This document shows, one piece after another, positions 1-64,000 of a stretch of 64,000 nt of DNA (positions are counted from its first letter, which is position 1; each line of letters starts with the position of its first letter). The position numbers and the translations under genes are program-made. Source of the stretch: a virus (Duplodnaviria > Caudoviricetes). A model generated the notes under the pieces. That model ran no database searches, was not told the DNA's origin, and saw only the letters and a program-made list of their open reading frames with translations. Where the stretch lies: positions 128,001 to 192,000 of the IMG/VR virus record IMGVR_UViG_3300011868_000001, one strand, 5' to 3'.

Positions 1-326
1 AGGTTGATGAAGGCCTTGATCCCAGTTGGGACACGGAGCCACAGGTTGGACTCCAGGGGCTTTTCGGTGATCGGTACCACCTGTGAGAGACAGATCGGAC
101 AGCGGACGTTGTAGTTGTCCATGCTGGTGATGTGCCCACAGTCACAGGAAGCGGTGTTGTTCAGCGAATCGCCATCAAGACTGGTATAGATGAGGTTGTT
201 GAGCTTAAGGCGATCTGCCTCAAGGTCGATGTTGAAGTCATTCATCAGGATCGCAGGATGCGACAGATGACGGAACAGGGTGTCGTAGTGGACTACGCGG
301 AGATAGACGCCATTACGTTCTTTCAT
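1..326 (-). CDS. Non-virion RNA polymerase beta'-like subunit, N-terminal part (phiKZ gp55-like); runs off the window
   Basis: Manual translation from ATG at 326: MKERNGVYLRVVHYDTLF...SCDCGH...RCPIC...PLESNLWLRVPTGIKAFIN. This is a beta' zinc-binding CxC..CxxC motif, directly downstream of chimallin as in phiKZ-like phages. Not in the ORF track. Confidence 0.75.
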   Translation of the reverse strand, partial: MKERNGVYLRVVHYDTLFRHLSHPAILMNDFNIDLEADRLKLNNLIYTSLDGDSLNNTASCDCGHITSMDNYNVRCPICLSQVVPITEKPLESNLWLRVPTGIKAFIN

Positions 327-376
327 CAACTTTGGCCCTTAAGTGTAGTGGCGATGAAAAATAAAAGACATAGCTC

Positions 377-397
377 GGGGGAGCACTAGGCTCCCCC
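377..397 (-). terminator. Hairpin terminator after chmA
   Basis: GGGGGAGC-actag-GCTCCCCC with an A-tract on its left (U-tract on the minus strand). Confidence 0.65.
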
Positions 398-421
398 TTG
401 CTACGTTAAGGCCGACGCCGA

Positions 422-2353
422 TTAGAAGCTATTGCCGAAGCCAAAGCCGTTACCGACGTTGCTGCGCAGGCTGCGCTGACCATCACCTACCACACGGCGG
501 GACAGCATGCCGTGAGTCAGGTCACCACCGGCGAAGTCGCGGATGCGGGTGTTACCGCGGATGCGACGGTTGCCGAAGCTGTAGTGTGCCTGACGCTGAT
601 CGATGTTGATCTTGCAGTCAGCGACTGCCAGAGCCAGAGCCTCGATGAACTTCGGATTGAAGTACGCGAGGTCGACGTAACGGGCGAACTTCACGTTGGA
701 AGCACCCAGGGCGCTGGTCAGCTGAGTGAACTGCTCGGATACGCGGACTTCCACATCGAGGTCGGTGCGGTCGATCACGTCCTGGTAGTTCAGCGCCGAG
801 ACGCCTTCGTCGTTCGGGTTCTGGGCCAGCCAGCGGAGCAGGTCCCACTCGCGCAGGTCGCGCTCCTGACCCTTCTCGTCGATCCAGGTACCGGTCAGGT
901 AACGGGCACCGGACATTTCCAGCGGCTGCTCAACGCCCAGCTCGCGTGCGCGACGGGAGAAGTTGCCGGCAGTCAGGCGGTCAGCGTAGTCGTACAGACG
1001 GCGGATGGCGTCTGCGGTGACCGAGCTGTCGTTGGCTGCGTCAGCCAGCAGGCTGGTGATCCAGCTGTTGTCGCCACCTTCTTCCAGTTCGATTGCCCAT
1101 GCCAGGCGCTCGTCGACCAGGGAGAAGAAGTACTGACCCCACTTCTGCACGTCCAGGGAGGCACGCGCATCGAACACGACCGGCTCACGGTCAGCATCCG
1201 GGCCGAGGATGTTCAGCAGACCGGTGTCGCGGGTGTCGATCTCACCGCGGGCAACTTCGCCCGGCAGGAAGGTCTGAGCCCAGGCCTGATCCTTGGAGAT
1301 AACCGACGCACCAGCCAGCGCGAGCAGCAGCAGTTCCGGCGTGATGCCGTTGGTGCCGGTGTCCATGCGGTTGATGACGAAGGTCGGGGTGAAGTACGGC
1401 TGATCACGACGCTGGTTGCGTGCCCAACGATCTTCCTGCGCCGGCGGAGTGTACATCAGGTTGACGTAACCGCCCAGGTTGGCCAGCGGGACGCTGACGT
1501 TCTGATCGTTCTTGCGGATCACACCGGCAACGCTGACAGCGATGTCGCTGCGGCGCGGCAGGCCGTCGGCGGACACGGATTCGCGACCGGACAGGTCAAC
1601 GTTGATTTCCAGAGTCGACTGCTTGGTCAGCCACTCGAGGCTGAAGTACAGGTTCGGCTGGAACAGGTCGTTGAACAGAGCAGTCAGAGCGGCCTGCGCG
1701 TAGAACACGACCATGCGTGCTTCGGTGCTTTCCGGCTCGTTGAAGTCGACCTTACGATCGACCACACGCCAGCCTGCGCGGATGATTTCCACGGTGCGGC
1801 GAGTGTTCTGCTCGAAGTTCTTCTTGGCGATGTCGTCGACCAGAGCCAGGTAGCTCTCGGTGATGTAGTCGCTGGCAACGACCGGCAGCTGGTAGCTGCG
1901 GTGGGCGATGTCGACGTTGCGAACGGTCGCTTCGTCGGTCAGGGTGCCTTCCAGAGCCAGAGCGTGGACCAGCACCTTGGTGGTGCCGTTGTCTTCGACC
2001 GGGTAGGCCAGGATGACGGAGGAAACCGACACGTTGTGCTCGGAAGCTTCCAGACCCAGTACCTGAACTTTGCTCAGGTCAATGGCACCAGCACCGGCAA
2101 CCTGACGCTCCGGGGAGAACCAGAACTTGAAGCCCTTGACTGCGCTGACCAGAGCTTCGCCGCTGGTGCGACGGCTCATCGGGGCGCCGAGCAGGCGGTT
2201 CAGGTCGAGCAGGCCAGCTTGCATTTGCGAAGTGGACTGCGCACGGTCTTGACGGTCAGCACGAGCAGCCGGGTTGCTGTTCTCACGCGGGTGGTTCGGC
2301 TGGTCGCCAGTGATGCCATCTTGCTGATTGTTTTGGCTGTCATGAACTGCCAT
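422..2353 (-). CDS. chmA: Chimallin, major phage-nucleus shell protein (phiKZ gp54-like)
   Basis: 643 aa with strong codon bias, disordered Q/N-rich N-terminus and Gly/Phe C-terminal tail. Lies between the nvRNAP beta' gene and the DNA polymerase, behind an early-type promoter; PhuZ is nearby. Confidence 0.8.
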   Translation of the reverse strand: MAVHDSQNNQQDGITGDQPNHPRENSNPAARADRQDRAQSTSQMQAGLLDLNRLLGAPMSRRTSGEALVSAVKGFKFWFSPERQVAGAGAIDLSKVQVLGLEASEHNVSVSSVILAYPVEDNGTTKVLVHALALEGTLTDEATVRNVDIAHRSYQLPVVASDYITESYLALVDDIAKKNFEQNTRRTVEIIRAGWRVVDRKVDFNEPESTEARMVVFYAQAALTALFNDLFQPNLYFSLEWLTKQSTLEINVDLSGRESVSADGLPRRSDIAVSVAGVIRKNDQNVSVPLANLGGYVNLMYTPPAQEDRWARNQRRDQPYFTPTFVINRMDTGTNGITPELLLLALAGASVISKDQAWAQTFLPGEVARGEIDTRDTGLLNILGPDADREPVVFDARASLDVQKWGQYFFSLVDERLAWAIELEEGGDNSWITSLLADAANDSSVTADAIRRLYDYADRLTAGNFSRRARELGVEQPLEMSGARYLTGTWIDEKGQERDLREWDLLRWLAQNPNDEGVSALNYQDVIDRTDLDVEVRVSEQFTQLTSALGASNVKFARYVDLAYFNPKFIEALALAVADCKINIDQRQAHYSFGNRRIRGNTRIRDFAGGDLTHGMLSRRVVGDGQRSLRSNVGNGFGFGNSF

Positions 2354-2414
2354 GATTTACTCCTTGGGTTTTGATGTGTTACTAGGGCCTAGTGAACATC
2401 TTGAAGGCTTGCTT

Positions 2415-2454
2415 CGATATTCACGTTGATAATGTAGAACCGTGATAATTTCGA
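2415..2454 (-). promoter_or_regulatory. Putative early phage promoter for chmA
   Basis: Minus-strand TCGAAAT-N11-TACATTAT; 23 bp identical to 35404-35426. Confidence 0.65.
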
Positions 2455-2683
2455 ATGGAATTCTTATTCCTAGCCTCATTATCATTCGGCACTGGGGTTT
2501 ATTTTTACGGTGTGCACCAAGCAAAGGAAATACCCTCCCGTATCGACAAGGTCAAAACCTTGCCCGGAGCACATCTCCTATACCATATGGATAAACCAGT
2601 TCTTTTTTACTATTTTCATCTCCCACTGGTTGAATAAAGGTTGGCTAATCCTTTGAGACTTTAACTGTCATTGGACCGATCCC

Positions 2684-3790
2684 ATGTACACACTCTTTAA
2701 TACCGAGGCACGACTGCGGCAAACCAACGTCGTCTCCTTTGGGCTGGATTACGTCAAGCGTGAACTGCTTGGGGTCCAAGTCGAGCGTTATAAGCAGTAC
2801 CGGGCAATGAGCCCAGGCTTTATCCGAAGCGATCACCTGATCAACAAGATTCTCAACATGATCGACATTCCCTTTAATGGGGATTTGCCTGACTACTACC
2901 TCCGTGTCGGCAGTATTGTTGATCGACTTGCCGGTCAGATGGGGCTGGTGACCGCCGCCCACCATGGGCGGGTAAGAAACCACAGTCACTTCTACGGCAA
3001 GGGCGTCAATGAGATCATCATTGCCGTGGCTGACGATAACTTAACCCCTGGCGAGATTTGGTTCAACTGGCAACGCATGAGTGCCGTGCGGTTGTTGGCT
3101 CATCCGATCAGTGGCTGTGGTATCATCGAGCTGGATGGATCGAACGATTTCAAGGACATGCCCAATGGCGCAACCGCTGTAATTGAAATCAACATCCCAC
3201 TGCTGGCCTGTCAGTACCAGCTGTGGCGAATGGCAACCAACGCCCTTGCACCCGAAGGTAAAGTGTTTCCAGTGGCGCACTTTATCAGTCAGGTCGTCAT
3301 CCCCAACCTGCTACCCAGTCATTTAGATGTGGCAGTGCTCAACACCCTGCACAGTCTGACCGGTGCTACCGACTATGTGCGGGTGGTCAGCGACATGCCG
3401 TTCTATACCACGGATTTGTATCCTCGGTTGGAGAAGGGTCTACAGGAAGTGCTGGCGCGCATTACCGGGGCGACGTACACCTACAAGGACATCTTGTCGA
3501 TGGTGCCGGTATACGGGAACAACAACCTGTTGCAAACGGTCAAGATGCCGGACATCGCGTTCACCAACCAAGCGATCTGGGCGCTGACCATTGCCAGGCT
3601 TCCGGTCATCGCCCTGCTGCTTAAGCTGGATCAGCTGAGTCGCAACGTCAAGAACGATTCTGAAAAGAACCGTATCCGGCGCAGTCTGCGTGAGGCAGAA
3701 AGTGGCAAGTACCTGGTCAACCAGATTCCACCGATGGTGGCCGCCTGGATTGCACAGTACATCGAGCAAAACATCACGCCGTACCTTTAA
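2684..3790 (+). CDS. Conserved jumbo-phage protein, divergent from chmA
   Basis: 368-aa ORF with natural composition, followed by a hairpin. Confidence 0.75.
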   Translation: MYTLFNTEARLRQTNVVSFGLDYVKRELLGVQVERYKQYRAMSPGFIRSDHLINKILNMIDIPFNGDLPDYYLRVGSIVDRLAGQMGLVTAAHHGRVRNHSHFYGKGVNEIIIAVADDNLTPGEIWFNWQRMSAVRLLAHPISGCGIIELDGSNDFKDMPNGATAVIEINIPLLACQYQLWRMATNALAPEGKVFPVAHFISQVVIPNLLPSHLDVAVLNTLHSLTGATDYVRVVSDMPFYTTDLYPRLEKGLQEVLARITGATYTYKDILSMVPVYGNNNLLQTVKMPDIAFTNQAIWALTIARLPVIALLLKLDQLSRNVKNDSEKNRIRRSLREAESGKYLVNQIPPMVAAWIAQYIEQNITPYL

Positions 3791-3794
3791 ACAT

Positions 3795-3825
3795 AGCGAG
3801 GAGCCCTAGGGCTCCTCGCTTATGC
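3795..3825. terminator. Hairpin terminator between convergent genes, with TATGC flank
   Basis: AGCGAGGAGCCC-ta-GGGCTCCTCGCT followed by TATGCTGTC. Confidence 0.7.
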
Positions 3826-3829
3826 TGTC

Positions 3830-4096
3830 TCACTTGCTGGCTATATCACGGTTGATCAGTTCTGCAATAGCATTAGCGGTCTCAGGATCGAGGTCCTTGA
3901 GTTGTTCAGCCAATGTCATATACAGAATCCAGCGCTCCGGCCCAAGGCCTTCCAGTAGTTCCGCCACCAGCTTTCGGGTCAGTTCAGCTTTCGCACTGAA
4001 AACCGATGTCCGCATGAGCGTGAGCATTTCTGCATCAGTCGCCGCGCGGACTACAGTAACGCCATTGTTATCGACCCTTACTTGCGGGCGGATCAT
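3830..4096 (-). CDS. Hypothetical protein
   Basis: 88 aa, GGAG RBS, continues the operon after the DNA polymerase. Confidence 0.6.
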   Translation of the reverse strand: MIRPQVRVDNNGVTVVRAATDAEMLTLMRTSVFSAKAELTRKLVAELLEGLGPERWILYMTLAEQLKDLDPETANAIAELINRDIASK

Positions 4097-4101
4097 GCTA
4101 A

Positions 4102-4491
4102 CTACTCCAGAATGACTTCAGGACAAAGATTCTTGACCATCAAAGGATCGATTTGCGGGTCGGCAGATTTAAAGTAAGTACGGGTGGCTTCAAGCAAAGC
4201 CACCAACCCAGGATCAGTGGTTTCCTCGGCCACCCGCCTGAGCAGTTCGTCGAAGTCGATAAGGTTACCTTTCTCGACGTCGACACGTACCACCTGCGCG
4301 CCGCGGGTCGCAATTCCTACATAGGGCTTAATCATCATCGAGCTGGTGGTTATCATCGGCAACATTCCCTGAAGGGAGGAGGTAATACCATCCATCCCAG
4401 TCAGGGTGTGCACGCCGACAGGTTTCTTGACTGGAAATGCTAGGATTTTACAACCGTCATTACCAGTCATATCCGGCGTCTTCATCTTCAT
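4102..4491 (-). CDS. Hypothetical protein (start uncertain, 4470-4491)
   Basis: ORF overlapping the 3' end of the DNA polymerase gene. Confidence 0.5.
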   Translation of the reverse strand: MKMKTPDMTGNDGCKILAFPVKKPVGVHTLTGMDGITSSLQGMLPMITTSSMMIKPYVGIATRGAQVVRVDVEKGNLIDFDELLRRVAEETTDPGLVALLEATRTYFKSADPQIDPLMVKNLCPEVILE

Positions 4492-6748
4492 CCTCCTCGA
4501 AGAGATCTTCCTCGTCATCGCTTTCAATGGCGCTGTTAGCATCCGTGGCGGCTGGCTGCAGGTTCACCTCGCCCGACGGCGTATAGATGTCACTGATCAA
4601 ACGGACGTACTTGCTATCGACTTGGAAGATACCCAGTGATTCCAGGATCATGTAAAAGGACTCCAAGATCTCATAGGTCAGTCGACGGATGTCGATCATC
4701 ACCATGACTTCTTCGGGCATCCCAATACCTGACAGGATCGACAGAGGCAGCATGAGGGTCTTGATCTGATCGCGACCTGTGTTGACGCAATACTGGCGCA
4801 GGCGCTCAGCAAACTCAGGGTCGATCGCATCAATCTTGTTCAGCCAATCCTGCATGTCGGTCTTGTTGTTGATCGCCAGAGGCACCTTAATGACCGTGTA
4901 GGGCGGGTGCTCTACGTTGCCGTACTTAGGGGCAAAGACCTCTTGCCACATCAGGTAATGCCGGTAGTTGGTCTTCTCCTGGTGGGGGTTGGCCTTGTTC
5001 ATGTTGGCGTACGATTCCTGAATCTGGGCCGACTTCAGGTAGGTATGCTCGCCCTTCTTGATCGAGTTGTAAATCTCCTGCTCGTGCTGCCAGACCTTGA
5101 TATACAGCTCCTCCAAGGTGAACTGGCGGTTCTCGTCGGCACGGTGCATGACCTCCTTCATCAACTCCTTAGCAGCATTAATGACAGTCGGCGGCACTGT
5201 AGAGGAGCGCAGGGCCACGCCCTTAATCTCCATCTTGTACTTGTCGAACACCAAGCCCTCACGACAGGACATGAACGCGTAGTAGTGCTTAGCGCGGCTG
5301 GTCAGTGTGAATACCGGGAAGGCGTATTCGTTCTTCATTGTCAGGCGGTGCAGTTCCTCGGTCACCACGCCCATGTTGGCAGACAGCTTGGCCAAGACAT
5401 GGATGATGCACTGGCACGCGATGTAGGTTGTGGTGTACCAGATACCGTCGCCTTCCTTGGTGCGCTGTGGGTTATTGGTGTACCAGGTCACCCAGTCCTG
5501 CGTGGTGAAAATCGTCGAGTCGGTGTCGGAAGCCAACACGGTACGGCGCAAGATACCCTTGATGTTCGCCATAGTGGGGCACAGCTGTACAGGAGTCAGG
5601 AACACCCGGATGAAGGTGAAGTACTTCTGCAGCACTCGCTGGACATTGAGCGCCGTACGTGCCACCGCCAGCAGCGCCATCTCATCGCCCTTTTCCTTGA
5701 GTGAGTCAAAGCTCTCACCACGGGTCAAGTCGGCATTGAGGTAGGTGGCCAGTACCTTGGTATCGTCGTCGATTGATTTACCTTTGAGCAAGGTGAACGG
5801 ATCATCGATGGGCGTCAAGTCCTGAGACATGTCGTACTTGATGATCGCGTCCATGAAGCCCCGGACAAATGCATCGTTGTATTTGGCGATGTGGTACAGA
5901 TCACCGGTGTACACAACGATGGCACGCTCCAGCGGACTCAAGCGCTCGATGAACGCCATGATCTGGGCGAACTTGCTTTCTTTACGCCAGTACAGATCGG
6001 TGCTGCGACGGATGCACTCGGCCGTCTGTTCAACCGTTGGGTAAGCCAGACCACACTCATCCATGGCCCGTTGGAACTCGTCGTGCGGCTGACTGGTGAT
6101 CAGCGCCAACATGTTACTCAGTGCAATGGTCGGGGTCCAGTAATGGCGCGAACCGGCAAGCAGGCGCTCGTTATTGGCATTGCCATAACCGGTGGCACTG
6201 CGGCACATCGAGGTCAGGCTGGAGTGACCGGACTTAACGAACAGGATGTTGCCCGAAAAGCCATGCATCCCCGACAGGGAGTTGATTGCAATCTTCTTGG
6301 CGTTCTGTTCGGCGTCCTTGATCTTCTCCAGGACTTCGTCCTTGGCCACCTGTGCGGCGAACATTTCGTTCTTGGCTTTCTTACGCCCAGCAATGCCCGA
6401 TTCAACGAACTTGGCAGAGGGTGACTTCAGGACGTGAGGATTCTCGTAGCAGACCATTGAGGGCGAGAGAATCCGGTTGGTGTCGGTGACGGTCTTGACA
6501 TAATTGAGCAGGGTCATCTCATCCCGGACACGGTTGCCAGGGCTTTCCTGCTTGAGGATCAGCATGTTCGGGTCGCGCAGAGGGAATTTACCGCCACGGG
6601 AGAGGGTCTTCTTCAGAAACTGAAGGCAGCGTTCAGGCGATTCACCTGTCATGCGCTGGAGGAATAGGCTGTTCTGGTCGAAATAGCCTTTCATCAAATT
6701 AAGGTCCCGACGGTACTCTTCCTTAGGTAGAACGAATGGGTTTTCCAT
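4460..6748 (-). CDS. Family-B DNA polymerase, polymerase-domain subunit (phiKZ gp50-like)
   Basis: Motif B KIAINSLSG, motif C SDTDS, KHY and KG motifs, acidic tail; no obvious exonuclease domain, consistent with the split polymerase of this phage group. Confidence 0.85.
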   Translation of the reverse strand: MENPFVLPKEEYRRDLNLMKGYFDQNSLFLQRMTGESPERCLQFLKKTLSRGGKFPLRDPNMLILKQESPGNRVRDEMTLLNYVKTVTDTNRILSPSMVCYENPHVLKSPSAKFVESGIAGRKKAKNEMFAAQVAKDEVLEKIKDAEQNAKKIAINSLSGMHGFSGNILFVKSGHSSLTSMCRSATGYGNANNERLLAGSRHYWTPTIALSNMLALITSQPHDEFQRAMDECGLAYPTVEQTAECIRRSTDLYWRKESKFAQIMAFIERLSPLERAIVVYTGDLYHIAKYNDAFVRGFMDAIIKYDMSQDLTPIDDPFTLLKGKSIDDDTKVLATYLNADLTRGESFDSLKEKGDEMALLAVARTALNVQRVLQKYFTFIRVFLTPVQLCPTMANIKGILRRTVLASDTDSTIFTTQDWVTWYTNNPQRTKEGDGIWYTTTYIACQCIIHVLAKLSANMGVVTEELHRLTMKNEYAFPVFTLTSRAKHYYAFMSCREGLVFDKYKMEIKGVALRSSTVPPTVINAAKELMKEVMHRADENRQFTLEELYIKVWQHEQEIYNSIKKGEHTYLKSAQIQESYANMNKANPHQEKTNYRHYLMWQEVFAPKYGNVEHPPYTVIKVPLAINNKTDMQDWLNKIDAIDPEFAERLRQYCVNTGRDQIKTLMLPLSILSGIGMPEEVMVMIDIRRLTYEILESFYMILESLGIFQVDSKYVRLISDIYTPSGEVNLQPAATDANSAIESDDEEDLFEEDEDEDAGYDW

Positions 6749-6829
6749 GTCTTAAGGCCCTTAAATTACAGCAAAAAGAAAAAAGGTCAGAGTAGCTCAT
6801 AATAGAGCTACTCTTCGTTTTTATTGACG

Positions 6830-7330
6830 TCAGGCGTAGAACGTGATCGAGAACACTTGGGTGTCATCTTCACGGTACGGTTGGAAATCACTCAAGGAAA
6901 ACCAGCAATCGTCACTGTCCTGGTTACGCTTTAGAATCTCCAACATCTGATTATAGCCATTGGGACGATGGGTGGAGTTGATAAAGTTAGTCAACTCCTC
7001 CAACACATCCGCAGCTACGGTCTCGCCGAACATTTCATGAGTCTCATCGATCATGTGCTCGGTCAACGCCATGTCATTGAGTGCTTCGTGTAGCAAGACA
7101 TCAACGATGTAATGCGGTGAGCACAGCACTTTCATGGCGTCAAAGTCATCTTCAGGCAAACGGTGTTTGTCCACGATCCGCTGGAGGGCGTCAACGAACG
7201 TTCCGTAAGCCTCGAACCACTTCTCGTCAAAAGTGAACAGGAAGTGCTGGTCCTTTTCTTCATCACGGGTCAGGCGATAAGTCCAAGGGGCACGCTGATT
7301 AATACTCGATCGAAAAGTCCTGGATGCCAT
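6830..7330 (-). CDS. Hypothetical acidic protein
   Basis: 166 aa in a tightly packed operon. Confidence 0.65.
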   Translation of the reverse strand: MASRTFRSSINQRAPWTYRLTRDEEKDQHFLFTFDEKWFEAYGTFVDALQRIVDKHRLPEDDFDAMKVLCSPHYIVDVLLHEALNDMALTEHMIDETHEMFGETVAADVLEELTNFINSTHRPNGYNQMLEILKRNQDSDDCWFSLSDFQPYREDDTQVFSITFYA

Positions 7331-7688
7331 TTTGAAGGAGTGCCTGTTTGACCAGATTCTCGGTGGAATCGGTAATGTTGTTTATGGTGATCACCAACTT
7401 ACGGTCGGTGAGCACTTCGATGGACTCGTGATTGATCCACGGTACGCCGAGGACTTCCACATCGCCGTTGCTGTAGCGCAGCTTAACGTAGCTGTACGCC
7501 CCGGCAGATTGCGGCAGGTCACTGATGTGGCTCTTGACCTGGGCGTGTTTGGCACGCACGTCGGCCAGCAGCATGGCGGTGTCGAGATCAAGCACCGCTA
7601 CCACAGTGACAGCTTGGCGCGCTGCACCAAGAACAGCGGGCGCGTTGGTGCTGAATTTGACTGTGGAGCCGATATAGTTGGTGATCAT
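7299..7688 (-). CDS. Conserved small beta-rich jumbo-phage protein
   Basis: 129 aa with a GVPWI motif; start coupled to the upstream stop (TAATG). Confidence 0.7.
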   Translation of the reverse strand: MITNYIGSTVKFSTNAPAVLGAARQAVTVVAVLDLDTAMLLADVRAKHAQVKSHISDLPQSAGAYSYVKLRYSNGDVEVLGVPWINHESIEVLTDRKLVITINNITDSTENLVKQALLQNGIQDFSIEY

Positions 7689-7990
7689 TAGCCTGGGCCT
7701 TCCTCAAAGGTTAAGATGTACGTCCCGTCAGTATCTACCACATCGATGTCGATCCAAATGCGATCTGAAAGACTGCTTAGAAAGCGGTCACGGCGCAGCC
7801 GGGTCAACCAGGTCGGATCATGCATGAATTCCTCCGTGAGCACATGGAAGAAGGCACGCATGATCAGCGCTCGAAAGCACTGGCGGACAGTTTCAGGAAG
7901 CTCCCCATAACACGGGGTATCCGGATCGAGAGCGTAAGATACTTCAGGAAGCAGTTCTGCAATTGTGTCCGAAGTATTGATAAGGATCAT
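7688..7990 (-). CDS. Hypothetical protein
   Basis: 100 aa, translationally coupled to the next gene. Confidence 0.6.
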   Translation of the reverse strand: MILINTSDTIAELLPEVSYALDPDTPCYGELPETVRQCFRALIMRAFFHVLTEEFMHDPTWLTRLRRDRFLSSLSDRIWIDIDVVDTDGTYILTFEEGPG

Positions 7991-7999
7991 GTCAATCCC

Positions 8000-8341
8000 T
8001 TAATGAGTAATGGTCACGACCAACACTCGTTCATCTTCAATGTAAGCGGCGTGTATCACCCGCCGCCTGTCCAAACCAGGGGTTGCCCGATCCAACGCGA
8101 AGTAGAGATTGATCATAGCATTTCGCAATGCGATAAAATCATCACCGGAATCTTCGAGGTGGGGTGGGAACAACTGTCCTGCAAAGTCATCAACAAACAA
8201 CTCGCCACGACGGCACCAATCGCAGTACAGGGCATAGATCTCGTCTATGTCGTATTGGTGATCCATCACTTGGGAGAGATCGCTTAGAAACGCCCGGTGG
8301 ATCGGTTCACCATCGAGCAAAATAGTCTTATTACCAGCCAT
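8000..8341 (-). CDS. Hypothetical acidic protein
   Basis: 113 aa, fits the operon packing. Confidence 0.6.
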   Translation of the reverse strand: MAGNKTILLDGEPIHRAFLSDLSQVMDHQYDIDEIYALYCDWCRRGELFVDDFAGQLFPPHLEDSGDDFIALRNAMINLYFALDRATPGLDRRRVIHAAYIEDERVLVVTITH

Positions 8342-8735
8342 CGGATATTCTCACTATGACACTGTCATCAGCCGGATCATAGCTGAGCAGTTCAGTGAGA
8401 AGGGAGTCTACATCACGGTATCTACTCAGTTGTCCGGCAAGGTCTTTGAAAAGAGCGGTCGCAAGATCATAGGCTTCATCTACCTCGACCATCAAGCGGA
8501 CCATTGAAGCATGACCATATCTGTGCCTGTCCATCCAATAACTGAGCACTTCACCATACTCTGCTGCAAGGTTGTTTTTAATCACCCCGCGTAGTGCACA
8601 CGGAACAACCGCGATCAGCAGATCAGGTTTTACACTTGAGAGCCATCCCTTTTCGGCGCGGAGCATGAGCGTCAGGGGTAGTTGTGGTGGCTCCCATGGC
8701 CAGCGGGACGATTTCGACGCAGGCAATATTTGCAT
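8331..8735 (-). CDS. Hypothetical protein (true start probably 8666 or later)
   Basis: ORF in the operon; overlaps its upstream neighbour. Confidence 0.5.
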   Translation of the reverse strand: MQILPASKSSRWPWEPPQLPLTLMLRAEKGWLSSVKPDLLIAVVPCALRGVIKNNLAAEYGEVLSYWMDRHRYGHASMVRLMVEVDEAYDLATALFKDLAGQLSRYRDVDSLLTELLSYDPADDSVIVRISDGW

Positions 8736-9147
8736 CCTCGTTTACCTCCAGCAACCGCACAGACTCACTTTGTTCAACCAAGCGGCCTGTCTGGGCTATC
8801 AGACTTTCGGTAAGGTCCCACAGGATCTTACGGATAAATAGACTTTCGACATCGCTCAACCGACCGTCTGTCAAGATAGACTGAGGGAATCGGTCTTCCC
8901 GCTGTGCGGTCAATGCGTCAGAAAGGTGGGCGAACAACTGATCGAGGCTCATGCCTGTGGCTTGCATCACATTATAGAGATTCTGCAAGAACTCGCCATT
9001 GGTTTCCAAACTGATGATCGCGCGAATCTCGCGAGGCGGCAATGAAGAGGTCTTCATCTGATTCACGGTATCGGACAGCGATAAGCTGGTACGCACGCTT
9101 GGGGGTTTGGGGCGGTAGGTAACGCGTCGCCTCATAATCGGTTTCAT
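8623..9147 (-). CDS. Hypothetical protein (true start probably 9057 or later)
   Basis: ORF in the operon. Confidence 0.55.
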   Translation of the reverse strand: MKPIMRRRVTYRPKPPSVRTSLSLSDTVNQMKTSSLPPREIRAIISLETNGEFLQNLYNVMQATGMSLDQLFAHLSDALTAQREDRFPQSILTDGRLSDVESLFIRKILWDLTESLIAQTGRLVEQSESVRLLEVNEDANIACVEIVPLAMGATTTTPDAHAPRRKGMALKCKT

Positions 9148-9403
9148 AGTAACGCCTCAGATTAGTGATGATCTCGAAAAACGATGATTGGATATCGTCG
9201 AGCCACCAACGTAGCTGATCTTCAATATCGGGGTTGTTCTCTATGATATCGTCCATGTAATAACTGTCATCGAAGACAAAATACGCGATGGCAGCATAGA
9301 GCAAAGCAGAGGCGCCAATACATTCGGCCAGAGATTCACCGAACATATTGAACGCCTGCTTAAACGGTAAAGTCAAAGCGATTGAGTTGATTCCAGTCGA
9401 CAA
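8972..9403 (-). CDS. Hypothetical acidic protein
   Basis: 143 aa, GGAGGT RBS. Confidence 0.6.
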   Translation of the reverse strand: MSTGINSIALTLPFKQAFNMFGESLAECIGASALLYAAIAYFVFDDSYYMDDIIENNPDIEDQLRWWLDDIQSSFFEIITNLRRYYETDYEATRYLPPQTPKRAYQLIAVRYRESDEDLFIAASRDSRDHQFGNQWRVLAESL

Positions 9404-9845
9404 CTTTTCTCACCTCCAATACCATCAATCCATCGCAGTACTCCACCGCCTTACAGGCCATGTTAAAGCTCTTCAATACACTGCTGAAGACCGATCTGAG
9501 TTCGCGAGAGATTTGGTTAATGTCGGACATGTGTCGAAGGCGGCGATCCGGTGGAGTGCGATCCATCCAACTACGGCCGGCCTGTGTGGTTAGCAGTTCC
9601 ATTGACGAAAGTCCACAATTGACCATGTCAATCATGGGTACCATGATCCCGATCTGACCGAGCCTACGATAGTGCCGTTTAAACGTCCCGTGATCCATGG
9701 GCGACTCGACCATCACGTACTTGACCATACCGGGACCGGTATTAATCGTGCAGCGTGAAATCTTGTACGGCTCATAGGCCTGAGGATAGCTCTTCGAAGG
9801 CTCGGCGTAAACGTTCGGGATAGTAATCACCTTGCGTCCGCGCAT
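9360..9845 (-). CDS. Hypothetical protein
   Basis: 161 aa in the operon; start uncertain. Confidence 0.55.
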   Translation of the reverse strand: MRGRKVITIPNVYAEPSKSYPQAYEPYKISRCTINTGPGMVKYVMVESPMDHGTFKRHYRRLGQIGIMVPMIDMVNCGLSSMELLTTQAGRSWMDRTPPDRRLRHMSDINQISRELRSVFSSVLKSFNMACKAVEYCDGLMVLEVRKVVDWNQLNRFDFTV

Positions 9846-10209
9846 GTTGATACTCTTCCTTAATCCTGCTGACCGGGTCGGGCAATCGACGCAAACTGAC
9901 GTCGACTACAATCGTCTCATTACCCGCATCGTACATCAGCGTCGCTATCTCAGCCGGTGAACGGGTAAACGAGTCGACCAACCCTAGAAAGGAGGCGACA
10001 ATGTGGTCGATAGGTGAGTAATCGTTAAGCCTGCCGCCAAACAATTCAATCACCACGCCAATGAGGTCGTCGCCTTCCGACTGGTTATATTCCTGAACCA
10101 ATGCGTGCACGGTTTCGGGAATTTCACGCGGGAAATCCAAAGCGTTGTGAGCCTCCAGCAACGCTTCGATAGTACGTTCAAGTTCAGCGGTCGATACCAG
10201 ATATTGCAT
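9772..10209 (-). CDS. Hypothetical acidic protein
   Basis: 145 aa, AGGAGG RBS. Confidence 0.65.
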   Translation of the reverse strand: MQYLVSTAELERTIEALLEAHNALDFPREIPETVHALVQEYNQSEGDDLIGVVIELFGGRLNDYSPIDHIVASFLGLVDSFTRSPAEIATLMYDAGNETIVVDVSLRRLPDPVSRIKEEYQHARTQGDYYPERLRRAFEELSSGL

Positions 10210-10223
10210 CCAGTCCTCCTGCG

Positions 10224-10841
10224 CTATACCCGCATAATGGCATTTAAGAAGATTCGCTTAACCGATTCGCGCACCTCGGTATTGGACAGGTTCTCAAATG
10301 CCGTGTTGATAAGATGCTGGGCGTAGCAATCGAATTGCTCAAGTTCTGTCAGGTCGCTGACGTTATTCGACACCTTAGGTGGCTTGAAGCTGTTGAGCTG
10401 TGCTGTCAGGTCACGGCAGCGTTCAGCCAACAGATCGCCTTCGATATGGATCAGAAGGTCTTCGGAGTTGGCGGGTGTGGCAAAACTGATCGAGCGGTTG
10501 TCCAGGTGTTTGGCGATGGCCTCGACCATTGGGTCAATATACAGCACCAGGGTCAGGTAGAAATCATCGACTTCCACCGTCAGCTCATCGAGCTGGGGCA
10601 CCGACATGTTATCGACCGGATACCCCAGATGGGTAATCAGGACTACCAGAGGATCGGCTTTCTTACGCACATGGCGCATGGACGACAGGATGTACGCTTT
10701 AGCAAACTCAGCCGTAGCATGGGTCAGTTGCTTCATGCGCATCGGCCCTTCATCGGCCACCACATGTCCACGCGGCCATTGGGCCAGGCATCCGTCCAAA
10801 CAAGCGATCAGGTCGGATAGTGGTACTCGGATTAACTGCAC
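10224..10841 (-). CDS. Hypothetical protein
   Basis: 205 aa, GTG start with AGGAG RBS. Confidence 0.65.
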   Translation of the reverse strand: MQLIRVPLSDLIACLDGCLAQWPRGHVVADEGPMRMKQLTHATAEFAKAYILSSMRHVRKKADPLVVLITHLGYPVDNMSVPQLDELTVEVDDFYLTLVLYIDPMVEAIAKHLDNRSISFATPANSEDLLIHIEGDLLAERCRDLTAQLNSFKPPKVSNNVSDLTELEQFDCYAQHLINTAFENLSNTEVRESVKRIFLNAIMRV

Positions 10842-11188
10842 GTGCTCACTCCTATAAGTGACGGAATCTTGATGATGATAAGAACGTCTTTCGTCATCTC
10901 GATTGTCAGCACGTATCCCCTTAAATGTGAAAGGATGTGCTCATCTAGTTGGCAAAGAAAATTCAACTCATACCGCTTCTGCAATCGCTGGATTAACGCG
11001 TATTGCTTTTCCAGCGACGGGCAGTGAGGTGCTCTCGAGACCAGTGTGAGGTTAGCCTCATCGACCAGTTGCGATTCGATCACGTACTGCCATGCTAGAG
11101 GCGATAATTCGTTATCCCTATCCAGGGTATCGGTAAGAGAAGAAACGTCGAATATGAAGCCTACAGGGCCGTTAAAATCGATATTCAT
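10832..11188 (-). CDS. Hypothetical protein
   Basis: 118 aa, GGGAG RBS; first gene of the operon. Confidence 0.6.
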   Translation of the reverse strand: MNIDFNGPVGFIFDVSSLTDTLDRDNELSPLAWQYVIESQLVDEANLTLVSRAPHCPSLEKQYALIQRLQKRYELNFLCQLDEHILSHLRGYVLTIEMTKDVLIIIKIPSLIGVSTCS

Positions 11189-11256
11189 GGCTCCCCCTAC
11201 AGGATAGGGGTTAAGTGTTTCTTTTTACCTACTGATTAGCCTAAAAAATAAAGCCA

Positions 11257-11278
11257 GGAGACGGGAAATCCCGTCTCC
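11257..11278 (-). terminator. Intrinsic terminator
   Basis: GGAGACGGGA-aa-TCCCGTCTCC with a flanking A-tract. Confidence 0.7.
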
Positions 11279-11290
11279 TTATTTTGCCAG

Positions 11291-11497
11291 TTAACTGAAC
11301 GATGGATACCCATCATCACCTGCCGGGTTGACCTTATTCAGGGCCGGGCCGTGTTTATCGTAACTATAAGCCTCTTCTAAAAACTCGCCATGCCAGTGAC
11401 CATGGATACAGCGATGGCACTTATAGCCAGCACTGGTTTGAGGTGTGCTGTGAATCGAGTCAACCGATCCGCACATCTCACATTCGAAGACGTTCAT
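11291..11497 (-). CDS. Small zinc-ribbon protein
   Basis: MNVFECEMC...KCHRC.HGHWH (CxxC-x17-CxxC); AGGAG RBS; promoter motif at 11541-11563. Confidence 0.65.
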   Translation of the reverse strand: MNVFECEMCGSVDSIHSTPQTSAGYKCHRCIHGHWHGEFLEEAYSYDKHGPALNKVNPAGDDGYPSFS

Positions 11498-11567
11498 CGA
11501 TACTTCTCCTTGACTTGGGTGGTTGCTAGTCACATTGGTAATGTGTGACTAGCATTATTTGGAAGTG

Positions 11568-12173
11568 TTAGGCGGCAACCGTGGATAGTTTACGACCCTT
11601 ACGGAACATGGCCTTCATTGGTCTCTTGTCCTCGCCAAGAAGGGAAACCAACTCGATCTCGATGCCACCCCAGGCCTCATAGAAGGCCTCTTCAGAGACA
11701 CCCTCGACACTGACCCACGGGATGACTTTGACCGTCCGCTCGTTATCGAGGATATGCAGCTCACCCCGATTACGGTTACGGATGAGGATTGCCTCTTGAA
11801 AGTCAGGTACCGAGAAGGCGCCAATCGGCTCCATGGGCATAGCACCATAAGCCATCAGTTTATATTTCAGCGAGACCAGTTCGTTGTCAAGCATGTAACC
11901 CCTGCGGAAAATTTTGTCTGCCTTTCTGGAGGACTGGACGCGGTTTTCATCACCAATCTGGGCGCGCCGGCGAGTACCCAGAATACCAGGTATCACAACC
12001 TCGTCGACTCCTGCGTTGAGGTAATCAATACCGGCTTTCTTCGCAAAACGCAGTAGCTTGTCGCGGAATGCCATCTTGGCAGGGGTGCCCCAGACAAACC
12101 AGCGGCTATTCTGGTAGTTGACATTGGCGTGCAGCTGACGGCGGTAGTTCTCAATGTTCTTGGCGTAACTCAT
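11568..12173 (-). CDS. Hypothetical protein
   Basis: 201 aa with RBS. Confidence 0.65.
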   Translation of the reverse strand: MSYAKNIENYRRQLHANVNYQNSRWFVWGTPAKMAFRDKLLRFAKKAGIDYLNAGVDEVVIPGILGTRRRAQIGDENRVQSSRKADKIFRRGYMLDNELVSLKYKLMAYGAMPMEPIGAFSVPDFQEAILIRNRNRGELHILDNERTVKVIPWVSVEGVSEEAFYEAWGGIEIELVSLLGEDKRPMKAMFRKGRKLSTVAA

Positions 12174-12184
12174 GTTATTGTTCC

Positions 12185-12475
12185 TCAGGTAAACCGATTG
12201 ATGAACGATTCGTAATCTGGAGCAGTGCGAGTCATCTCCGTTACGAATCGCTTGAGCATGTGATTGTGCAGCAGTACAAGCTCGTATGTGCCTGCGGGAT
12301 GGTGCACGAGAGCAGCGGCTTTGAGGCGGTCGTCGTAATGCTGTTGGAAGACATTATAGAGCGGCCGGACATTCGGAATGGATGAATCCCGAAGGTAGGC
12401 GGATACCGGGTAGAAATCGGTATCCGCATCGCCCTCGTTAACCGCTGCCACCAGGATGTTGGATCTGGTTGACAT
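12185..12475 (-). CDS. Hypothetical protein
   Basis: 96 aa with RBS. Confidence 0.6.
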   Translation of the reverse strand: MSTRSNILVAAVNEGDADTDFYPVSAYLRDSSIPNVRPLYNVFQQHYDDRLKAAALVHHPAGTYELVLLHNHMLKRFVTEMTRTAPDYESFINRFT

Positions 12476-12484
12476 AGGGAGTCC

Positions 12485-13189
12485 TCAGATCAGGAGGTTG
12501 GTTTGCAGGCCGCCGTCCTCGGTCTTGTCGAAAGCACGCAGTTGCTCGGCGAGCTTCTCTGCTTCTGCCAGTGTCCGGGTTTCGCGGAATTCGCACTGAA
12601 GGAAACGCCAGCCCTTGTACTCTTGCTGGAACTCGGTATTTTCATGCTTACCGTATTCCAGGTTGAGGTTATTGAGCTGGGTGTCGTAATCGGCATCTTC
12701 AGAGGCGAAGATCAGCGACAAACCCGAATCCGGCTCGACCATACGGACTACGCCGATGCGCGGTGGCGCGACTTCAAAGTCAGGGCTGGTCACTTCAAGC
12801 CACCAATCCGGCACTGGTTGATCGTCGGTGAATTCATAGCGAGTCAGGTTCTCATCCATGATGATTACATCGACTGCTTCCGGCCAGAAGGTCAACAGTT
12901 CATCATTGGACTCGACGTACGCGACCACCTGCGCATACTCGCTGGTGAGTTCCATCATCCAGTACGGGTGGAAGAAAGGCCACGCGATGGGGCGGACATC
13001 CTGAATGTACTCGGGGTCGTTGAGGTAACGCTCAGGAACTGGCAGTTTGAAAGCGACCAGCATGAGACGCATGCCGGCAGGCACATCGACGTAGTGGGTC
13101 TGGCCCGTCTTCTGTTGTGGGGCCATGACATAAAGCGGATTACCGTCAACATCACGGACGATATCTTGGGGAGTGGTACGACGGCTCAT
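12485..13189 (-). CDS. Hypothetical protein with Trp/Pro-rich N-domain and degenerate GIY-YIG-like C-domain
   Basis: 234 aa, AGGAG RBS; see findings for the domain call. Confidence 0.6.
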   Translation of the reverse strand: MSRRTTPQDIVRDVDGNPLYVMAPQQKTGQTHYVDVPAGMRLMLVAFKLPVPERYLNDPEYIQDVRPIAWPFFHPYWMMELTSEYAQVVAYVESNDELLTFWPEAVDVIIMDENLTRYEFTDDQPVPDWWLEVTSPDFEVAPPRIGVVRMVEPDSGLSLIFASEDADYDTQLNNLNLEYGKHENTEFQQEYKGWRFLQCEFRETRTLAEAEKLAEQLRAFDKTEDGGLQTNLLI

Positions 13190-13240
13190 GGATGAAACTC
13201 CTTTTGATGAAATACAGGGATGGGTTACAGTAGTGACTCG

Positions 13241-13278
13241 GCATAAGGACAGCGGGATTGCTCCCGCTGTCAGTATGG
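13241..13278. terminator. Hairpin terminator after phuZ, with GCATA flank
   Basis: GCATA..GACAGCGGGA-ttgc-TCCCGCTGTC..TATGG. Confidence 0.65.
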
Positions 13279-13279
13279 T

Positions 13280-14269
13280 TTACAGAATCAGACCGGTGTC
13301 CGATACCTCGTCTTCGTCCGCTGCGAAAGTCACCGCTTGCTGACGGGTCTTGCGCTGCATTTCCATTTCCTTCTTCAGGCCTTCCAGCTCAGTGCGGATA
13401 TCGCCGAACGAGTGGTTCTCGATACCGAAGAACAGACTGGTGCCGGCCTGGGCTACCGACGGCATGAAACCATCACAGCTGTAGGGTGCGAATACGCCGG
13501 GCTGCGGATCGTCCTGGTCGCGCTTGAGGTAGGCGACCGAGATCGGGTCCTTCATCTTGGACTCGAAGCCCTTGATGGTGTCGTACACATGGATGCGCGC
13601 CAGCTGTGCCGGGACATCAGTGGACTGGTTGAAGAAGATGAAGCTCTTGATGTCGGCAGTGTCCAGGCCGTGGTTACGGCGCGAGCACAGCATCGCCAAG
13701 GAGGCGATCATCAGGTGAGCTTCTTTATCGACGGCCGAGCGCGGGACATCCGGACGGTTCATGCCGAACTGGATGACCACCGGCTTGTTGACGGCGCGAC
13801 TGATCGCATCGAGAGTCTTCATGGTGCCGATGGTGTTTTCCGCAGTCTTGATCGATTCATAAGAACCGGTGACCACGCCGACTGCCACATGACCGTCTTC
13901 GAGCAGCTGCTTGAGGATCAGCGGACCTGCTACCGAACCGGTGCCACCGGAGGCGGTGAAGATGACGATGTTCAGATCAGCTGGCTTGAACTTGCGCAGG
14001 ATGTCCGGGACCGCTTTGGCAATGGTCTTGTCATTGCTGTTGCGGATTTTGCCGGAACCGTCGAGGTCGTTGAACAGCCAGGTCTTTTCGATGAGGCGAT
14101 CATCGAGGTTCGAATCGGAGGTGTCGACACAGGCCAGTTCGAAGTTGGCGATATCGGCACTGTGGCCTTCGTGGAAGCTGAGGTACTCTTTACCGATGTT
14201 GATCCCTCCACCCCCGCACGCAAAAATTCTGATAGTGCCTACGGGACGAGTACTGAGACCGTTATTCAT
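13280..14269 (-). CDS. phuZ: Phage tubulin PhuZ (spindle protein)
   Basis: GGGGINI, DTS, GSGK and the tubulin signature SGGTGS; acidic C-tail ending GLIL. Start set at MNNG (14269) after an AAGGA RBS. Confidence 0.92.
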   Translation of the reverse strand: MNNGLSTRPVGTIRIFACGGGGINIGKEYLSFHEGHSADIANFELACVDTSDSNLDDRLIEKTWLFNDLDGSGKIRNSNDKTIAKAVPDILRKFKPADLNIVIFTASGGTGSVAGPLILKQLLEDGHVAVGVVTGSYESIKTAENTIGTMKTLDAISRAVNKPVVIQFGMNRPDVPRSAVDKEAHLMIASLAMLCSRRNHGLDTADIKSFIFFNQSTDVPAQLARIHVYDTIKGFESKMKDPISVAYLKRDQDDPQPGVFAPYSCDGFMPSVAQAGTSLFFGIENHSFGDIRTELEGLKKEMEMQRKTRQQAVTFAADEDEVSDTGLIL

Positions 14270-14332
14270 GGGAGATATTCCTTCTTTAGGTTGCTTGGGT
14301 TGTGTTGGCTTAGAACGGGCATTTACATCTGG

Positions 14333-14358
14333 ATAATGTATCATCTCAAGAATTTCGA
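14333..14358 (-). promoter_or_regulatory. Putative early promoter for phuZ
   Basis: TCGAAAT-N11-TACATTAT on the minus strand. Confidence 0.65.
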
Positions 14359-14431
14359 TTATTTTCCATTAGGGGCGGGCAGCGATGTCACGCCCATCAT
14401 GTGTACCTTCGTCTTTATCGAGGCATTTACA

Positions 14432-15256
14432 ATGGATCTTATCACAGTCGCCCTTGATAGGGTGAAGTTCGAAATCCCACCGGAGGTGTTGCGCTATACC
14501 TTCTCGCCAACCCGCTACGATCCTTCTAAGCAAGGGCTGGTGCGTGATTACAGCACGGGGGTCAGTAACGATACCGTCATTCGTCGGCAGGTCATTGAAG
14601 CCCGCGTGTTGGTGGACATCAACCTCTGTTCAGGGGTTGAGGTGTTCATTCCGCTGAACAACGTAGAATCAGAGCGTATCGACAACTGGACCTACGTCTA
14701 CCGTATCCCGAAAGAACTGACCCAAGGCCGCAGCATCACTGAAGTCTATGGTCTGAGTTACGGGCAGGGCCATACCTTAGGCGATGTTGGCGTGATCTCC
14801 GAAGACCGCTCCATGGCGCTCGAAGCGGCAGCCGGGCTGATGCAGTCGAATGTGGCATGGACTCAAGTCCAGACCTCCTACTGCACCCTGGTGGCAGACA
14901 ACACTGTCATGGTCACCAACATGAACCGCGTACCAGGCATTGCCTTCCTACGCTGCTTGGTCAGCCATGAGCCTAACCTGAGTAACATCCCGCTGGCCTA
15001 CGCCGACAAGTTCAGTGAACTGGTGATTCTGGCTACCAAGGCGCACATCTACACCCGGACGATCATCCAGCTGGATGAGGGTGCTATCCGTGGTGGTGCT
15101 TCTCTGGGTAGGATTCGTGAAGTGGTTGACTCGTACGCCGACGCCAACCAGATGTACCGTGAGTTCTTGCGGGATCAATGGCGTAAGGCAGGAATCATGG
15201 CAAACCGTGATCAGCATCGTCGCCTTATGCGCTATACTGTTGGGTCGAGACGGTGA
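14432..15256 (+). CDS. Conserved jumbo-phage protein (274 aa)
   Basis: Real start is MDLITVALDRVKFEIP with a GAGG RBS; the upstream part of the 639-aa track ORF is the antisense shadow of phuZ. Confidence 0.75.
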   Translation: MDLITVALDRVKFEIPPEVLRYTFSPTRYDPSKQGLVRDYSTGVSNDTVIRRQVIEARVLVDINLCSGVEVFIPLNNVESERIDNWTYVYRIPKELTQGRSITEVYGLSYGQGHTLGDVGVISEDRSMALEAAAGLMQSNVAWTQVQTSYCTLVADNTVMVTNMNRVPGIAFLRCLVSHEPNLSNIPLAYADKFSELVILATKAHIYTRTIIQLDEGAIRGGASLGRIREVVDSYADANQMYREFLRDQWRKAGIMANRDQHRRLMRYTVGSRR

Positions 15257-15281
15257 AAAATAACAAAAAATAAAGGGATTC

Positions 15282-15312
15282 GAGAGGAGCCGGCCGGCTC
15301 CTCTCTATGCCG
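15282..15312. terminator. Bidirectional hairpin (U-tract on minus, TATGCCG on plus)
   Basis: GAGAGGAGCCGGCCGGCTCCTCTC followed by TATGCCG; A-tract on the left. Confidence 0.7.
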
Positions 15313-15316
15313 GCAG

Positions 15317-15655
15317 TCATACCACGTCGCATTCTGTCTCCTTACCTACCACAAAGAGTCCAGCCGAGATCACCGGCAGTAGCAGACCCGCTGCCAGTAA
15401 CCAGAAATGCCCAGCATAGGCCAGCAACCCATACAGCAGTGTTATCAGTAACCAGTTGATCAGGGCCACGACATTGAAGCGAAACAGCGTATGGCGAACC
15501 GACCAACGGATCAAGCCAGCAAAGTCCTTAACGCGCATCCCGTAAAGCTTGCGCATCAGAAAATACCAACCAGTCAATAGGATCGTACCGTAGACAGCCA
15601 ATGCCACTGCCATCAAGTCAGCCCAAAAAATGAGGTCTTCCATTTTACGAATCAT
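15317..15655 (-). CDS. Small multi-pass membrane protein
   Basis: 112 aa with about three hydrophobic segments. Confidence 0.65.
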   Translation of the reverse strand: MIRKMEDLIFWADLMAVALAVYGTILLTGWYFLMRKLYGMRVKDFAGLIRWSVRHTLFRFNVVALINWLLITLLYGLLAYAGHFWLLAAGLLLPVISAGLFVVGKETECDVV

Positions 15656-15703
15656 TCCATTGAGTAAAGGCAGGGGTCAATTGACCCCTGCCGATGAGGG
15701 CCG

Positions 15704-15835
15704 TTATTCAACCGTTTTCTTGGTGATCTTCAGGCTGAACTCACCGTCTTTGCTCGACTTCTCGACAGTGTAGTTCTTCTTGAAGTAGTCGGTCAAAGCA
15801 CAACCGACTACGACACCGAGGAATACTCGCAGCAT
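15704..15835 (-). CDS. 43-aa single-TM microprotein (not in ORF track)
   Basis: MLRVFLGVVVGCALTDYFKKNYTVEKSSKDGEFSLKITKKTVE; AGGAG RBS. Confidence 0.7.
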   Translation of the reverse strand: MLRVFLGVVVGCALTDYFKKNYTVEKSSKDGEFSLKITKKTVE

Positions 15836-15840
15836 GTTAC

Positions 15841-15960
15841 TTACTCCTGTTCAGGGGTGGGGGTGGACGAAGCCTTGTCAGCTTCGCGTTGCGCCTTCTT
15901 CTTGTCCGTGTAGACAGTCAGGGCGATACCGATTACAACACCAATGAGAAAACGACCCAT
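15841..15960 (-). CDS. 39-aa single-TM microprotein (not in ORF track), similar to the adjacent 43-aa gene
   Basis: MGRFLIGVVIGIALTVYTDKKKAQREADKASSTPTPEQE; AGGAG RBS. Confidence 0.7.
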   Translation of the reverse strand: MGRFLIGVVIGIALTVYTDKKKAQREADKASSTPTPEQE

Positions 15961-15998
15961 GGTTGAAACTCCTAGGTTATATTGCAGAGAGGTGGATA

Positions 15999-16391
15999 TC
16001 AGGCAGCTTGCTTAGCCTGCAGGTATCCGATGTTTACGGTTTCGAAGATGAACGCCAACAGGGCAGTTTCCTCTGGGCTGACCTGTTTGAGGGCCTCTTC
16101 CGTTTCCAGGTAGATTGCCCGGTACTCGGCATCGTCTTCGATCTGCGGATAGATGACGCCGTCACGCAGGACACTTCCTGCCAACATGGCTTCATCGTTA
16201 TCGCGCAGGGTTTTGACCACTTCGGCCAGGACATCCAGATCCAGCAGATCGTCGTTACGATACTGCTTAGTCAGGGTAGTCATCTCTTGGGTGCGGTCCA
16301 GTACCATCTGGGAGATGGTGTAACGCTGGGTGAAGTCAACAACGCTTTGGATCAGAGCGGCTTCGATGGTGGCGATAGTGGATACGGTCAT
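15999..16391 (-). CDS. Acidic early protein
   Basis: 130 aa, AGGAG RBS, directly behind the promoter cassette. Confidence 0.7.
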   Translation of the reverse strand: MTVSTIATIEAALIQSVVDFTQRYTISQMVLDRTQEMTTLTKQYRNDDLLDLDVLAEVVKTLRDNDEAMLAGSVLRDGVIYPQIEDDAEYRAIYLETEEALKQVSPEETALLAFIFETVNIGYLQAKQAA

Positions 16392-16446
16392 GGTAGTTCT
16401 CCTAAGAACGGGGTATGGTAGAAAGATTATTCTTCCTACTCACTGG

Positions 16447-16515
16447 TACTATGTATCGTTGAAAATATTTCGAATCGAATTGACAGACAGCATAAGGGGA
16501 GGGCAGTTGCCCTCC
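16447..16515 (-). repeat. Duplicated terminator + early-promoter cassette, copy 1
   Basis: 48 bp identical to 36672-36719, plus a near-identical GGAGGGCAGYTGCCCTCC hairpin. Confidence 0.9.
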
Positions 16516-16527
16516 CCATGTATTTAC

Positions 16528-16929
16528 TCAACGATACTCGTGATCGCCTTCGTCCAACCTGGCCAAGTGCTCTTCCAGCGAGACGATACCTTCATCCGTC
16601 TGGACCTTGACCTTACCTTCCTCAACGACCAACACCGGAATCTCTTCCGAAGCATCCTCAGGTCGGCCCTTGTAGTAATACAGGCTCTGTGGGATACGGC
16701 CGGTTACGATATCGCGCTCAGGAATCAGGCCATTGTTTCCAGCATCTTGCTCCTGTGAGACCACGGCTGTATGCCCCGGCATGAACAGGACATTACGTCC
16801 CGATTCAATAAACTGACCTGCGGCCTGCATGACGTTCTCATCCCAGTCGTTGACTACCAAGCCAACCACAGGTGCCTTAGGTTCTCCGACAGGGGAGAGG
16901 ATATCTTCCAACGATGCAAAAAGGTTCAT
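16528..16929 (-). CDS. Small acidic protein, possible head component
   Basis: 133 aa with ASLE and VSLE protease-type motifs. Confidence 0.65.
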   Translation of the reverse strand: MNLFASLEDILSPVGEPKAPVVGLVVNDWDENVMQAAGQFIESGRNVLFMPGHTAVVSQEQDAGNNGLIPERDIVTGRIPQSLYYYKGRPEDASEEIPVLVVEEGKVKVQTDEGIVSLEEHLARLDEGDHEYR

Positions 16930-17049
16930 GGTTTACTTCCTCGTAACCAAATGACAATAGGGCACATGGTGGATGTACTATAGGATTCCTGTCCGACAGC
17001 ATAATAGCCAGCACTAGGCTGGTCTTTTAAAGTTTTTTCTTACAGGATT

Positions 17050-17330
17050 GTTGTTATGGTGTGATACGTTTATCTGACCCCTTATATTTAGTGAGGCTAC
17101 GCCTCACAGAGAAGCTCGTGTTGTGCGTCTCTCCTCCGGTCGTTCCTCCCTCCAGATAGCCACCCAAACACGGCAAGTCTATCCCTTCCTATCCTTTCTT
17201 CCCTCACTCCCCCAGATTAATTCCTCACTTCGTTCGTCATTAATCTTGCCCCCTCGCTCCCTTCTTTCCTTTCCTTCCCAGAGCGGTGACAAGACTCGCA
17301 TACTATACAGAGAACGGTTACAAAAAAATA
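17050..17330. other. Strand-skewed, structured non-coding region (candidate sRNA or origin)
   Basis: No credible ORF; C/T tracts on plus alternate with short hairpins; terminator-like hairpins on both sides. Confidence 0.45.
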
Positions 17331-17373
17331 AAGACAGGCTACCAGCCCCGAAGGGCGGTAGCCATTTATGCCG

Positions 17374-17808
17374 TCAGTTCATGCTGCCCAAGCGCCAATC
17401 CATCTTGTGGATCAGACGATGAACTTCTTCACCGTAATGGATCGACAGAGGGACAACCGCACTTACGTTGGCCTGTTCAAACGACAGTTCACCATGGACA
17501 TGACCACAGGCTGCATAGACCCGATAACGGATACCAGCATCAGCCAGCGCCATGTAGACATCCTCGCGCATCATCGAGATTTCATCAACGAACTGCTCGG
17601 CTGTGAGTGCGTTGAATCGTTCTTCATTGTACCCGTACAACAGACTCGATATGCTGCGGATCAAACTGCCTGCCTGACGACTTTGAGCGATGGCAATTTC
17701 TTCCGGCATGTCCTCAGGCTGTTGATACTTCGAGCACTCAGCAGCAATCGCCTTCATGGTGTTGATGCACTCGGAAGTGACTTCGATGGCGATAGGGTTA
17801 TTCATCAT
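17374..17808 (-). CDS. Hypothetical protein
   Basis: 144 aa, AGGAG RBS. Confidence 0.65.
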   Translation of the reverse strand: MMNNPIAIEVTSECINTMKAIAAECSKYQQPEDMPEEIAIAQSRQAGSLIRSISSLLYGYNEERFNALTAEQFVDEISMMREDVYMALADAGIRYRVYAACGHVHGELSFEQANVSAVVPLSIHYGEEVHRLIHKMDWRLGSMN

Positions 17809-17910
17809 GGGGACTCCTAGGGCAAAAAAAAGATCCTCACCCGGTTGGCCGTTAAACGGCTAGGGGGAACCACGACCAACTAAGGGCATGGATGAGGATC
17901 TAATAATTAC

Positions 17911-18555
17911 TTAGACGGCTTTACCGCCCAGCTGAAAGGTGATGTAGAAGGTTGCTGCTTGCGGAATCAACGACTCAGGCTTGGACTCCTCATCTTTGAG
18001 TAAGCCAAAGCCTACCTCGTTGATGATGTCGAGCGTCCGCTTGTTGCGCAGATCCTTCATAGTAATGACTTCACCGAACCCTGCACGGATTTTGGTGACG
18101 TTCAGGCCGAGGGTAAGAAGCTCGCTGGCGCGGTCAAAATAGACTTCGACCCCGAACTTTTCCATGGCATCGAACTTCTGTTCCAGCGTGCCGGTTGCAT
18201 GAGCATCTGCCAGCTCGGCATAGATCAGCTCATAGGCCGGATGAACCTTGGCTTTCTCACGCCATTCGGCCTGAGTGATGCAACCATGGCTTTCATCGAC
18301 CAGGCAGTTCAGACGACTGGTCAGGGTACCTTTCAGCTCAGGTACCGGACGGATGGTGCTTTGACCGCGAATGACGCGAACCTTACTCAAGCCCAGCTGG
18401 GCATTTTCATCTTCAATCGCCATGAGGCTCTCCAAGACACTGAGGTCAATGTCGTGAGAATTGAAGTCCATGTGACTAAGGGTGCACAGTTCGCTCGGAT
18501 CGTTGAACAGGAAGTTACTGACCGGATGGTTTTCCAGGGTAGCTACATGCGACAT
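17911..18555 (-). CDS. Hypothetical early protein
   Basis: 214 aa, AGGAG RBS, promoter motif at 18607-18632. Confidence 0.7.
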   Translation of the reverse strand: MSHVATLENHPVSNFLFNDPSELCTLSHMDFNSHDIDLSVLESLMAIEDENAQLGLSKVRVIRGQSTIRPVPELKGTLTSRLNCLVDESHGCITQAEWREKAKVHPAYELIYAELADAHATGTLEQKFDAMEKFGVEVYFDRASELLTLGLNVTKIRAGFGEVITMKDLRNKRTLDIINEVGFGLLKDEESKPESLIPQAATFYITFQLGGKAV

Positions 18556-18705
18556 TTTGACTCTCCTAAGTAAAGTCAGGTTACAGGTTGGGGTTTATTC
18601 AGCTCTATCATGTATCATTGTAATTATTTCGATTCGATAAATAACCGGGACTGTGCGTATCGCTATGATACGTACACCCCTACTGTCTCCAACAGGATAT
18701 TACTC

Positions 18706-19965
18706 ATGTCAGGCACAAACCCGACAGTGAAGTCCTTGTTCGATGCGGCTTGCAGCCATATCAACATTGACCGTAACTTCATTCGCCGCCTGCAGACCTA
18801 TCGCCAGAACTTTGCCAACAAAAACGACGATCACGTCGCATTCTTTGGCGGTCACCTGATGGGTGTGCAAGATGTACGCTTTACCAAGAGCGATCGTATC
18901 GAGTGGTTCACCTCGGTATTGGATATTGATGACGTCAGCTTGCAGAATGATCTACTGCAGCTAAAGACGCTTGTCCCCGATCCGAAGAAAGTGCGCTATG
19001 TTTCCACAGATGTCATGAACCTCTCGTGTCTGTGGCTGGTCCATGCGATTTACAATGCCAAGTTGACCGATAGCGAAAAGCACGCAGGCATGATCGATGC
19101 GCTGCTGGTACTACAATACAAGTTCATCACCTCGATCCTGTCGTACTGGTTCCCGAGCCGTGCCGATGAAGCGGTAGCAGTGGCCACCTATGCTCGTCTG
19201 CCGAAGAAGTACAAGCTCAAGGAATTGGGTAGCTGGGGCGCCTTGCTCCAATACCGTGCCGAAGCCTCTATCGACAAACGCTCGCCGCACTTTCTCAACA
19301 AGACCTTCCAGGATTTCGACGATGATTACGACATCATCTACATGGTCAACGATATCCAGGGCCGTATCAAGGGCTATTTGAGAAACATCCGCGACGAATT
19401 CGAAATCGTGCGCCGTGACCCCACTGCACTGATCAAAACCAATTCCAACACCACGGTCAATATGGACGGCGAAATCGTCGTCAAGACCCGGAAGAATCAG
19501 TACAGCACCTATCGTCGTTATCTGGATGACGTCATGGCCGACCGGAACAGTTTTATCATCAAGGAACTGACGGAGATTGTGGCCGGCTGCATGCCGAAGC
19601 TGCCTTACCGTAACATGGTCGATTGTTTGGAATACATGGCCAAACACTCATCCAAGCTCAAGGGTGATCCCAACGTCGTCAAGTTGGCAGACCTGACCCT
19701 TGAACACCTGTTTGACTTTATCGCCTCGAACCGCAACGCCATCAATGTCAAAGACTTGCCGACCCTGCTGACCAAGTTGCGCAATCTGTACACGGCCTCA
19801 CGGGCCAACAATGACTTGCTGCTGCAAATGCGCGACGTGGGTGAAGAAGTAGTCCGTAAAGCGGTAAAGACCAAGAACGCAGCGCTGGTCGCGTCTATCC
19901 GTACTGGTGCTATTCTGTATTTAGTGCTAAGAACAGTCACCATGAACCATTACAGGAAAGATTAA
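18706..19965 (+). CDS. Conserved jumbo-phage protein, probably late or virion-associated
   Basis: 419 aa from MSGTNP with an AGGA RBS. Confidence 0.75.
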   Translation: MSGTNPTVKSLFDAACSHINIDRNFIRRLQTYRQNFANKNDDHVAFFGGHLMGVQDVRFTKSDRIEWFTSVLDIDDVSLQNDLLQLKTLVPDPKKVRYVSTDVMNLSCLWLVHAIYNAKLTDSEKHAGMIDALLVLQYKFITSILSYWFPSRADEAVAVATYARLPKKYKLKELGSWGALLQYRAEASIDKRSPHFLNKTFQDFDDDYDIIYMVNDIQGRIKGYLRNIRDEFEIVRRDPTALIKTNSNTTVNMDGEIVVKTRKNQYSTYRRYLDDVMADRNSFIIKELTEIVAGCMPKLPYRNMVDCLEYMAKHSSKLKGDPNVVKLADLTLEHLFDFIASNRNAINVKDLPTLLTKLRNLYTASRANNDLLLQMRDVGEEVVRKAVKTKNAALVASIRTGAILYLVLRTVTMNHYRKD

Positions 19966-20775
19966 ATGCCCCGTCCACAAAAAGCATATAGCCTCGATGA
20001 TCCAGCGATCGTCGAGGTTCGGGACATCTACACCCCTTATCGCCTCACCAATGCTCGTTGGAATGAGGTGGCCATCAAAGGGTGGTACCGCCCGACTACC
20101 CTGATGACCCACGAATACCGCCGGATGATACCACCCTACGCCCCTCATGAGCTTGGCTGGTTAACCTTGTCCGGTCAGCAATTGGGTTCGGAGATGATCC
20201 GGTTCCTTGATCTTGAACTGACAGCCTACAGGACCTTTAAGGCAGCCGCCTTCGACTGTGCACATCGACAACTGGATTGGGCTTTGGCGTTTGCCTCCCT
20301 GCCTAGCGATGAGCAGGATGCCGCCTTGTCGAACCGTCCTGTAAGCGCTGCAGAGCTTCTAGGTGAGCAGGCATTCAAACTCCTGGGGTTGGTCAGTCCC
20401 ATGAGCTTTGTAAGCCCACAGAGCCGCCATGGGGCCTTCTACCCGGTGATCAAGATGCCGGTGAACCCAGCCCCTGAAACATCGACCAAGCCGTTCCTGA
20501 TCGATTGCCATAAAGCCCAGGCACTCATCGAACGTGCCGATGCGTTTGACCGGTTTGCCGATCAGGTCGAGCAGGAGTTCTACAAGACGGAAGAGAAGCT
20601 TAAGCGTCTGACCTCAGCACGCAAGCTCAACCTCAAGCCCTTCTTACACAAAACAAAGTACTTCGACCCTGAACTGATCTCGGATGCCAACATCGCCTTG
20701 GCAGGTGGTCTGTTCTATCGCTCAAGGGCTTTGGCTGACTTCCTGCGTAAGATGGTCTACACCAACGTCATGTGA
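19966..20775 (+). CDS. Hypothetical protein
   Basis: 269 aa, abuts the previous gene, followed by a hairpin. Confidence 0.65.
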   Translation: MPRPQKAYSLDDPAIVEVRDIYTPYRLTNARWNEVAIKGWYRPTTLMTHEYRRMIPPYAPHELGWLTLSGQQLGSEMIRFLDLELTAYRTFKAAAFDCAHRQLDWALAFASLPSDEQDAALSNRPVSAAELLGEQAFKLLGLVSPMSFVSPQSRHGAFYPVIKMPVNPAPETSTKPFLIDCHKAQALIERADAFDRFADQVEQEFYKTEEKLKRLTSARKLNLKPFLHKTKYFDPELISDANIALAGGLFYRSRALADFLRKMVYTNVM

Positions 20776-20779
20776 TGCA

Positions 20780-20813
20780 GCATAGAGGGAGGGCCGAAGC
20801 CCTCCCTCTATGC
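20780..20813. terminator. Bidirectional hairpin with GCATA/TATGC ends
   Basis: GCATAGAGGGAGGGC-cgaa-GCCCTCCCTCTATGC between convergent genes. Confidence 0.75.
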
Positions 20814-20817
20814 CGTC

Positions 20818-23040
20818 TTACCGCACCACCAGTTCACCACGATTACTTGAGTAGGTTCTGCGCTGGCGCTGCACCATCCCAAAGTTAATCGGGCGATCCA
20901 GTTCCAACTCCCTCCCTGGCCCAAGGTTACGACCAATGATTGCGCGCCGTTCCCGGTTGCTTTCTTTGATCTGGTCGATCGAGCCTGTCGCATCCATGTC
21001 AAACTCTTCACTGAGTTGTGACATCAGTACGTCCAGCTTATGCTGCAACTTGATGCGCTCGTAGGTATTGCGTTCCTGCCCTAACTGCTCCGACAGCTTG
21101 CCGATTTCATCCCGAATCCGCTGCTGTTGATCGTAACGACGCTGCTCGTCCCACGAGAGCTTGTGCTCGGCCTCGTACACCCGGCGTTTGACTTCACTCA
21201 GCGTGATACCGTAATGCTCAAGGTTCTTGCCGTACGTCAGGAACCAGTGACACAACAGCCAGCTGATGACATGGTCGTCATGACCTGAGGCATCGTGGTC
21301 AATTCGATTGTTGCGCTCAACTAGACGCGACAGCTCACTCTGAAGCTTGGAATCCCTGACCAGACTGCCTGACTTCTTGGCGGCCTCCTGTAGCACAGGA
21401 CCGTAGATGATCTGGCGCAGATCGCTGTTGGTTGGGAACCCGAAGAACTTCCGATACGACCGGTAGTTATCCCGATCACCGATGTACTCCTGGAACCGCT
21501 TGCGGTCCTGGGGCGATTCATCCTTGGCATCGACCAGCGTCGAGTAGATGCGCCGCGCCGGATCGATCTTGTACGTCGGTAGCGTCAGCAACATGGTATC
21601 CAGAATACCGATCCAGGTGGACTTCGATTCTGGTACCAGCGTCAGTTTAGGGAAACGTACCATGATCTTGACCAGCCACATGGCAAACACTGTCAGGTTC
21701 GAATCGTTCACAGTCCAGGCACCGACCACCTCAAGGGTACTGGTGTCGACGATCACTCCGGTGATGTTGTCTCGACCCACCGCGTTTGAGGTATCCATAC
21801 CCATGATCACTTCACGGTTAGGCAGTCCGGCCCTGACCTCAGCTTCTGAGACATACCAGCGAATCGAGTAATGATCCTGCTTATCGATTTCCAAATAAGC
21901 CGGTTTGACCACACTGGCATGGATCTTTCGCAGTGTGTCCTTAGACAATGGGTTACGGGCGTTACCCGAGGTCCATTCGTTCATGTAGTCGCGACGGACT
22001 TCATCACCGGTCTGACGCGATTCGGCGATCTTGGTCCGCAACCATGCATCGGTCTTACCCAACTGTTTATGGTTGAACGTACCGTTGATCAGAATCGCTT
22101 CTTTGTTACGACACTGTTTCCGCACCACGTCGTACAACTCTACTTGATCTTGACAGTCATAGAACTTATCGTTCCACTCCGCTCCACCTGTCATGAGGTC
22201 GTAGGCATACGCGCCTTCTGGCGTGTCCAATTCTCCAGCGGTTGTGGTGAAGATGTTACCGTAAGGCAGACCGTTACGCGCAGCTTCTTCACGGGCCGCA
22301 CCACCACCTGCGAGCATAACACCGAGGGAGATGTGCACGTTCTTCAAGAAGGCAATTTCGTCCGTGTGGCTGTGTGGGGTGGTCAGACCACGACCCAGAT
22401 TACGGGCGGCTTCTTCGTCCTTCTGCGGGATGTACACCACCATCCGGTTACCTTGGGAGTAGTTGGTGAACTCCTTCTGGTTGTCGGTGTCTTTCTTGGT
22501 GATGTTGACAAGGTACTTAGGCAGCAACCCCCGCAGCTTCTTCAAACGGGCGATGTGTTCTTTAAACAAGTCGCCTTTGGTAAACAGGTTAGACCGCGAG
22601 TTACGGGCGCCAAAGACCTGATACCACACCGAAATACCGTCGGAGTTCAGCGACTTACCGGTCTGACGAATCTGCACCAGAAAATAATCGATGTGGTTCA
22701 AGAAACTCCACCACAGCGAGATGTTACCCCGGTTCGCCTGTAGCTGCATGGGTGTATCACCGGCAGCCGGAGGTACACGCATGACTTCACGAATAAAGTA
22801 CCACGGGTTAAACGTGCACTCGATCTTGATCTTAAGTTTAAGTTCGTCCGAGAGCATGGGGTCAAATGGATCGACACCCTGCAAGTCCGGCTGCATCAGC
22901 GCCAGTGGGAACAGATGGTTCTGCACCCCCATGTGTTTTAGCAAGGCGGAAAATTCCAAGAACGAGGTGTTCTTAGTTTTGGTATCCCAGATAGCAGTTG
23001 GGTAGTTATCCCAGTCCTTCTGGAAGAGAATTGTTTGCAT
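20818..23040 (-). CDS. terL: Terminase large subunit
   Basis: Walker A RQTGKS, Walker B HTDE, TTT motif, RNase-H-like nuclease motifs GMDTS and HDDHV. Confidence 0.9.
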   Translation of the reverse strand: MQTILFQKDWDNYPTAIWDTKTKNTSFLEFSALLKHMGVQNHLFPLALMQPDLQGVDPFDPMLSDELKLKIKIECTFNPWYFIREVMRVPPAAGDTPMQLQANRGNISLWWSFLNHIDYFLVQIRQTGKSLNSDGISVWYQVFGARNSRSNLFTKGDLFKEHIARLKKLRGLLPKYLVNITKKDTDNQKEFTNYSQGNRMVVYIPQKDEEAARNLGRGLTTPHSHTDEIAFLKNVHISLGVMLAGGGAAREEAARNGLPYGNIFTTTAGELDTPEGAYAYDLMTGGAEWNDKFYDCQDQVELYDVVRKQCRNKEAILINGTFNHKQLGKTDAWLRTKIAESRQTGDEVRRDYMNEWTSGNARNPLSKDTLRKIHASVVKPAYLEIDKQDHYSIRWYVSEAEVRAGLPNREVIMGMDTSNAVGRDNITGVIVDTSTLEVVGAWTVNDSNLTVFAMWLVKIMVRFPKLTLVPESKSTWIGILDTMLLTLPTYKIDPARRIYSTLVDAKDESPQDRKRFQEYIGDRDNYRSYRKFFGFPTNSDLRQIIYGPVLQEAAKKSGSLVRDSKLQSELSRLVERNNRIDHDASGHDDHVISWLLCHWFLTYGKNLEHYGITLSEVKRRVYEAEHKLSWDEQRRYDQQQRIRDEIGKLSEQLGQERNTYERIKLQHKLDVLMSQLSEEFDMDATGSIDQIKESNRERRAIIGRNLGPGRELELDRPINFGMVQRQRRTYSSNRGELVVR

Positions 23041-23099
23041 GACGCCTCCAAATACCCAGGCCTGCCGAGGATTACCCTCGACAGACCCAAGTACATGAA

Positions 23100-24776
23100 T
23101 CAGTTACTCTGCTCGACAGCCAGACCGGTCACACCCAGCTGAAGCTGAGCGTTTGCGGTTTCACGAATCCACCGGATGTAGATGGTTTCACCCACGTTAA
23201 CATCATTGAAGATCGGGAATTCTTGTTTCCACTGAGACAGCGCGAAGGGGTATTCACGAGTCTTGGTGTGGATGATGAAGTGAGTCGGCTCAGGAGCCCG
23301 GACTTCACTGGTGTCATCGAACAGATGGTTGAGAGGGTAGTACAGTTTGTTGAGCCAGTCGCCTACATCAGCTGCCCCTACATCCAGCTTCAGGCCAGAC
23401 AGGTTGGTGTTGATGAAACGGTTCTTGGCCACCACGCCTGCACCAAAGAATTTAGCTTGTGCCGGGTCACACTTGACCTGCCACTTATCGCCATTCTCGT
23501 TACCGGCTTTGTTCAGGGCGATTTCAACCGCCTGAGTGAAACGGTGTGCACTGAAGATTGGGTCGACGTTGCTCAGCAACACGCCAAACTTCAGACGCTG
23601 ACGGGATATGAAGTCCAATCCGTCAAAGGCCACTTCATTGTCTGGAATCTCCACCACCGAGCGAGGCACTCGATAATAGACATCCCGATCGATGTTGAAG
23701 AGCCAGAAATCCAGGTCGTAGCGACCCGCTGGAGAGTTCCAGGTCGGGAAGGCGTACAGACGCACACTATAAGCATGGTCTGCCGCGACGGCCTTGATGG
23801 TAAAGGCTTCGGTGATATAACCGTTTTCGGTGATACCATGCTCAAGCGAATACTCATCTTCACTCAGTCGGTAGCTCAGGGTGAGCTTGTGGGGATGTGA
23901 CTGAATGGTCGGCGAATACCAGCGCAGGCCGTGCAGGCTCATCTTGCCGGTACCGTCCATGACGATGGGCACTTCCATTTCTTCACCGGTGTTATAGCGC
24001 ACGACCCCGATCAGGGTGATGGTACGCACATCGATGTTGATTGGCACGACCAGCTGACTCGGATCGGCATCCGATACATACGGGCTCTTGATCCCGATGC
24101 TGCGGATCTGCTTGCGACCGGCGGCAGTGCGACGCACCAGCGAGGTGTTTTCCACCAGCATGGTCGAGTGACTGAGCTTGTGACCAACGGCATTATACAG
24201 CACAACCGTGACCACCTCACCATTGTTCAACCGGCGATTGGTATTGCCTGCTTTAGGCGCCCAGATCGCGAAGTTGTTGATGTTGTCGTTGCCGACATGC
24301 TCAAGCGGAATGTTCTCGCCAATGAACTCGCCCGACGGACTGTAATACGCGCTGACCACGATACCGTTGTCAGTGATGTCCGTACCCAAGAACACCTTGT
24401 AGTGATCGGCATCGGAACGATACAGGTGCAGGCGGCCGTCAATCTGCATCGAGAACGGCATTTGCCGAGTGTCGATATACACCCGCCAGCTTTCGCTCTG
24501 CATGCCACTGCCTACACCAAGCAGCTGGTCGATGACGACATTGTTTTGCGTCACGGCCGGTAGCGTCCAAGGAATGTACTTAGACAGTCCTGTGGTGATG
24601 TCGATGGTGGTCACCAGATACCAACCTGAGGTCAGGTCGAGGATCAGGTCATTGACGTTCGGGCAATGCAGACCAGTGCCTGGCTTGCCGGTGAAGATCT
24701 GGTTCATGAACCAGATGCGTTGTTCGCGATCCAGATCGACAATGCCAATCTGGGGGATATCGGAAACTGTACTCAT
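23100..24776 (-). CDS. Virion structural (baseplate/tail-region) protein, phiKZ gp26-like
   Basis: 558 aa, beta-rich; lies between terminase and sheath. Confidence 0.65.
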   Translation of the reverse strand: MSTVSDIPQIGIVDLDREQRIWFMNQIFTGKPGTGLHCPNVNDLILDLTSGWYLVTTIDITTGLSKYIPWTLPAVTQNNVVIDQLLGVGSGMQSESWRVYIDTRQMPFSMQIDGRLHLYRSDADHYKVFLGTDITDNGIVVSAYYSPSGEFIGENIPLEHVGNDNINNFAIWAPKAGNTNRRLNNGEVVTVVLYNAVGHKLSHSTMLVENTSLVRRTAAGRKQIRSIGIKSPYVSDADPSQLVVPINIDVRTITLIGVVRYNTGEEMEVPIVMDGTGKMSLHGLRWYSPTIQSHPHKLTLSYRLSEDEYSLEHGITENGYITEAFTIKAVAADHAYSVRLYAFPTWNSPAGRYDLDFWLFNIDRDVYYRVPRSVVEIPDNEVAFDGLDFISRQRLKFGVLLSNVDPIFSAHRFTQAVEIALNKAGNENGDKWQVKCDPAQAKFFGAGVVAKNRFINTNLSGLKLDVGAADVGDWLNKLYYPLNHLFDDTSEVRAPEPTHFIIHTKTREYPFALSQWKQEFPIFNDVNVGETIYIRWIRETANAQLQLGVTGLAVEQSN

Positions 24777-24819
24777 TTATTCAATCACGGGGGTGGTTAC
24801 CCCCGTGCTCCTGAGGCAA

Positions 24820-27387
24820 TTAAATGGGCAGGTGGTCGATGACGATGGAATGGGTGATATCGATCTTGTCGTTGAGCATGACTCGAATGACACGCGCGAT
24901 AAAGTTGTACTGGTAAATGGTCAGTGCATACGGGATGTTGCGCTCATGAGCATCAATCAGTACGTACCGCTCATCCAGCCCCATCATGGTAGGCTCGTAT
25001 TTGAGCAGCCACAGGTAAGGTTCGCACCATTTGCGCACGTCGACATCGCTGTAGTATTCCTGCAGCGGTGTTTGATCGAAATAGCCGTTGATGAGATCGT
25101 GCATGATCTTGCCAACAAACGGACTATACAAGGCATGGCGCCTTGGGATCAGGTTGACCTCTTGAGCCGGAATCTCTCCCAGTCGGTCAGTCATGTAATC
25201 TTCGATCTGTAAGTCTGTCGCCTCGGCCTTATTGCGCAGGCTGTAGGCATCTTCATGCGTGACGCCCCGCAAGGGAATCAGCGGCTCAGTGACTTGATAG
25301 GGTGCACCATTGCGCACGTTCGACAGCAGAACATCAGGACGGTCTTCCGCCCAATTGAGTTCGCTGCGACAGAACACACGACCGTCGGCAATCACTCGGA
25401 TGACTTTATCATCACGCAGATTCCAGCGGTTGTTGCGACTGAGCAGCCCATTTTCTACAAACCCGTATTCGGCTTCCTTGACACGGGACATATCTGGGTT
25501 GCAGAAACCCGTCGCCCGAATGGTGACGATGTTGTTGGTCCCTGCCTGATTGCGCCACTGCTTATTGATGATGCAAATCTCTTTACCGACCTGTACCCAA
25601 TCGAGTTTCTCAATCAGCGGACGTCCATTTAGCCAGATTTCCAACAGGCCGCTCGGAATCTCAACCAGACCGTTGTACAACACACCGTCGATCCGCAGTT
25701 CCTTGACGTTCAGGCTAAAACGCAGCAGCTTATCGTCGTAGTCCAGTTCCAGGTTATAGGTCAGGAACGTATCGTCGAGCTTGATGGCGGTGTAGTAGTT
25801 GATCGGGTTGACCTTCCACATGACCATGCCATCGACCACGTCGTAGTAACTGGCATCGCCTGTCACATCACGCCAATCGCCCGTGGGTTTACCGGCTTGG
25901 ATCGGAGAGACGTAGCACCGGTAGTTGAGCTTTGCCGGCGGGGCATAGTTGCGCGCATACACCGTGGACTGTACCTCCGACCCACGTCCAACGATACCTT
26001 CGATGTACCGGCAGCTTGCATGACGAGGGATGTACCACTGGGAGTTGACGTTAAGGTACCATCCAAGCAACACCCCTTGAGCATTGTATTCGTAGATGGT
26101 CGATTCCCCGCGCAGACCAAACGGCAGCGAAACCCATTCCTTGCTCTGCTCCACTTTCTGAGGCGTGTCAGCCAAGATACGCGTGATTGCGTTATAGCCA
26201 TAGGCTGACTCGACCATCTGCCGAGTGATGGTTCCTGCTTTGGCTCGCATCAAAGCGGTGTAAGCCGATTTCTCCAGCTCCTCAATCCGCCAGACATCTA
26301 CCACCGCCTCAGAACCCATGATGGCTGCGTAGAAGTTGTCCCTGCCGAGTTTATACAGCTCTTTAAGGTGATGTGCCTCATCGGTCAGGTCTTTATCCAT
26401 CCCCGAGCGGCGCTGCACCAGCTGTACGGTCAGTTGGTTATTGGTCGCCCAGCCTGGATTCAGGGAACAGAAGCGATCAATGAACGCCACTGGAACCGAA
26501 TAGTCCTGATGCGTCACCATGCGAAGCGAGTCTTCCTGGTTCTTATGGAAGTACACCCCCTTCTGAATAAATGGCGTGCGCTTGTACATCAGAAAGAGGT
26601 CTTGATCATCGCGGTAGCGGATCAGGTTATCACTGGCCCGCGGTGGGTGAAGAAGATACTTCTGCTTCTGATCCAGCTCGGAAAGAAAGACAGGCAGGTC
26701 TTTGACCTCAAACTCTACCACCCGTTCAACCGAACTGTCACGCACCATCTCCACCCTATCGTTTCGAACGACAGTAGCCGTGGTGATGTCGTTGACCCGC
26801 CAGCCATTCACGTAGCAGAACACATAACCCGAGCGCTCCTGCATCTGCCGCAGCTTGAACGTCAGGGCGTTGATCTGCGATGTATTTGCCGGAACACTGT
26901 AGTTGTACTCGATGCCTTCGTGAACATCATGCTGCTCTTCGCGGTTGAAGAACTCATTGCTGTAGAAGCGGAAGTACAGGTCTTCCTCACCAAACCCTCC
27001 AATAGAAGGCAGGTGCTCAACCGCCACCACGATGTTGCCATCCTCGGTCATGAGGAAGTATGCCAGTTGCCGGGGAACCATCAGGCCGCGTTCACTGTAG
27101 ATGTCGATCAGCATGCTGGTGTCGACCATCTGACTGCTGGCGCTGGTCCAGACATTCTTCTTCAGCTCAAGGCCCAGGTTGCTCTGGGCGATGTTGCCAA
27201 ACTGGAACACGTGATAGCGAACACCTGCGGTTGGCAGGTTGTACGTATTCCACAGAACAGGGATACTTCCACGAGCCCCGACTTTAGGGCTGATGCGTGC
27301 AGGTCGCAGGATGTGCTGCCGGTCTTGCTCTGGCGCACACCAGACATGCTGGTACGCATGGTTGATCAAAAAATCATCGGAGGTCAT
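24820..27387 (-). CDS. Virion structural (baseplate-region) protein, phiKZ gp27-like
   Basis: 855 aa with N-terminal VWCAPEQDRQ; synteny. Confidence 0.65.
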   Translation of the reverse strand: MTSDDFLINHAYQHVWCAPEQDRQHILRPARISPKVGARGSIPVLWNTYNLPTAGVRYHVFQFGNIAQSNLGLELKKNVWTSASSQMVDTSMLIDIYSERGLMVPRQLAYFLMTEDGNIVVAVEHLPSIGGFGEEDLYFRFYSNEFFNREEQHDVHEGIEYNYSVPANTSQINALTFKLRQMQERSGYVFCYVNGWRVNDITTATVVRNDRVEMVRDSSVERVVEFEVKDLPVFLSELDQKQKYLLHPPRASDNLIRYRDDQDLFLMYKRTPFIQKGVYFHKNQEDSLRMVTHQDYSVPVAFIDRFCSLNPGWATNNQLTVQLVQRRSGMDKDLTDEAHHLKELYKLGRDNFYAAIMGSEAVVDVWRIEELEKSAYTALMRAKAGTITRQMVESAYGYNAITRILADTPQKVEQSKEWVSLPFGLRGESTIYEYNAQGVLLGWYLNVNSQWYIPRHASCRYIEGIVGRGSEVQSTVYARNYAPPAKLNYRCYVSPIQAGKPTGDWRDVTGDASYYDVVDGMVMWKVNPINYYTAIKLDDTFLTYNLELDYDDKLLRFSLNVKELRIDGVLYNGLVEIPSGLLEIWLNGRPLIEKLDWVQVGKEICIINKQWRNQAGTNNIVTIRATGFCNPDMSRVKEAEYGFVENGLLSRNNRWNLRDDKVIRVIADGRVFCRSELNWAEDRPDVLLSNVRNGAPYQVTEPLIPLRGVTHEDAYSLRNKAEATDLQIEDYMTDRLGEIPAQEVNLIPRRHALYSPFVGKIMHDLINGYFDQTPLQEYYSDVDVRKWCEPYLWLLKYEPTMMGLDERYVLIDAHERNIPYALTIYQYNFIARVIRVMLNDKIDITHSIVIDHLPI

Positions 27388-27402
27388 GAAATCACCTATT
27401 GA

Positions 27403-28338
27403 TTAACGGGTTTTGCCTTTAGCCATGCCCGCCAGTACTTCCATCGAGCGGATGAATTCATCCCCCGTCCGACCTACGCTCAGGCGTTCAACCAACTTAC
27501 CCAGATGGGTCTTGCGCCACACCTTGGCGTTACAGGCTGCTTCCACCAGGGCCAGGAATGCCGGCGGATATTCGAGGGCTACGGCCGAGATTTCCTGCGC
27601 ACCATAGCCGAACCAAGAACGGCCCAAGGCCATGACCAGGAAGCCGACATTGATCTGACTGACGCGGGTGTTGTGCGCAAAGTAGGTCTGCACACCCTTG
27701 ACGTAGTCGTCGAGCAGGTTCATGTACGGCAACTGGCCAACGATCCCTTCAATAAGCTGAAGGGGATGACGCGTCCAACGCTGAATCAGTTTCATCAGCT
27801 TGGCTTTGCCTTGTTCGCTCAGGCATTCTTCGGCAGTGAAGAACTGTTGCGCGTAGTAGAGTCCAGTAATGATCTGAAGCTCTCTTGCCACTTCAAGGTC
27901 AAGACCCAGCTTGGAGGCGATCGAATGACTGACCCAGGAGATGTAAACCTGCGCAGCCAGATCACCAACACGCAAGAAGTCCTCACGCATTTGGGGGTGT
28001 TTAACCCAAAGTGCAGTCAGGTCGCCGATCCGACAGAAGAAGTCAGATTGCATCTGGTTGACGACGACGAAACCTGCATCATTGCGGTTATCACGGCGCA
28101 TGAAAGACCGGCCGTCCATGAACACAGCACCCCAGTCACTCAGACGGCGATCGGCGTATTCAACATGGGTGATAGGCATCACGAAGGCAGGTACTTTCTC
28201 GGCGGTCGGAGTGACCATCATCACCGATTCACTTTCTGCAATCAGTCCACCCAGAGCTTTGGCGATCGCCAGTTCACTGACGATTTGAGCGATCGGATGG
28301 CGACGCAGCACTGTGGATTTCCAAGGACTGTCAATCAT
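27403..28338 (-). CDS. Virion-associated protein, phiKZ gp28-like
   Basis: 311 aa with ALEYPP motif; divergent from the sheath gene. Confidence 0.6.
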   Translation of the reverse strand: MIDSPWKSTVLRRHPIAQIVSELAIAKALGGLIAESESVMMVTPTAEKVPAFVMPITHVEYADRRLSDWGAVFMDGRSFMRRDNRNDAGFVVVNQMQSDFFCRIGDLTALWVKHPQMREDFLRVGDLAAQVYISWVSHSIASKLGLDLEVARELQIITGLYYAQQFFTAEECLSEQGKAKLMKLIQRWTRHPLQLIEGIVGQLPYMNLLDDYVKGVQTYFAHNTRVSQINVGFLVMALGRSWFGYGAQEISAVALEYPPAFLALVEAACNAKVWRKTHLGKLVERLSVGRTGDEFIRSMEVLAGMAKGKTR

Positions 28339-28501
28339 TTTTTGTAACCTCTGTCAGTGCACCTAGTAAAAAAATACAAAATAGTATGTGGTGGTGGTAT
28401 CGATCACATCGAGTACCGAATCCTACGTAAATGTAGGCAAGGGCCATACCATTCGTAACTTCACGCGCGAAGTTGATTTATTTCCCATGGGAGACATTAT
28501 A

Positions 28502-30556
28502 ATGTCGTCTGTATCGATGGCTTCGTCTTTGCCGAGAACAGAAGTTCTTGGTTTCAAAGATGTGAGCGGCCAGGGCCAACCGCTGGAGATCGTCAATCTG
28601 CCGATTTTCCTGCCGTTCGCTCCTCTGTTCACCTCTTGGGGTCCTTCGGACACCGCCAACCTGGTAAGCGGCGATGGCTTCAGCACCATTTACGGTGCCG
28701 AGACTTTCAAAGCCGGCTCGAAGTTCCTGAGCCACCAAGCTGCCATGCTTCAGAAAGTTCTTCAGACCGGTGCCATGGGCCTGGTCCGTCGTATGAAGCC
28801 TGCCGGCGCCAAGACCGCCACCCTGCGCATCTGGGCAGACGTTGTGGCTGACAAGATTGACCAGTACGAGCGTAACGTCGACGGTAGCTACAAGCGCACC
28901 AATGGCGAACTCGTCCCGACTGGCGAACAAGTCGATGGTTACCGTGTACGGTTCCATATCGACGAGCCGGGTGAAAACGGCCTGCGTCAAGGCAGCCCGA
29001 CCACCGGCACCCTGGTTTCGGCAGATGGCCGACCTTCGACCATGTATCCGCTGATCGACCTGGAAGCCCGTTTCTTCGGCGAGAAAGGCTCGAACTTCGG
29101 TATCCGTCTGGTTGCCCCGAGCACCAACTCCAGCACCCCGGCCAACGCCGAGCTGGTCGAAAGCCAAGGCGCTTTCCTGTACCGCCTGTCTATTCTGGAG
29201 CGTGCCAACCAGAACAGCACCGGTCAGCCGCTGATGACCATGAACGGCGAACCGTTCGTGGAGTTCAGCCTCAAGAATGGTGTGGTCGATGCAAAGACCA
29301 ACATCAACTACTCGTACGACAAGCGCATCCTCAAGGCGTTCGAGGACAACGATCCGGAAGTGTTCTCCGGTTACGGTCCGCTCAAGACGTTCCACGTCTA
29401 CAGCAAGAACCTCGACGAAATCCTGAAGAAGCTGCTCGTGACTGAAGCCGACTACGGCCTGATCAGCACCGACGTAACTCCGGAACAGTCGATCAACCTG
29501 TTCGGTGGTGCCGACATCAACGGTGTTCCGTACTACTCGATCAAGGTAGAAGGTCCGGCTGCTGGTGGCGTACTGTTCGGCGACTCGGCCACCCATTGGC
29601 TGCTCGGCGGTGCTGACGGCGACGTCACCCCGCAAACGTACGACCAAGCAGTGCGTGATGAGCTGAACGTATTTGGCGAAGGCGAAATCCCTTACGCTGA
29701 TCGCGCCAGCTACCCGATGTCTGCGTTCATCGATACCGGCTTCAGCATGGAAACCAAGCTGCTGATGGCCAACATCATGAGCGTTCGTCCGGATGCCTGG
29801 GTCCTGGCTTCCACTCAAGACGTCCTGGAGCCGCTGAACACCCCAGAAGAAGATTCGAGCATCGGCGCATCGCTGCGCAACGCTCTGGCCCTGGTGCCGG
29901 AATCTGAATTCTACAACACTGGCGCGTGCCGTGCCGTGGTGATGAAGCATGCCGGTGAATACCTCGACTCCGAGTACTCCGGTATCCTGCCGTTCACCGT
30001 GGACTTCGCCGTTAAGGTGGCTGCCTACATGGGTGGCGAGAAGATGCGTTCGGGCTATGCTCCGGACAACGGTTCCTACCGTGTGGTGTCGCGTTTCATC
30101 AACCACAACGCCAAGTTCCGTCACGTCAAGCCGCGCAACACCGACTGGCAGGCGGGCATCAGCTCGGCCGAGCCGTTCGACCATCGCGGTTCGGTGTTCT
30201 TCCCCGGCATCCAAACCGTCTACCACGACAACACGTCGGTTCTCAACTCGTTCTTCCCGATGGCGATCTGCTGCCACCTCAACCGCCTCGGCGAGTTGGC
30301 CTGGCGCATGTTCACCGGCGACAGCCGTCTGACGGCTGGCGAATACGCCGTGAACGTCGACCGCTTCCTGGAAGCGCAGGTCAAGGATCGTTACGACGGT
30401 CGTGCTGACATCACCCCGAGTTCCTACTATACCCCGGCTGACACCCAGCGCGGCTATAGCTGGCACACGGACATCGAAGGCTTGTTCGACGGCATGAAGA
30501 CAGTTGGCGTGCTGACTGTTGTGGCTGGTCGTCGTCCTGGTCAGGAGACTGAATAA
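28502..30556 (+). CDS. Contractile tail sheath protein (phiKZ gp29-like)
   Basis: 684 aa from MSSVSM (GGAG RBS); GFKDVS, IYGAETF, LLGGADG and DTGFS motifs; high codon bias; followed by the tube gene. Confidence 0.85.
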   Translation: MSSVSMASSLPRTEVLGFKDVSGQGQPLEIVNLPIFLPFAPLFTSWGPSDTANLVSGDGFSTIYGAETFKAGSKFLSHQAAMLQKVLQTGAMGLVRRMKPAGAKTATLRIWADVVADKIDQYERNVDGSYKRTNGELVPTGEQVDGYRVRFHIDEPGENGLRQGSPTTGTLVSADGRPSTMYPLIDLEARFFGEKGSNFGIRLVAPSTNSSTPANAELVESQGAFLYRLSILERANQNSTGQPLMTMNGEPFVEFSLKNGVVDAKTNINYSYDKRILKAFEDNDPEVFSGYGPLKTFHVYSKNLDEILKKLLVTEADYGLISTDVTPEQSINLFGGADINGVPYYSIKVEGPAAGGVLFGDSATHWLLGGADGDVTPQTYDQAVRDELNVFGEGEIPYADRASYPMSAFIDTGFSMETKLLMANIMSVRPDAWVLASTQDVLEPLNTPEEDSSIGASLRNALALVPESEFYNTGACRAVVMKHAGEYLDSEYSGILPFTVDFAVKVAAYMGGEKMRSGYAPDNGSYRVVSRFINHNAKFRHVKPRNTDWQAGISSAEPFDHRGSVFFPGIQTVYHDNTSVLNSFFPMAICCHLNRLGELAWRMFTGDSRLTAGEYAVNVDRFLEAQVKDRYDGRADITPSSYYTPADTQRGYSWHTDIEGLFDGMKTVGVLTVVAGRRPGQETE

Positions 30557-31422
30557 TGGGCGTCCGTCATCGCGACACTCTCCTGGGCAATGGCCTGGGA
30601 TACGGTGAGTTCAACAACTCGCCGATGGTAAACCTGGCGATTGGTGGGCAGAACGCCTACCAGTCCGACCTGCGTTACTTCCATGCCAACACCGACTACG
30701 TCCGTCGCAACCTGGTCATCAAGGTGTTGCAAGCTCCTCGTGGGTTCCAGCTGCTGGACAACCCGGACAGCTACTACAAGGCCCTCAAAGCCATTGTGGA
30801 AATGCATGCTCAGACCTGGGACGGTTTCAACCGTACCCTGCAGGTCAACAGCGTCGAAGCTCCAGTCTCCGGTGCGGGTGAAGTGCAGCACACCCCGAGC
30901 AACGTGACGCGCACGCGTTCCGATCCTTCGATGACCATCCGTGAAAAGTACGGCCGTCCAGTCCAGCGTTTCCTGGAAGCCTGGATCACCGAACTGATCA
31001 TGGACCCGGATTCGAAGGTACCGGGTATCGCCACGCGCATCAACGCGCCGACCGACCTGCTGCCGGACATGTACTCCATGTCCATCATCGCCTTCGAGCC
31101 GGACCCGACCTTCACCAAGGTCAACTCGGCGTGGCTGATGACCAACATGTACCCGACCACTGCCGGTGACTTCACTGGTCGTCGGGACAAGACTGCAGAC
31201 GGCGAAGAGCTGGTGCTGTCGGTACCGTGGACTGGCCTGCAGCAAGTAGGCATTGCGGTTGATCGTTTCGCTCAGCAACTGCTGGACGCCATGCCGAAGA
31301 CGGGCACCAGCCCGAACCTGAAGCCGGCGTTCATGTCGGGCGTTGAAGAAGACGTCAAGAAGCATGCCGTTGGTTTCACCGAGCAGGTCGCGGAGTTCAA
31401 CCGCACTTTCATCAAGCTCTAA
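30556..31422 (+). CDS. Tail tube protein (phiKZ gp30-like)
   Basis: 288 aa coupled to the sheath gene; EPDPT...AWL.TNMYP. Confidence 0.8.
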   Translation: MGVRHRDTLLGNGLGYGEFNNSPMVNLAIGGQNAYQSDLRYFHANTDYVRRNLVIKVLQAPRGFQLLDNPDSYYKALKAIVEMHAQTWDGFNRTLQVNSVEAPVSGAGEVQHTPSNVTRTRSDPSMTIREKYGRPVQRFLEAWITELIMDPDSKVPGIATRINAPTDLLPDMYSMSIIAFEPDPTFTKVNSAWLMTNMYPTTAGDFTGRRDKTADGEELVLSVPWTGLQQVGIAVDRFAQQLLDAMPKTGTSPNLKPAFMSGVEEDVKKHAVGFTEQVAEFNRTFIKL

Positions 31423-31450
31423 GCCTGACGAAAGAAAAAAAAGAACAGCT

Positions 31451-31485
31451 AGGAGGGAGCCCAATGGGCTCCCTCCTATGCCGTC
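31451..31485. terminator. Bidirectional hairpin (TATGCCGTC on plus, U-tract on minus)
   Basis: AGGAGGGAGCCCA-a-TGGGCTCCCTCCT. Confidence 0.75.
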
Positions 31486-31487
31486 TG

Positions 31488-33032
31488 TCAGTATTTCAGG
31501 ACGATAGGACGCAACGCATCGCCTGGGACACGAATGTCTCCAAGCTCTTCGATCTTATCATCACGGTGATCGAAGACTGTATAACGTGCTGAAGTCAGGC
31601 GACTTTCACGCTCACGCCGACAAGAATCTGCCAGACGAACGATGAACACACCGTCATAATCATCATAATCACTGATGACGTACGTGCCTCCCATCCCTTC
31701 TACTTTGACGAATTGATTCATCTGCGGAATCCACTCGCGGTTTAACACCGTCGGTTCTGGTTTACGTTCCTCCTCACTGATGCGTTGTGTTTCCCGTACA
31801 CCCGCTCCAAAAGGTCGGTGAGCATTACGTCCACCTCGGAATCGCGCGCCAAGATCTGCGATTCCAGCTTTCTTGCCGAACACGTCCTTGGTAGGATTGT
31901 CGTCGTTCTCTGTTTGGGGTTTCATCTGAATGTTCAGCTTGATCAGCTCGCTGGTAATCCCCTCTTTGTTGATCTGTTCAAACGAGTCATTGTTCAGTAC
32001 GTAATACTCGGTCGTACTGTGGTCGTTGAGACGCAAGAACAGCTCATCCATCTGTTTACCAACGCCCAAGGTTACATGGGTCATTGCCCCTTTGCCACGA
32101 GTGACAAAGACTTTCTTTAACGCCTCCCAGACTCGTCCATGATTGAACGAAATGAGATATTCCAGCACGGGTGCATCGTCACACAAGGTATCCAACTGCA
32201 TTCCGTTTGCCAGCGGAACAGTTTTCACGGTACGAGAGGTTGGAACATCGTCAATTGAGCTGCCAGAAAATGCATTCCCAACGATACGATCGCTGTCCAG
32301 CAGTCGTTTGGCAAGGTCCCCGCGTTGCGGGATAGGGGTATCGGCTTTCTGACTCCGGGTGATGAGCGCCAGCACCTGACCAGTTCCGTTCACCCGAGGA
32401 TCGTAGATCTCGATGATACGGTCGCCAGAGTCCAAAGCCAGAAAGACAATAGACTTAGGGTCTTGATCATCGGTGATGAACTCGATCCATTTCCTATTGC
32501 GAAAGCCCACCATGATCCGGAAGAACGCTGTAGCAGGAAATTTAACTTGCACGTTGTTGAGATCGGTGTAGCCTTCTTCTTTATTCAGCTTTTCGATAAA
32601 TGACACGATCAGGCCGGTCTTGGGGATTTCACGCAGACTTTCGGTTTTAACATGTACTTGCATGGGAACTTCCTTTTCCTTAACAGTTGGTGTTTTTGGA
32701 ATGCTTGTGATCTGACGCGTGAAGCGCATGATACACTTGTAGTTTACTTTATGTTCGGGAACGTGCTGTACCAGATACTTGCCGGCATCATCACGCTCTA
32801 TACGCAGGAAGGTGTATTCCCCGCCCCGACGCAATGCCACGAACCGCTGACCGCGATACCCTTCAAGAATTTCGAATACCTCACTGGATTTGAAAGGTAT
32901 CTCTTTGTCATCAAGGTCGGTGTACTCCTCCACTCTGGTTAAGAGCGTATAAATCCGGCGCACCTGACCCCATTTAGGCAGATTCTTGAGGATGTAGGTG
33001 GATTGCAATTCGACATTAGCCAATTGTTTCAT
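31488..33032 (-). CDS. Early hypothetical protein with a tandem-duplicated N-terminal domain
   Basis: 514 aa, AAGGAG RBS, promoter motif at 33071-33096. Confidence 0.7.
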   Translation of the reverse strand: MKQLANVELQSTYILKNLPKWGQVRRIYTLLTRVEEYTDLDDKEIPFKSSEVFEILEGYRGQRFVALRRGGEYTFLRIERDDAGKYLVQHVPEHKVNYKCIMRFTRQITSIPKTPTVKEKEVPMQVHVKTESLREIPKTGLIVSFIEKLNKEEGYTDLNNVQVKFPATAFFRIMVGFRNRKWIEFITDDQDPKSIVFLALDSGDRIIEIYDPRVNGTGQVLALITRSQKADTPIPQRGDLAKRLLDSDRIVGNAFSGSSIDDVPTSRTVKTVPLANGMQLDTLCDDAPVLEYLISFNHGRVWEALKKVFVTRGKGAMTHVTLGVGKQMDELFLRLNDHSTTEYYVLNNDSFEQINKEGITSELIKLNIQMKPQTENDDNPTKDVFGKKAGIADLGARFRGGRNAHRPFGAGVRETQRISEEERKPEPTVLNREWIPQMNQFVKVEGMGGTYVISDYDDYDGVFIVRLADSCRRERESRLTSARYTVFDHRDDKIEELGDIRVPGDALRPIVLKY

Positions 33033-33152
33033 GACACAGCTCCTTAGCTTACGGTGGGTTATTCAGGATTATCATGTATCGTTGAAATAAATTGGAATTG
33101 GGACAAAAAGAAATAAGGACAGGGGCCGATTGGCCCCTGTCTATGCCAACAA

Positions 33153-33512
33153 TTAGTCACGACTGTAGCTGGTGCGCACATGACCCAATATGATCCAGCC
33201 CTTGGTGCATTGGACCATCAGATGGTTCGTCGAGAAACCACGACGTACAGCCCGACCATACAGGGTGTATGTTGGTTGCCTGTCTGCTTGGCGAACCACA
33301 TCTACCTCGAACCCTGGGGATTCAACCAGTTCACGCATTGCCCTTAAGCTCTCTACGTGCTCCATAGAGCGTAGATCAATGAAGTGCGAGGCGATGTACG
33401 GCGGGACGTTCAGATCGTCCTCTATCGCGCGTATAGCGCCTTCTAAGGCGATATGGTGATAGGTGTTGTCGAAGTCAAGGTCGACCGGGATGTAATCATC
33501 AATGACTAACAT
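33153..33512 (-). CDS. Hypothetical protein
   Basis: 119 aa, AGGAG RBS. Confidence 0.6.
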   Translation of the reverse strand: MLVIDDYIPVDLDFDNTYHHIALEGAIRAIEDDLNVPPYIASHFIDLRSMEHVESLRAMRELVESPGFEVDVVRQADRQPTYTLYGRAVRRGFSTNHLMVQCTKGWIILGHVRTSYSRD

Positions 33513-33519
33513 GATGCTC

Positions 33520-34041
33520 CTACGCCTGGGTGCAGTCGATCACGGTAAACCGTGAACGCTTGCGCTGATATTCTTCTTGTGCTTCTCGATGTTTACGGGC
33601 ATCTTCAGCCAGTTCTTCTTCAAGGCTATCGAGCCGGGCTAAGACATTGATCACCTGTCCCAGGTCCTCGATAGGTTGATAGATGGCATCGAGGTCATCG
33701 TTCATGCGTACGTTAAGGCGATTGTCCTTTACCGCTACGTCAAGAACGAAGTGGTCAAGCTCGCCGTCCAGGTCCCAGAAGCTGACCCGGATGCTGTAAT
33801 CGAATTCTGAATTGAGTGCAGGCATGAACCGTAGACGGGTCTCATCGTCTCCGATCGTTTCCCCGATTGGTTCATCCATTTCATTGTACAGGGTGATACG
33901 TTCGCGGTAGCGCCATTCATGACCGCCTGTCACCGCTATATCGATCTTCTCCTGAATAGATGCCAAGGCACCCATGAGTGCTGCTTCCATGATCGACAAT
34001 TTCATACCCACCTCATGATGTCCCGCCCGAAGGCGGGACAT
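33520..34041 (-). CDS. Hypothetical acidic protein
   Basis: 173 aa. Confidence 0.6.
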   Translation of the reverse strand: MSRLRAGHHEVGMKLSIMEAALMGALASIQEKIDIAVTGGHEWRYRERITLYNEMDEPIGETIGDDETRLRFMPALNSEFDYSIRVSFWDLDGELDHFVLDVAVKDNRLNVRMNDDLDAIYQPIEDLGQVINVLARLDSLEEELAEDARKHREAQEEYQRKRSRFTVIDCTQA

Positions 34042-34047
34042 TTACCG

Positions 34048-34743
34048 TCAGCTACTGTGAAGGCGAATCACCTGAAACTTACGGCGCTTGACCGGTGCTT
34101 GTTTCGGGGTGCGCTTACTGCCTTCGCTCGAGGTATTGCCACTCGGCTTCTTCGCTGCGGTCACTGGCGCTTTAGTTGCAGCGCGTTGTGGTTGCAGACC
34201 AACCGAATGTGCCACCTCGGCAAGGGTCATACGTTTAGGGCGGTTTTCACGCGGAGTGTGAATGCGCTCACTGATGTAGAACCCCATACCACAGCTCTTC
34301 AGCTGAACCAGGTATGCTTTCTGCGGCTTGTCGAAGGCGAAGGTGATCCCCAGCTCATTGGTCAGATCACCGCCATGCTTGATGGCATCGAGCAGCACCG
34401 ACTTGTGCTCACGGACAATACTGTCGACACGAGTCTGGACGCTTTCGGGCAGGGCAATACCATAGAAGAAATTGTCCTTGGCTTTGCTGGACGGGTTAGG
34501 CGACATGCCTTCTTTGGCCCGTGTCCGAATGTCTGCCATGTGCAGGATGTCATCGGTCATGATCAGGCGGAAGTAATAACCACCGCTAAGCAGGGCTTCG
34601 CTGATGGCGGCGAGTTCGTTGCGCAGGATCACCTGTGCCTCGGTGAGATCGAGACAGGCATTGGCTTGGGGTTCGACGAGCGCGTTCATAGATGACTCCT
34701 GTTGTATATGCTTGAGTGTGGGCATGTGTTGGCCATGCGTCAC
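34048..34743 (-). CDS. Hypothetical protein with a basic C-terminal tail (start may be MNALV, ~34689)
   Basis: ORF with an AGGAG RBS before MNALVE. Confidence 0.6.
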   Translation of the reverse strand: MTHGQHMPTLKHIQQESSMNALVEPQANACLDLTEAQVILRNELAAISEALLSGGYYFRLIMTDDILHMADIRTRAKEGMSPNPSSKAKDNFFYGIALPESVQTRVDSIVREHKSVLLDAIKHGGDLTNELGITFAFDKPQKAYLVQLKSCGMGFYISERIHTPRENRPKRMTLAEVAHSVGLQPQRAATKAPVTAAKKPSGNTSSEGSKRTPKQAPVKRRKFQVIRLHSS

Positions 34744-34837
34744 ATGATGAAACAGTGCAGTTCTATTTTCCCGACTTAGAAAAAAAGAAACAGCATAAAC
34801 AGCCAGTCACCGAAGTGACTGGCTGTAGATACGCTTC

Positions 34838-35317
34838 TTACTTGCCGAAGGAAGCAGCGAAGGTCTCGTTGACGTGGGTCAGCACGCGCTTGAGATCGCC
34901 ACGCTTGGCAGCAGCGCCGCTGTCCAGACGCACGGAGACGTTGCCGTACTTCGGCTTTTCTTCGGTGGCACCCGGTGCACGAACCATGACCTTGCGATCG
35001 ACCGACGCACGGATGGTATTGCTGCCGAATTCCACGGACAGGGAAGTGCGCTCCAGGTCCGACTTTTCCTTCATGCGGCTGTGGGTGGCATTACCCAGGC
35101 CGAGAGCAGTGGCACCGGCGATGGTGGCTTCGGTGTTCTGTACCAGCTTGACGGTGTCAAGGGTCAGTTCCTCGCTGCCGCTAGCCAGGGCCAGGTTGTC
35201 CTTGACGAAGGTTTCGGGCAGTACGGCAGCACCGTCGTCGTCGAAGGAGATGGCTTCTTCTACCTTCGCGGCCAGGTTCTTGATCTGCTCGGAAACTTTG
35301 TTCAGTGCTTCGGACAT
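34838..35317 (-). CDS. Probably highly expressed early protein sharing a promoter element with chmA
   Basis: 159 aa from MSEALNK, GGAG RBS, strong codon bias, own promoter and terminator. Confidence 0.75.
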   Translation of the reverse strand: MSEALNKVSEQIKNLAAKVEEAISFDDDGAAVLPETFVKDNLALASGSEELTLDTVKLVQNTEATIAGATALGLGNATHSRMKEKSDLERTSLSVEFGSNTIRASVDRKVMVRAPGATEEKPKYGNVSVRLDSGAAAKRGDLKRVLTHVNETFAASFGK

Positions 35318-35403
35318 CGTAGATACTCCATTTGGGTTTTCATTGGTCAACACGTGTTAACGCACATCAGAGGCGTCGAGAGTTTTTATTTACAATCGAC
35401 TTC

Positions 35404-35426
35404 CGATATTCACGTTGATAATGTAG
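35404..35426 (-). promoter_or_regulatory. Early promoter element identical to that upstream of chmA
   Basis: CTACATTATCAACGTGAATATCG on minus, identical to 2415-2437. Confidence 0.7.
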
Positions 35427-35500
35427 CAGTTCAAAAAGCTTGAATTGAATCGCTGAGGACAAAAAAGAAAAAAGGACCCGAAGGCCCTTTTCTCGTTGGA

Positions 35501-35830
35501 TCACTTGGCAAGGCCAAGGACCACGCCACCGGTCTGACCATCGAGCTTGACCACCGCTTCTTGCGCGGCCTTGTGGGCCTCGTTGATCGGCGGGGCTTCG
35601 CTGATGTGAAGTTTACCCTCTGCAATCGCTTGCTGGGTAACGGCTTCCTTCTTGACGGCAATCGCTTGCTGGACAGCCGCCTTCTTGGCCTTGCTACGCT
35701 TGCGCAGCCAGAAGGCACCACCACCAATGGCCAGCGTACCGGCAGCAGCACCAGCGGCGACCACAGGGTTTTCAGAGATGGCTTCCAGAACGGTGCCAGC
35801 GGTTTCTTTCACGATTTCGATCAGGGACAT
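35501..35830 (-). CDS. Single-TM membrane protein (109 aa)
   Basis: MSLIEIVK...VAAGAAAGTLAIGGGAFWLRKRSK; GGAG RBS. Confidence 0.7.
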   Translation of the reverse strand: MSLIEIVKETAGTVLEAISENPVVAAGAAAGTLAIGGGAFWLRKRSKAKKAAVQQAIAVKKEAVTQQAIAEGKLHISEAPPINEAHKAAQEAVVKLDGQTGGVVLGLAK

Positions 35831-35855
35831 GAGTGTATCTCCAGGTAGTTCAGAT

Positions 35856-35993
35856 TTAGTGAGTGATGCGAGTGACGCCGCGCAGGGCGGCTTTCTTACG
35901 GGCGTCAGCCTTGCTACCGAAATAGCAAGCAACCAACGTGAGGGTAAACAGCGCCGCCATTACGATGGCGTCAGACAGTGGATTGTATTCCAT
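35856..35993 (-). CDS. 45-aa single-TM microprotein (not in ORF track)
   Basis: MEYNPLSDAIVMAALFTLTLVACYFGSKADARKKAALRGVTRITH; TAATG-coupled to the upstream gene. Confidence 0.65.
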   Translation of the reverse strand: MEYNPLSDAIVMAALFTLTLVACYFGSKADARKKAALRGVTRITH

Positions 35994-36130
35994 TATTTGT
36001 TCTCCGCTTTATCGTTAAGGCGAGCTTTGAGAGCTTCGTTTTCGGCACGCAGGTGACGGCGCTCGTCAGCACGAGCTTTCAACCACCAGCCAAGACCGAC
36101 ACCAATACCTACTGCAATGAGCTTGTCCAT
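35993..36130 (-). CDS. 45-aa single-TM/coiled-coil microprotein
   Basis: MDKLIAVGIGVGLGWWLKARADERRHLRAENEALKARLNDKAENK; AAGGAG RBS. Confidence 0.7.
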   Translation of the reverse strand: MDKLIAVGIGVGLGWWLKARADERRHLRAENEALKARLNDKAENK

Positions 36131-36227
36131 GTTCGTCTCCTTAGACGGGGTTAGTAGACAGGTTACATCTAAGAACCCACTCAAGTGAATGGACTCTTAG
36201 ATGGGGGCTTGTGAAAGCCCCTCGAGA

Positions 36228-36617
36228 TTAACGGTAGAATGCCCGCACTTCGTTGGCCACCTCGGCCACCAGCATCACGGGCAACACCACGAAAAACTCC
36301 ATGAGTGCACCTTCATCTTTGATCGCATTGATCGCCTGAAGGAACTCATCGTCACTACATGGCAGCAGCACACCATTCTCAACGCGCCCACTGATAGTTT
36401 TGGGCGTGAAGAAGCTAACGATCTGATCAGCCACTTCGTAGTCATCAGCGGTCAAGGCCGCTTCACTGAAACCACTTTCTTCCTTGAGACGCTCGGCGAT
36501 CGCATTCATCTGCGTCAGCGCCTCTTTACTGAAGACCACGTATTCACCACCTTCTTCTTTGTTGACGAAGACTTTGGTCAATTTGGCTTTCAGGCTTTCA
36601 CGGGTAATGTCAGACAT
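36228..36617 (-). CDS. Acidic early protein
   Basis: 129 aa, GGAG RBS, directly behind the promoter cassette. Confidence 0.7.
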   Translation of the reverse strand: MSDITRESLKAKLTKVFVNKEEGGEYVVFSKEALTQMNAIAERLKEESGFSEAALTADDYEVADQIVSFFTPKTISGRVENGVLLPCSDDEFLQAINAIKDEGALMEFFVVLPVMLVAEVANEVRAFYR

Positions 36618-36671
36618 CTGTGTTCTCCAAGAACAAGGTAAGACAGGTAGATTATTCTACCTATTCACCTC

Positions 36672-36748
36672 TACTATGTATCGTTGAAAATATTTCGAAT
36701 CGAATTGACAGACAGCATAGACGGAGGGCAGCTGCCCTCCGTCTATGC
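36672..36748 (-). repeat. Duplicated terminator + early-promoter cassette, copy 2
   Basis: 48 bp identical to 16447-16494; palindromic hairpin at 36715-36748. Confidence 0.9.
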
Positions 36749-36755
36749 TTGTTAC

Positions 36756-38162
36756 TTATCGCTTCGCCGCACCAGTCATCTTTTTCGCAATGCTGGTACT
36801 GTTGTTCACCATATCGCGGATCAATCCGAAACCGTGCATGTTAAGCGACCAATGCAGCTTCTCAGCGCTGCTGTAGATCGCCTTGATGGAATTCAAGGCA
36901 GCCTTGCCTTCACGATCAAGGCCGGCGCCCAAACGATCCAGCTCGACCTTGAGCTGATCACGACCTGTAAACATGCGTTCAAACTGATTTGGCAGGCCGC
37001 GTCGAATGGCGGCGGTTCGACGACCAAGCTCAGAGGTCTTCTTGAACGAGTCGATCACTTCGGAGTATTTGATCTGGTGCTTGATCCGCCCGCCGGCCTG
37101 GCGATTGTTCATAGCGGTTGTGGTCGCAAAAGCCGACGTAACACCGATGATCAAGGCTGCACCGACAACAGCGCCAGCCGCGGAAGCCACTCCTCCGGCA
37201 ACACCGTAGGTCAACAGCCACGCCGGAAAGCGCAACATGGCCGACGCTTTAATGCCATGCTTAAGACGGCCAAGGTTATTGCGTGCATACTTACCGACCG
37301 TGTCCCAGTTACCGATGTCAATCCCAGTCCGGTTTGGATTAGGCGCCAGGTTGAACTGGGTGTGCACGTTACCCAGCAAGTAGTCACCGTCCAGTTTCTG
37401 ACGAGCATGGAGAGACGGGTTCGGCAGACTCGACACCTTCTTCAGCAGCGCTAGGGCATCTTCGGTATTTTCTACCTTTGCACCGTGCACCATATTCCGG
37501 ATCTTGTCAGCGGTATCCTCGGCAATTTTCGCAGCATCGAGCAGGCCTTCGGCGTGCTTAGCGGTAACCTGCGTATCCTTGCCCAAGTCCTTAGTCGGCT
37601 TGTCATTGACCGTGATCCATTGCAAGATACCAATGGAATTGATACGGACGCCGTTCTCGCTGAACCATTCCTTGACATCCCCCAGGTGCTTGATCGCCGC
37701 ATCGAGTTCGGACGAGTTACGTTCTACCGCCCCGATACTGTCCCAGAGATCACGAACCGCCCAGGATTCCTGCGAGACCTGCAGTGCATTTTCCAACGAC
37801 GCTTTGACCTGTTCGGCCTGTTCGATGAATGCAGCTTTCTTGGAATCGTCACCATAACTCTCCAGCGAGGCACGGGTACCAGTGATACCGTATTTTCCAC
37901 AGATGGCCTCGAGCGCAATACTGAGGGCTTCCATGGCCACTGCATCGTTTTCCCCGATACCCTGCGCTTGCGTGACCAGTTCATCGATCACCGTGCTATC
38001 GGCAGCCACGCGATGTTCTTCGTATGTCACGTCGTCCGGCGTGTATTCGCTAGAAGTGTCGCGCAGTTCATCGACAGTCTCAAGGAAACTTTCTTGTTCC
38101 TGTCCAGGCCCAGCTATCGGATTGGCCGATTCAAGCGCCGTGATTAGTAGTGTGTTCTTCAT
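36756..38162 (-). CDS. Head (ejection/inner-body-type) protein with a probable cleaved acidic propeptide and a hydrophobic segment
   Basis: 468 aa; several A/S-L/M/Q-E motifs in an acidic N-terminus; located next to the protease. Confidence 0.65.
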   Translation of the reverse strand: MKNTLLITALESANPIAGPGQEQESFLETVDELRDTSSEYTPDDVTYEEHRVAADSTVIDELVTQAQGIGENDAVAMEALSIALEAICGKYGITGTRASLESYGDDSKKAAFIEQAEQVKASLENALQVSQESWAVRDLWDSIGAVERNSSELDAAIKHLGDVKEWFSENGVRINSIGILQWITVNDKPTKDLGKDTQVTAKHAEGLLDAAKIAEDTADKIRNMVHGAKVENTEDALALLKKVSSLPNPSLHARQKLDGDYLLGNVHTQFNLAPNPNRTGIDIGNWDTVGKYARNNLGRLKHGIKASAMLRFPAWLLTYGVAGGVASAAGAVVGAALIIGVTSAFATTTAMNNRQAGGRIKHQIKYSEVIDSFKKTSELGRRTAAIRRGLPNQFERMFTGRDQLKVELDRLGAGLDREGKAALNSIKAIYSSAEKLHWSLNMHGFGLIRDMVNNSTSIAKKMTGAAKR

Positions 38163-38173
38163 TTGAGTTAGTC

Positions 38174-39469
38174 CTAAGAGGCCTTTTTCAACACGTCGTT
38201 ACCGATGAGGGTGATATTGCGGTATACGTACGACGCGTGATCTTCCATCATGATTGCCAGTGCTTTTCCAAGGAACATGTACTGTGCCACGCTCCGTCTT
38301 GCCGAACGGTGAAGAGCACGTAATTCACGGACTCGTACCGCATTCTCTTCCAACGACTTCTCGGTGTTGACATGATTGTACGCATCGTCCATGTCACCGG
38401 TCAGTCGCTTGACGCGTTCGCCCATGGCAGCTGCCATCTGAGCGAATTTCACCACCCGGTTATTCAGCGCAATGGCCTTATCCACGGTCTTGATGAAAGC
38501 CTGGGTCGAGGTCTCGCCACCAGAGGCCGCTACCTGCCTCGCCACGCTGTTTTTAGCCGCCACAGCGTTCATACCCTGGACGCCATTGACACTCTTCACC
38601 TGACCGCCAATGGAGAAGCCGTGGATCTTCTTCTTGGCCAGCTGGGTCACCAGGTTATTGGCATCATCGACCTTGTTGGTAAACTGCCAGGTCACCTCAC
38701 CCTTCTTGAACTGCGGATAACCTCGTTTATCCAGGTATACCGTCCGGTTGCCCAGCAGATTGAACTTGGTGAGGTTGTTCAGCACAGTCCGATCGAGCAT
38801 ATTGTCATCGAGGTAGTCGATGGCATCACGGATCGCATCGTTAGAGTCGCTGTTACACGCCTCCCGAAAACGCTTAGCCAAATCTGCCGAAACATCATAG
38901 AAGGACTTGTAGTGCTCTTCGCAGGCATCGATGAATTTAAGGTCTTCATCAATGCACGTCGAAAGGTTCTTCACCGGCTTATGTGCTCGAGTGAGGAACG
39001 TATAAGCACTGACAGAATCGATCAACACCGGTGCTGCATCAATGGCGTCTTTGTGTTGACTCAATTTGGCCTTGATGTCAACCAGGTTCTTGCCAAAGGT
39101 GCGGGTAGCCAGCATCATGTTCTGGAAGGTGCGCTTGAGCGCCTGAGCCATATCGGCTTCCATCGAGGGCTGATACAGCGCCTCCATGGTGGCTCGAATT
39201 TCTTGTACCAGTGCATCACCGGTTTGCGCATTACCTTTAACCATGTCGTGGTGCGAAGCGCGCCAATCCCGATAGGTCTGTTCGGCTTCCAGGATATCTA
39301 CAACCGAGCCGTCAGCCATGGCGATCTGCTCAATGCAGCTCTCAAGGACCAGACGACTGTCGTCGACATCTGCCATTTCAGAAATAACGGGCAATGCTGG
39401 AGCCAGAGAGGTCTCTGACTCCAGCTGCTGCGCAGCATCCACCAACAGGGAGTTGATGGGGTTGTGCAT
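38174..39469 (-). CDS. Head (ejection-type) protein with a probable propeptide
   Basis: 431 aa from MHNP (TAATG-coupled to the protease gene); acidic N-terminus ending PSMEA. Confidence 0.65.
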   Translation of the reverse strand: MHNPINSLLVDAAQQLESETSLAPALPVISEMADVDDSRLVLESCIEQIAMADGSVVDILEAEQTYRDWRASHHDMVKGNAQTGDALVQEIRATMEALYQPSMEADMAQALKRTFQNMMLATRTFGKNLVDIKAKLSQHKDAIDAAPVLIDSVSAYTFLTRAHKPVKNLSTCIDEDLKFIDACEEHYKSFYDVSADLAKRFREACNSDSNDAIRDAIDYLDDNMLDRTVLNNLTKFNLLGNRTVYLDKRGYPQFKKGEVTWQFTNKVDDANNLVTQLAKKKIHGFSIGGQVKSVNGVQGMNAVAAKNSVARQVAASGGETSTQAFIKTVDKAIALNNRVVKFAQMAAAMGERVKRLTGDMDDAYNHVNTEKSLEENAVRVRELRALHRSARRSVAQYMFLGKALAIMMEDHASYVYRNITLIGNDVLKKAS

Positions 39470-40248
39470 TACCACCTCCAAGCGCTGGGAACGAACGAAC
39501 GAATGGGGCGTTCGATTTCAGCAATCAGGCTCATGACGTTGGCATTGGATTCAAAACCAATCCCTTCACCAACACCGACGTTCGGAATAGCTTTGGCTTC
39601 ACGACGCAGCGCATCGACGAAGAATGCTGTTTCCAGATCAGCTTCAGGGATGTCCTGTGCCAGCGATTCCAGCGAGGCCGTACCGTACTTGGACGACTTG
39701 GCAATGCCGGGCTCGTTGACGGTGTCCCAGGTGATGATCTTCTTCAGGAACTTGGTCTTGACGCCGCTGACTACCTTGTCTTCGGTAAAGGAGCGGATGG
39801 AGAAGCAGACATCTTCGTCACGGTTCTCCAGTTGCCGATCCAGCCAGGCACTTTCCTTCCCAGACGACTTGACTTCACCCACGACCATGGTCACAGCCCG
39901 ACCCCGTTCATCGACACCCGGTTCCAGACGAATGCGACGAATGTGCACGCAGACGTTCGGCTCGAAGATGTCATTGACCCGACTGAACCATTCCAGCTGA
40001 GTCATGCCAGGGCGGAAACGCGGATGACCACATTCGCCGCGCAGACGAGCGGTTTCCATCATGCGCATCAGGCCGCCCGATCCTTCGATCAGACGACGAC
40101 CTTCCGGCTCACTGTACAGCCAGCCGGCGGAGTTGAATGCCCCAAGGGCACCCAGACGAACTTCGTAGTAACCGTTGTCGAGCTTCTTCAGGTCCCCAAC
40201 CCGATTGATGCCCTGCAACACGTTACACTGATAAACAATACGTTCCAT
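39469..40248 (-). CDS. Prohead maturation protease (phiKZ gp175 / T4 gp21-like)
   Basis: GECGHP (His), FSIRS (Ser), WDTVNEPG (Asp); C-terminal ASLES probable autocleavage site. Confidence 0.88.
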   Translation of the reverse strand: MERIVYQCNVLQGINRVGDLKKLDNGYYEVRLGALGAFNSAGWLYSEPEGRRLIEGSGGLMRMMETARLRGECGHPRFRPGMTQLEWFSRVNDIFEPNVCVHIRRIRLEPGVDERGRAVTMVVGEVKSSGKESAWLDRQLENRDEDVCFSIRSFTEDKVVSGVKTKFLKKIITWDTVNEPGIAKSSKYGTASLESLAQDIPEADLETAFFVDALRREAKAIPNVGVGEGIGFESNANVMSLIAEIERPIRSFVPSAWRW

Positions 40249-40261
40249 AACACTTAACCCT

Positions 40262-40993
40262 TTACGTCCGAAGTATCTTCTCAGTCCGTTCGACGCGCTC
40301 ACCAGGATTAACAATCGCACTGGTCATGCCTTCGTCGAACCGTGAACCGGTTATTTTGGCGATGGTGTTGGTCGCCCCGTAGCTGACGTTACGCAACGGG
40401 ATGATGGTCGGAGGCGACTGAGTGATGTCTTCGTAGGTTTCCACCACCTGACGGTAGTAGCGACGCAGGTCATTGCTGTCTCGAGCAATGGCTGCTGTAA
40501 TGATCTCCATGACAGTCGGTGTCTTACCGACCCGCACCCCGGCATGTTTAAGGGAGGTCTGAAAGATACCCCCAAGCTCGGCGTACGTGATGTACCAAGG
40601 AACGCGGCCCTTAGCAATGATCTCGTCATAGATGCGATAGAGCAGGTTGTCGATCATCACGAGGTTTTCGCTACAGATTACCCGGTCACCCGGTTCATAC
40701 TGCATTTCGATGTACTCGACATCGTCGATCACCGTCGTGTTGACCAGACTCGGCTCACTTCGAATAGGTGCACAAATCTTAGACGCCATGAAATAGGTGT
40801 CGTCCAGGACAATTGCGCAAATCCCGGTAAAGGTGATTTCATCTTCGAAGGTTGCCAGATCGCGCTGAGGAAACCGAGCGGGAATGTAAACCTTGAGCGG
40901 CTTCAGCGCCACGAACGAACCTTCGTCGGTACGCTCCAGTGCCTTGTGAACGCGAGCGGCGTCACGGATGAACTTACTCGATTTGATGCTCAT
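40262..40993 (-). CDS. phiKZ gp176-like protein, probable fifth virion RNAP subunit
   Basis: 243 aa; lies between the protease and vRNAP beta. Confidence 0.6.
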   Translation of the reverse strand: MSIKSSKFIRDAARVHKALERTDEGSFVALKPLKVYIPARFPQRDLATFEDEITFTGICAIVLDDTYFMASKICAPIRSEPSLVNTTVIDDVEYIEMQYEPGDRVICSENLVMIDNLLYRIYDEIIAKGRVPWYITYAELGGIFQTSLKHAGVRVGKTPTVMEIITAAIARDSNDLRRYYRQVVETYEDITQSPPTIIPLRNVSYGATNTIAKITGSRFDEGMTSAIVNPGERVERTEKILRT

Positions 40994-41043
40994 TGCGAAA
41001 ATCCTGATGAAAGCCGGAGGGAATGAACCCTCCGGCTAATTGG

Positions 41044-42396
41044 TTATGCTTGAACCAGACCCATCTGGCGGCAGAGCCAGTAGTTGACATACTTGCAGGT
41101 AGCAAGCAACGCTACTTCACGCGGATCGGTATCTTCCGGTACCGAAGCGCCAGCGCGGTTCATCAGGCGGATGAACGTCAGTGCATCGGTCTTGGCGAAG
41201 AAGACTTCACAGACAACATCGGTCACCAGACTGTTGATGTCATCGCAGTTACGCTCATTGACCTTGCCGGCCAGTTCCTGCAACTTACGCGAAGCCGCTT
41301 CCATACCTTCGCCCAGATCACGAGCCACGATCGTTTTCGCAACGATCTGACGCAGTGCATCACGAACGATACCGGTCATTTCAGCCTGCACCTTGATGCT
41401 GCGCAGGTTCATCTCGCGGTTGTAAATCTGCTCCAGAGCAGCCTTGTTCTCGATCAGCTGACCGGCAGTGAAACGACGACCGGCCATTTCGTTACCGATC
41501 AGTGCTTCCGGCGTCAGGCCTTTCTCCAGCAGCGCACGGTATGCCTTGCCCATCACAACGATAGTGGTGAGCGAGTCACGACCATCGGTCGAGTACAGGG
41601 TGCCGAGTTTCTCCGCTTCGGCGTAACGCATCATGGCGCCACGCAGCAGGTGTGCAGTCTTGCCGAGCAGACGATTGAGGTAATCGTTGTACTCAACCAG
41701 GGTGAGGTTAACACCCGGCTCTGGCTCACCGTAGATGGCCTGAGCAGCTACCAGAACACCCGGCAGGAAGTCGACGTGGATTTGTTGCGGGCCGGCCTGA
41801 CCGGTCAGTACCTTGAGCACTGCCGCGTAGCCTTCATCATTGCCCAGGCTCAGAACCGTGGCAAGTTCGGCATCGAACCCGGCCATACCCGTTTTGCACA
41901 GGTCCTTGAGACGGTCGATGGTGACCGGCGCCAGATTCCGTGCCGCAAACTCGAGCTGAGAAGCTTGCGGGTAGCGTTCAGCCAACTGCTTGAGAGCAGC
42001 ATTGCTGTACACGGCCGGGATTTCCTTCATCACCACCGAATACGGCAGCGAGGCTTCGATCCGACGCTGATTGACATACTCCTGCACTTCCGCCGCTACC
42101 TCTTTGATCAGCGGCAGGACCTGTGTACGGGTGATGTCATGTAGACGAGCAATCGAGAGCGAGGCCAGTTTGATGATGTCGGCTTTGGCGACGCGGTGGG
42201 CGTCTTCACCGGAGCGTGCCTGCAGAACCGAAATCAGATCGGCGTTATCTGCCAGGTCTTGTTCGACCAGGAAGCTGCTGGTTGCCTGAGTGAGGCTCAT
42301 CAGCGGCGAACCATCTGTCGGCAGAACTCTAAGCTTGCGCTCGTCCAAACGCTGGGCGATCGGCAGGGCAGCTTCAATCGAGATACGGTTAAGCAT
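41044..42396 (-). CDS. Virion head protein, phiKZ gp177-like
   Basis: 450 aa, helical, high codon bias; synteny. Confidence 0.6.
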   Translation of the reverse strand: MLNRISIEAALPIAQRLDERKLRVLPTDGSPLMSLTQATSSFLVEQDLADNADLISVLQARSGEDAHRVAKADIIKLASLSIARLHDITRTQVLPLIKEVAAEVQEYVNQRRIEASLPYSVVMKEIPAVYSNAALKQLAERYPQASQLEFAARNLAPVTIDRLKDLCKTGMAGFDAELATVLSLGNDEGYAAVLKVLTGQAGPQQIHVDFLPGVLVAAQAIYGEPEPGVNLTLVEYNDYLNRLLGKTAHLLRGAMMRYAEAEKLGTLYSTDGRDSLTTIVVMGKAYRALLEKGLTPEALIGNEMAGRRFTAGQLIENKAALEQIYNREMNLRSIKVQAEMTGIVRDALRQIVAKTIVARDLGEGMEAASRKLQELAGKVNERNCDDINSLVTDVVCEVFFAKTDALTFIRLMNRAGASVPEDTDPREVALLATCKYVNYWLCRQMGLVQA

Positions 42397-42583
42397 GCTC
42401 GCGACCCTCGATTACATTGTTGATATCCGCTGCACAGATAGCAGCGATGGTGCGGTCATTGAGCGGCGCGCCTTCCAGGTGGTTGGAGACGAGATTACCC
42501 GAGACGTTGGAGATGATTTCCACCGCCAGATCCACAGCGCCCGCAAGCACTGTCAGGTTGTTGAAGGTAGTAGCATTGCTCAT
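42389..42583 (-). CDS. Small hypothetical protein
   Basis: 64 aa, AGGA RBS, overlaps the next start. Confidence 0.5.
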   Translation of the reverse strand: MSNATTFNNLTVLAGAVDLAVEIISNVSGNLVSNHLEGAPLNDRTIAAICAADINNVIEGREHA

Positions 42584-42652
42584 GTGGCAAGTTCCTGTGA
42601 AATTTCAAGGCGCTGTAAAAGGAGATCCAGGGGCACTGCCCCTGGACTTCAA

Positions 42653-45600
42653 CTACTTGGTGTCATTGGCCGTCCACATCTCAGCGGCTTTTTCACCGAT
42701 GGCAGTCAGCACGGAGATGGACATCCCGATCAGCAACGCTGACAGAACGATTCGGTCCATGACCGACTTGGCGCCGAAGATGGCATTGATCTGTTTCCCA
42801 GACTCTGTTTCGTTCACCCCACTTAAGCGATGACCAACCACAGTTTTCATCTGGTTGCAGAACACTGCCTTATCGCCCACGCCCATGCCTTCCCGGTGAG
42901 TGATGTAGACTTTGATAGCAACGTGATCGAGTTCCAACCCGTTCCCATCGATCCGCAGGGACTGGTCGACCTGACCTGTGACAACTGGCTTGCCCAAGCG
43001 CTTAGCCATCTTGCGACGACGTTTGTCATGGGCACTGACCAACTCCAACAACGAATCAGACATGTCGTCAGTATCGCCGTGATAGAACACCTCGATCTTC
43101 GAGACCTCGCCAACAGCCCCCGCAGTCGGGGTTGCCGAAGACATCATGCGAAGAGTTTCAAGGTCATCTTCAGAGAAGAGTCCAGAATCCGCTGTTACAG
43201 CATCTTCAATCGTGCATAAGATACTCGTGATGTCCGTGTGGTCGCCTTCCTTGACAAGATTACGGATGGTTTGATCAAACCGTACCACGATGGTCTTGAC
43301 CTTCGTTACTTCAGAGCCCAGCTGCTTTGCCAGCCAGTCATCCATGGCCGAGGAGTCTTCCAGGGTGTAGGATGCTTCCATCAATGCAGTCCGAGCAATG
43401 ACCCCTGCCTTCCACTGCACCTGGTGACGGTGGAAACGACTCGGCTTAAAGAAGCCCGAGTTGTACTTGAGGATATCGCCTTTCTTGACTTTATCGCCCA
43501 ACTGGAAAGAGGTTGCCTGTTTCTGCGGATAGACCGACCCGGCTGAGATGCCGTACTGCGTTGTCAGGTCGATGTGCTCGAACGTACCGTCCTCGTATGC
43601 CACCACCATGTGTTCATCGCTAAGCTCAACGACTTCACCATCTTTCGCAGCCGGCATGGCAAAGATCTCATCGACCCGATGGGCCAATACATGGTCATAG
43701 CCGGTGGAGATTGGCGACTCCCGGTAGCCTTCCGAGGAGATCACATGTGATTGCTGAATACCGATAAAGTTCACCCGCTTAGGGTCGTCTCGATCGGAGA
43801 ACGGCGAGATCAGTGCCGAGGTCGAAACAATGTTCGCTGAGCCGTCTTGTTCCTTATCGAACTCACGAACCGTCCCACGCACACTGGTGATGTTGGCATT
43901 GGGTGACATGTAGGTGATTACCGCCACATCGCCCGAGTCCACCGTACTTTCGGAAATGAACCCGATGTCGCTTTCCTTATACAGTCGAGCTTCTGCGGTC
44001 ATCGACCGACCACTGCGTCCGCCTCGACCACCGTAGGTGATGATTTCCTTCTGCTTGAGGTTCTGGATGGGGTTGATGTCATCGACCAGCGCACTGGCCG
44101 GGTCCTGCACGATATTCGTCCAGACTTCGTGCGGCTTCATGGTCACTTGCGAGTTGTTGCTGGCATTGCGCGAGTTGTAGACTCGGATGGACCGAACCAA
44201 CTCCCCGTACACCGCCCCTGGAATACGCTCATAACCCTTCGCCCGTTCCAGCCCTTCGACCAGTCCGTCAGCCCCTTCGACTTTATTTGGAACGTACCGC
44301 GTTACCAGCAGTTCACAGGCCCGTACCAACAACGGCACAAACTCAGTCGGCTCCTTCATCCATTCGAGCACGCCCTTGGTGATCGGATCGACCCACATGG
44401 CGTTCATCAGATCAAGCTCGCGCAGATAGCGCAGACCGATGTTGTTGGCCTCAAGAATGTTGAAGTACACATCCTTGGCATTGAAGCTGTGGCGACTGAA
44501 GTTACGCACGTGTTTGTGGTAATGTAGGAACCCTGCAAAGATCAGACTCGATTTGACATCGGTCTTATCCAGTACCAGCGTTTCATCCAGAAACTTGATG
44601 GCGTATTCATCCGCACCCATTTGCAAACGAGTGCCCAACGGCACGACCCGCACCTGAGCCTTGGTCAGCTCGATCAGACGATCGAAGCCCAGCAGATACG
44701 CCAGGGCGATACCCACCGGCATGCTCTTACCGAAGATGCTGATCTCGGCCATATTGACCGGTGCTTTATCCATGGGCAGGCCCAGGACTTCCTCAATTGG
44801 GCCGATTGGTGTTGCATCGTCGCTATTGGGTTTGACCAGATAGAAGATGTTATCCGGCGCCACCATGATGTACTGATTGCCCCGCTTACCGCAGACCACC
44901 CATTTCTTGAAGCGATTTTCCAGTTCTTCAACGACCGCCATGTCAAACAGCTTGGCACGATGACGGTTCTTGTAATCGAACCAGTAACTGCCGTTGGCTT
45001 CGAAACTGAATACTCGACTGGCGGTGATGGTGTAGATCGTCGGTAGATCAAGCGAGAAGTCTGCCACGTTGGCGATCTTCACATTCTTGATGCTCTCATC
45101 GGCCGGATCGAGACCCTTGGCAATGATTTGCTTACCCACCCAGTTGTCGTAGTTGAACACCGACCGTTGCGACCGGTCAACGAACACCTTGCTGTAGTAC
45201 GAGGTCAGGGCCACCCGCGAGTCATTGACTTTGCGGATAGGGACGTCAGCCTTCTGCGTACGCATGCGGTAGCGCTGGCCGTTGGAGGTGTAGACCCCGC
45301 GTTTGTCCACCACAGGAACCCGGAATGAGATGGTCGAAGGCTTGCCAGTCACCGGCGTCAGTTGAATCTTGTGGACTTCATAATGACTGACTGCATCCTG
45401 CACGGTTTCAACCGTATACCCCGTAACCGCGATGCCGGCTTTCTGCACGGACATGACCGCATTCAGGATATCCTTGTTCATCACCTTTTCGATGTACTGA
45501 CTGTCCATTTTCTCAACAGTCGATTGCAGCATCGATTCATCCCGCACCGCATCGGTCTTCGGATACGTGTCAGCTTCGCCCAGGACCAGATCATCATTGG

Positions 45601-47035
45601 GGATGTCCAGCGACTCTTCGATCGTTTTGCTACTGTCCCATGGGTTGGGGATGGTCTTGTAGCTTTCCGCCAACCGTTGCATCCGCCGATATTGCGCGGC
45701 AGTGTACAGGTCCTTTTCCACCAGCTCATCGAGCTTGGCATGGATCGTACTGGTCAGGGTGTGTTCGATATTGCTGGTCCCGACCGCCGCCGGTACATCG
45801 ACCCGCTCATCAGGAGAAGACTCGATGATCAGCTCGCCATCTTCATCCATCATGATGGCGTCGCTATCCGTTACCGGAGTATCGAGTTCAGCCGACAGCT
45901 CTTCTTCTTCCTCACGGGCCAGCTCAAGAGCGTTGCCAGATTCCTGAAGAATGCGTTCTTCTGCCTCAGCCTCTTCTCGCGCTTCCTCTTCACTGCGCTC
46001 AGCTTCGAGTTCCTGTGCATCGTCACTGGTATCGACTACGGCACTGGTTTGATCCACCACCTTGGTCAGCAGCTTAAGGAACCTGATCTGAATGATTTTC
46101 GGATCGAGACCCTGGGGCGATTCCAGCGAGGCTTCGAACAGCCCATCGACAGGCGTACAGTCACCGGCATTTTCCAGCGAGACGTATTCGTCGTAGAGTG
46201 CATCGAAGTCGAAGTTCTCCTCGGCCTCGGGAGCCTTGAACGATTCCATCGACACACCGGCATCAGCCTTGCGCCAGCCATTGAGAAGCCCGAGGTTGAT
46301 CGTCAACCAACCGGTGTCGCGACGGATCAGCAGGATGACTTCATTCAACCGTGATTCATCCAATCGAGCCATGGGGGTGCTCTTGCGGTTTTCACCCAGC
46401 CATGTCCAGATGTCGAGCAGGTCCAGTCGTTCGCGTGACGTGAACACTTTGTTCATCAACAACGGCGTCATCCCGCGTTCGGCTTTGCGCAGATCAGACA
46501 GCGATGGGAGCGACTGCGGAACATCGAAGATCACTACATGTCGACGTTCATTATCGGTCTTAAGTTGGTTGATCCGTTCCCACATGGTCGAACGAATGTT
46601 CTTCCAGTACCACCAGCGGCTCAGTGCCGAGCGCATGTACTTGTACATCTGCCCGACCATGGCGTAGTTGATCACCACCAGGTTCAACGGCTCTTTGCTC
46701 GCTGCGTCATAATCGCGCATCGGCCGGATGAGCATGTTTTCGCGGCGATACTGCTGTTGCATCGGTGCGATCAATTTATAGGTTGGTCGCGGATTACCTT
46801 CCTTTACCAGCAGATCAGCAACATGATCGATGTAAGTCAGGCGCTGACCTATATTGAGCAGCGGGTTGTCCTTATCCGGACCCAGTTCGGTTTCGGTCTG
46901 AGGCATGTAGTGCAGGGCACTGCCACGCGGCAGGGTCAGGCGCGAGATCGGCCTGACCTTAGGGTTTTCCAGACCGCCCAGCCGCAAGATACCAAAGAGC
47001 TTGATAAAGCGGTCATACTGAAACATTACGGCCAT
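42653..47035 (-). CDS. Virion RNA polymerase beta subunit, N-terminal/large part (phiKZ gp178-like)
   Basis: 1460 aa with DDPKR..QQSH, EDS and GDKAVFCNQMKT beta motifs. Confidence 0.88.
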   Translation of the reverse strand: MAVMFQYDRFIKLFGILRLGGLENPKVRPISRLTLPRGSALHYMPQTETELGPDKDNPLLNIGQRLTYIDHVADLLVKEGNPRPTYKLIAPMQQQYRRENMLIRPMRDYDAASKEPLNLVVINYAMVGQMYKYMRSALSRWWYWKNIRSTMWERINQLKTDNERRHVVIFDVPQSLPSLSDLRKAERGMTPLLMNKVFTSRERLDLLDIWTWLGENRKSTPMARLDESRLNEVILLIRRDTGWLTINLGLLNGWRKADAGVSMESFKAPEAEENFDFDALYDEYVSLENAGDCTPVDGLFEASLESPQGLDPKIIQIRFLKLLTKVVDQTSAVVDTSDDAQELEAERSEEEAREEAEAEERILQESGNALELAREEEEELSAELDTPVTDSDAIMMDEDGELIIESSPDERVDVPAAVGTSNIEHTLTSTIHAKLDELVEKDLYTAAQYRRMQRLAESYKTIPNPWDSSKTIEESLDIPNDDLVLGEADTYPKTDAVRDESMLQSTVEKMDSQYIEKVMNKDILNAVMSVQKAGIAVTGYTVETVQDAVSHYEVHKIQLTPVTGKPSTISFRVPVVDKRGVYTSNGQRYRMRTQKADVPIRKVNDSRVALTSYYSKVFVDRSQRSVFNYDNWVGKQIIAKGLDPADESIKNVKIANVADFSLDLPTIYTITASRVFSFEANGSYWFDYKNRHRAKLFDMAVVEELENRFKKWVVCGKRGNQYIMVAPDNIFYLVKPNSDDATPIGPIEEVLGLPMDKAPVNMAEISIFGKSMPVGIALAYLLGFDRLIELTKAQVRVVPLGTRLQMGADEYAIKFLDETLVLDKTDVKSSLIFAGFLHYHKHVRNFSRHSFNAKDVYFNILEANNIGLRYLRELDLMNAMWVDPITKGVLEWMKEPTEFVPLLVRACELLVTRYVPNKVEGADGLVEGLERAKGYERIPGAVYGELVRSIRVYNSRNASNNSQVTMKPHEVWTNIVQDPASALVDDINPIQNLKQKEIITYGGRGGRSGRSMTAEARLYKESDIGFISESTVDSGDVAVITYMSPNANITSVRGTVREFDKEQDGSANIVSTSALISPFSDRDDPKRVNFIGIQQSHVISSEGYRESPISTGYDHVLAHRVDEIFAMPAAKDGEVVELSDEHMVVAYEDGTFEHIDLTTQYGISAGSVYPQKQATSFQLGDKVKKGDILKYNSGFFKPSRFHRHQVQWKAGVIARTALMEASYTLEDSSAMDDWLAKQLGSEVTKVKTIVVRFDQTIRNLVKEGDHTDITSILCTIEDAVTADSGLFSEDDLETLRMMSSATPTAGAVGEVSKIEVFYHGDTDDMSDSLLELVSAHDKRRRKMAKRLGKPVVTGQVDQSLRIDGNGLELDHVAIKVYITHREGMGVGDKAVFCNQMKTVVGHRLSGVNETESGKQINAIFGAKSVMDRIVLSALLIGMSISVLTAIGEKAAEMWTANDTK

Positions 47036-47210
47036 GTTTGAATCGTCCTGTCAAATTGTGGATGACGTACTTGAGCGTATCGTAGTCATACGAGGCTAAG
47101 AGGCTGCCATCGGTATCGACCCAATACTGTCGAGAACGCAAGATGCGGTCATTCTCTTCGAGCGCTTCGTTGGACATCACCAAGGTCGCAGAACCGGTGT
47201 CACCGTCGAA
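47013..47210 (-). CDS. Virion RNAP beta' subunit, exon 2 (FDGDT...)
   Basis: In frame after splicing; completes the catalytic ADFDGD motif; 65 codons plus stop. Confidence 0.85.
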   Translation of the reverse strand, partial: FDGDTGSATLVMSNEALEENDRILRSRQYWVDTDGSLLASYDYDTLKYVIHNLTGRFKHGRNVSV

Positions 47211-47606
47211 CGATATCTTCAAGTAGAGTCGCAACTCTCTACCCCGTGCACTTAAGCACTGCTCCAGGTTTTCCCTGGATGTCGAGACTATATCTTCACC
47301 TTCACCCTGAGGTGGTCAGGTGTCTCCCATTTCGGAACGCTTGTTCCTACGAGGCGCTACCCCCTAGTCGTTGAACCTTCCCCATGCCATTTGGTTTAGG
47401 GGCTTGGCTGCTAAAGGGACTCTTAGAGTCCACGGTTCCCCATTGTATCATCCGTCCCGTTTTCAGACCATGGCTTTGCCTTTCGGCTCGCAGTGGTGGG
47501 ACAGCTTTAGTGGGTTCCAGCAGTTAGAGAGAGATCATTCCATCATTTCGGATGGAAGGGACTTTAAGTCATTACCGAATAGGTAGATATACGGTATTAC
47601 TTGTTA
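47211..47606 (-). ncRNA. Group I self-splicing intron without an endonuclease ORF (396 nt)
   Basis: 5' exon ends in U and the intron ends in G. P element AACUGCUGGAA (47515-47525), R element GUUCAACGACUAG (47364-47376), S element AAGAUAUAGUC (47286-47296), P9 hairpins. Confidence 0.9.
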
Positions 47607-49058
47607 ATCCGCTTGCAACCCCACAAGCTTGGTCGAGTGAGGGGACTGCGTGTCCATATAGGAGGTCGAACCGGTCATGGGAAACTCAAGGGCGACGTGT
47701 TCCTCATCTTCGTAAGGCGCCCAATCATCATCGAGTTCAACACGCCGCTCACCGACCACCGTCGTCTTGACATACACCCGACTGGCATAAATGGAGCGAT
47801 TGCCCGAGATCGGATAACGGCAAATCTGCGCGAAGTATTTGTTCCAGTAGGCATAACCACACAGGTACAGCAACTCAACCAGATTGATCGGCGACACATA
47901 CTTGCGGTCCAGGTGGGCCGGCATGTCATGAATGTCGTAGAAGATCTTAAAGGTGCTATCCGGACCCTTGTAGATCAAGGCCAGGTAGTGTCCCTCAATC
48001 TCAATTGGACGATGACGCATGTCAACCATTTGATAGCGGTCAATGATGCTGTTCAGACCGTCGCGGGTCGTCCAGGTATCACGTACTTCAGGAGGCAGCG
48101 AGACCCAGGTGGGTCGCAGCGTCTGCTTGTCGATCAACTGGGCTTGTCCTTCACCGGACTGGATGCGTTCGCCGAATGTCCGCCGCAAGTGGTGGATGGT
48201 CACCGGCGTCAGGCCCTTGATCACCTGAAAGAGTCCAAGACTGGTGGCATCGAATCCAGGGGCGTTGGTATCGTTCAAGTTGGCAATAGAGGTGTCCATG
48301 ACGGTCAGCACGTTTCGAGTGCCGTAGACCACCCGGCGCGATGCCCACTTGTCCAGAATAAAGCCATTCTTACCAGCCAGCATGCCTTCGATCAACTCGT
48401 AGATTTCCATCATGCAGTTGGTCAGGGCATTGCGGGCGATATCCAGTGCAGGCGACTCCATGTCACTGGTCACCGGAATGGTGTTGCTGATCGACAATGC
48501 CCGATAATAAAGATCGTGGATCTCGTTCTTGGTCACCGCCCCCGTATCACTGATCTCAATGTCCCGTACCCCGGCAGGCAGAATAGGGATGTACTGCGTC
48601 AAGGCCACATCGCGATACTGGTTGATCATCTCGACCCGCATCATGCGTGTCGGGGATTTGCTCTTGCGCAGTTCCAGTTGTGGGAAATGGCGAACAAAAA
48701 AGCTGTAACCGGTCTCAGCCTTTTCCGACTTGTCTGCAATGAAGTCTTTGGTCACCGGATCGAAGATGGCAGTTTCCCGGCCGGCTATAATGCCGCGATA
48801 AATCGACTTCAGACTCATCAGGTCACGGAAGATCTTCGGATGGAAGATTCTCACCTTAAGGTCGAGGTAGGAGAAGTTGCGCCCCCGTTCATCCGACCCG
48901 ACCCGACCAAAGATCTTGGTGGAGTACAGGCCCTCATCGTGGAATTCACTGCTGGCTCCGTCGTAAATGTCGAGACTGGTCACAGGCGTCATTCGACTGA
49001 CCCGTTCCTTTGTCAACACCATGGGCCAGATTTTGGCCGGTACTTCAGCGTAGTTCAT
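47607..49058 (-). CDS. Virion RNAP beta' subunit, exon 1 (phiKZ gp180-like)
   Basis: GLYSTKIFG, GTRNV and RYP motifs; ends LVGLQAD at the intron; spliced product 549 aa. Confidence 0.88.
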
Positions 49059-49142
49059 CGTGCGTACCTGTAAGTTTTTCGGTCGTTTTCGACAGTTGGT
49101 ATGAAGGAGGCTTAGTATTATAAGCCAAATTGGAGAATTTCG

Positions 49143-52100
49143 ATGGCAAAGAAAGACGACATCGACTTGGACAATCTGGGCCTTGACGATTTCGATTTCG
49201 ACATTCCTGAGTGGAATGCAGACGAAGAAGTCGACAGCTCCTCACGCAGTCCAATCGAACGCGTAGTAAAAGGTACCTTGGCTGGCGCCAAGCAAGAGCT
49301 GGCCAGTCCTGCCGCCTTACGTCGTGCACTGTCCATGGCCCTGCCGGAAGGCTATGCCATGGCGGCCGACACCGTTGAGAACGTCTCGACGGATGCCCGA
49401 TCGCTATACGATAAGGTGACGGGAGAGTCTCCCGAGATCGTTCGCGGCAGCAAGAATTTCAGTCGCAAAGCCATGAATATGGTCGGCAACCGAGTGTTGC
49501 CGAAGAAGATTGCAGACCGCATCAACAATGCCCTGACGCAAGATGATGACGACGCTCCGGTTAAATCCTCTGCCGATTACAAGCGCGAGCAGGAAGAAAG
49601 TGAACTGGCAAGCCTGGCAGAAATCTTCAAGGCCTCGACTGCTGCCAACGAAGAACGTGCTCGTCAAGATGGCGTCGAAAACGTTGAGCGTAAAGCGCTT
49701 GACCAAGCTCGGTTTAAAACCAACATCCAGGTACTGACAGCTATCAACCGTAGCATGGCGCGGTTGGTTGGGTATCAGGATAAGGTGACAGCGCGCTACC
49801 AGCAGAAGATGCTGGAGCTTAACTACCGTCAGTTCTCGACCCAGAAGCAGATGCTGGACCTGTTGGTTGAATCGACCTCCAAGCAGAGTCAATTGCTTGA
49901 AACGATTCGGCACAATACAGCGCTGCCTGAAGCGGTAAAGATTCGCGGCAGTGAAATGTTTGGTCAGTTGGCCAAACAACGGTTGATGGGCAATGGTCTT
50001 AACACCATTTCCAACTGGTCTCAGAACTACACCAAGCAGGTGATGGACAACGTCTCCGGCATGGTGCAGGGCTTCCTCGATCCTATTAAGGACGTGGGGG
50101 CTATGACTGAAGGCATGGACATCGACAAGTACGAGATGGGCGGTAACGTCCTAGGGTCGATGATGGGCCAGTCGGTCCGTGATCACGCGGCTATGTTTAT
50201 TGCCCCGTATCTGGCCAAGAACAAGACCATCGCCCGTACCGGTGAGAAGCTTCGCAATACCTTCAGTGGATTGCCGCAGCGCATCAACGAGTATGCTCAG
50301 TCTGAAACTGAAGGCACTGGCTTTAAGTCTGTGGCAACACAGATGTTCAAAACATTCCTGCCCAAGTTCGTACTCGATTCACGTCCTGGCGGTGTATCGG
50401 TTGATCAGCTGGATGAAATGGATAAGTTCGATAAGATCGCCCGGCGGTCGTTGATCGAGATTATCCCTGGATACCTGTCTGAAATTGCTCACTGGAGCCG
50501 TATCGCTGTAACTGGCGAGAAAGACAGTGAGAAGAAGGTTTACAACGTTGTTCGCGGTGGCTTTACCAGCGAGAAAGAACAACTTAAGGATGTGGGTCGT
50601 CAGATCATGTCGCGTTCGGAACGTGACTCTCTGCGCAGCGCCGCGGATGAATTCCTTAAGATGATCGGTGGGGACATCATGTCCTCTAAGGCACAGCGAT
50701 CCCTTAAGCGCAAGCTTTTGGATGAACTGGCCAATGGACGCGATCTGGTTCCCAAGCGGTTAGCTGATCCGGCACAGTACCCGAACGAAGACGTTGCCGT
50801 GGTTGATGAAATCACGTCGCTTATTGTCGATGCGTTCGGTCTCGATTACGACGGCAATCTGACCGACAGTAGCGAGGAAGGGTTACGGCGCATCAACAAC
50901 ATCCGTGATCAGTTCTTGCGGATGTCGAGCATGATCCCTGCCAGCGGTGATCGCATCCGCGTGCTGGGTGATGTGCTGGGTAAAGACAGTCTGCGTAAGT
51001 TGGGTTACATCGAGCGCCAAGGCCGAGAAGACCGCATCAATTACGATAAAATCTGGAGCTCGGTACTCGATGAAGATGATGAATCAAGCGAAGGCGGAGC
51101 TTCGCAAGGCGGCCCGAATGGTAATAATCGCCGTGGTGTCCGTCTTAATAGTGTTTTTGGCGCTCCTGAAGTTCGTGGCGATCTCGCCAATCGCGCTAGT
51201 CGAGCTGATCGTGCACGTGCTCAAGGGGATGCCCCAACCACCCGCCGAGGGCTCGAAAGATACCTAGGTGACAAGAGCACCCTGATCACGCTGATTCGTG
51301 AATCGCGGGACTTCCACTCGGAGACGGTGGAATTGCTCAAGGCACTGAAACAAGGCGGGTGCACCCCAGTCAGCAACGGCTCGGGGTTGTACGACACCAA
51401 TACCAGTCGGATCAAGGCCCTGCGTGAATTCATGACGCAGAAAGCCACTCACGTGAGCATGAAGACTGGTGAGTTCGTCGACAAGGGTCAGAAGCTGGCA
51501 GGTGATGCTGTTCGTGAAGCCAAGGACATGTGGATACAGGGTGAGGACCATCCTCGACTGCAAGAATGGCGCCTGAAGGCAGGTGAGTATCGCGACAAAG
51601 CCACAGGTGAAGTGCTCAAGCGCTGGGAGGACATCCAAGGTGATGTCATCGACCTGAAAGGCAGGACAGTGGCACGGTACAACGAGATCATGGAAGATGG
51701 CGTGATTGCTGATTATAAAGGCAAGATCTTTAAACGTGCCGCCGACGTCATGGGGCGGTTCAAGGGATCGAAAGCCGGGGCGATGACCGCCAGTGCTATT
51801 GCTGGTGCTCAAACTCGACTGGCACCGGTCGCTGAACACATCGACGATCTCCGTCAGAGTGAATCGTTTGATGAATTCACGGACAAGTTTGGACGCAAGG
51901 TTGGTAAGGTTGGCAAGAGCGCATCTGATGCAGCCAGTAAACAAGCCCGCAAGTTCAAGCCACGTGCAACGCGCCTCATGCGGTTCTTCCGCAGTGATAA
52001 AGCCGACGCCGATATCTCGGGGCAACTGACCGGGAACCCGCAAGAAGATACCGTGACGCTACTCATGCGTTCGGTGCAATTGCAATTTGAAACCCTGAAG

Positions 52101-55100
52101 CAGGTCACTCCTGAAAAGATCCGTAAAGGCTCGTTCCAGGAAATGTTCTCCCGTCGTCAAGATATGATGGACAAGGCCAAGGATAAGGTTAAGAGCAAGT
52201 ATGACGATGTTCAGGGCCTGTTCGCTAAAGGTGGTTTGCTTTCCGGCTTGTTGAGTCGGTTGGGTAAGAATGGCGAAGAAGACGGGGGCGGCGATGGCGG
52301 CATCAACATCGACTATATGGACATGGGCGGTGATAGCGACAAGAAGAAACGGAGTCGTAACAAGACCAAGAACCCGAGCAAACCACGCGGTAAACTCGGG
52401 AAGGCTTGGGACTTCACCAAACGCTGGGGCAACAAAGGTTTGGATAAGATGGGGCGCTTTGGACAAGGGCTGCGCCTCGGTGGTCGCGTTGTTGGTGGTG
52501 CTGCTAAACTGGGTTGGGGTGCAACCAAGCTCATGGGCAAAGGCCTCGGCTTGGGATGGAAAGCTGCGAAGTTTGCCGTAACCAATCCCCTGACTCGAAT
52601 GGTCGTAGGAACCGCCGGGCGTGTAGCACTAGGTGCCGTGATGGGTGCCGCGGGACTTGTCAGTGCACCTGTACTGGCTGGTGTGGCGATTGCAGGCACT
52701 GCAATTGCGGCAGGGGCATACATCTACGGGGCAACTCGGGATAAGCTTCCTCCATTGACGCGACTGCGCATGGTGCAATACGGCATCAACCCCAAACCTG
52801 AAAGCACTGACGTGACCACGATGCTGGAGCTGGAAAAGCTCTTCGCTAAATACACCTCGGTGGATTCTGACGGTAAGGCCAAGATCGATGTCCAGTCCGT
52901 GCCGTTCGAAGCTGTAGCCGGGGTGCTGAAGCTTAACATCAGTACGCCAGAAGGCCAACCCCATGTAGAACGGGCGATGAACTACCTGAGAAACCGCTTC
53001 GCCGCGGTCTATCTGACTCACGTCTCGAACTACTACGTCCTGACCAAGTCACTGGATCTCTCGCAGATCGATGGCAAGGTAACAGGTAAGGCAGCACTGG
53101 ACTTTGTAAGTAAGGTGTCGCTCAAGGATCGGCCTGAAGTATTCGAGGACATGGTAGGTCCGTTGGAAGACGGCGAACTGTCACAAGACGGTGGTGATGT
53201 AGAAGACACAGTCGATGACGTCAAAAGCGAAATCGAAAAGGCGATGAAGAAAGAAGGTGAGCACAAGTCACCTGCCGAACAACACGCCGAGGCTGCAAAG
53301 GCCAGTGTCGCAGCCGGTACCGCTACCGCTGTAGCAGGCAGTGCCTTGAAAGGGGTATCGGGTGGAACGGCTGTCCAGTCCAATACACCCACTGCAGCGA
53401 GCAACCTCAATACCGGTAACAAACATCAGGCGCAAGCAGTCTCGAATGCGGTGATGACCACAGCGGTAGCCGGTACAGGTGCCGCCGCCATTGCTACCAT
53501 TATCGCCAACCGTGACACCACGATCGATGATGGTAAAGCAGTGCGTTATCGCGTTTACGGCCTGACGGAACTGGCCGAGTCTAAAGTGGCACAACTCGCT
53601 ACCCTGGAAGGACTCCTGTGGTCGCTGGTCAAGTACGACACGGACAAGCGGGCTGGGATTGACCCTGTGCAACTGCAGGCGGCCTATCTGGATGCAGAGC
53701 GCATCTTCTCGCCAATCGGTGAGGAGGCACAAAGCTTCTACGTGTGGTTCCATCGTCGTTTCATGTCGACCTTCCTTGCATACTGCACCAGTGTGCGGGC
53801 ACGGGCAAACATCGATGCCATGGACGCAGCAAAACGCCTCAAGCCACAAGAGTTGCTGGAAGTCTTGAGAGAGACTGCCAACGCGCGTGACAACGCCGGC
53901 ATCTCGGTTTGGGACATCGAGGAGTCGCCTTGGAAAGGCTATTACCTTAACGATGAAGTGGCCACTGTCAACGACGCGCTGTACAACCTTTCGCTTAAGG
54001 TCAAGGACAAGACCCTGCAAGAACCCGAATCTGTTCAGAAAGGCCGCGTTCGTGGTCCGAATGGTGAAGTGATTGAACAGGACCCGACCCAGGTTAATCG
54101 TCCAGCGTCGGCCAGTGGAACAGCACCCGGCGCCCCAGGCTCCGGCAATGCCAAAGAGGAAACCGGTGGCGCACTGTCGAACTTCTGGTCAGGTGTCAAG
54201 TCAGGGTTCAGCAGTCTGTTTGGAAATGATTCCAAGGCACCACAGCAAGGAGGCATCAACGCACAAGGACAGATGACCGCACCAGGCGGATCAGGCCCTA
54301 ACACACTGCCTTCGGGCACACCGATTCAGCATCCGGGCGGTGGTTCAGGCGGAAACGTCAATGACATCCCGATGCCAAAAGGTGATGGTTGGGAAGCCAA
54401 TCGGGAAACGCTGATGGCAGCTGCTAACATGGTCGGTATCGACCCCTTGTTGGCCGCGAGCATCGCGGGGGTGGAATCAGGCTTCCGGCCAAACGCTATC
54501 CCGTATCGCAATGCCAAGAACCCATCGGCCGGTGTCCTGTCTTCGGCTGCAAGTTACTACCAGGTCATTAAAGGGACATGGAAATCTCTGATGGCCAAGT
54601 ACGCAGCTAAGTACGGCATCAACCCTGCTACAACGCAACACGACCCACGTGCTAACGCACTCTTGGGCCTTGAGTACATCAAGGAAAACATTGGCGTCAT
54701 CCAGAAGGTTAAATCCGATGTGACCGACACCGATGTCTACTTGGCGCACTTCTTGGGTCCGGGCGGTGCTCGCCGGTTCCTCTCGGCTCCGCCGGGTGAC
54801 CTGGCAATCAACCATGTGGGCGCAGATCAAGCGCGGGCGAATCCGGCCATCTTCTACGATCGTTCGGGTAAGCCGCGTACAGTTGCTGCCGTCTACAAGG
54901 ACTTTGACGACAAACTGAAAAAGCATCGCAAGTCGGACGCTACGCAAATTGCTCAGTCGCTTAAAACCGGCGGTGCAATTCAAGCGGTGGCATCCAGCGG
55001 TGAAGAAGGCAATGCCAGCGAAACCCCGGCTACCACAAGTACACCTGGGTTTGAGGTTGCAGACGCTACCATGCCATCCATGGTTAAGCCAGCTTCGCTG

Positions 55101-55490
55101 ACTACGTCTAATACTGTGGCAGAAGCTTCGACCACTGTCGACACGACCAACCTTGCTGAACGTGCTGATGCACGTCAGACTCAGAACAGCACCGCTGGGC
55201 TGATGGTCGCTGCGCGAACAGCCGAAGTTCAAAGCTCGACACAAACCAAAGCTGCAACCGACACCTTCGGGGGTCTGGACAGCAACCTTGAACGATTGGT
55301 TGGCGTTAACGAATCTCAGCTTGAACAGTTGATGACCCTCGTAAGCCTCGTCCAACAAGGGGGTGCGATGACTGGTAACGGTAACGGGCAACAACAGCTC
55401 GTGGCTCAAGCCGGTAAGACCGCCCAAAACCCTGTGATCAACACCCCGAAACCAGCAACACGGGGTACGGTCTCAGTCAGTCGAGTGTAA
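49143..55490 (+). CDS. Tail tape-measure-like protein with a C-terminal lytic transglycosylase domain (phiKZ gp181-like)
   Basis: 2115 aa; SLT motifs IAGVESGF, YQVIKGTW and YLAHFLGPGGA; Gly/Ala-rich hydrophobic stretch. Confidence 0.85.
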   Translation: MAKKDDIDLDNLGLDDFDFDIPEWNADEEVDSSSRSPIERVVKGTLAGAKQELASPAALRRALSMALPEGYAMAADTVENVSTDARSLYDKVTGESPEIVRGSKNFSRKAMNMVGNRVLPKKIADRINNALTQDDDDAPVKSSADYKREQEESELASLAEIFKASTAANEERARQDGVENVERKALDQARFKTNIQVLTAINRSMARLVGYQDKVTARYQQKMLELNYRQFSTQKQMLDLLVESTSKQSQLLETIRHNTALPEAVKIRGSEMFGQLAKQRLMGNGLNTISNWSQNYTKQVMDNVSGMVQGFLDPIKDVGAMTEGMDIDKYEMGGNVLGSMMGQSVRDHAAMFIAPYLAKNKTIARTGEKLRNTFSGLPQRINEYAQSETEGTGFKSVATQMFKTFLPKFVLDSRPGGVSVDQLDEMDKFDKIARRSLIEIIPGYLSEIAHWSRIAVTGEKDSEKKVYNVVRGGFTSEKEQLKDVGRQIMSRSERDSLRSAADEFLKMIGGDIMSSKAQRSLKRKLLDELANGRDLVPKRLADPAQYPNEDVAVVDEITSLIVDAFGLDYDGNLTDSSEEGLRRINNIRDQFLRMSSMIPASGDRIRVLGDVLGKDSLRKLGYIERQGREDRINYDKIWSSVLDEDDESSEGGASQGGPNGNNRRGVRLNSVFGAPEVRGDLANRASRADRARAQGDAPTTRRGLERYLGDKSTLITLIRESRDFHSETVELLKALKQGGCTPVSNGSGLYDTNTSRIKALREFMTQKATHVSMKTGEFVDKGQKLAGDAVREAKDMWIQGEDHPRLQEWRLKAGEYRDKATGEVLKRWEDIQGDVIDLKGRTVARYNEIMEDGVIADYKGKIFKRAADVMGRFKGSKAGAMTASAIAGAQTRLAPVAEHIDDLRQSESFDEFTDKFGRKVGKVGKSASDAASKQARKFKPRATRLMRFFRSDKADADISGQLTGNPQEDTVTLLMRSVQLQFETLKQVTPEKIRKGSFQEMFSRRQDMMDKAKDKVKSKYDDVQGLFAKGGLLSGLLSRLGKNGEEDGGGDGGINIDYMDMGGDSDKKKRSRNKTKNPSKPRGKLGKAWDFTKRWGNKGLDKMGRFGQGLRLGGRVVGGAAKLGWGATKLMGKGLGLGWKAAKFAVTNPLTRMVVGTAGRVALGAVMGAAGLVSAPVLAGVAIAGTAIAAGAYIYGATRDKLPPLTRLRMVQYGINPKPESTDVTTMLELEKLFAKYTSVDSDGKAKIDVQSVPFEAVAGVLKLNISTPEGQPHVERAMNYLRNRFAAVYLTHVSNYYVLTKSLDLSQIDGKVTGKAALDFVSKVSLKDRPEVFEDMVGPLEDGELSQDGGDVEDTVDDVKSEIEKAMKKEGEHKSPAEQHAEAAKASVAAGTATAVAGSALKGVSGGTAVQSNTPTAASNLNTGNKHQAQAVSNAVMTTAVAGTGAAAIATIIANRDTTIDDGKAVRYRVYGLTELAESKVAQLATLEGLLWSLVKYDTDKRAGIDPVQLQAAYLDAERIFSPIGEEAQSFYVWFHRRFMSTFLAYCTSVRARANIDAMDAAKRLKPQELLEVLRETANARDNAGISVWDIEESPWKGYYLNDEVATVNDALYNLSLKVKDKTLQEPESVQKGRVRGPNGEVIEQDPTQVNRPASASGTAPGAPGSGNAKEETGGALSNFWSGVKSGFSSLFGNDSKAPQQGGINAQGQMTAPGGSGPNTLPSGTPIQHPGGGSGGNVNDIPMPKGDGWEANRETLMAAANMVGIDPLLAASIAGVESGFRPNAIPYRNAKNPSAGVLSSAASYYQVIKGTWKSLMAKYAAKYGINPATTQHDPRANALLGLEYIKENIGVIQKVKSDVTDTDVYLAHFLGPGGARRFLSAPPGDLAINHVGADQARANPAIFYDRSGKPRTVAAVYKDFDDKLKKHRKSDATQIAQSLKTGGAIQAVASSGEEGNASETPATTSTPGFEVADATMPSMVKPASLTTSNTVAEASTTVDTTNLAERADARQTQNSTAGLMVAARTAEVQSSTQTKAATDTFGGLDSNLERLVGVNESQLEQLMTLVSLVQQGGAMTGNGNGQQQLVAQAGKTAQNPVINTPKPATRGTVSVSRV

Positions 55491-55549
55491 CTATACCGGG
55501 TGAGGGGGTGACCCCTCACTCCTATTTTCGTTCATCAGAGGTCGTGTAA

Positions 55550-57628
55550 ATGGATAACATCTTAGATGACAGCTGGGTGAAATCGGCATTCTTGTTGCCA
55601 TCGGATGCTATCATCGGTGGTAATGAAGCGGTGGTTAACCGCATCTATTCAACATCGATGCAAAAGGCCAGTGACACTACACTGGGAGGTAACTTTGTCA
55701 TCAACCCGTTGCCTCAGTTCACCCGCTACGCCGATTTGAAACACAACGTATTCTCCAGTGCCCATGCACGCGGCAAGACCGTCCTGGTGCCGAAAGTCTC
55801 CAGAAGCAACGAGACCAACTCGACTTCCAGTAACGGCATGGGTAGAACCTACAGCGAGAAGATCGATGACAACATGCAAGTTGTCCACTTCCGCATGGGG
55901 TTTCCGACATTCAACAGCATGTCGTCGTTTTATTCGAACTACTATTCGATTCCTGCAGCCAGCATGGCCCGTGCAGGGCGAGCGCCTGGGTTCTTCTATA
56001 CCCTTGGCTGGACGATGGGATCGATTGCTACCATTCCGCTGATGCCATTCATCCTGGGCGGGAAAGTCCTGAAGTTCTTCCTGCGCCGCCCGGCGAGTAA
56101 GTACTATTACTTGAAGCCTTCGATGCTGCCCTACTGGACAGCCGTCTCGTCCATGGTCAATGGTGTCGCTGCTAACATGGGGGTCATCCCACGTCCGATC
56201 TATGAAGGCGCCAAACACCTGCACAACAAAGAAGACGGGATCGATCGCCGGGACATCGACGAATACGCCCGCCTGATCCCAACGATCTACCGTAAGGACG
56301 GTGGTCTGGATGTCTTTGCCATTGCGCAACGTGGACAGCGTCTGGTCAATGCTCGCCAGCAACTGCTTAACAATGAGCTCAAGGACATGACCAGTAAGGA
56401 GCAGATCAAAGAGACTTTCAAACGCCGTCTGTACGGTGATGATCTGGGTGCTGTCTTCGACAACATGCGTAACAACTCCAATGCGACGCTTGAAGCATAC
56501 ACCCAGTTGTGGCGTGACAATGAAATGCTGGGCAAGATGAGTAATGAAGATGCACAGGCCAACCGCGATACCTTGGAAAAGGAAAAGCGTCTGGATGACG
56601 GCCTGATCAACCAGCTGGAAGAGGCCTTCTTGGCAGAAGCTCGCATGGGCTCGGAGTTCCTGAGCCTACGTGTAGATTTCACCGGCACTCAGACAGAGTC
56701 GTTTAGCAACTCGACTAAAGACGCCTCCATTGGTCAGCAGATCAACTCGATTTCAGCCAGTGCACGTGAGACCCGGTTCAGCATGTTCGACGGTAACATC
56801 GACGGGGGTGGTGTAGCCGATGCGGCATTCGGGGCGTTGAAGGACTTTGCTGCCGGGGTTTCTCAAGGTCTGGGTATTCAGGGTCTGGCGCAGCTGGCAG
56901 GTTCGGCATTCGTCGACATCCCCAAAGTCTGGGACAACTCCAGCTGTGACTTTAACAAACTCACGCTCAACATCCCGCTGCGTTCACCTTATGGCGATCC
57001 AATCTCACGTCTGCAGAACCTGATCCTGCCAATGTGCTGCATCTTTGCCATGTCGGTGCCATTGGCCACCGGTAAGCAATCGCACACCGCACCTTTCCTG
57101 ATTGAGTACTTTGCCCAAGGCCGTGCTCACTCTCGCTTGGCGATTGTTGACTCACTGACCATTACCCGTGGTCAGGGCGACATCGGTTGGAACAACAACG
57201 GTGGGTTCTTGGGTGTGGACATCCAGTTGGGGTTGCTCGATCTCTCCAATGCCATCAACATGCCGATCAACCCGGCATTTGAATTCTCCGACCGAGTCAT
57301 TCAGGCCGCAGGCTACGGAATTGGTAAAGGAGTAGGCTGGTTGACGCAGAGTGACCTTGATGTGGCCAATATCGGTACGGCCGCCGCCAGCTTGATGTTG
57401 GGTTCGACGTACGATGACGATAACAACTACACGGACTACTTGGCGATTTTGGCAGGTCTGCCATTGGAAGCTGAGATCAATAGTCTGCGTAAATGGGCTG
57501 TCCGCCTGGCTCGCCAGCAAGCCGCCTTCGACGACGCCAAGTCGCCTGAGCGCGCTGCCATGTGGGCCATGTCCGGTATGATTGGTGAAGGTGCTAAAGC
57601 CATTGCCATGGCAACCGGTCGTCAATGA
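55550..57628 (+). CDS. Virion tail/baseplate protein (phiKZ gp182-like)
   Basis: 692 aa following gp181-like; DTTLGGNFVINPLPQFTRYAD and LRSPYGD. Confidence 0.7.
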   Translation: MDNILDDSWVKSAFLLPSDAIIGGNEAVVNRIYSTSMQKASDTTLGGNFVINPLPQFTRYADLKHNVFSSAHARGKTVLVPKVSRSNETNSTSSNGMGRTYSEKIDDNMQVVHFRMGFPTFNSMSSFYSNYYSIPAASMARAGRAPGFFYTLGWTMGSIATIPLMPFILGGKVLKFFLRRPASKYYYLKPSMLPYWTAVSSMVNGVAANMGVIPRPIYEGAKHLHNKEDGIDRRDIDEYARLIPTIYRKDGGLDVFAIAQRGQRLVNARQQLLNNELKDMTSKEQIKETFKRRLYGDDLGAVFDNMRNNSNATLEAYTQLWRDNEMLGKMSNEDAQANRDTLEKEKRLDDGLINQLEEAFLAEARMGSEFLSLRVDFTGTQTESFSNSTKDASIGQQINSISASARETRFSMFDGNIDGGGVADAAFGALKDFAAGVSQGLGIQGLAQLAGSAFVDIPKVWDNSSCDFNKLTLNIPLRSPYGDPISRLQNLILPMCCIFAMSVPLATGKQSHTAPFLIEYFAQGRAHSRLAIVDSLTITRGQGDIGWNNNGGFLGVDIQLGLLDLSNAINMPINPAFEFSDRVIQAAGYGIGKGVGWLTQSDLDVANIGTAAASLMLGSTYDDDNNYTDYLAILAGLPLEAEINSLRKWAVRLARQQAAFDDAKSPERAAMWAMSGMIGEGAKAIAMATGRQ

Positions 57629-57634
57629 TGACAA

Positions 57635-57670
57635 CATACAGCCCAGGGCAACTGCCCTGGGCTGTATGCC
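57635..57670. terminator. Bidirectional hairpin with CATA/TATGC ends
   Basis: CATACAGCCCAGGGCA-ac-TGCCCTGGGCTGTATGCC between convergent genes. Confidence 0.75.
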
Positions 57671-58675
57671 TTATGTCAAGTTGGTTACCATCAACGGGTA
57701 TTGTTCGCGCAGTACTTCATCCGTGGTGACTTCTGGAAAATGAGGCGCAATCTGAATCAACGGGCCGACGACGGCGTGGTTGTTCAGCAGCACGATCGCC
57801 TCAGTAGAAGCACCGGTTAACATCGAGATGTCAAAGATGTCAGTGCCGTCTCGACGATACAGATACCAGCGAGCATCGAGCAGGTTGAGGGTATCGACCA
57901 CCTCATTGGCGTAACTGACCTTATCCAGTGGTTCGGGCACTGGCAGCTTGAAGCGACTCAGAAAGACCCTGATCATGTCAGGCTTGTGGGCCATGACCAC
58001 ATCGGGACCCAGTTCCTGGATGACGTTCTTCAAGGCATCAAGAGAGCCTGAGGTCGCGATGACCGGAAGGCTGTAGATGACCGCCTGCCGATAAACTTCC
58101 GGATCGATGTATTGCTTGACATCACCGAAATACTGGTACTGCCCATAACCTGCCGCTTCACTGAGCGCTGCACCCCAGACAGCCGATTCGTACCCGATAT
58201 TGATGTACCGACTGAATTCGGCATTACCGGTCAGGTCTCCAACGATCCCCAGTAGGTTGCCGTAATTGCTGATATCCCGAGGATCGCCGTACTGAACCTG
58301 TCGAACAACTTCGTCACCGGCTGCTTTGACCCGCGTGACCATCTCCGGGTCCATGTCGATAAAGGCCGCAGCTTTATCCAGCACGCCCTCGCCCATGGTC
58401 TTGAGGATGCCCACGGTACTGGTATTGAACATACCAAGTCCGCTCTCCAGCAATTGCTTGCCAGTGGCACCGTAGCTCTTTTGCTCAAGGAGATTGACCA
58501 TCCCTCTGGCCAGCCCCTCAGCACCGCCTACTTGGCTATAGAGTCGATTGGCAGTGTTCTTGGATGCTTCGTAAATCTTGTTGATCGGTCGAGTACTTGT
58601 CAGGTCATAGGCATCGGCTGCCTCAAGCTTCTCGGTGTTATTGCTGCGAAACAGAGGGAGTGAAATCAGCGACAT
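57671..58675 (-). CDS. Conserved hypothetical protein, possibly virion-associated
   Basis: 334 aa from MSLISLP. Confidence 0.65.
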   Translation of the reverse strand: MSLISLPLFRSNNTEKLEAADAYDLTSTRPINKIYEASKNTANRLYSQVGGAEGLARGMVNLLEQKSYGATGKQLLESGLGMFNTSTVGILKTMGEGVLDKAAAFIDMDPEMVTRVKAAGDEVVRQVQYGDPRDISNYGNLLGIVGDLTGNAEFSRYINIGYESAVWGAALSEAAGYGQYQYFGDVKQYIDPEVYRQAVIYSLPVIATSGSLDALKNVIQELGPDVVMAHKPDMIRVFLSRFKLPVPEPLDKVSYANEVVDTLNLLDARWYLYRRDGTDIFDISMLTGASTEAIVLLNNHAVVGPLIQIAPHFPEVTTDEVLREQYPLMVTNLT

Positions 58676-58748
58676 GGGCCGTCCCCAACAAAGAAAAAAG
58701 AAAGGGCGAGTCATGGAGGGCCGAAGCCCTCCATGCGGTCACCGGTGA

Positions 58749-59372
58749 TCAGTCGTTCGACAGGTCAGGTTTGTCATTGAGGTTGTCGAGTTGATAACGG
58801 ATATCGTCCTCGAGTTCCTTACGGATGACGTCCAAAGAACCTGTGTTCTTCAGTGCCGAGCGCAGCAGCGCCCAGTAATCGAGCTGCCATTGGTGACGGT
58901 CCTGCATCATGACTTTCTTGCCATAGATGTAGTAATGCGCCAAAGGCAGTTCGTTGGCCAGCAGATCGCGCTGAAGTTGTGGATTCTTATCCAGCTTCTC
59001 CAGCATACCCAGCTTGAACATCTTGCTGAACAGCGGGTAGTGCGCGGTGCTCATCTTCTTGCCGAGTTCTCGCGCCGCGACACCTTTGATGATGCGGAAG
59101 GAGTCATCGTGAAAACCGGTCTTCATGTAAAACCAGAGGCCTTCCAGGGTGCGGAAGTGTCCGAAGTAAGGGTGTTCGATGTTGCACTCGGAAAGATTGC
59201 TCAGGGCGCGTCCTAGGGCGGTTGCACCGCGCGAATAGACGTTTACGTGAGTCTTACCATCTTCTTCCGGATTGATCATCGACATGGCCGGAGCCTTAGG
59301 TATGGGGTGGTCGTTGGACATAGCTGCAAGGTTCCTGTTAATGCTGGGTGAACCACTCTGAGGGGTATGCAT
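58749..59372 (-). CDS. NADAR/YbiA-like protein (T4 gp30.3-type)
   Basis: ALSNL...F.TLEG.W..MK...GVAARELGK...KLDKNPQL. Confidence 0.6.
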   Translation of the reverse strand: MHTPQSGSPSINRNLAAMSNDHPIPKAPAMSMINPEEDGKTHVNVYSRGATALGRALSNLSECNIEHPYFGHFRTLEGLWFYMKTGFHDDSFRIIKGVAARELGKKMSTAHYPLFSKMFKLGMLEKLDKNPQLQRDLLANELPLAHYYIYGKKVMMQDRHQWQLDYWALLRSALKNTGSLDVIRKELEDDIRYQLDNLNDKPDLSND

Positions 59373-59980
59373 CAGTCGTTATCGCTTCTATCGGTAGGCG
59401 AAGTGGAGTTACCCAGCAGTCGGCTCAAGCGAGCGCGCTTATCGGGATTAGGTGGAGTGGTGGTGACAGTAAACCGGTTGTCAGATTCGATCTGCTGGAT
59501 CATTTCCTCGACCGCTTCGTCAGTCACGCCTTCATCGTCATCGTCATAATCGCCGATGTCGTTATCGTGACTCAGACCTTTACCAGACAAGGCGCTGGAC
59601 AGGTCATCGATAGCCGCGTAAGGGTTCTTGAACATATCGGTAGCGATTGTCACTTCTCGACCGTCACGCATGAGCATTGTGATGCTCATAGAATAACGCT
59701 GCGGCCCCAGAATCTGGATTGCTTTCTGGAACGTCTTAAAGGTGATTTCGCGCTTGGCGATAGCTCGGTTGAAGTTATTTCGCTCTTGGCCGATGTCCTT
59801 GGCATTCTTTGGAACACGGGACAGGGGACTGGAGAGAAACGCGGTGAGTCGCCGGTTCCATGGTTTGGCTTCAACACCAAGTTCCAGAAGAACCTTGCGA
59901 AACAGGTAGGTCAATGGATTGGCTGCCTCTTTGAGAAGCTTCTCCTTATCATCCATCATCCGGCGTTGTTCTTTACTCAT
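59372..59980 (-). CDS. Conserved hypothetical protein
   Basis: 202 aa with a basic N-domain and acidic tail. Confidence 0.65.
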   Translation of the reverse strand: MSKEQRRMMDDKEKLLKEAANPLTYLFRKVLLELGVEAKPWNRRLTAFLSSPLSRVPKNAKDIGQERNNFNRAIAKREITFKTFQKAIQILGPQRYSMSITMLMRDGREVTIATDMFKNPYAAIDDLSSALSGKGLSHDNDIGDYDDDDEGVTDEAVEEMIQQIESDNRFTVTTTPPNPDKRARLSRLLGNSTSPTDRSDND

Positions 59981-59999
59981 GGTTGGATTCCTAGGTGAT

Positions 60000-60479
60000 T
60001 TATCTCAGGCATGCTCGGCTGGCCGTAACCAGTGCAAGAATGTCTTCGATAACGAAGTTGCATTTGCGTTGATAATACTCACGATCAGCCTGATCGAGTA
60101 CTTCGAAGGCTTTAGCGAGCTTTAGGATGTAGTGACGATGCTCAGCGACCCAGTCCAGAGGATGGATCAACTCATCGCCATCGGCTATGTACTCTTCCAG
60201 TGTCCGTTCAGCAAATAGAATCGCCCGTGATTTCCACTTCTCAGGCAGGTACTGCTGCTTGCTGACAAACACCGAAGCCTCAATAAGAAACCGACCCAGC
60301 TCAGCCAAACTGACGGTGGCTGTGGTGATGGTTTTTACACGGGCTTTTGCAGGTGAGAACGCACGTTTGTTTATTTCATCAAGGTCTCCTAGTTGTAAAA
60401 TGAGTGTTTCATAAATCGTCTTCCCTTGAGGGGGTTCTGATGGTTTTTCTTTAATCCATGGAAAAAGCTTCTTCAGCAT
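60000..60479 (-). CDS. Hypothetical protein
   Basis: 159 aa. Confidence 0.6.
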   Translation of the reverse strand: MLKKLFPWIKEKPSEPPQGKTIYETLILQLGDLDEINKRAFSPAKARVKTITTATVSLAELGRFLIEASVFVSKQQYLPEKWKSRAILFAERTLEEYIADGDELIHPLDWVAEHRHYILKLAKAFEVLDQADREYYQRKCNFVIEDILALVTASRACLR

Positions 60480-60512
60480 GATGAGCCCCAGCTAGCCACT
60501 CTGATCAATCTT

Positions 60513-61067
60513 ATGAGCGACTTACTTTTTTCGGAGATGTACAAGATGTCTGACATTATCCCCATTGAGGATGAAATGCTGCCAGTCAAAGATGGTGAAT
60601 ATCTTGGCCGCGCGCCGATGGAGATCAGCGATTCGGTTGATCCATCGGATATCATCAAGACCACGCAGAGTATTCGTGTGGCCATGGTGAAGCAAGAGTT
60701 GCAGCACGGCGTACCAAAGGTTGACAAGGATGCCAATACCTTGCTTCAGGTGCTGCGCGACATGGACCAGGCAGCGTTGACGACCCGTAAGATTGACGTC
60801 GATGAACGTCAGGTTAACGAGTCCGAACGCTTGGCACAGGCGCAGAATGAATTGCTCCGTATGCTGGGTGGCAAGAACCCGTTTGCTGTTGACCTCACAG
60901 CTGGTAAGGCCCCACCGGCACCAACGCGTCAAGCGCCAGAACTCCCAGCGCCGCCGTTGGTGCCAGATGTTACAACCCAGGGCACTCAGCCGGTGAACTA
61001 CGACGACTTCGTTTCGTCTGTAGAAGCCGCCGCCGCGGCCATGGCCGAAGACGACGAAGACGCCTGA
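60513..61067 (+). CDS. Conserved hypothetical protein (start may be 60537 or 60546)
   Basis: ~180 aa, helical with a Pro-rich and acidic tail. Confidence 0.6.
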   Translation: MSDLLFSEMYKMSDIIPIEDEMLPVKDGEYLGRAPMEISDSVDPSDIIKTTQSIRVAMVKQELQHGVPKVDKDANTLLQVLRDMDQAALTTRKIDVDERQVNESERLAQAQNELLRMLGGKNPFAVDLTAGKAPPAPTRQAPELPAPPLVPDVTTQGTQPVNYDDFVSSVEAAAAAMAEDDEDA

Positions 61068-61804
61068 TCTTCAGGAATCCGATACGTCCCAGGCACCAAG
61101 AAGCAGAAGTCACTAACGGGTAAATGCTCGATGTGAAGGAAATCCTCCATCACCATTTCGAACAACCCGTGTACATCGGCTTCTTTGAAGACTTCATCCT
61201 CTGTCTTGAACTCCCCAGGCTCTTTCATAAAGAGCTTGGGGCTTATGACCGACATCCCGTTTAACGGTTTGACCAGCAGCTGCTCGTGATGAATCTCAAG
61301 CCACTTCTGAAGGTCGTAAGTCACCCAGCCGTTGTAGTAGGTATCGAAGAACGCAGGGGTCAACTTCGCCGTGTCATACCGCCCCACCCCGAACTTGACG
61401 TAAGGAGGGAACAGATGTAACAGGCAGTTTTTGATCGACTCAAGCAAAGGGCCGGGCAGGTGATACGGATGCAGGTTCAGGTCGATGTTGATATCGGTGA
61501 CATCCACACCTCTGAACAGCCGTTCCTTCAGGCCTTCAACGTAAGTAATCAGAACCGGTACGATACCGGTGATGATGCTCTTTTGCAGGATGTCCAGATT
61601 GCGCGTGGCATAACGGGCGTTGAACGCCTCCGTGGTGACGCGGCCCTGAGTGAGGGTCGTGTAATCATCAAGAAGGCGTTCACGGTATGCTGACACCGAC
61701 AGATGGCCTGCAATCTCAGGATCAAGATCAAGCAGTGTGCCCATGCGGGTGTCAAAGAGACAATCCAAATCCAGCAACAGATTCAGTGCACTGGAAGTTG
61801 CCAT
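60998..61804 (-). CDS. HAD-like (DxD) protein
   Basis: N-terminal LLLDLDCLFDT; AGGAG RBS. Confidence 0.55.
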   Translation of the reverse strand: MATSSALNLLLDLDCLFDTRMGTLLDLDPEIAGHLSVSAYRERLLDDYTTLTQGRVTTEAFNARYATRNLDILQKSIITGIVPVLITYVEGLKERLFRGVDVTDINIDLNLHPYHLPGPLLESIKNCLLHLFPPYVKFGVGRYDTAKLTPAFFDTYYNGWVTYDLQKWLEIHHEQLLVKPLNGMSVISPKLFMKEPGEFKTEDEVFKEADVHGLFEMVMEDFLHIEHLPVSDFCFLVPGTYRIPEDQASSSSSAMAAAAASTDETKSS

Positions 61805-61839
61805 CGCTGGCTCCTATGGATAATGTATTGCTGAAAAGA

Positions 61840-62325
61840 TTACTGTTTGACAACCGGCAATGACAGCAGGATCATGAAGACCAGCCAATGGTTCCCTTTG
61901 AGGATGGCCTTCATTTCCTCGTACGAGCCGACATGCTCACGTACGTCGTCGGGCAGTGCAGTGGCCTGTGAGGCCCAAGCCAGGCTTGAAGCCAGGTGGT
62001 TGATGAAGCTGTCGTAATGCCCCGATGCGGTCGGATTCTGCAGCCACAAATAGGTCGCCCCATTCATGTAGAAATCGAACATCGAGTTGCGCGCTTCGCC
62101 TTCCAGGTCGGCATTGTCCACATAACGCTTCCACAACCGTTCGATGTCAGCTGCGCTACGGACCCCGTACCAGCGCACCCGGCGCAGTTCAGGCAGGTCA
62201 TTGCTGTAGAATTGATCCTGGATTAACGCAGCATTGACCTGGTCCTTGAAAAACTCGGTCTGCCATGTCTTTAGTGCAGACTGGAGACTGTCCAGTGTCT
62301 GACGATCGTTTACTGCAAAGCTCAT
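61840..62325 (-). CDS. Hypothetical protein
   Basis: 161 aa, GAGGT RBS. Confidence 0.65.
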   Translation of the reverse strand: MSFAVNDRQTLDSLQSALKTWQTEFFKDQVNAALIQDQFYSNDLPELRRVRWYGVRSAADIERLWKRYVDNADLEGEARNSMFDFYMNGATYLWLQNPTASGHYDSFINHLASSLAWASQATALPDDVREHVGSYEEMKAILKGNHWLVFMILLSLPVVKQ

Positions 62326-62328
62326 GGA

Positions 62329-63030
62329 TTACACCTCATCCAAGTTGGTGTCGATCATCATCCCACGGTAGAGCGTCGCCACCGTGGAAGTAGAATTGGT
62401 GACTTCACCCGATTCGGTGACGTCTTCAAGACTGGCTTCCCCATGCTCGATCAGTTGACGATCGAACTCGACCTGTGCGGTACGGCTACCGCCGCGCACT
62501 TTGATCTCTTCGACCAGCGTTTGCTCCAGACCTTGAGCCAACTGGGATTGCAGTTCTGGGAAGGAAATCTTAGAACCCTTCGATTTACCCGTGACCTGAC
62601 CGGACATTTCATCGACGTGTCGGGCGTTTTCAGGGATCGAGGATTTCTTGGTGAGCATTTGTGCCTGACGACGCACGGTCATGTCAAGCACCAGGTATTT
62701 TTGCGGTGTCAGAAACACTACACCTGTCTGCGGGTCGGTGAGCCAGAGCCGCTCGAAGAAAGGATGCCCGATCTTATCTGCCACTGCCATCAAAGAATCC
62801 ATGGTGATCCGCGGGTCTTTGAGGTTTGGGGAGTAGAACGGCAGGATTTCCTGGGTGCTGCGAGCCTCTTCGGTTTCTGGCTTGGCCAGCGCCCGGATGT
62901 ACTCATCGAACTCGGTATCCGACATGGCATCCAGACGCTGTTTGGTCAGCTCGGCATTGTAGCTGTCACCCGGAATAATTCCCGCAATGGCATCAACGAT
63001 AAACGCTGTGACCTCTTGACGACTGGCCAT
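62329..63030 (-). CDS. Virion RNAP beta subunit, C-terminal part (phiKZ gp149-like)
   Basis: 233 aa from MASRQ; SGQVTGKSKGSKISFPE and TLVEEIKVRGG resemble the RpoB C-terminal switch region. Confidence 0.7.
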   Translation of the reverse strand: MASRQEVTAFIVDAIAGIIPGDSYNAELTKQRLDAMSDTEFDEYIRALAKPETEEARSTQEILPFYSPNLKDPRITMDSLMAVADKIGHPFFERLWLTDPQTGVVFLTPQKYLVLDMTVRRQAQMLTKKSSIPENARHVDEMSGQVTGKSKGSKISFPELQSQLAQGLEQTLVEEIKVRGGSRTAQVEFDRQLIEHGEASLEDVTESGEVTNSTSTVATLYRGMMIDTNLDEV

Positions 63031-63040
63031 AACAAATACC

Positions 63041-63325
63041 TCAGTGACGGACCGGAAGGTCGTGAGAAACGATGATCGGCAGGACCAGTTGGCGGAAGTG
63101 ACGCAGCCAGTCGGTCGGAGCGATGTCATCGACCAAGCAGGTACGGGCCGAGATGGTCGAGGTGTGCAGGGCCGCAAGCTCATTGCGCCAGAAGCGATTG
63201 AGTTCACGGATTTCAGTGCTTTCGTCTTGCAGATTGCAATCAAACAAACGTGCAAAGCGGGTGGCGGCGTTCGGGTTCTGGTCGGCGAGCAGATCGGCGA
63301 CAGCAGAGGCGATCCGGGTAGTCAT
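63041..63325 (-). CDS. Hypothetical protein
   Basis: 94 aa from MTTRIA, GGAG RBS. Confidence 0.6.
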   Translation of the reverse strand: MTTRIASAVADLLADQNPNAATRFARLFDCNLQDESTEIRELNRFWRNELAALHTSTISARTCLVDDIAPTDWLRHFRQLVLPIIVSHDLPVRH

Positions 63326-63384
63326 GGAAGGTTCTCCAATGTGTCGAATGGCCGGCGCGCCCAACGCACACCGGCCTCAGAGTA

Positions 63385-64000
63385 TTAGGTTGCTTTCTCC
63401 GCCTGTCTATCCTTGATCTTCATGATCAAATCAGCGGCAGTGAGAGGTTTCTTGGAATCGGTACCCGCTTCGGCTTCAGAAGCCTTAGCAATGGCGCCTT
63501 GTGCTTTAGCCTTGGCTTTGACGGCATCGTCGTACCAATACGGACGGTACGTTCCGGCGCGCATGTTCAGCAAGTCCATGGTGGACAGGAACGGCAGATC
63601 GGCGTAGGCTCCCTTCTCCTCCAGAGGCAGCCAGAAACCGCGCGTATCAAGCAGAAGGTCCCAGTCGTACCCTGCGGCCAGGATATCGTCGTACAGCTCC
63701 TTAGGAGTGCACAGCAGGCCTTCTGGCAGGTCATGCCACAGGTTGCGCATCATGCACATCTCAGCCGTGATGTTCATGGCCCGTTGCAGGCGACTGTCCG
63801 TCTCAAACAGACCGCGTACCGACTTGCGGGTCAGGTTGACCGACGGGTACAGGTCCAGACGGAAGTTCGGCTTACCTTTGGCCTTGTTGCCATCCTTATC
63901 ACTGATGCCGTAGTAGTCATAGCCCTTGCAGTAAACGAACTCGGTCAGCGAGGGTTTAAGTCCTTCAGACTGCGACACCACGACCTCGAACGGAATACCG
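63385..64000 (-). CDS. C-terminal part of a probable RecA/UvsX-like recombinase (5' end outside the window)
   Basis: Frame open to the window edge; FLSTMDLL.M..G.YRPYWY tail and position recalled from phiKZ-like UvsX; ATPase motifs not visible here. Confidence 0.5.
   Translation of the reverse strand, partial: GIPFEVVVSQSEGLKPSLTEFVYCKGYDYYGISDKDGNKAKGKPNFRLDLYPSVNLTRKSVRGLFETDSRLQRAMNITAEMCMMRNLWHDLPEGLLCTPKELYDDILAAGYDWDLLLDTRGFWLPLEEKGAYADLPFLSTMDLLNMRAGTYRPYWYDDAVKAKAKAQGAIAKASEAEAGTDSKKPLTAADLIMKIKDRQAEKAT

Follow-up and report, generated by a model that had tools for sequence, protein, structure and literature searches.

The gene for the beta'-N subunit of the virion RNA polymerase stops, in the phage described here, in the midst of its catalytic motif, and its reading frame reopens only 396 nt further downstream. 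What is the sequence lying between the two pieces of the gene, how would a complete subunit be obtained from them, and how would the insert have reached this site? The phage is a phiKZ-like (chimallivirus) jumbo phage, and the window, by which we mean the whole stretch of 64,000 nucleotides that was analysed, corresponds to C1:128001-192000 of a 253,747-bp IMG/VR virus record with an estimated completeness of 96%. The interrupted gene and the insert are all located on the minus strand in window coordinates, and their features are collected in Table 1. The best explanation overall, which we consider highly probable, is that of a self-splicing IA intron devoid of a homing-endonuclease gene, inserted at AD/FDGD of the virion polymerase beta'-N gene, and probably representing a nuclease-less relative of the intron that occupies the same site in phiKZ.

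Table 1. Features of the interrupted virion polymerase locus and of its paralog, in window coordinates.
Feature	Position	Strand	Basis
Non-virion RNA polymerase beta'-N gene, 5' end	1..338	-	sister intron beyond the window edge, at C1:127057..125654
Virion RNA polymerase beta gene (phiKZ gp178 / PhiPA3 gp211+209 homolog), 1460 aa, uninterrupted	42653..47035	-	translation; phrog_3148; annotations
Exon 2 of the beta'-N gene, 65 codons from FDGDTGSA plus stop	47013..47210	-	translation; phrog_2986 positions 484-538; spliced alignment
Group I intron, 396 nt, no ORF, starting with UAA, terminal G at 47211	47211..47606	-	Rfam RF00028; covariation; absence in relatives
P9, P9.1 and P9.2 hairpins, then terminal G 47211	47211..47279	-	helices 16-18
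P3 3' strand (47328-47323), P8 (47322-47297), J8/7, P7 3' strand UAGUC (47290-47286)	47286..47328	-	Rfam alignment; helices 2, 11, 14, 15
P7 5' strand GACUA (47369-47365), then P7.1 and P7.2 hairpins	47334..47369	-	helices 11-13
P3 5' strand (47532-47527) and P4-P6 domain, with GAAA tetraloop hairpin and optional P6a hairpin	47380..47532	-	helices 2-10
P2 hairpin	47538..47557	-	compensatory changes in 6/7 pairs
P1: exon GGAU plus intron U (47610-47606) pairing with AGUCC (47563-47559)	47559..47610	-	read from the sequence
Exon 1, virion RNA polymerase beta'-N subunit gene (phiKZ gp180 / PhiPA3 gp212 homolog)	47607..49058	-	translation; PHROG; homologs

Exon 1, read from 49058 to 47607, encodes 484 amino acids with the C-terminus ...KLVGLQAD; its last base is a U at 47607, and the stop codon TAA follows immediately at 47606-47604. 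At 47210 the frame reopens with FDGDTGSATLVMSNEA..., and 65 codons are read before a stop at 47015-47013. When 47607 is joined to 47210, a 550-aa protein reading ...LVGLQADFDGDTGSA is obtained, whose residues 1-549 align without gaps to uninterrupted homologs, namely that of Pseudomonas phage pPa_SNUABM_DT01 (DT01), the nearest isolate, whose host is Pseudomonas aeruginosa (84% identity), and those of five IMG/VR contigs (77-98%). The split between AD and FDGD, the stop after ...LVGLQAD, the resumption 396 nt later, and the rebuilding of the motif in the joined frame had all been described in an earlier note made from the sequence alone, and its coordinates and junction proved exact, although it had left the strand unmentioned.

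The identity of the interrupted gene is supported by both of its pieces, since exon 1 matches phrog_2986 over profile positions 2-484 (E 8.8e-166) and exon 2 matches the end of the same profile, which places the two in one PHROG family. The exon 1 protein is 84% identical to PA10_00092 of DT01, and 38% identical to both phiKZ gp180 and PhiPA3 gp212. Pfam returned no match for either polymerase subunit, and the sequence search of the PDB gave only weak matches for beta' (E 0.0013), so that the assignment of beta' relies on PHROGs, the annotation of its homologs, and the motif itself. The last 23 nt of exon 2 are shared with the beginning of the gene that follows, an overlap also present in the DT01 annotation; the product of this next gene, the beta subunit, matches phrog_3148 with 1524.6 bits.

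The covariance-model search proposed in the earlier note as a check did match the group I intron model of Rfam (RF00028, Intron_gpI), with a score of 53.0 bits, the gathering score being 50, and an E-value of 1.2e-10; the match spans the full model (positions 1-253) and lies at 47600..47262 on the minus strand. However, a second Rfam run on the whole genome recovered a shorter span (47563..47262) at 43.1 bits, under the cut-off, which makes the Rfam score marginal by itself. What renders the group I identity firm is the combination of covariation and presence/absence polymorphism.

Covariation was assessed on an alignment of six introns (A1), comprising this one, those at the same site in the uncultivated phages G005 and G006, an intron in the beta gene of G006, and the ribozyme portions of two nuclease-bearing introns, namely that of phiKZ gp180 and a sister intron residing in the same genome as the one under study. 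The records of G005 and G006 are fragmentary and lack the non-virion polymerase gene. RNAalifold recovers from this alignment P2, P3, the P4-P6 domain with its GAAA hairpin, P7.1, P7.2, P8, P9, P9.1, and P9.2; P7 was added to the structure by hand and, being invariant, is uninformative for covariation. In the resulting structure, which is somewhat favoured by being derived from the very alignment on which it was tested, 96.9% of the cells are paired, compared with 34-43% when the partners are slid by 1-3 columns, and double-sided changes appear in 44 of 86 pairs versus 5-11 in the slid controls, a large margin that none of 500 shuffles reached. Compensatory changes in 44 pairs, across copies that are 63-98% identical, indicate that the predicted ribozyme fold is under selection. 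Among the individual helices, double changes affect 4/6 pairs of P3, and compensatory ones 3/4 pairs of P7.1, all five of P7.2, and 5/7 of P9.2.

The remaining anatomy agrees with this fold. The exon-terminal U, the intron-terminal G, the GACUA/UAGUC pairing of P7, the three hairpins of the P9 region, and a P1 made of GGAU:GUCC and extended by a UACCG/CGGUA stem, all of them listed in the earlier note, were found where it had placed them. In P1, the exon bases GGAU (47610-47607) face GUCC (47562-47559), with the splice-site U at 47607 forming a U.G wobble with G 47562, and the AGUCC strand is kept in the four alignment rows that reach P1 with this splice-site context. On the unfavourable side, P1 is short (5 bp) and P10 does not exceed 2 bp. 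The loop of P1 (L1) holds an extra hairpin of 24 nt, in which UACCG (47596-47592) pairs with CGGUA (47577-47573), and the three hairpins at the 3' end occupy 47279-47263, 47259-47246, and 47244-47221. Two additional stems, P7.1 and P7.2, separate P7 from the 3' strand of P3, which points to subgroup IA according to the criteria used in PMC3984707. No nuclease ORF was found within the 396-nt insert, whose longest ORF on the sense strand has 34 aa, as the earlier note had also claimed, and the HNH_3 and GIY-YIG matches across the genome all fall outside the intron. Comparative analysis confirms that the 396-nt insert in the virion polymerase beta' gene is a group I intron and that it encodes no endonuclease.

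The second pillar of this identification is that the intron is optional. Exactly the same 396 nt are missing in all six relatives examined (L004 and L007 to L011; 77-98% protein identity), where the gene is uninterrupted, and also in two contigs from public sequencing runs (X1 and X2). X1 shows no difference from the window over 46800-47210 and four over 47611-48000, skipping 47211-47606 entirely, and its junction reads GCCGAC/TTCGAC, versus GCGGAT, intron, and TTCGAC in this phage. The last codon of exon 1 is in fact correlated with the intron: exon 1 ends in GCGGAT in every intron-bearing allele (this one, G005, G006, phiKZ gp180, and the sister intron), and GAC occupies that position in 10 of the 10 empty alleles examined (seven of this gene and three of its paralog). 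The occurrence of GAT with the intron and GAC without it fits the requirement of a U.G pair at the 5' splice site.

The insertion site itself is already known from phiKZ. There, the intron of gp180 interrupts the same gene (virion polymerase beta'-N) at the same point (xAD/FDGD) and in the same sequence (GCGGAT/TAA). The claim of the earlier note that this gene has introns in related jumbo phages holds for phiKZ, whose gp180 is broken at the identical GCGGAT/T position. The annotated gp180 ends with ...LGAD and a stop, at GCGGAT/TAATTGTAATACTGTATATCTAG..., and is followed by the HNH gene gp179, by the ribozyme core, and by the resumption of the frame as FDGDTVSF. Both introns share the 3' junction ...G/TTCGACGG, the P1 pairing GGAU:GUCC, and an identical P7, and they are 74% identical over the 193 nt of the P7.1-P9.2 region and 63% identical in the ribozyme core, with host proteins 38% identical, values at which a common descent of the two ribozymes is no more than possible. 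However, the phiKZ intron has about 1.44 kb and harbours in its P1 loop a gene for a 357-aa HNH protein, whereas the present one has 396 nt and no ORF. The likeness extends to the leader within the P1 loop, which is 86% identical over 29 nt to the phiKZ leader before gp179 (E 0.001). Previous work lists gp180 among the interrupted polymerase genes of phiKZ and gp179 among its intron-encoded nucleases, and gp179 can be deleted (PMC11512511, PMC12676376). The site is also polymorphic among Phikzvirus isolates, since the gene stops at AD in phiKZ and phi9_PA9 and reads through in KTN4, SL2, 2PS, and W10-2. The element described here is consequently an ORF-less case of a known class, and not a new kind of element.

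A closer neighbour is found in the same genome. Just to the left of the window, a sister intron of 1404 nt is inserted at NAD/YDGD of the non-virion polymerase beta'-N gene, that is, at the equivalent position of the paralogous motif, and it carries an intact gene for a 331-aa HNH_3/NUMOD1 protein in its P1 loop, the very loop that holds the 24-nt hairpin in the virion gene. The exon flanks of the two introns, GCGGAT/TACGACGGTGA in the sister and GCGGAT/TTCGACGGTGA here, are identical at 16 of 17 positions, and P1 is the same. Between the guide sequence and the 3' end (367 nt), the sister ribozyme shows 77% identity to this one, a value rising to 83% in the core, with compensatory changes between the two in the P2, P3, P7.1, P7.2, and P9 stems; it differs in its 5' leader and in the presence of the nuclease gene. 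In G001, G003, and DT01, the non-virion gene is uninterrupted and has GAC at position -1. The counterpart in phiKZ (gp55/gp56) is located 6 nt further upstream, at N/ADFDGD, which is the only in-frame solution of the U...G type.

RF00028 has three matches in this genome, namely this intron, its sister, and a third one located in thyA and devoid of an ORF. In G001 and DT01, no group I intron could be identified convincingly. G005 and G006 possess three introns each in the virion polymerase operon, one in beta' at AD/FDGD and two in beta at residues 597 and 1084, with a nuclease gene in one of them and none in the others. Serratia phage 2050HW, whose gene is apparently in three pieces, was set aside, because the pieces are overlapping frameshifts and not introns. 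The tree of the ribozyme cores is weakly supported (0.5-0.9) as to movement between the two polymerase sites.

How would an intact subunit be produced? P1, formed by the exon GGAU plus the intron U and the internal AGUCC, would set the 5' splice site, with the splice-site U paired to a G, and guanosine-initiated splicing would then ligate GCGGAU to UUCGAC, yielding the 550-aa subunit with the junction-spanning peptide ...LQADFDGDTGSA. In unspliced RNA, translation would instead end at the UAA with which the intron begins, and the resulting protein of 484 aa would be deprived of two of the three catalytic aspartates. The dependence of the intact virion polymerase subunit on splicing, as had been put forward earlier, is borne out at the level of the reading frame, since an in-frame UAA opens the intron and the frame is continuous only when the 396 nt are removed. 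From this arrangement we infer that the intron is spliced. In four public runs, the spliced junction was not found as RNA, and the only joined forms were X1 and X2; these contigs (12.6 and 10.4 kb, respectively) extend for kilobases on both sides and have different flank codons, for which reason we read them as empty alleles rather than as spliced RNA. One library yielding the joined form is probably DNA, and the contigs from RNA libraries cover parts of the intron only, many of them deriving from the conserved cores of other introns.

Two other readings of the locus have to be weighed at this point. The insert might be the relic of a dead intron, in which case the gene would be effectively split into the 484-aa protein and a separately translated protein of about 73 aa, initiated at a TTG (47234), with both assembling non-covalently. 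Jumbo-phage polymerases are, according to their annotations, naturally made of several polypeptides, the TTG, which is in frame and 8 codons before FDGD, follows a purine-rich stretch, and, under the conditions applied, long-read transcriptomics of phiKZ (ONT-cappable-seq) detected no splicing of the introns predicted in its RNA polymerase genes (10.1101/2023.10.13.562163). However, such a split would place the first DFDGD aspartate on a different polypeptide from the remaining two, in a protein that is one continuous chain in six out of six intronless relatives (DT01 and five IMG/VR phages), and it would account neither for a ribozyme fold kept by those 44 compensated pairs in such divergent copies nor for the strict tie between the U at -1 and the presence of the intron, all of which makes a split gene very improbable.

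The other reading, contained in the earlier note, is that the intron persists as a shield against nucleases of the PhiPA3 gp210 type. It is well established that an allele whose homing site is split by an intron escapes cleavage by the corresponding nuclease, a general mechanism and not a new one (PMC3984707), and competition through an intron-borne nuclease has been demonstrated for gp210 itself, by which PhiPA3 is favoured over phiKZ (Birkholz et al. 2024, PMC11620839). PhiPA3 is a chimallivirus too, and its intron likewise belongs to group I, lies in the virion polymerase operon, and shows in its 3' half 72% identity to nt 195-368 of the one described here. However, gp210 resides, as a nuclease gene absent from our intron, within the PhiPA3 beta gene (gp211/209), after two conserved aspartates, in the motif corresponding to the D675 region of Escherichia coli RpoB, and it nicks the homologous site of phiKZ, at D1072 of gp178 (PMC11620839). 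In the PhiPA3 annotation, gp210 accordingly follows gp211, and gp212, the homolog of the interrupted beta' gene, is intronless. The choice of gp210 as an example for this gene was thus mistaken, and the comparison of insertion sites that had been suggested with both phages holds for phiKZ gp180 and fails for PhiPA3. Since gp210 acts on the beta gene, which is unbroken in this phage at both sites where relatives have introns (residues 597 and 1084), an intron in beta' cannot shield against an enzyme of this type; we have rejected the link to gp210 and regard this form of the shield idea as extremely improbable. The reading of the insert as a self-splicing intron, probably related to that of phiKZ gp180, is retained.

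Whether this intron lost a nuclease or never had one is a more evenly contested matter. The earlier note had proposed a loss; what stands of this claim is that the intron has no nuclease gene now, and the past loss is plausible, given the leader resembling that of phiKZ and the existence of a shorter form (L025). We consider it moderately probable, from these sequence traces, that the intron descends from a nuclease-bearing form. Its first 30 nt or so, including the UAUAUCUA motif, match the phiKZ sequence located just upstream of the gp179 start codon, which is easier to understand as a remnant, and the sister intron has its nuclease gene in exactly the P1 loop. In addition, two contigs from an oligo-dT RNA library (X8) cover parts of the intron, one of them matching nt 31-244 with 99% identity and the other one spanning nt 241-391. 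Beyond nt 31, the former extends upstream through 217 nt of unrelated sequence ending in ...TTGTTGTAA, with a stop codon at its end, which could be the end of the nuclease ORF of a nuclease-bearing sister. Exact-pattern scans of IMG/VR and the JGI metagenomes did not find such a nuclease-bearing twin.

The converse history, in which the ribozyme never had an ORF and its insertion site was also that of nucleases with genes at other loci (collaborative or trans homing), the phiKZ form having arisen by invasion of the P1 loop by a nuclease gene, seems to us possible but doubtful. The three same-site copies of the metagenomic clade all lack an ORF, with lengths of 396 nt here, 362 nt in G005, and 353 nt in G006, and the P1 hairpin of G005 is minimal and canonical, this phage being without the whole 33-nt hairpin block; G006 retains the UAUAUCUA motif in a different hairpin. 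Both the trans homing of ORF-less introns and the invasion of introns by nuclease genes are documented in phages (PMC3984707, PMC2790892), and the 63% identity of the core to that of the phiKZ gp180 intron may also be read in this way. Against this history stand the leader shared with phiKZ, the X8 contig if it does represent a nuclease-bearing sister, and the nuclease gene of the sister intron. Descent from a nuclease-bearing form is accordingly the history that we favour.

As for the arrival of the intron at this gene, the flanking exons provide some hints. Compared with L007, five mismatches are concentrated between -16 and -1 and one lies at +6, this cluster being flanked on each side by about 40 nt free of mismatches; of the five upstream changes, four are also present in the intron-bearing allele of G005. 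This cluster of differences, from a small sample, suggests a co-conversion tract left by homing. The intron would have entered by homing from a G005-like intron-bearing donor, with about 16 nt of the upstream exon being co-converted. Any further spread, as well as any protection from cleavage, would need a nuclease acting in trans, and its likeliest supplier would be the HNH enzyme encoded by the sister intron that this genome carries at the equivalent position of its non-virion polymerase gene. Among six intron-encoded nucleases compared, this resident 331-aa protein is nearest to phiKZ gp56, at 30% identity, and its role in the mobility of the ORF-less intron is a conjecture.

There are precedents for such an arrangement. 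The nrdB intron of T4, with I-TevIII and mobE, and the cyanophage psbA intron, with F-CphI, are cases of an ORF-less or nuclease-defective intron at a conserved catalytic site that is moved by a nuclease in trans, whose target the intron disrupts (PMC2790892, PMC6083498, PMC3984707). Contrary to these systems, no free-standing nuclease gene is adjacent to the intron here, and the candidate helper is encoded in a paralogous intron about 48 kb away. One might go further and imagine that a single HNH nuclease serves both introns, recognising the near-identical DNA of the (N)AD(F/Y)DGD motif, so that it would have driven ectopic homing in one direction or the other and the nuclease-less copy would be kept for protecting the essential virion gene from nucleases of the phage itself and of its rivals; we regard this as unlikely, although no hypothesis allowed by the data is more specific.

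The practical consequences of the intron concern annotation. Gene callers end the subunit at ...QAD and miss the 65 codons of exon 2, and phiKZ gp180 is still annotated as ending at AD, so that surveys of catalytic motifs in jumbo-phage polymerases will be misled. From an evolutionary point of view, the codons of the universal magnesium-binding motif constitute a recurrent landing site of group I introns, in the virion enzyme as well as in the non-virion one. What is new here is the pair of sister introns in one genome, the GAT/GAC correlation, and the flank changes suggesting homing. The interest of the locus comes chiefly from the paired paralogous introns, one bearing a nuclease and the other one lacking it at near-identical target sequences, which offer a natural pair for tests of trans-homing and self-protection. 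If a single nuclease did serve both of them, one selfish element, acting as a self-immunity pair, would connect both catalytic centres of a chimallivirus.

Among the uncultivated relatives, whose virion polymerase operons were compared at L025, L023 and L022 (relative G005), L021, L026 and L024 (relative G006), L014 (relative G002) and L040, up to three introns are found in each operon, and the only HNH gene carried by any of these introns lies in the one at beta residue ~1084 of G005. The P9/P9.1 region of the G006 intron at this same beta position is near-identical to that of the ORF-less intron of the present beta' gene, a match between sequences which suggests that introns occupying different sites have recombined. 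Intron occupancy is reciprocal between phiKZ (L027) and PhiPA3 (L005): in the former, the beta' gene (gp180) is interrupted and the beta gene (gp178) is empty, whereas in the latter the beta gene (gp211/209) is interrupted and the beta' gene (gp212) is empty. Therefore, these two phages could in principle attack one another, and the literature found reports the direction of the PhiPA3 nuclease gp210 only.

The P1 loop of the present intron shares the motif UAUAUCUA with the G006 copy and with the phiKZ leader, which in phiKZ stands directly upstream of the nuclease gene gp179; this motif may be a relic expression signal of a lost nuclease gene. At the extreme 3' end of the present intron, the J8/7-P7 sequence UGAAGAUAUAG reappears as UGAAGAUAUCG, a terminal version kept in part by related introns (GAAGAUAcCG, GAcaAUAaG). 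Contigs of the public run X8, an oligo-dT RNA library labelled as marine metagenome, are 99% identical to the present intron (the run aligned on window 47216-47576), and their sequence differs from it upstream of intron nt 31. These contigs could represent RNA, either excised or unspliced, or DNA of a nuclease-bearing sister of the present intron.

Features of the introns and associated genes (C1, whole viral record; L numbers, compared loci)
Feature	Position	Strand	Score
J8/7-P7 sequence and 3'-terminal copy	window 47288-47299 and 47211-47221	-	
UAUAUCUA motif, P1 loop	window 47584-47591; L027 3743-3752; L013 about 8687-8696	- (window)	
Intron sites, relatives' virion polymerase operon	beta' AD/FDGD; beta residue ~597; beta residue ~1084 (= PhiPA3 gp210 site)		
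Third group I intron of the genome, no ORF	C1:59235-59483 (L001 1501-1749)	-	84.6 bits
Second HNH_3 ORF of the genome (207-aa open frame)	C1:119889-120008		
GIY-YIG ORF (117-aa open frame)	C1:107451-107666		
Interrupted non-virion RNA polymerase beta'-N gene	window 1-338; C1:125459-128338 (L003, L028)	- (window part)	

Elsewhere in this genome, the thymidylate synthase gene is broken by the third group I intron, an arrangement that recalls the td intron of T4. The second HNH_3 ORF and the GIY-YIG ORF both lie outside every detected intron, and are candidate free-standing homing endonucleases. In the non-virion RNA polymerase beta'-N gene, the NAD and YDGD codons are parted by a 1404-nt group I intron, which has an intact 331-aa HNH_3/NUMOD1 gene within its P1 loop and shares about 80% identity, over the ribozyme, with the present intron. 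Exon 2 of this polymerase gene, of 64 codons, would be overlooked by gene callers.
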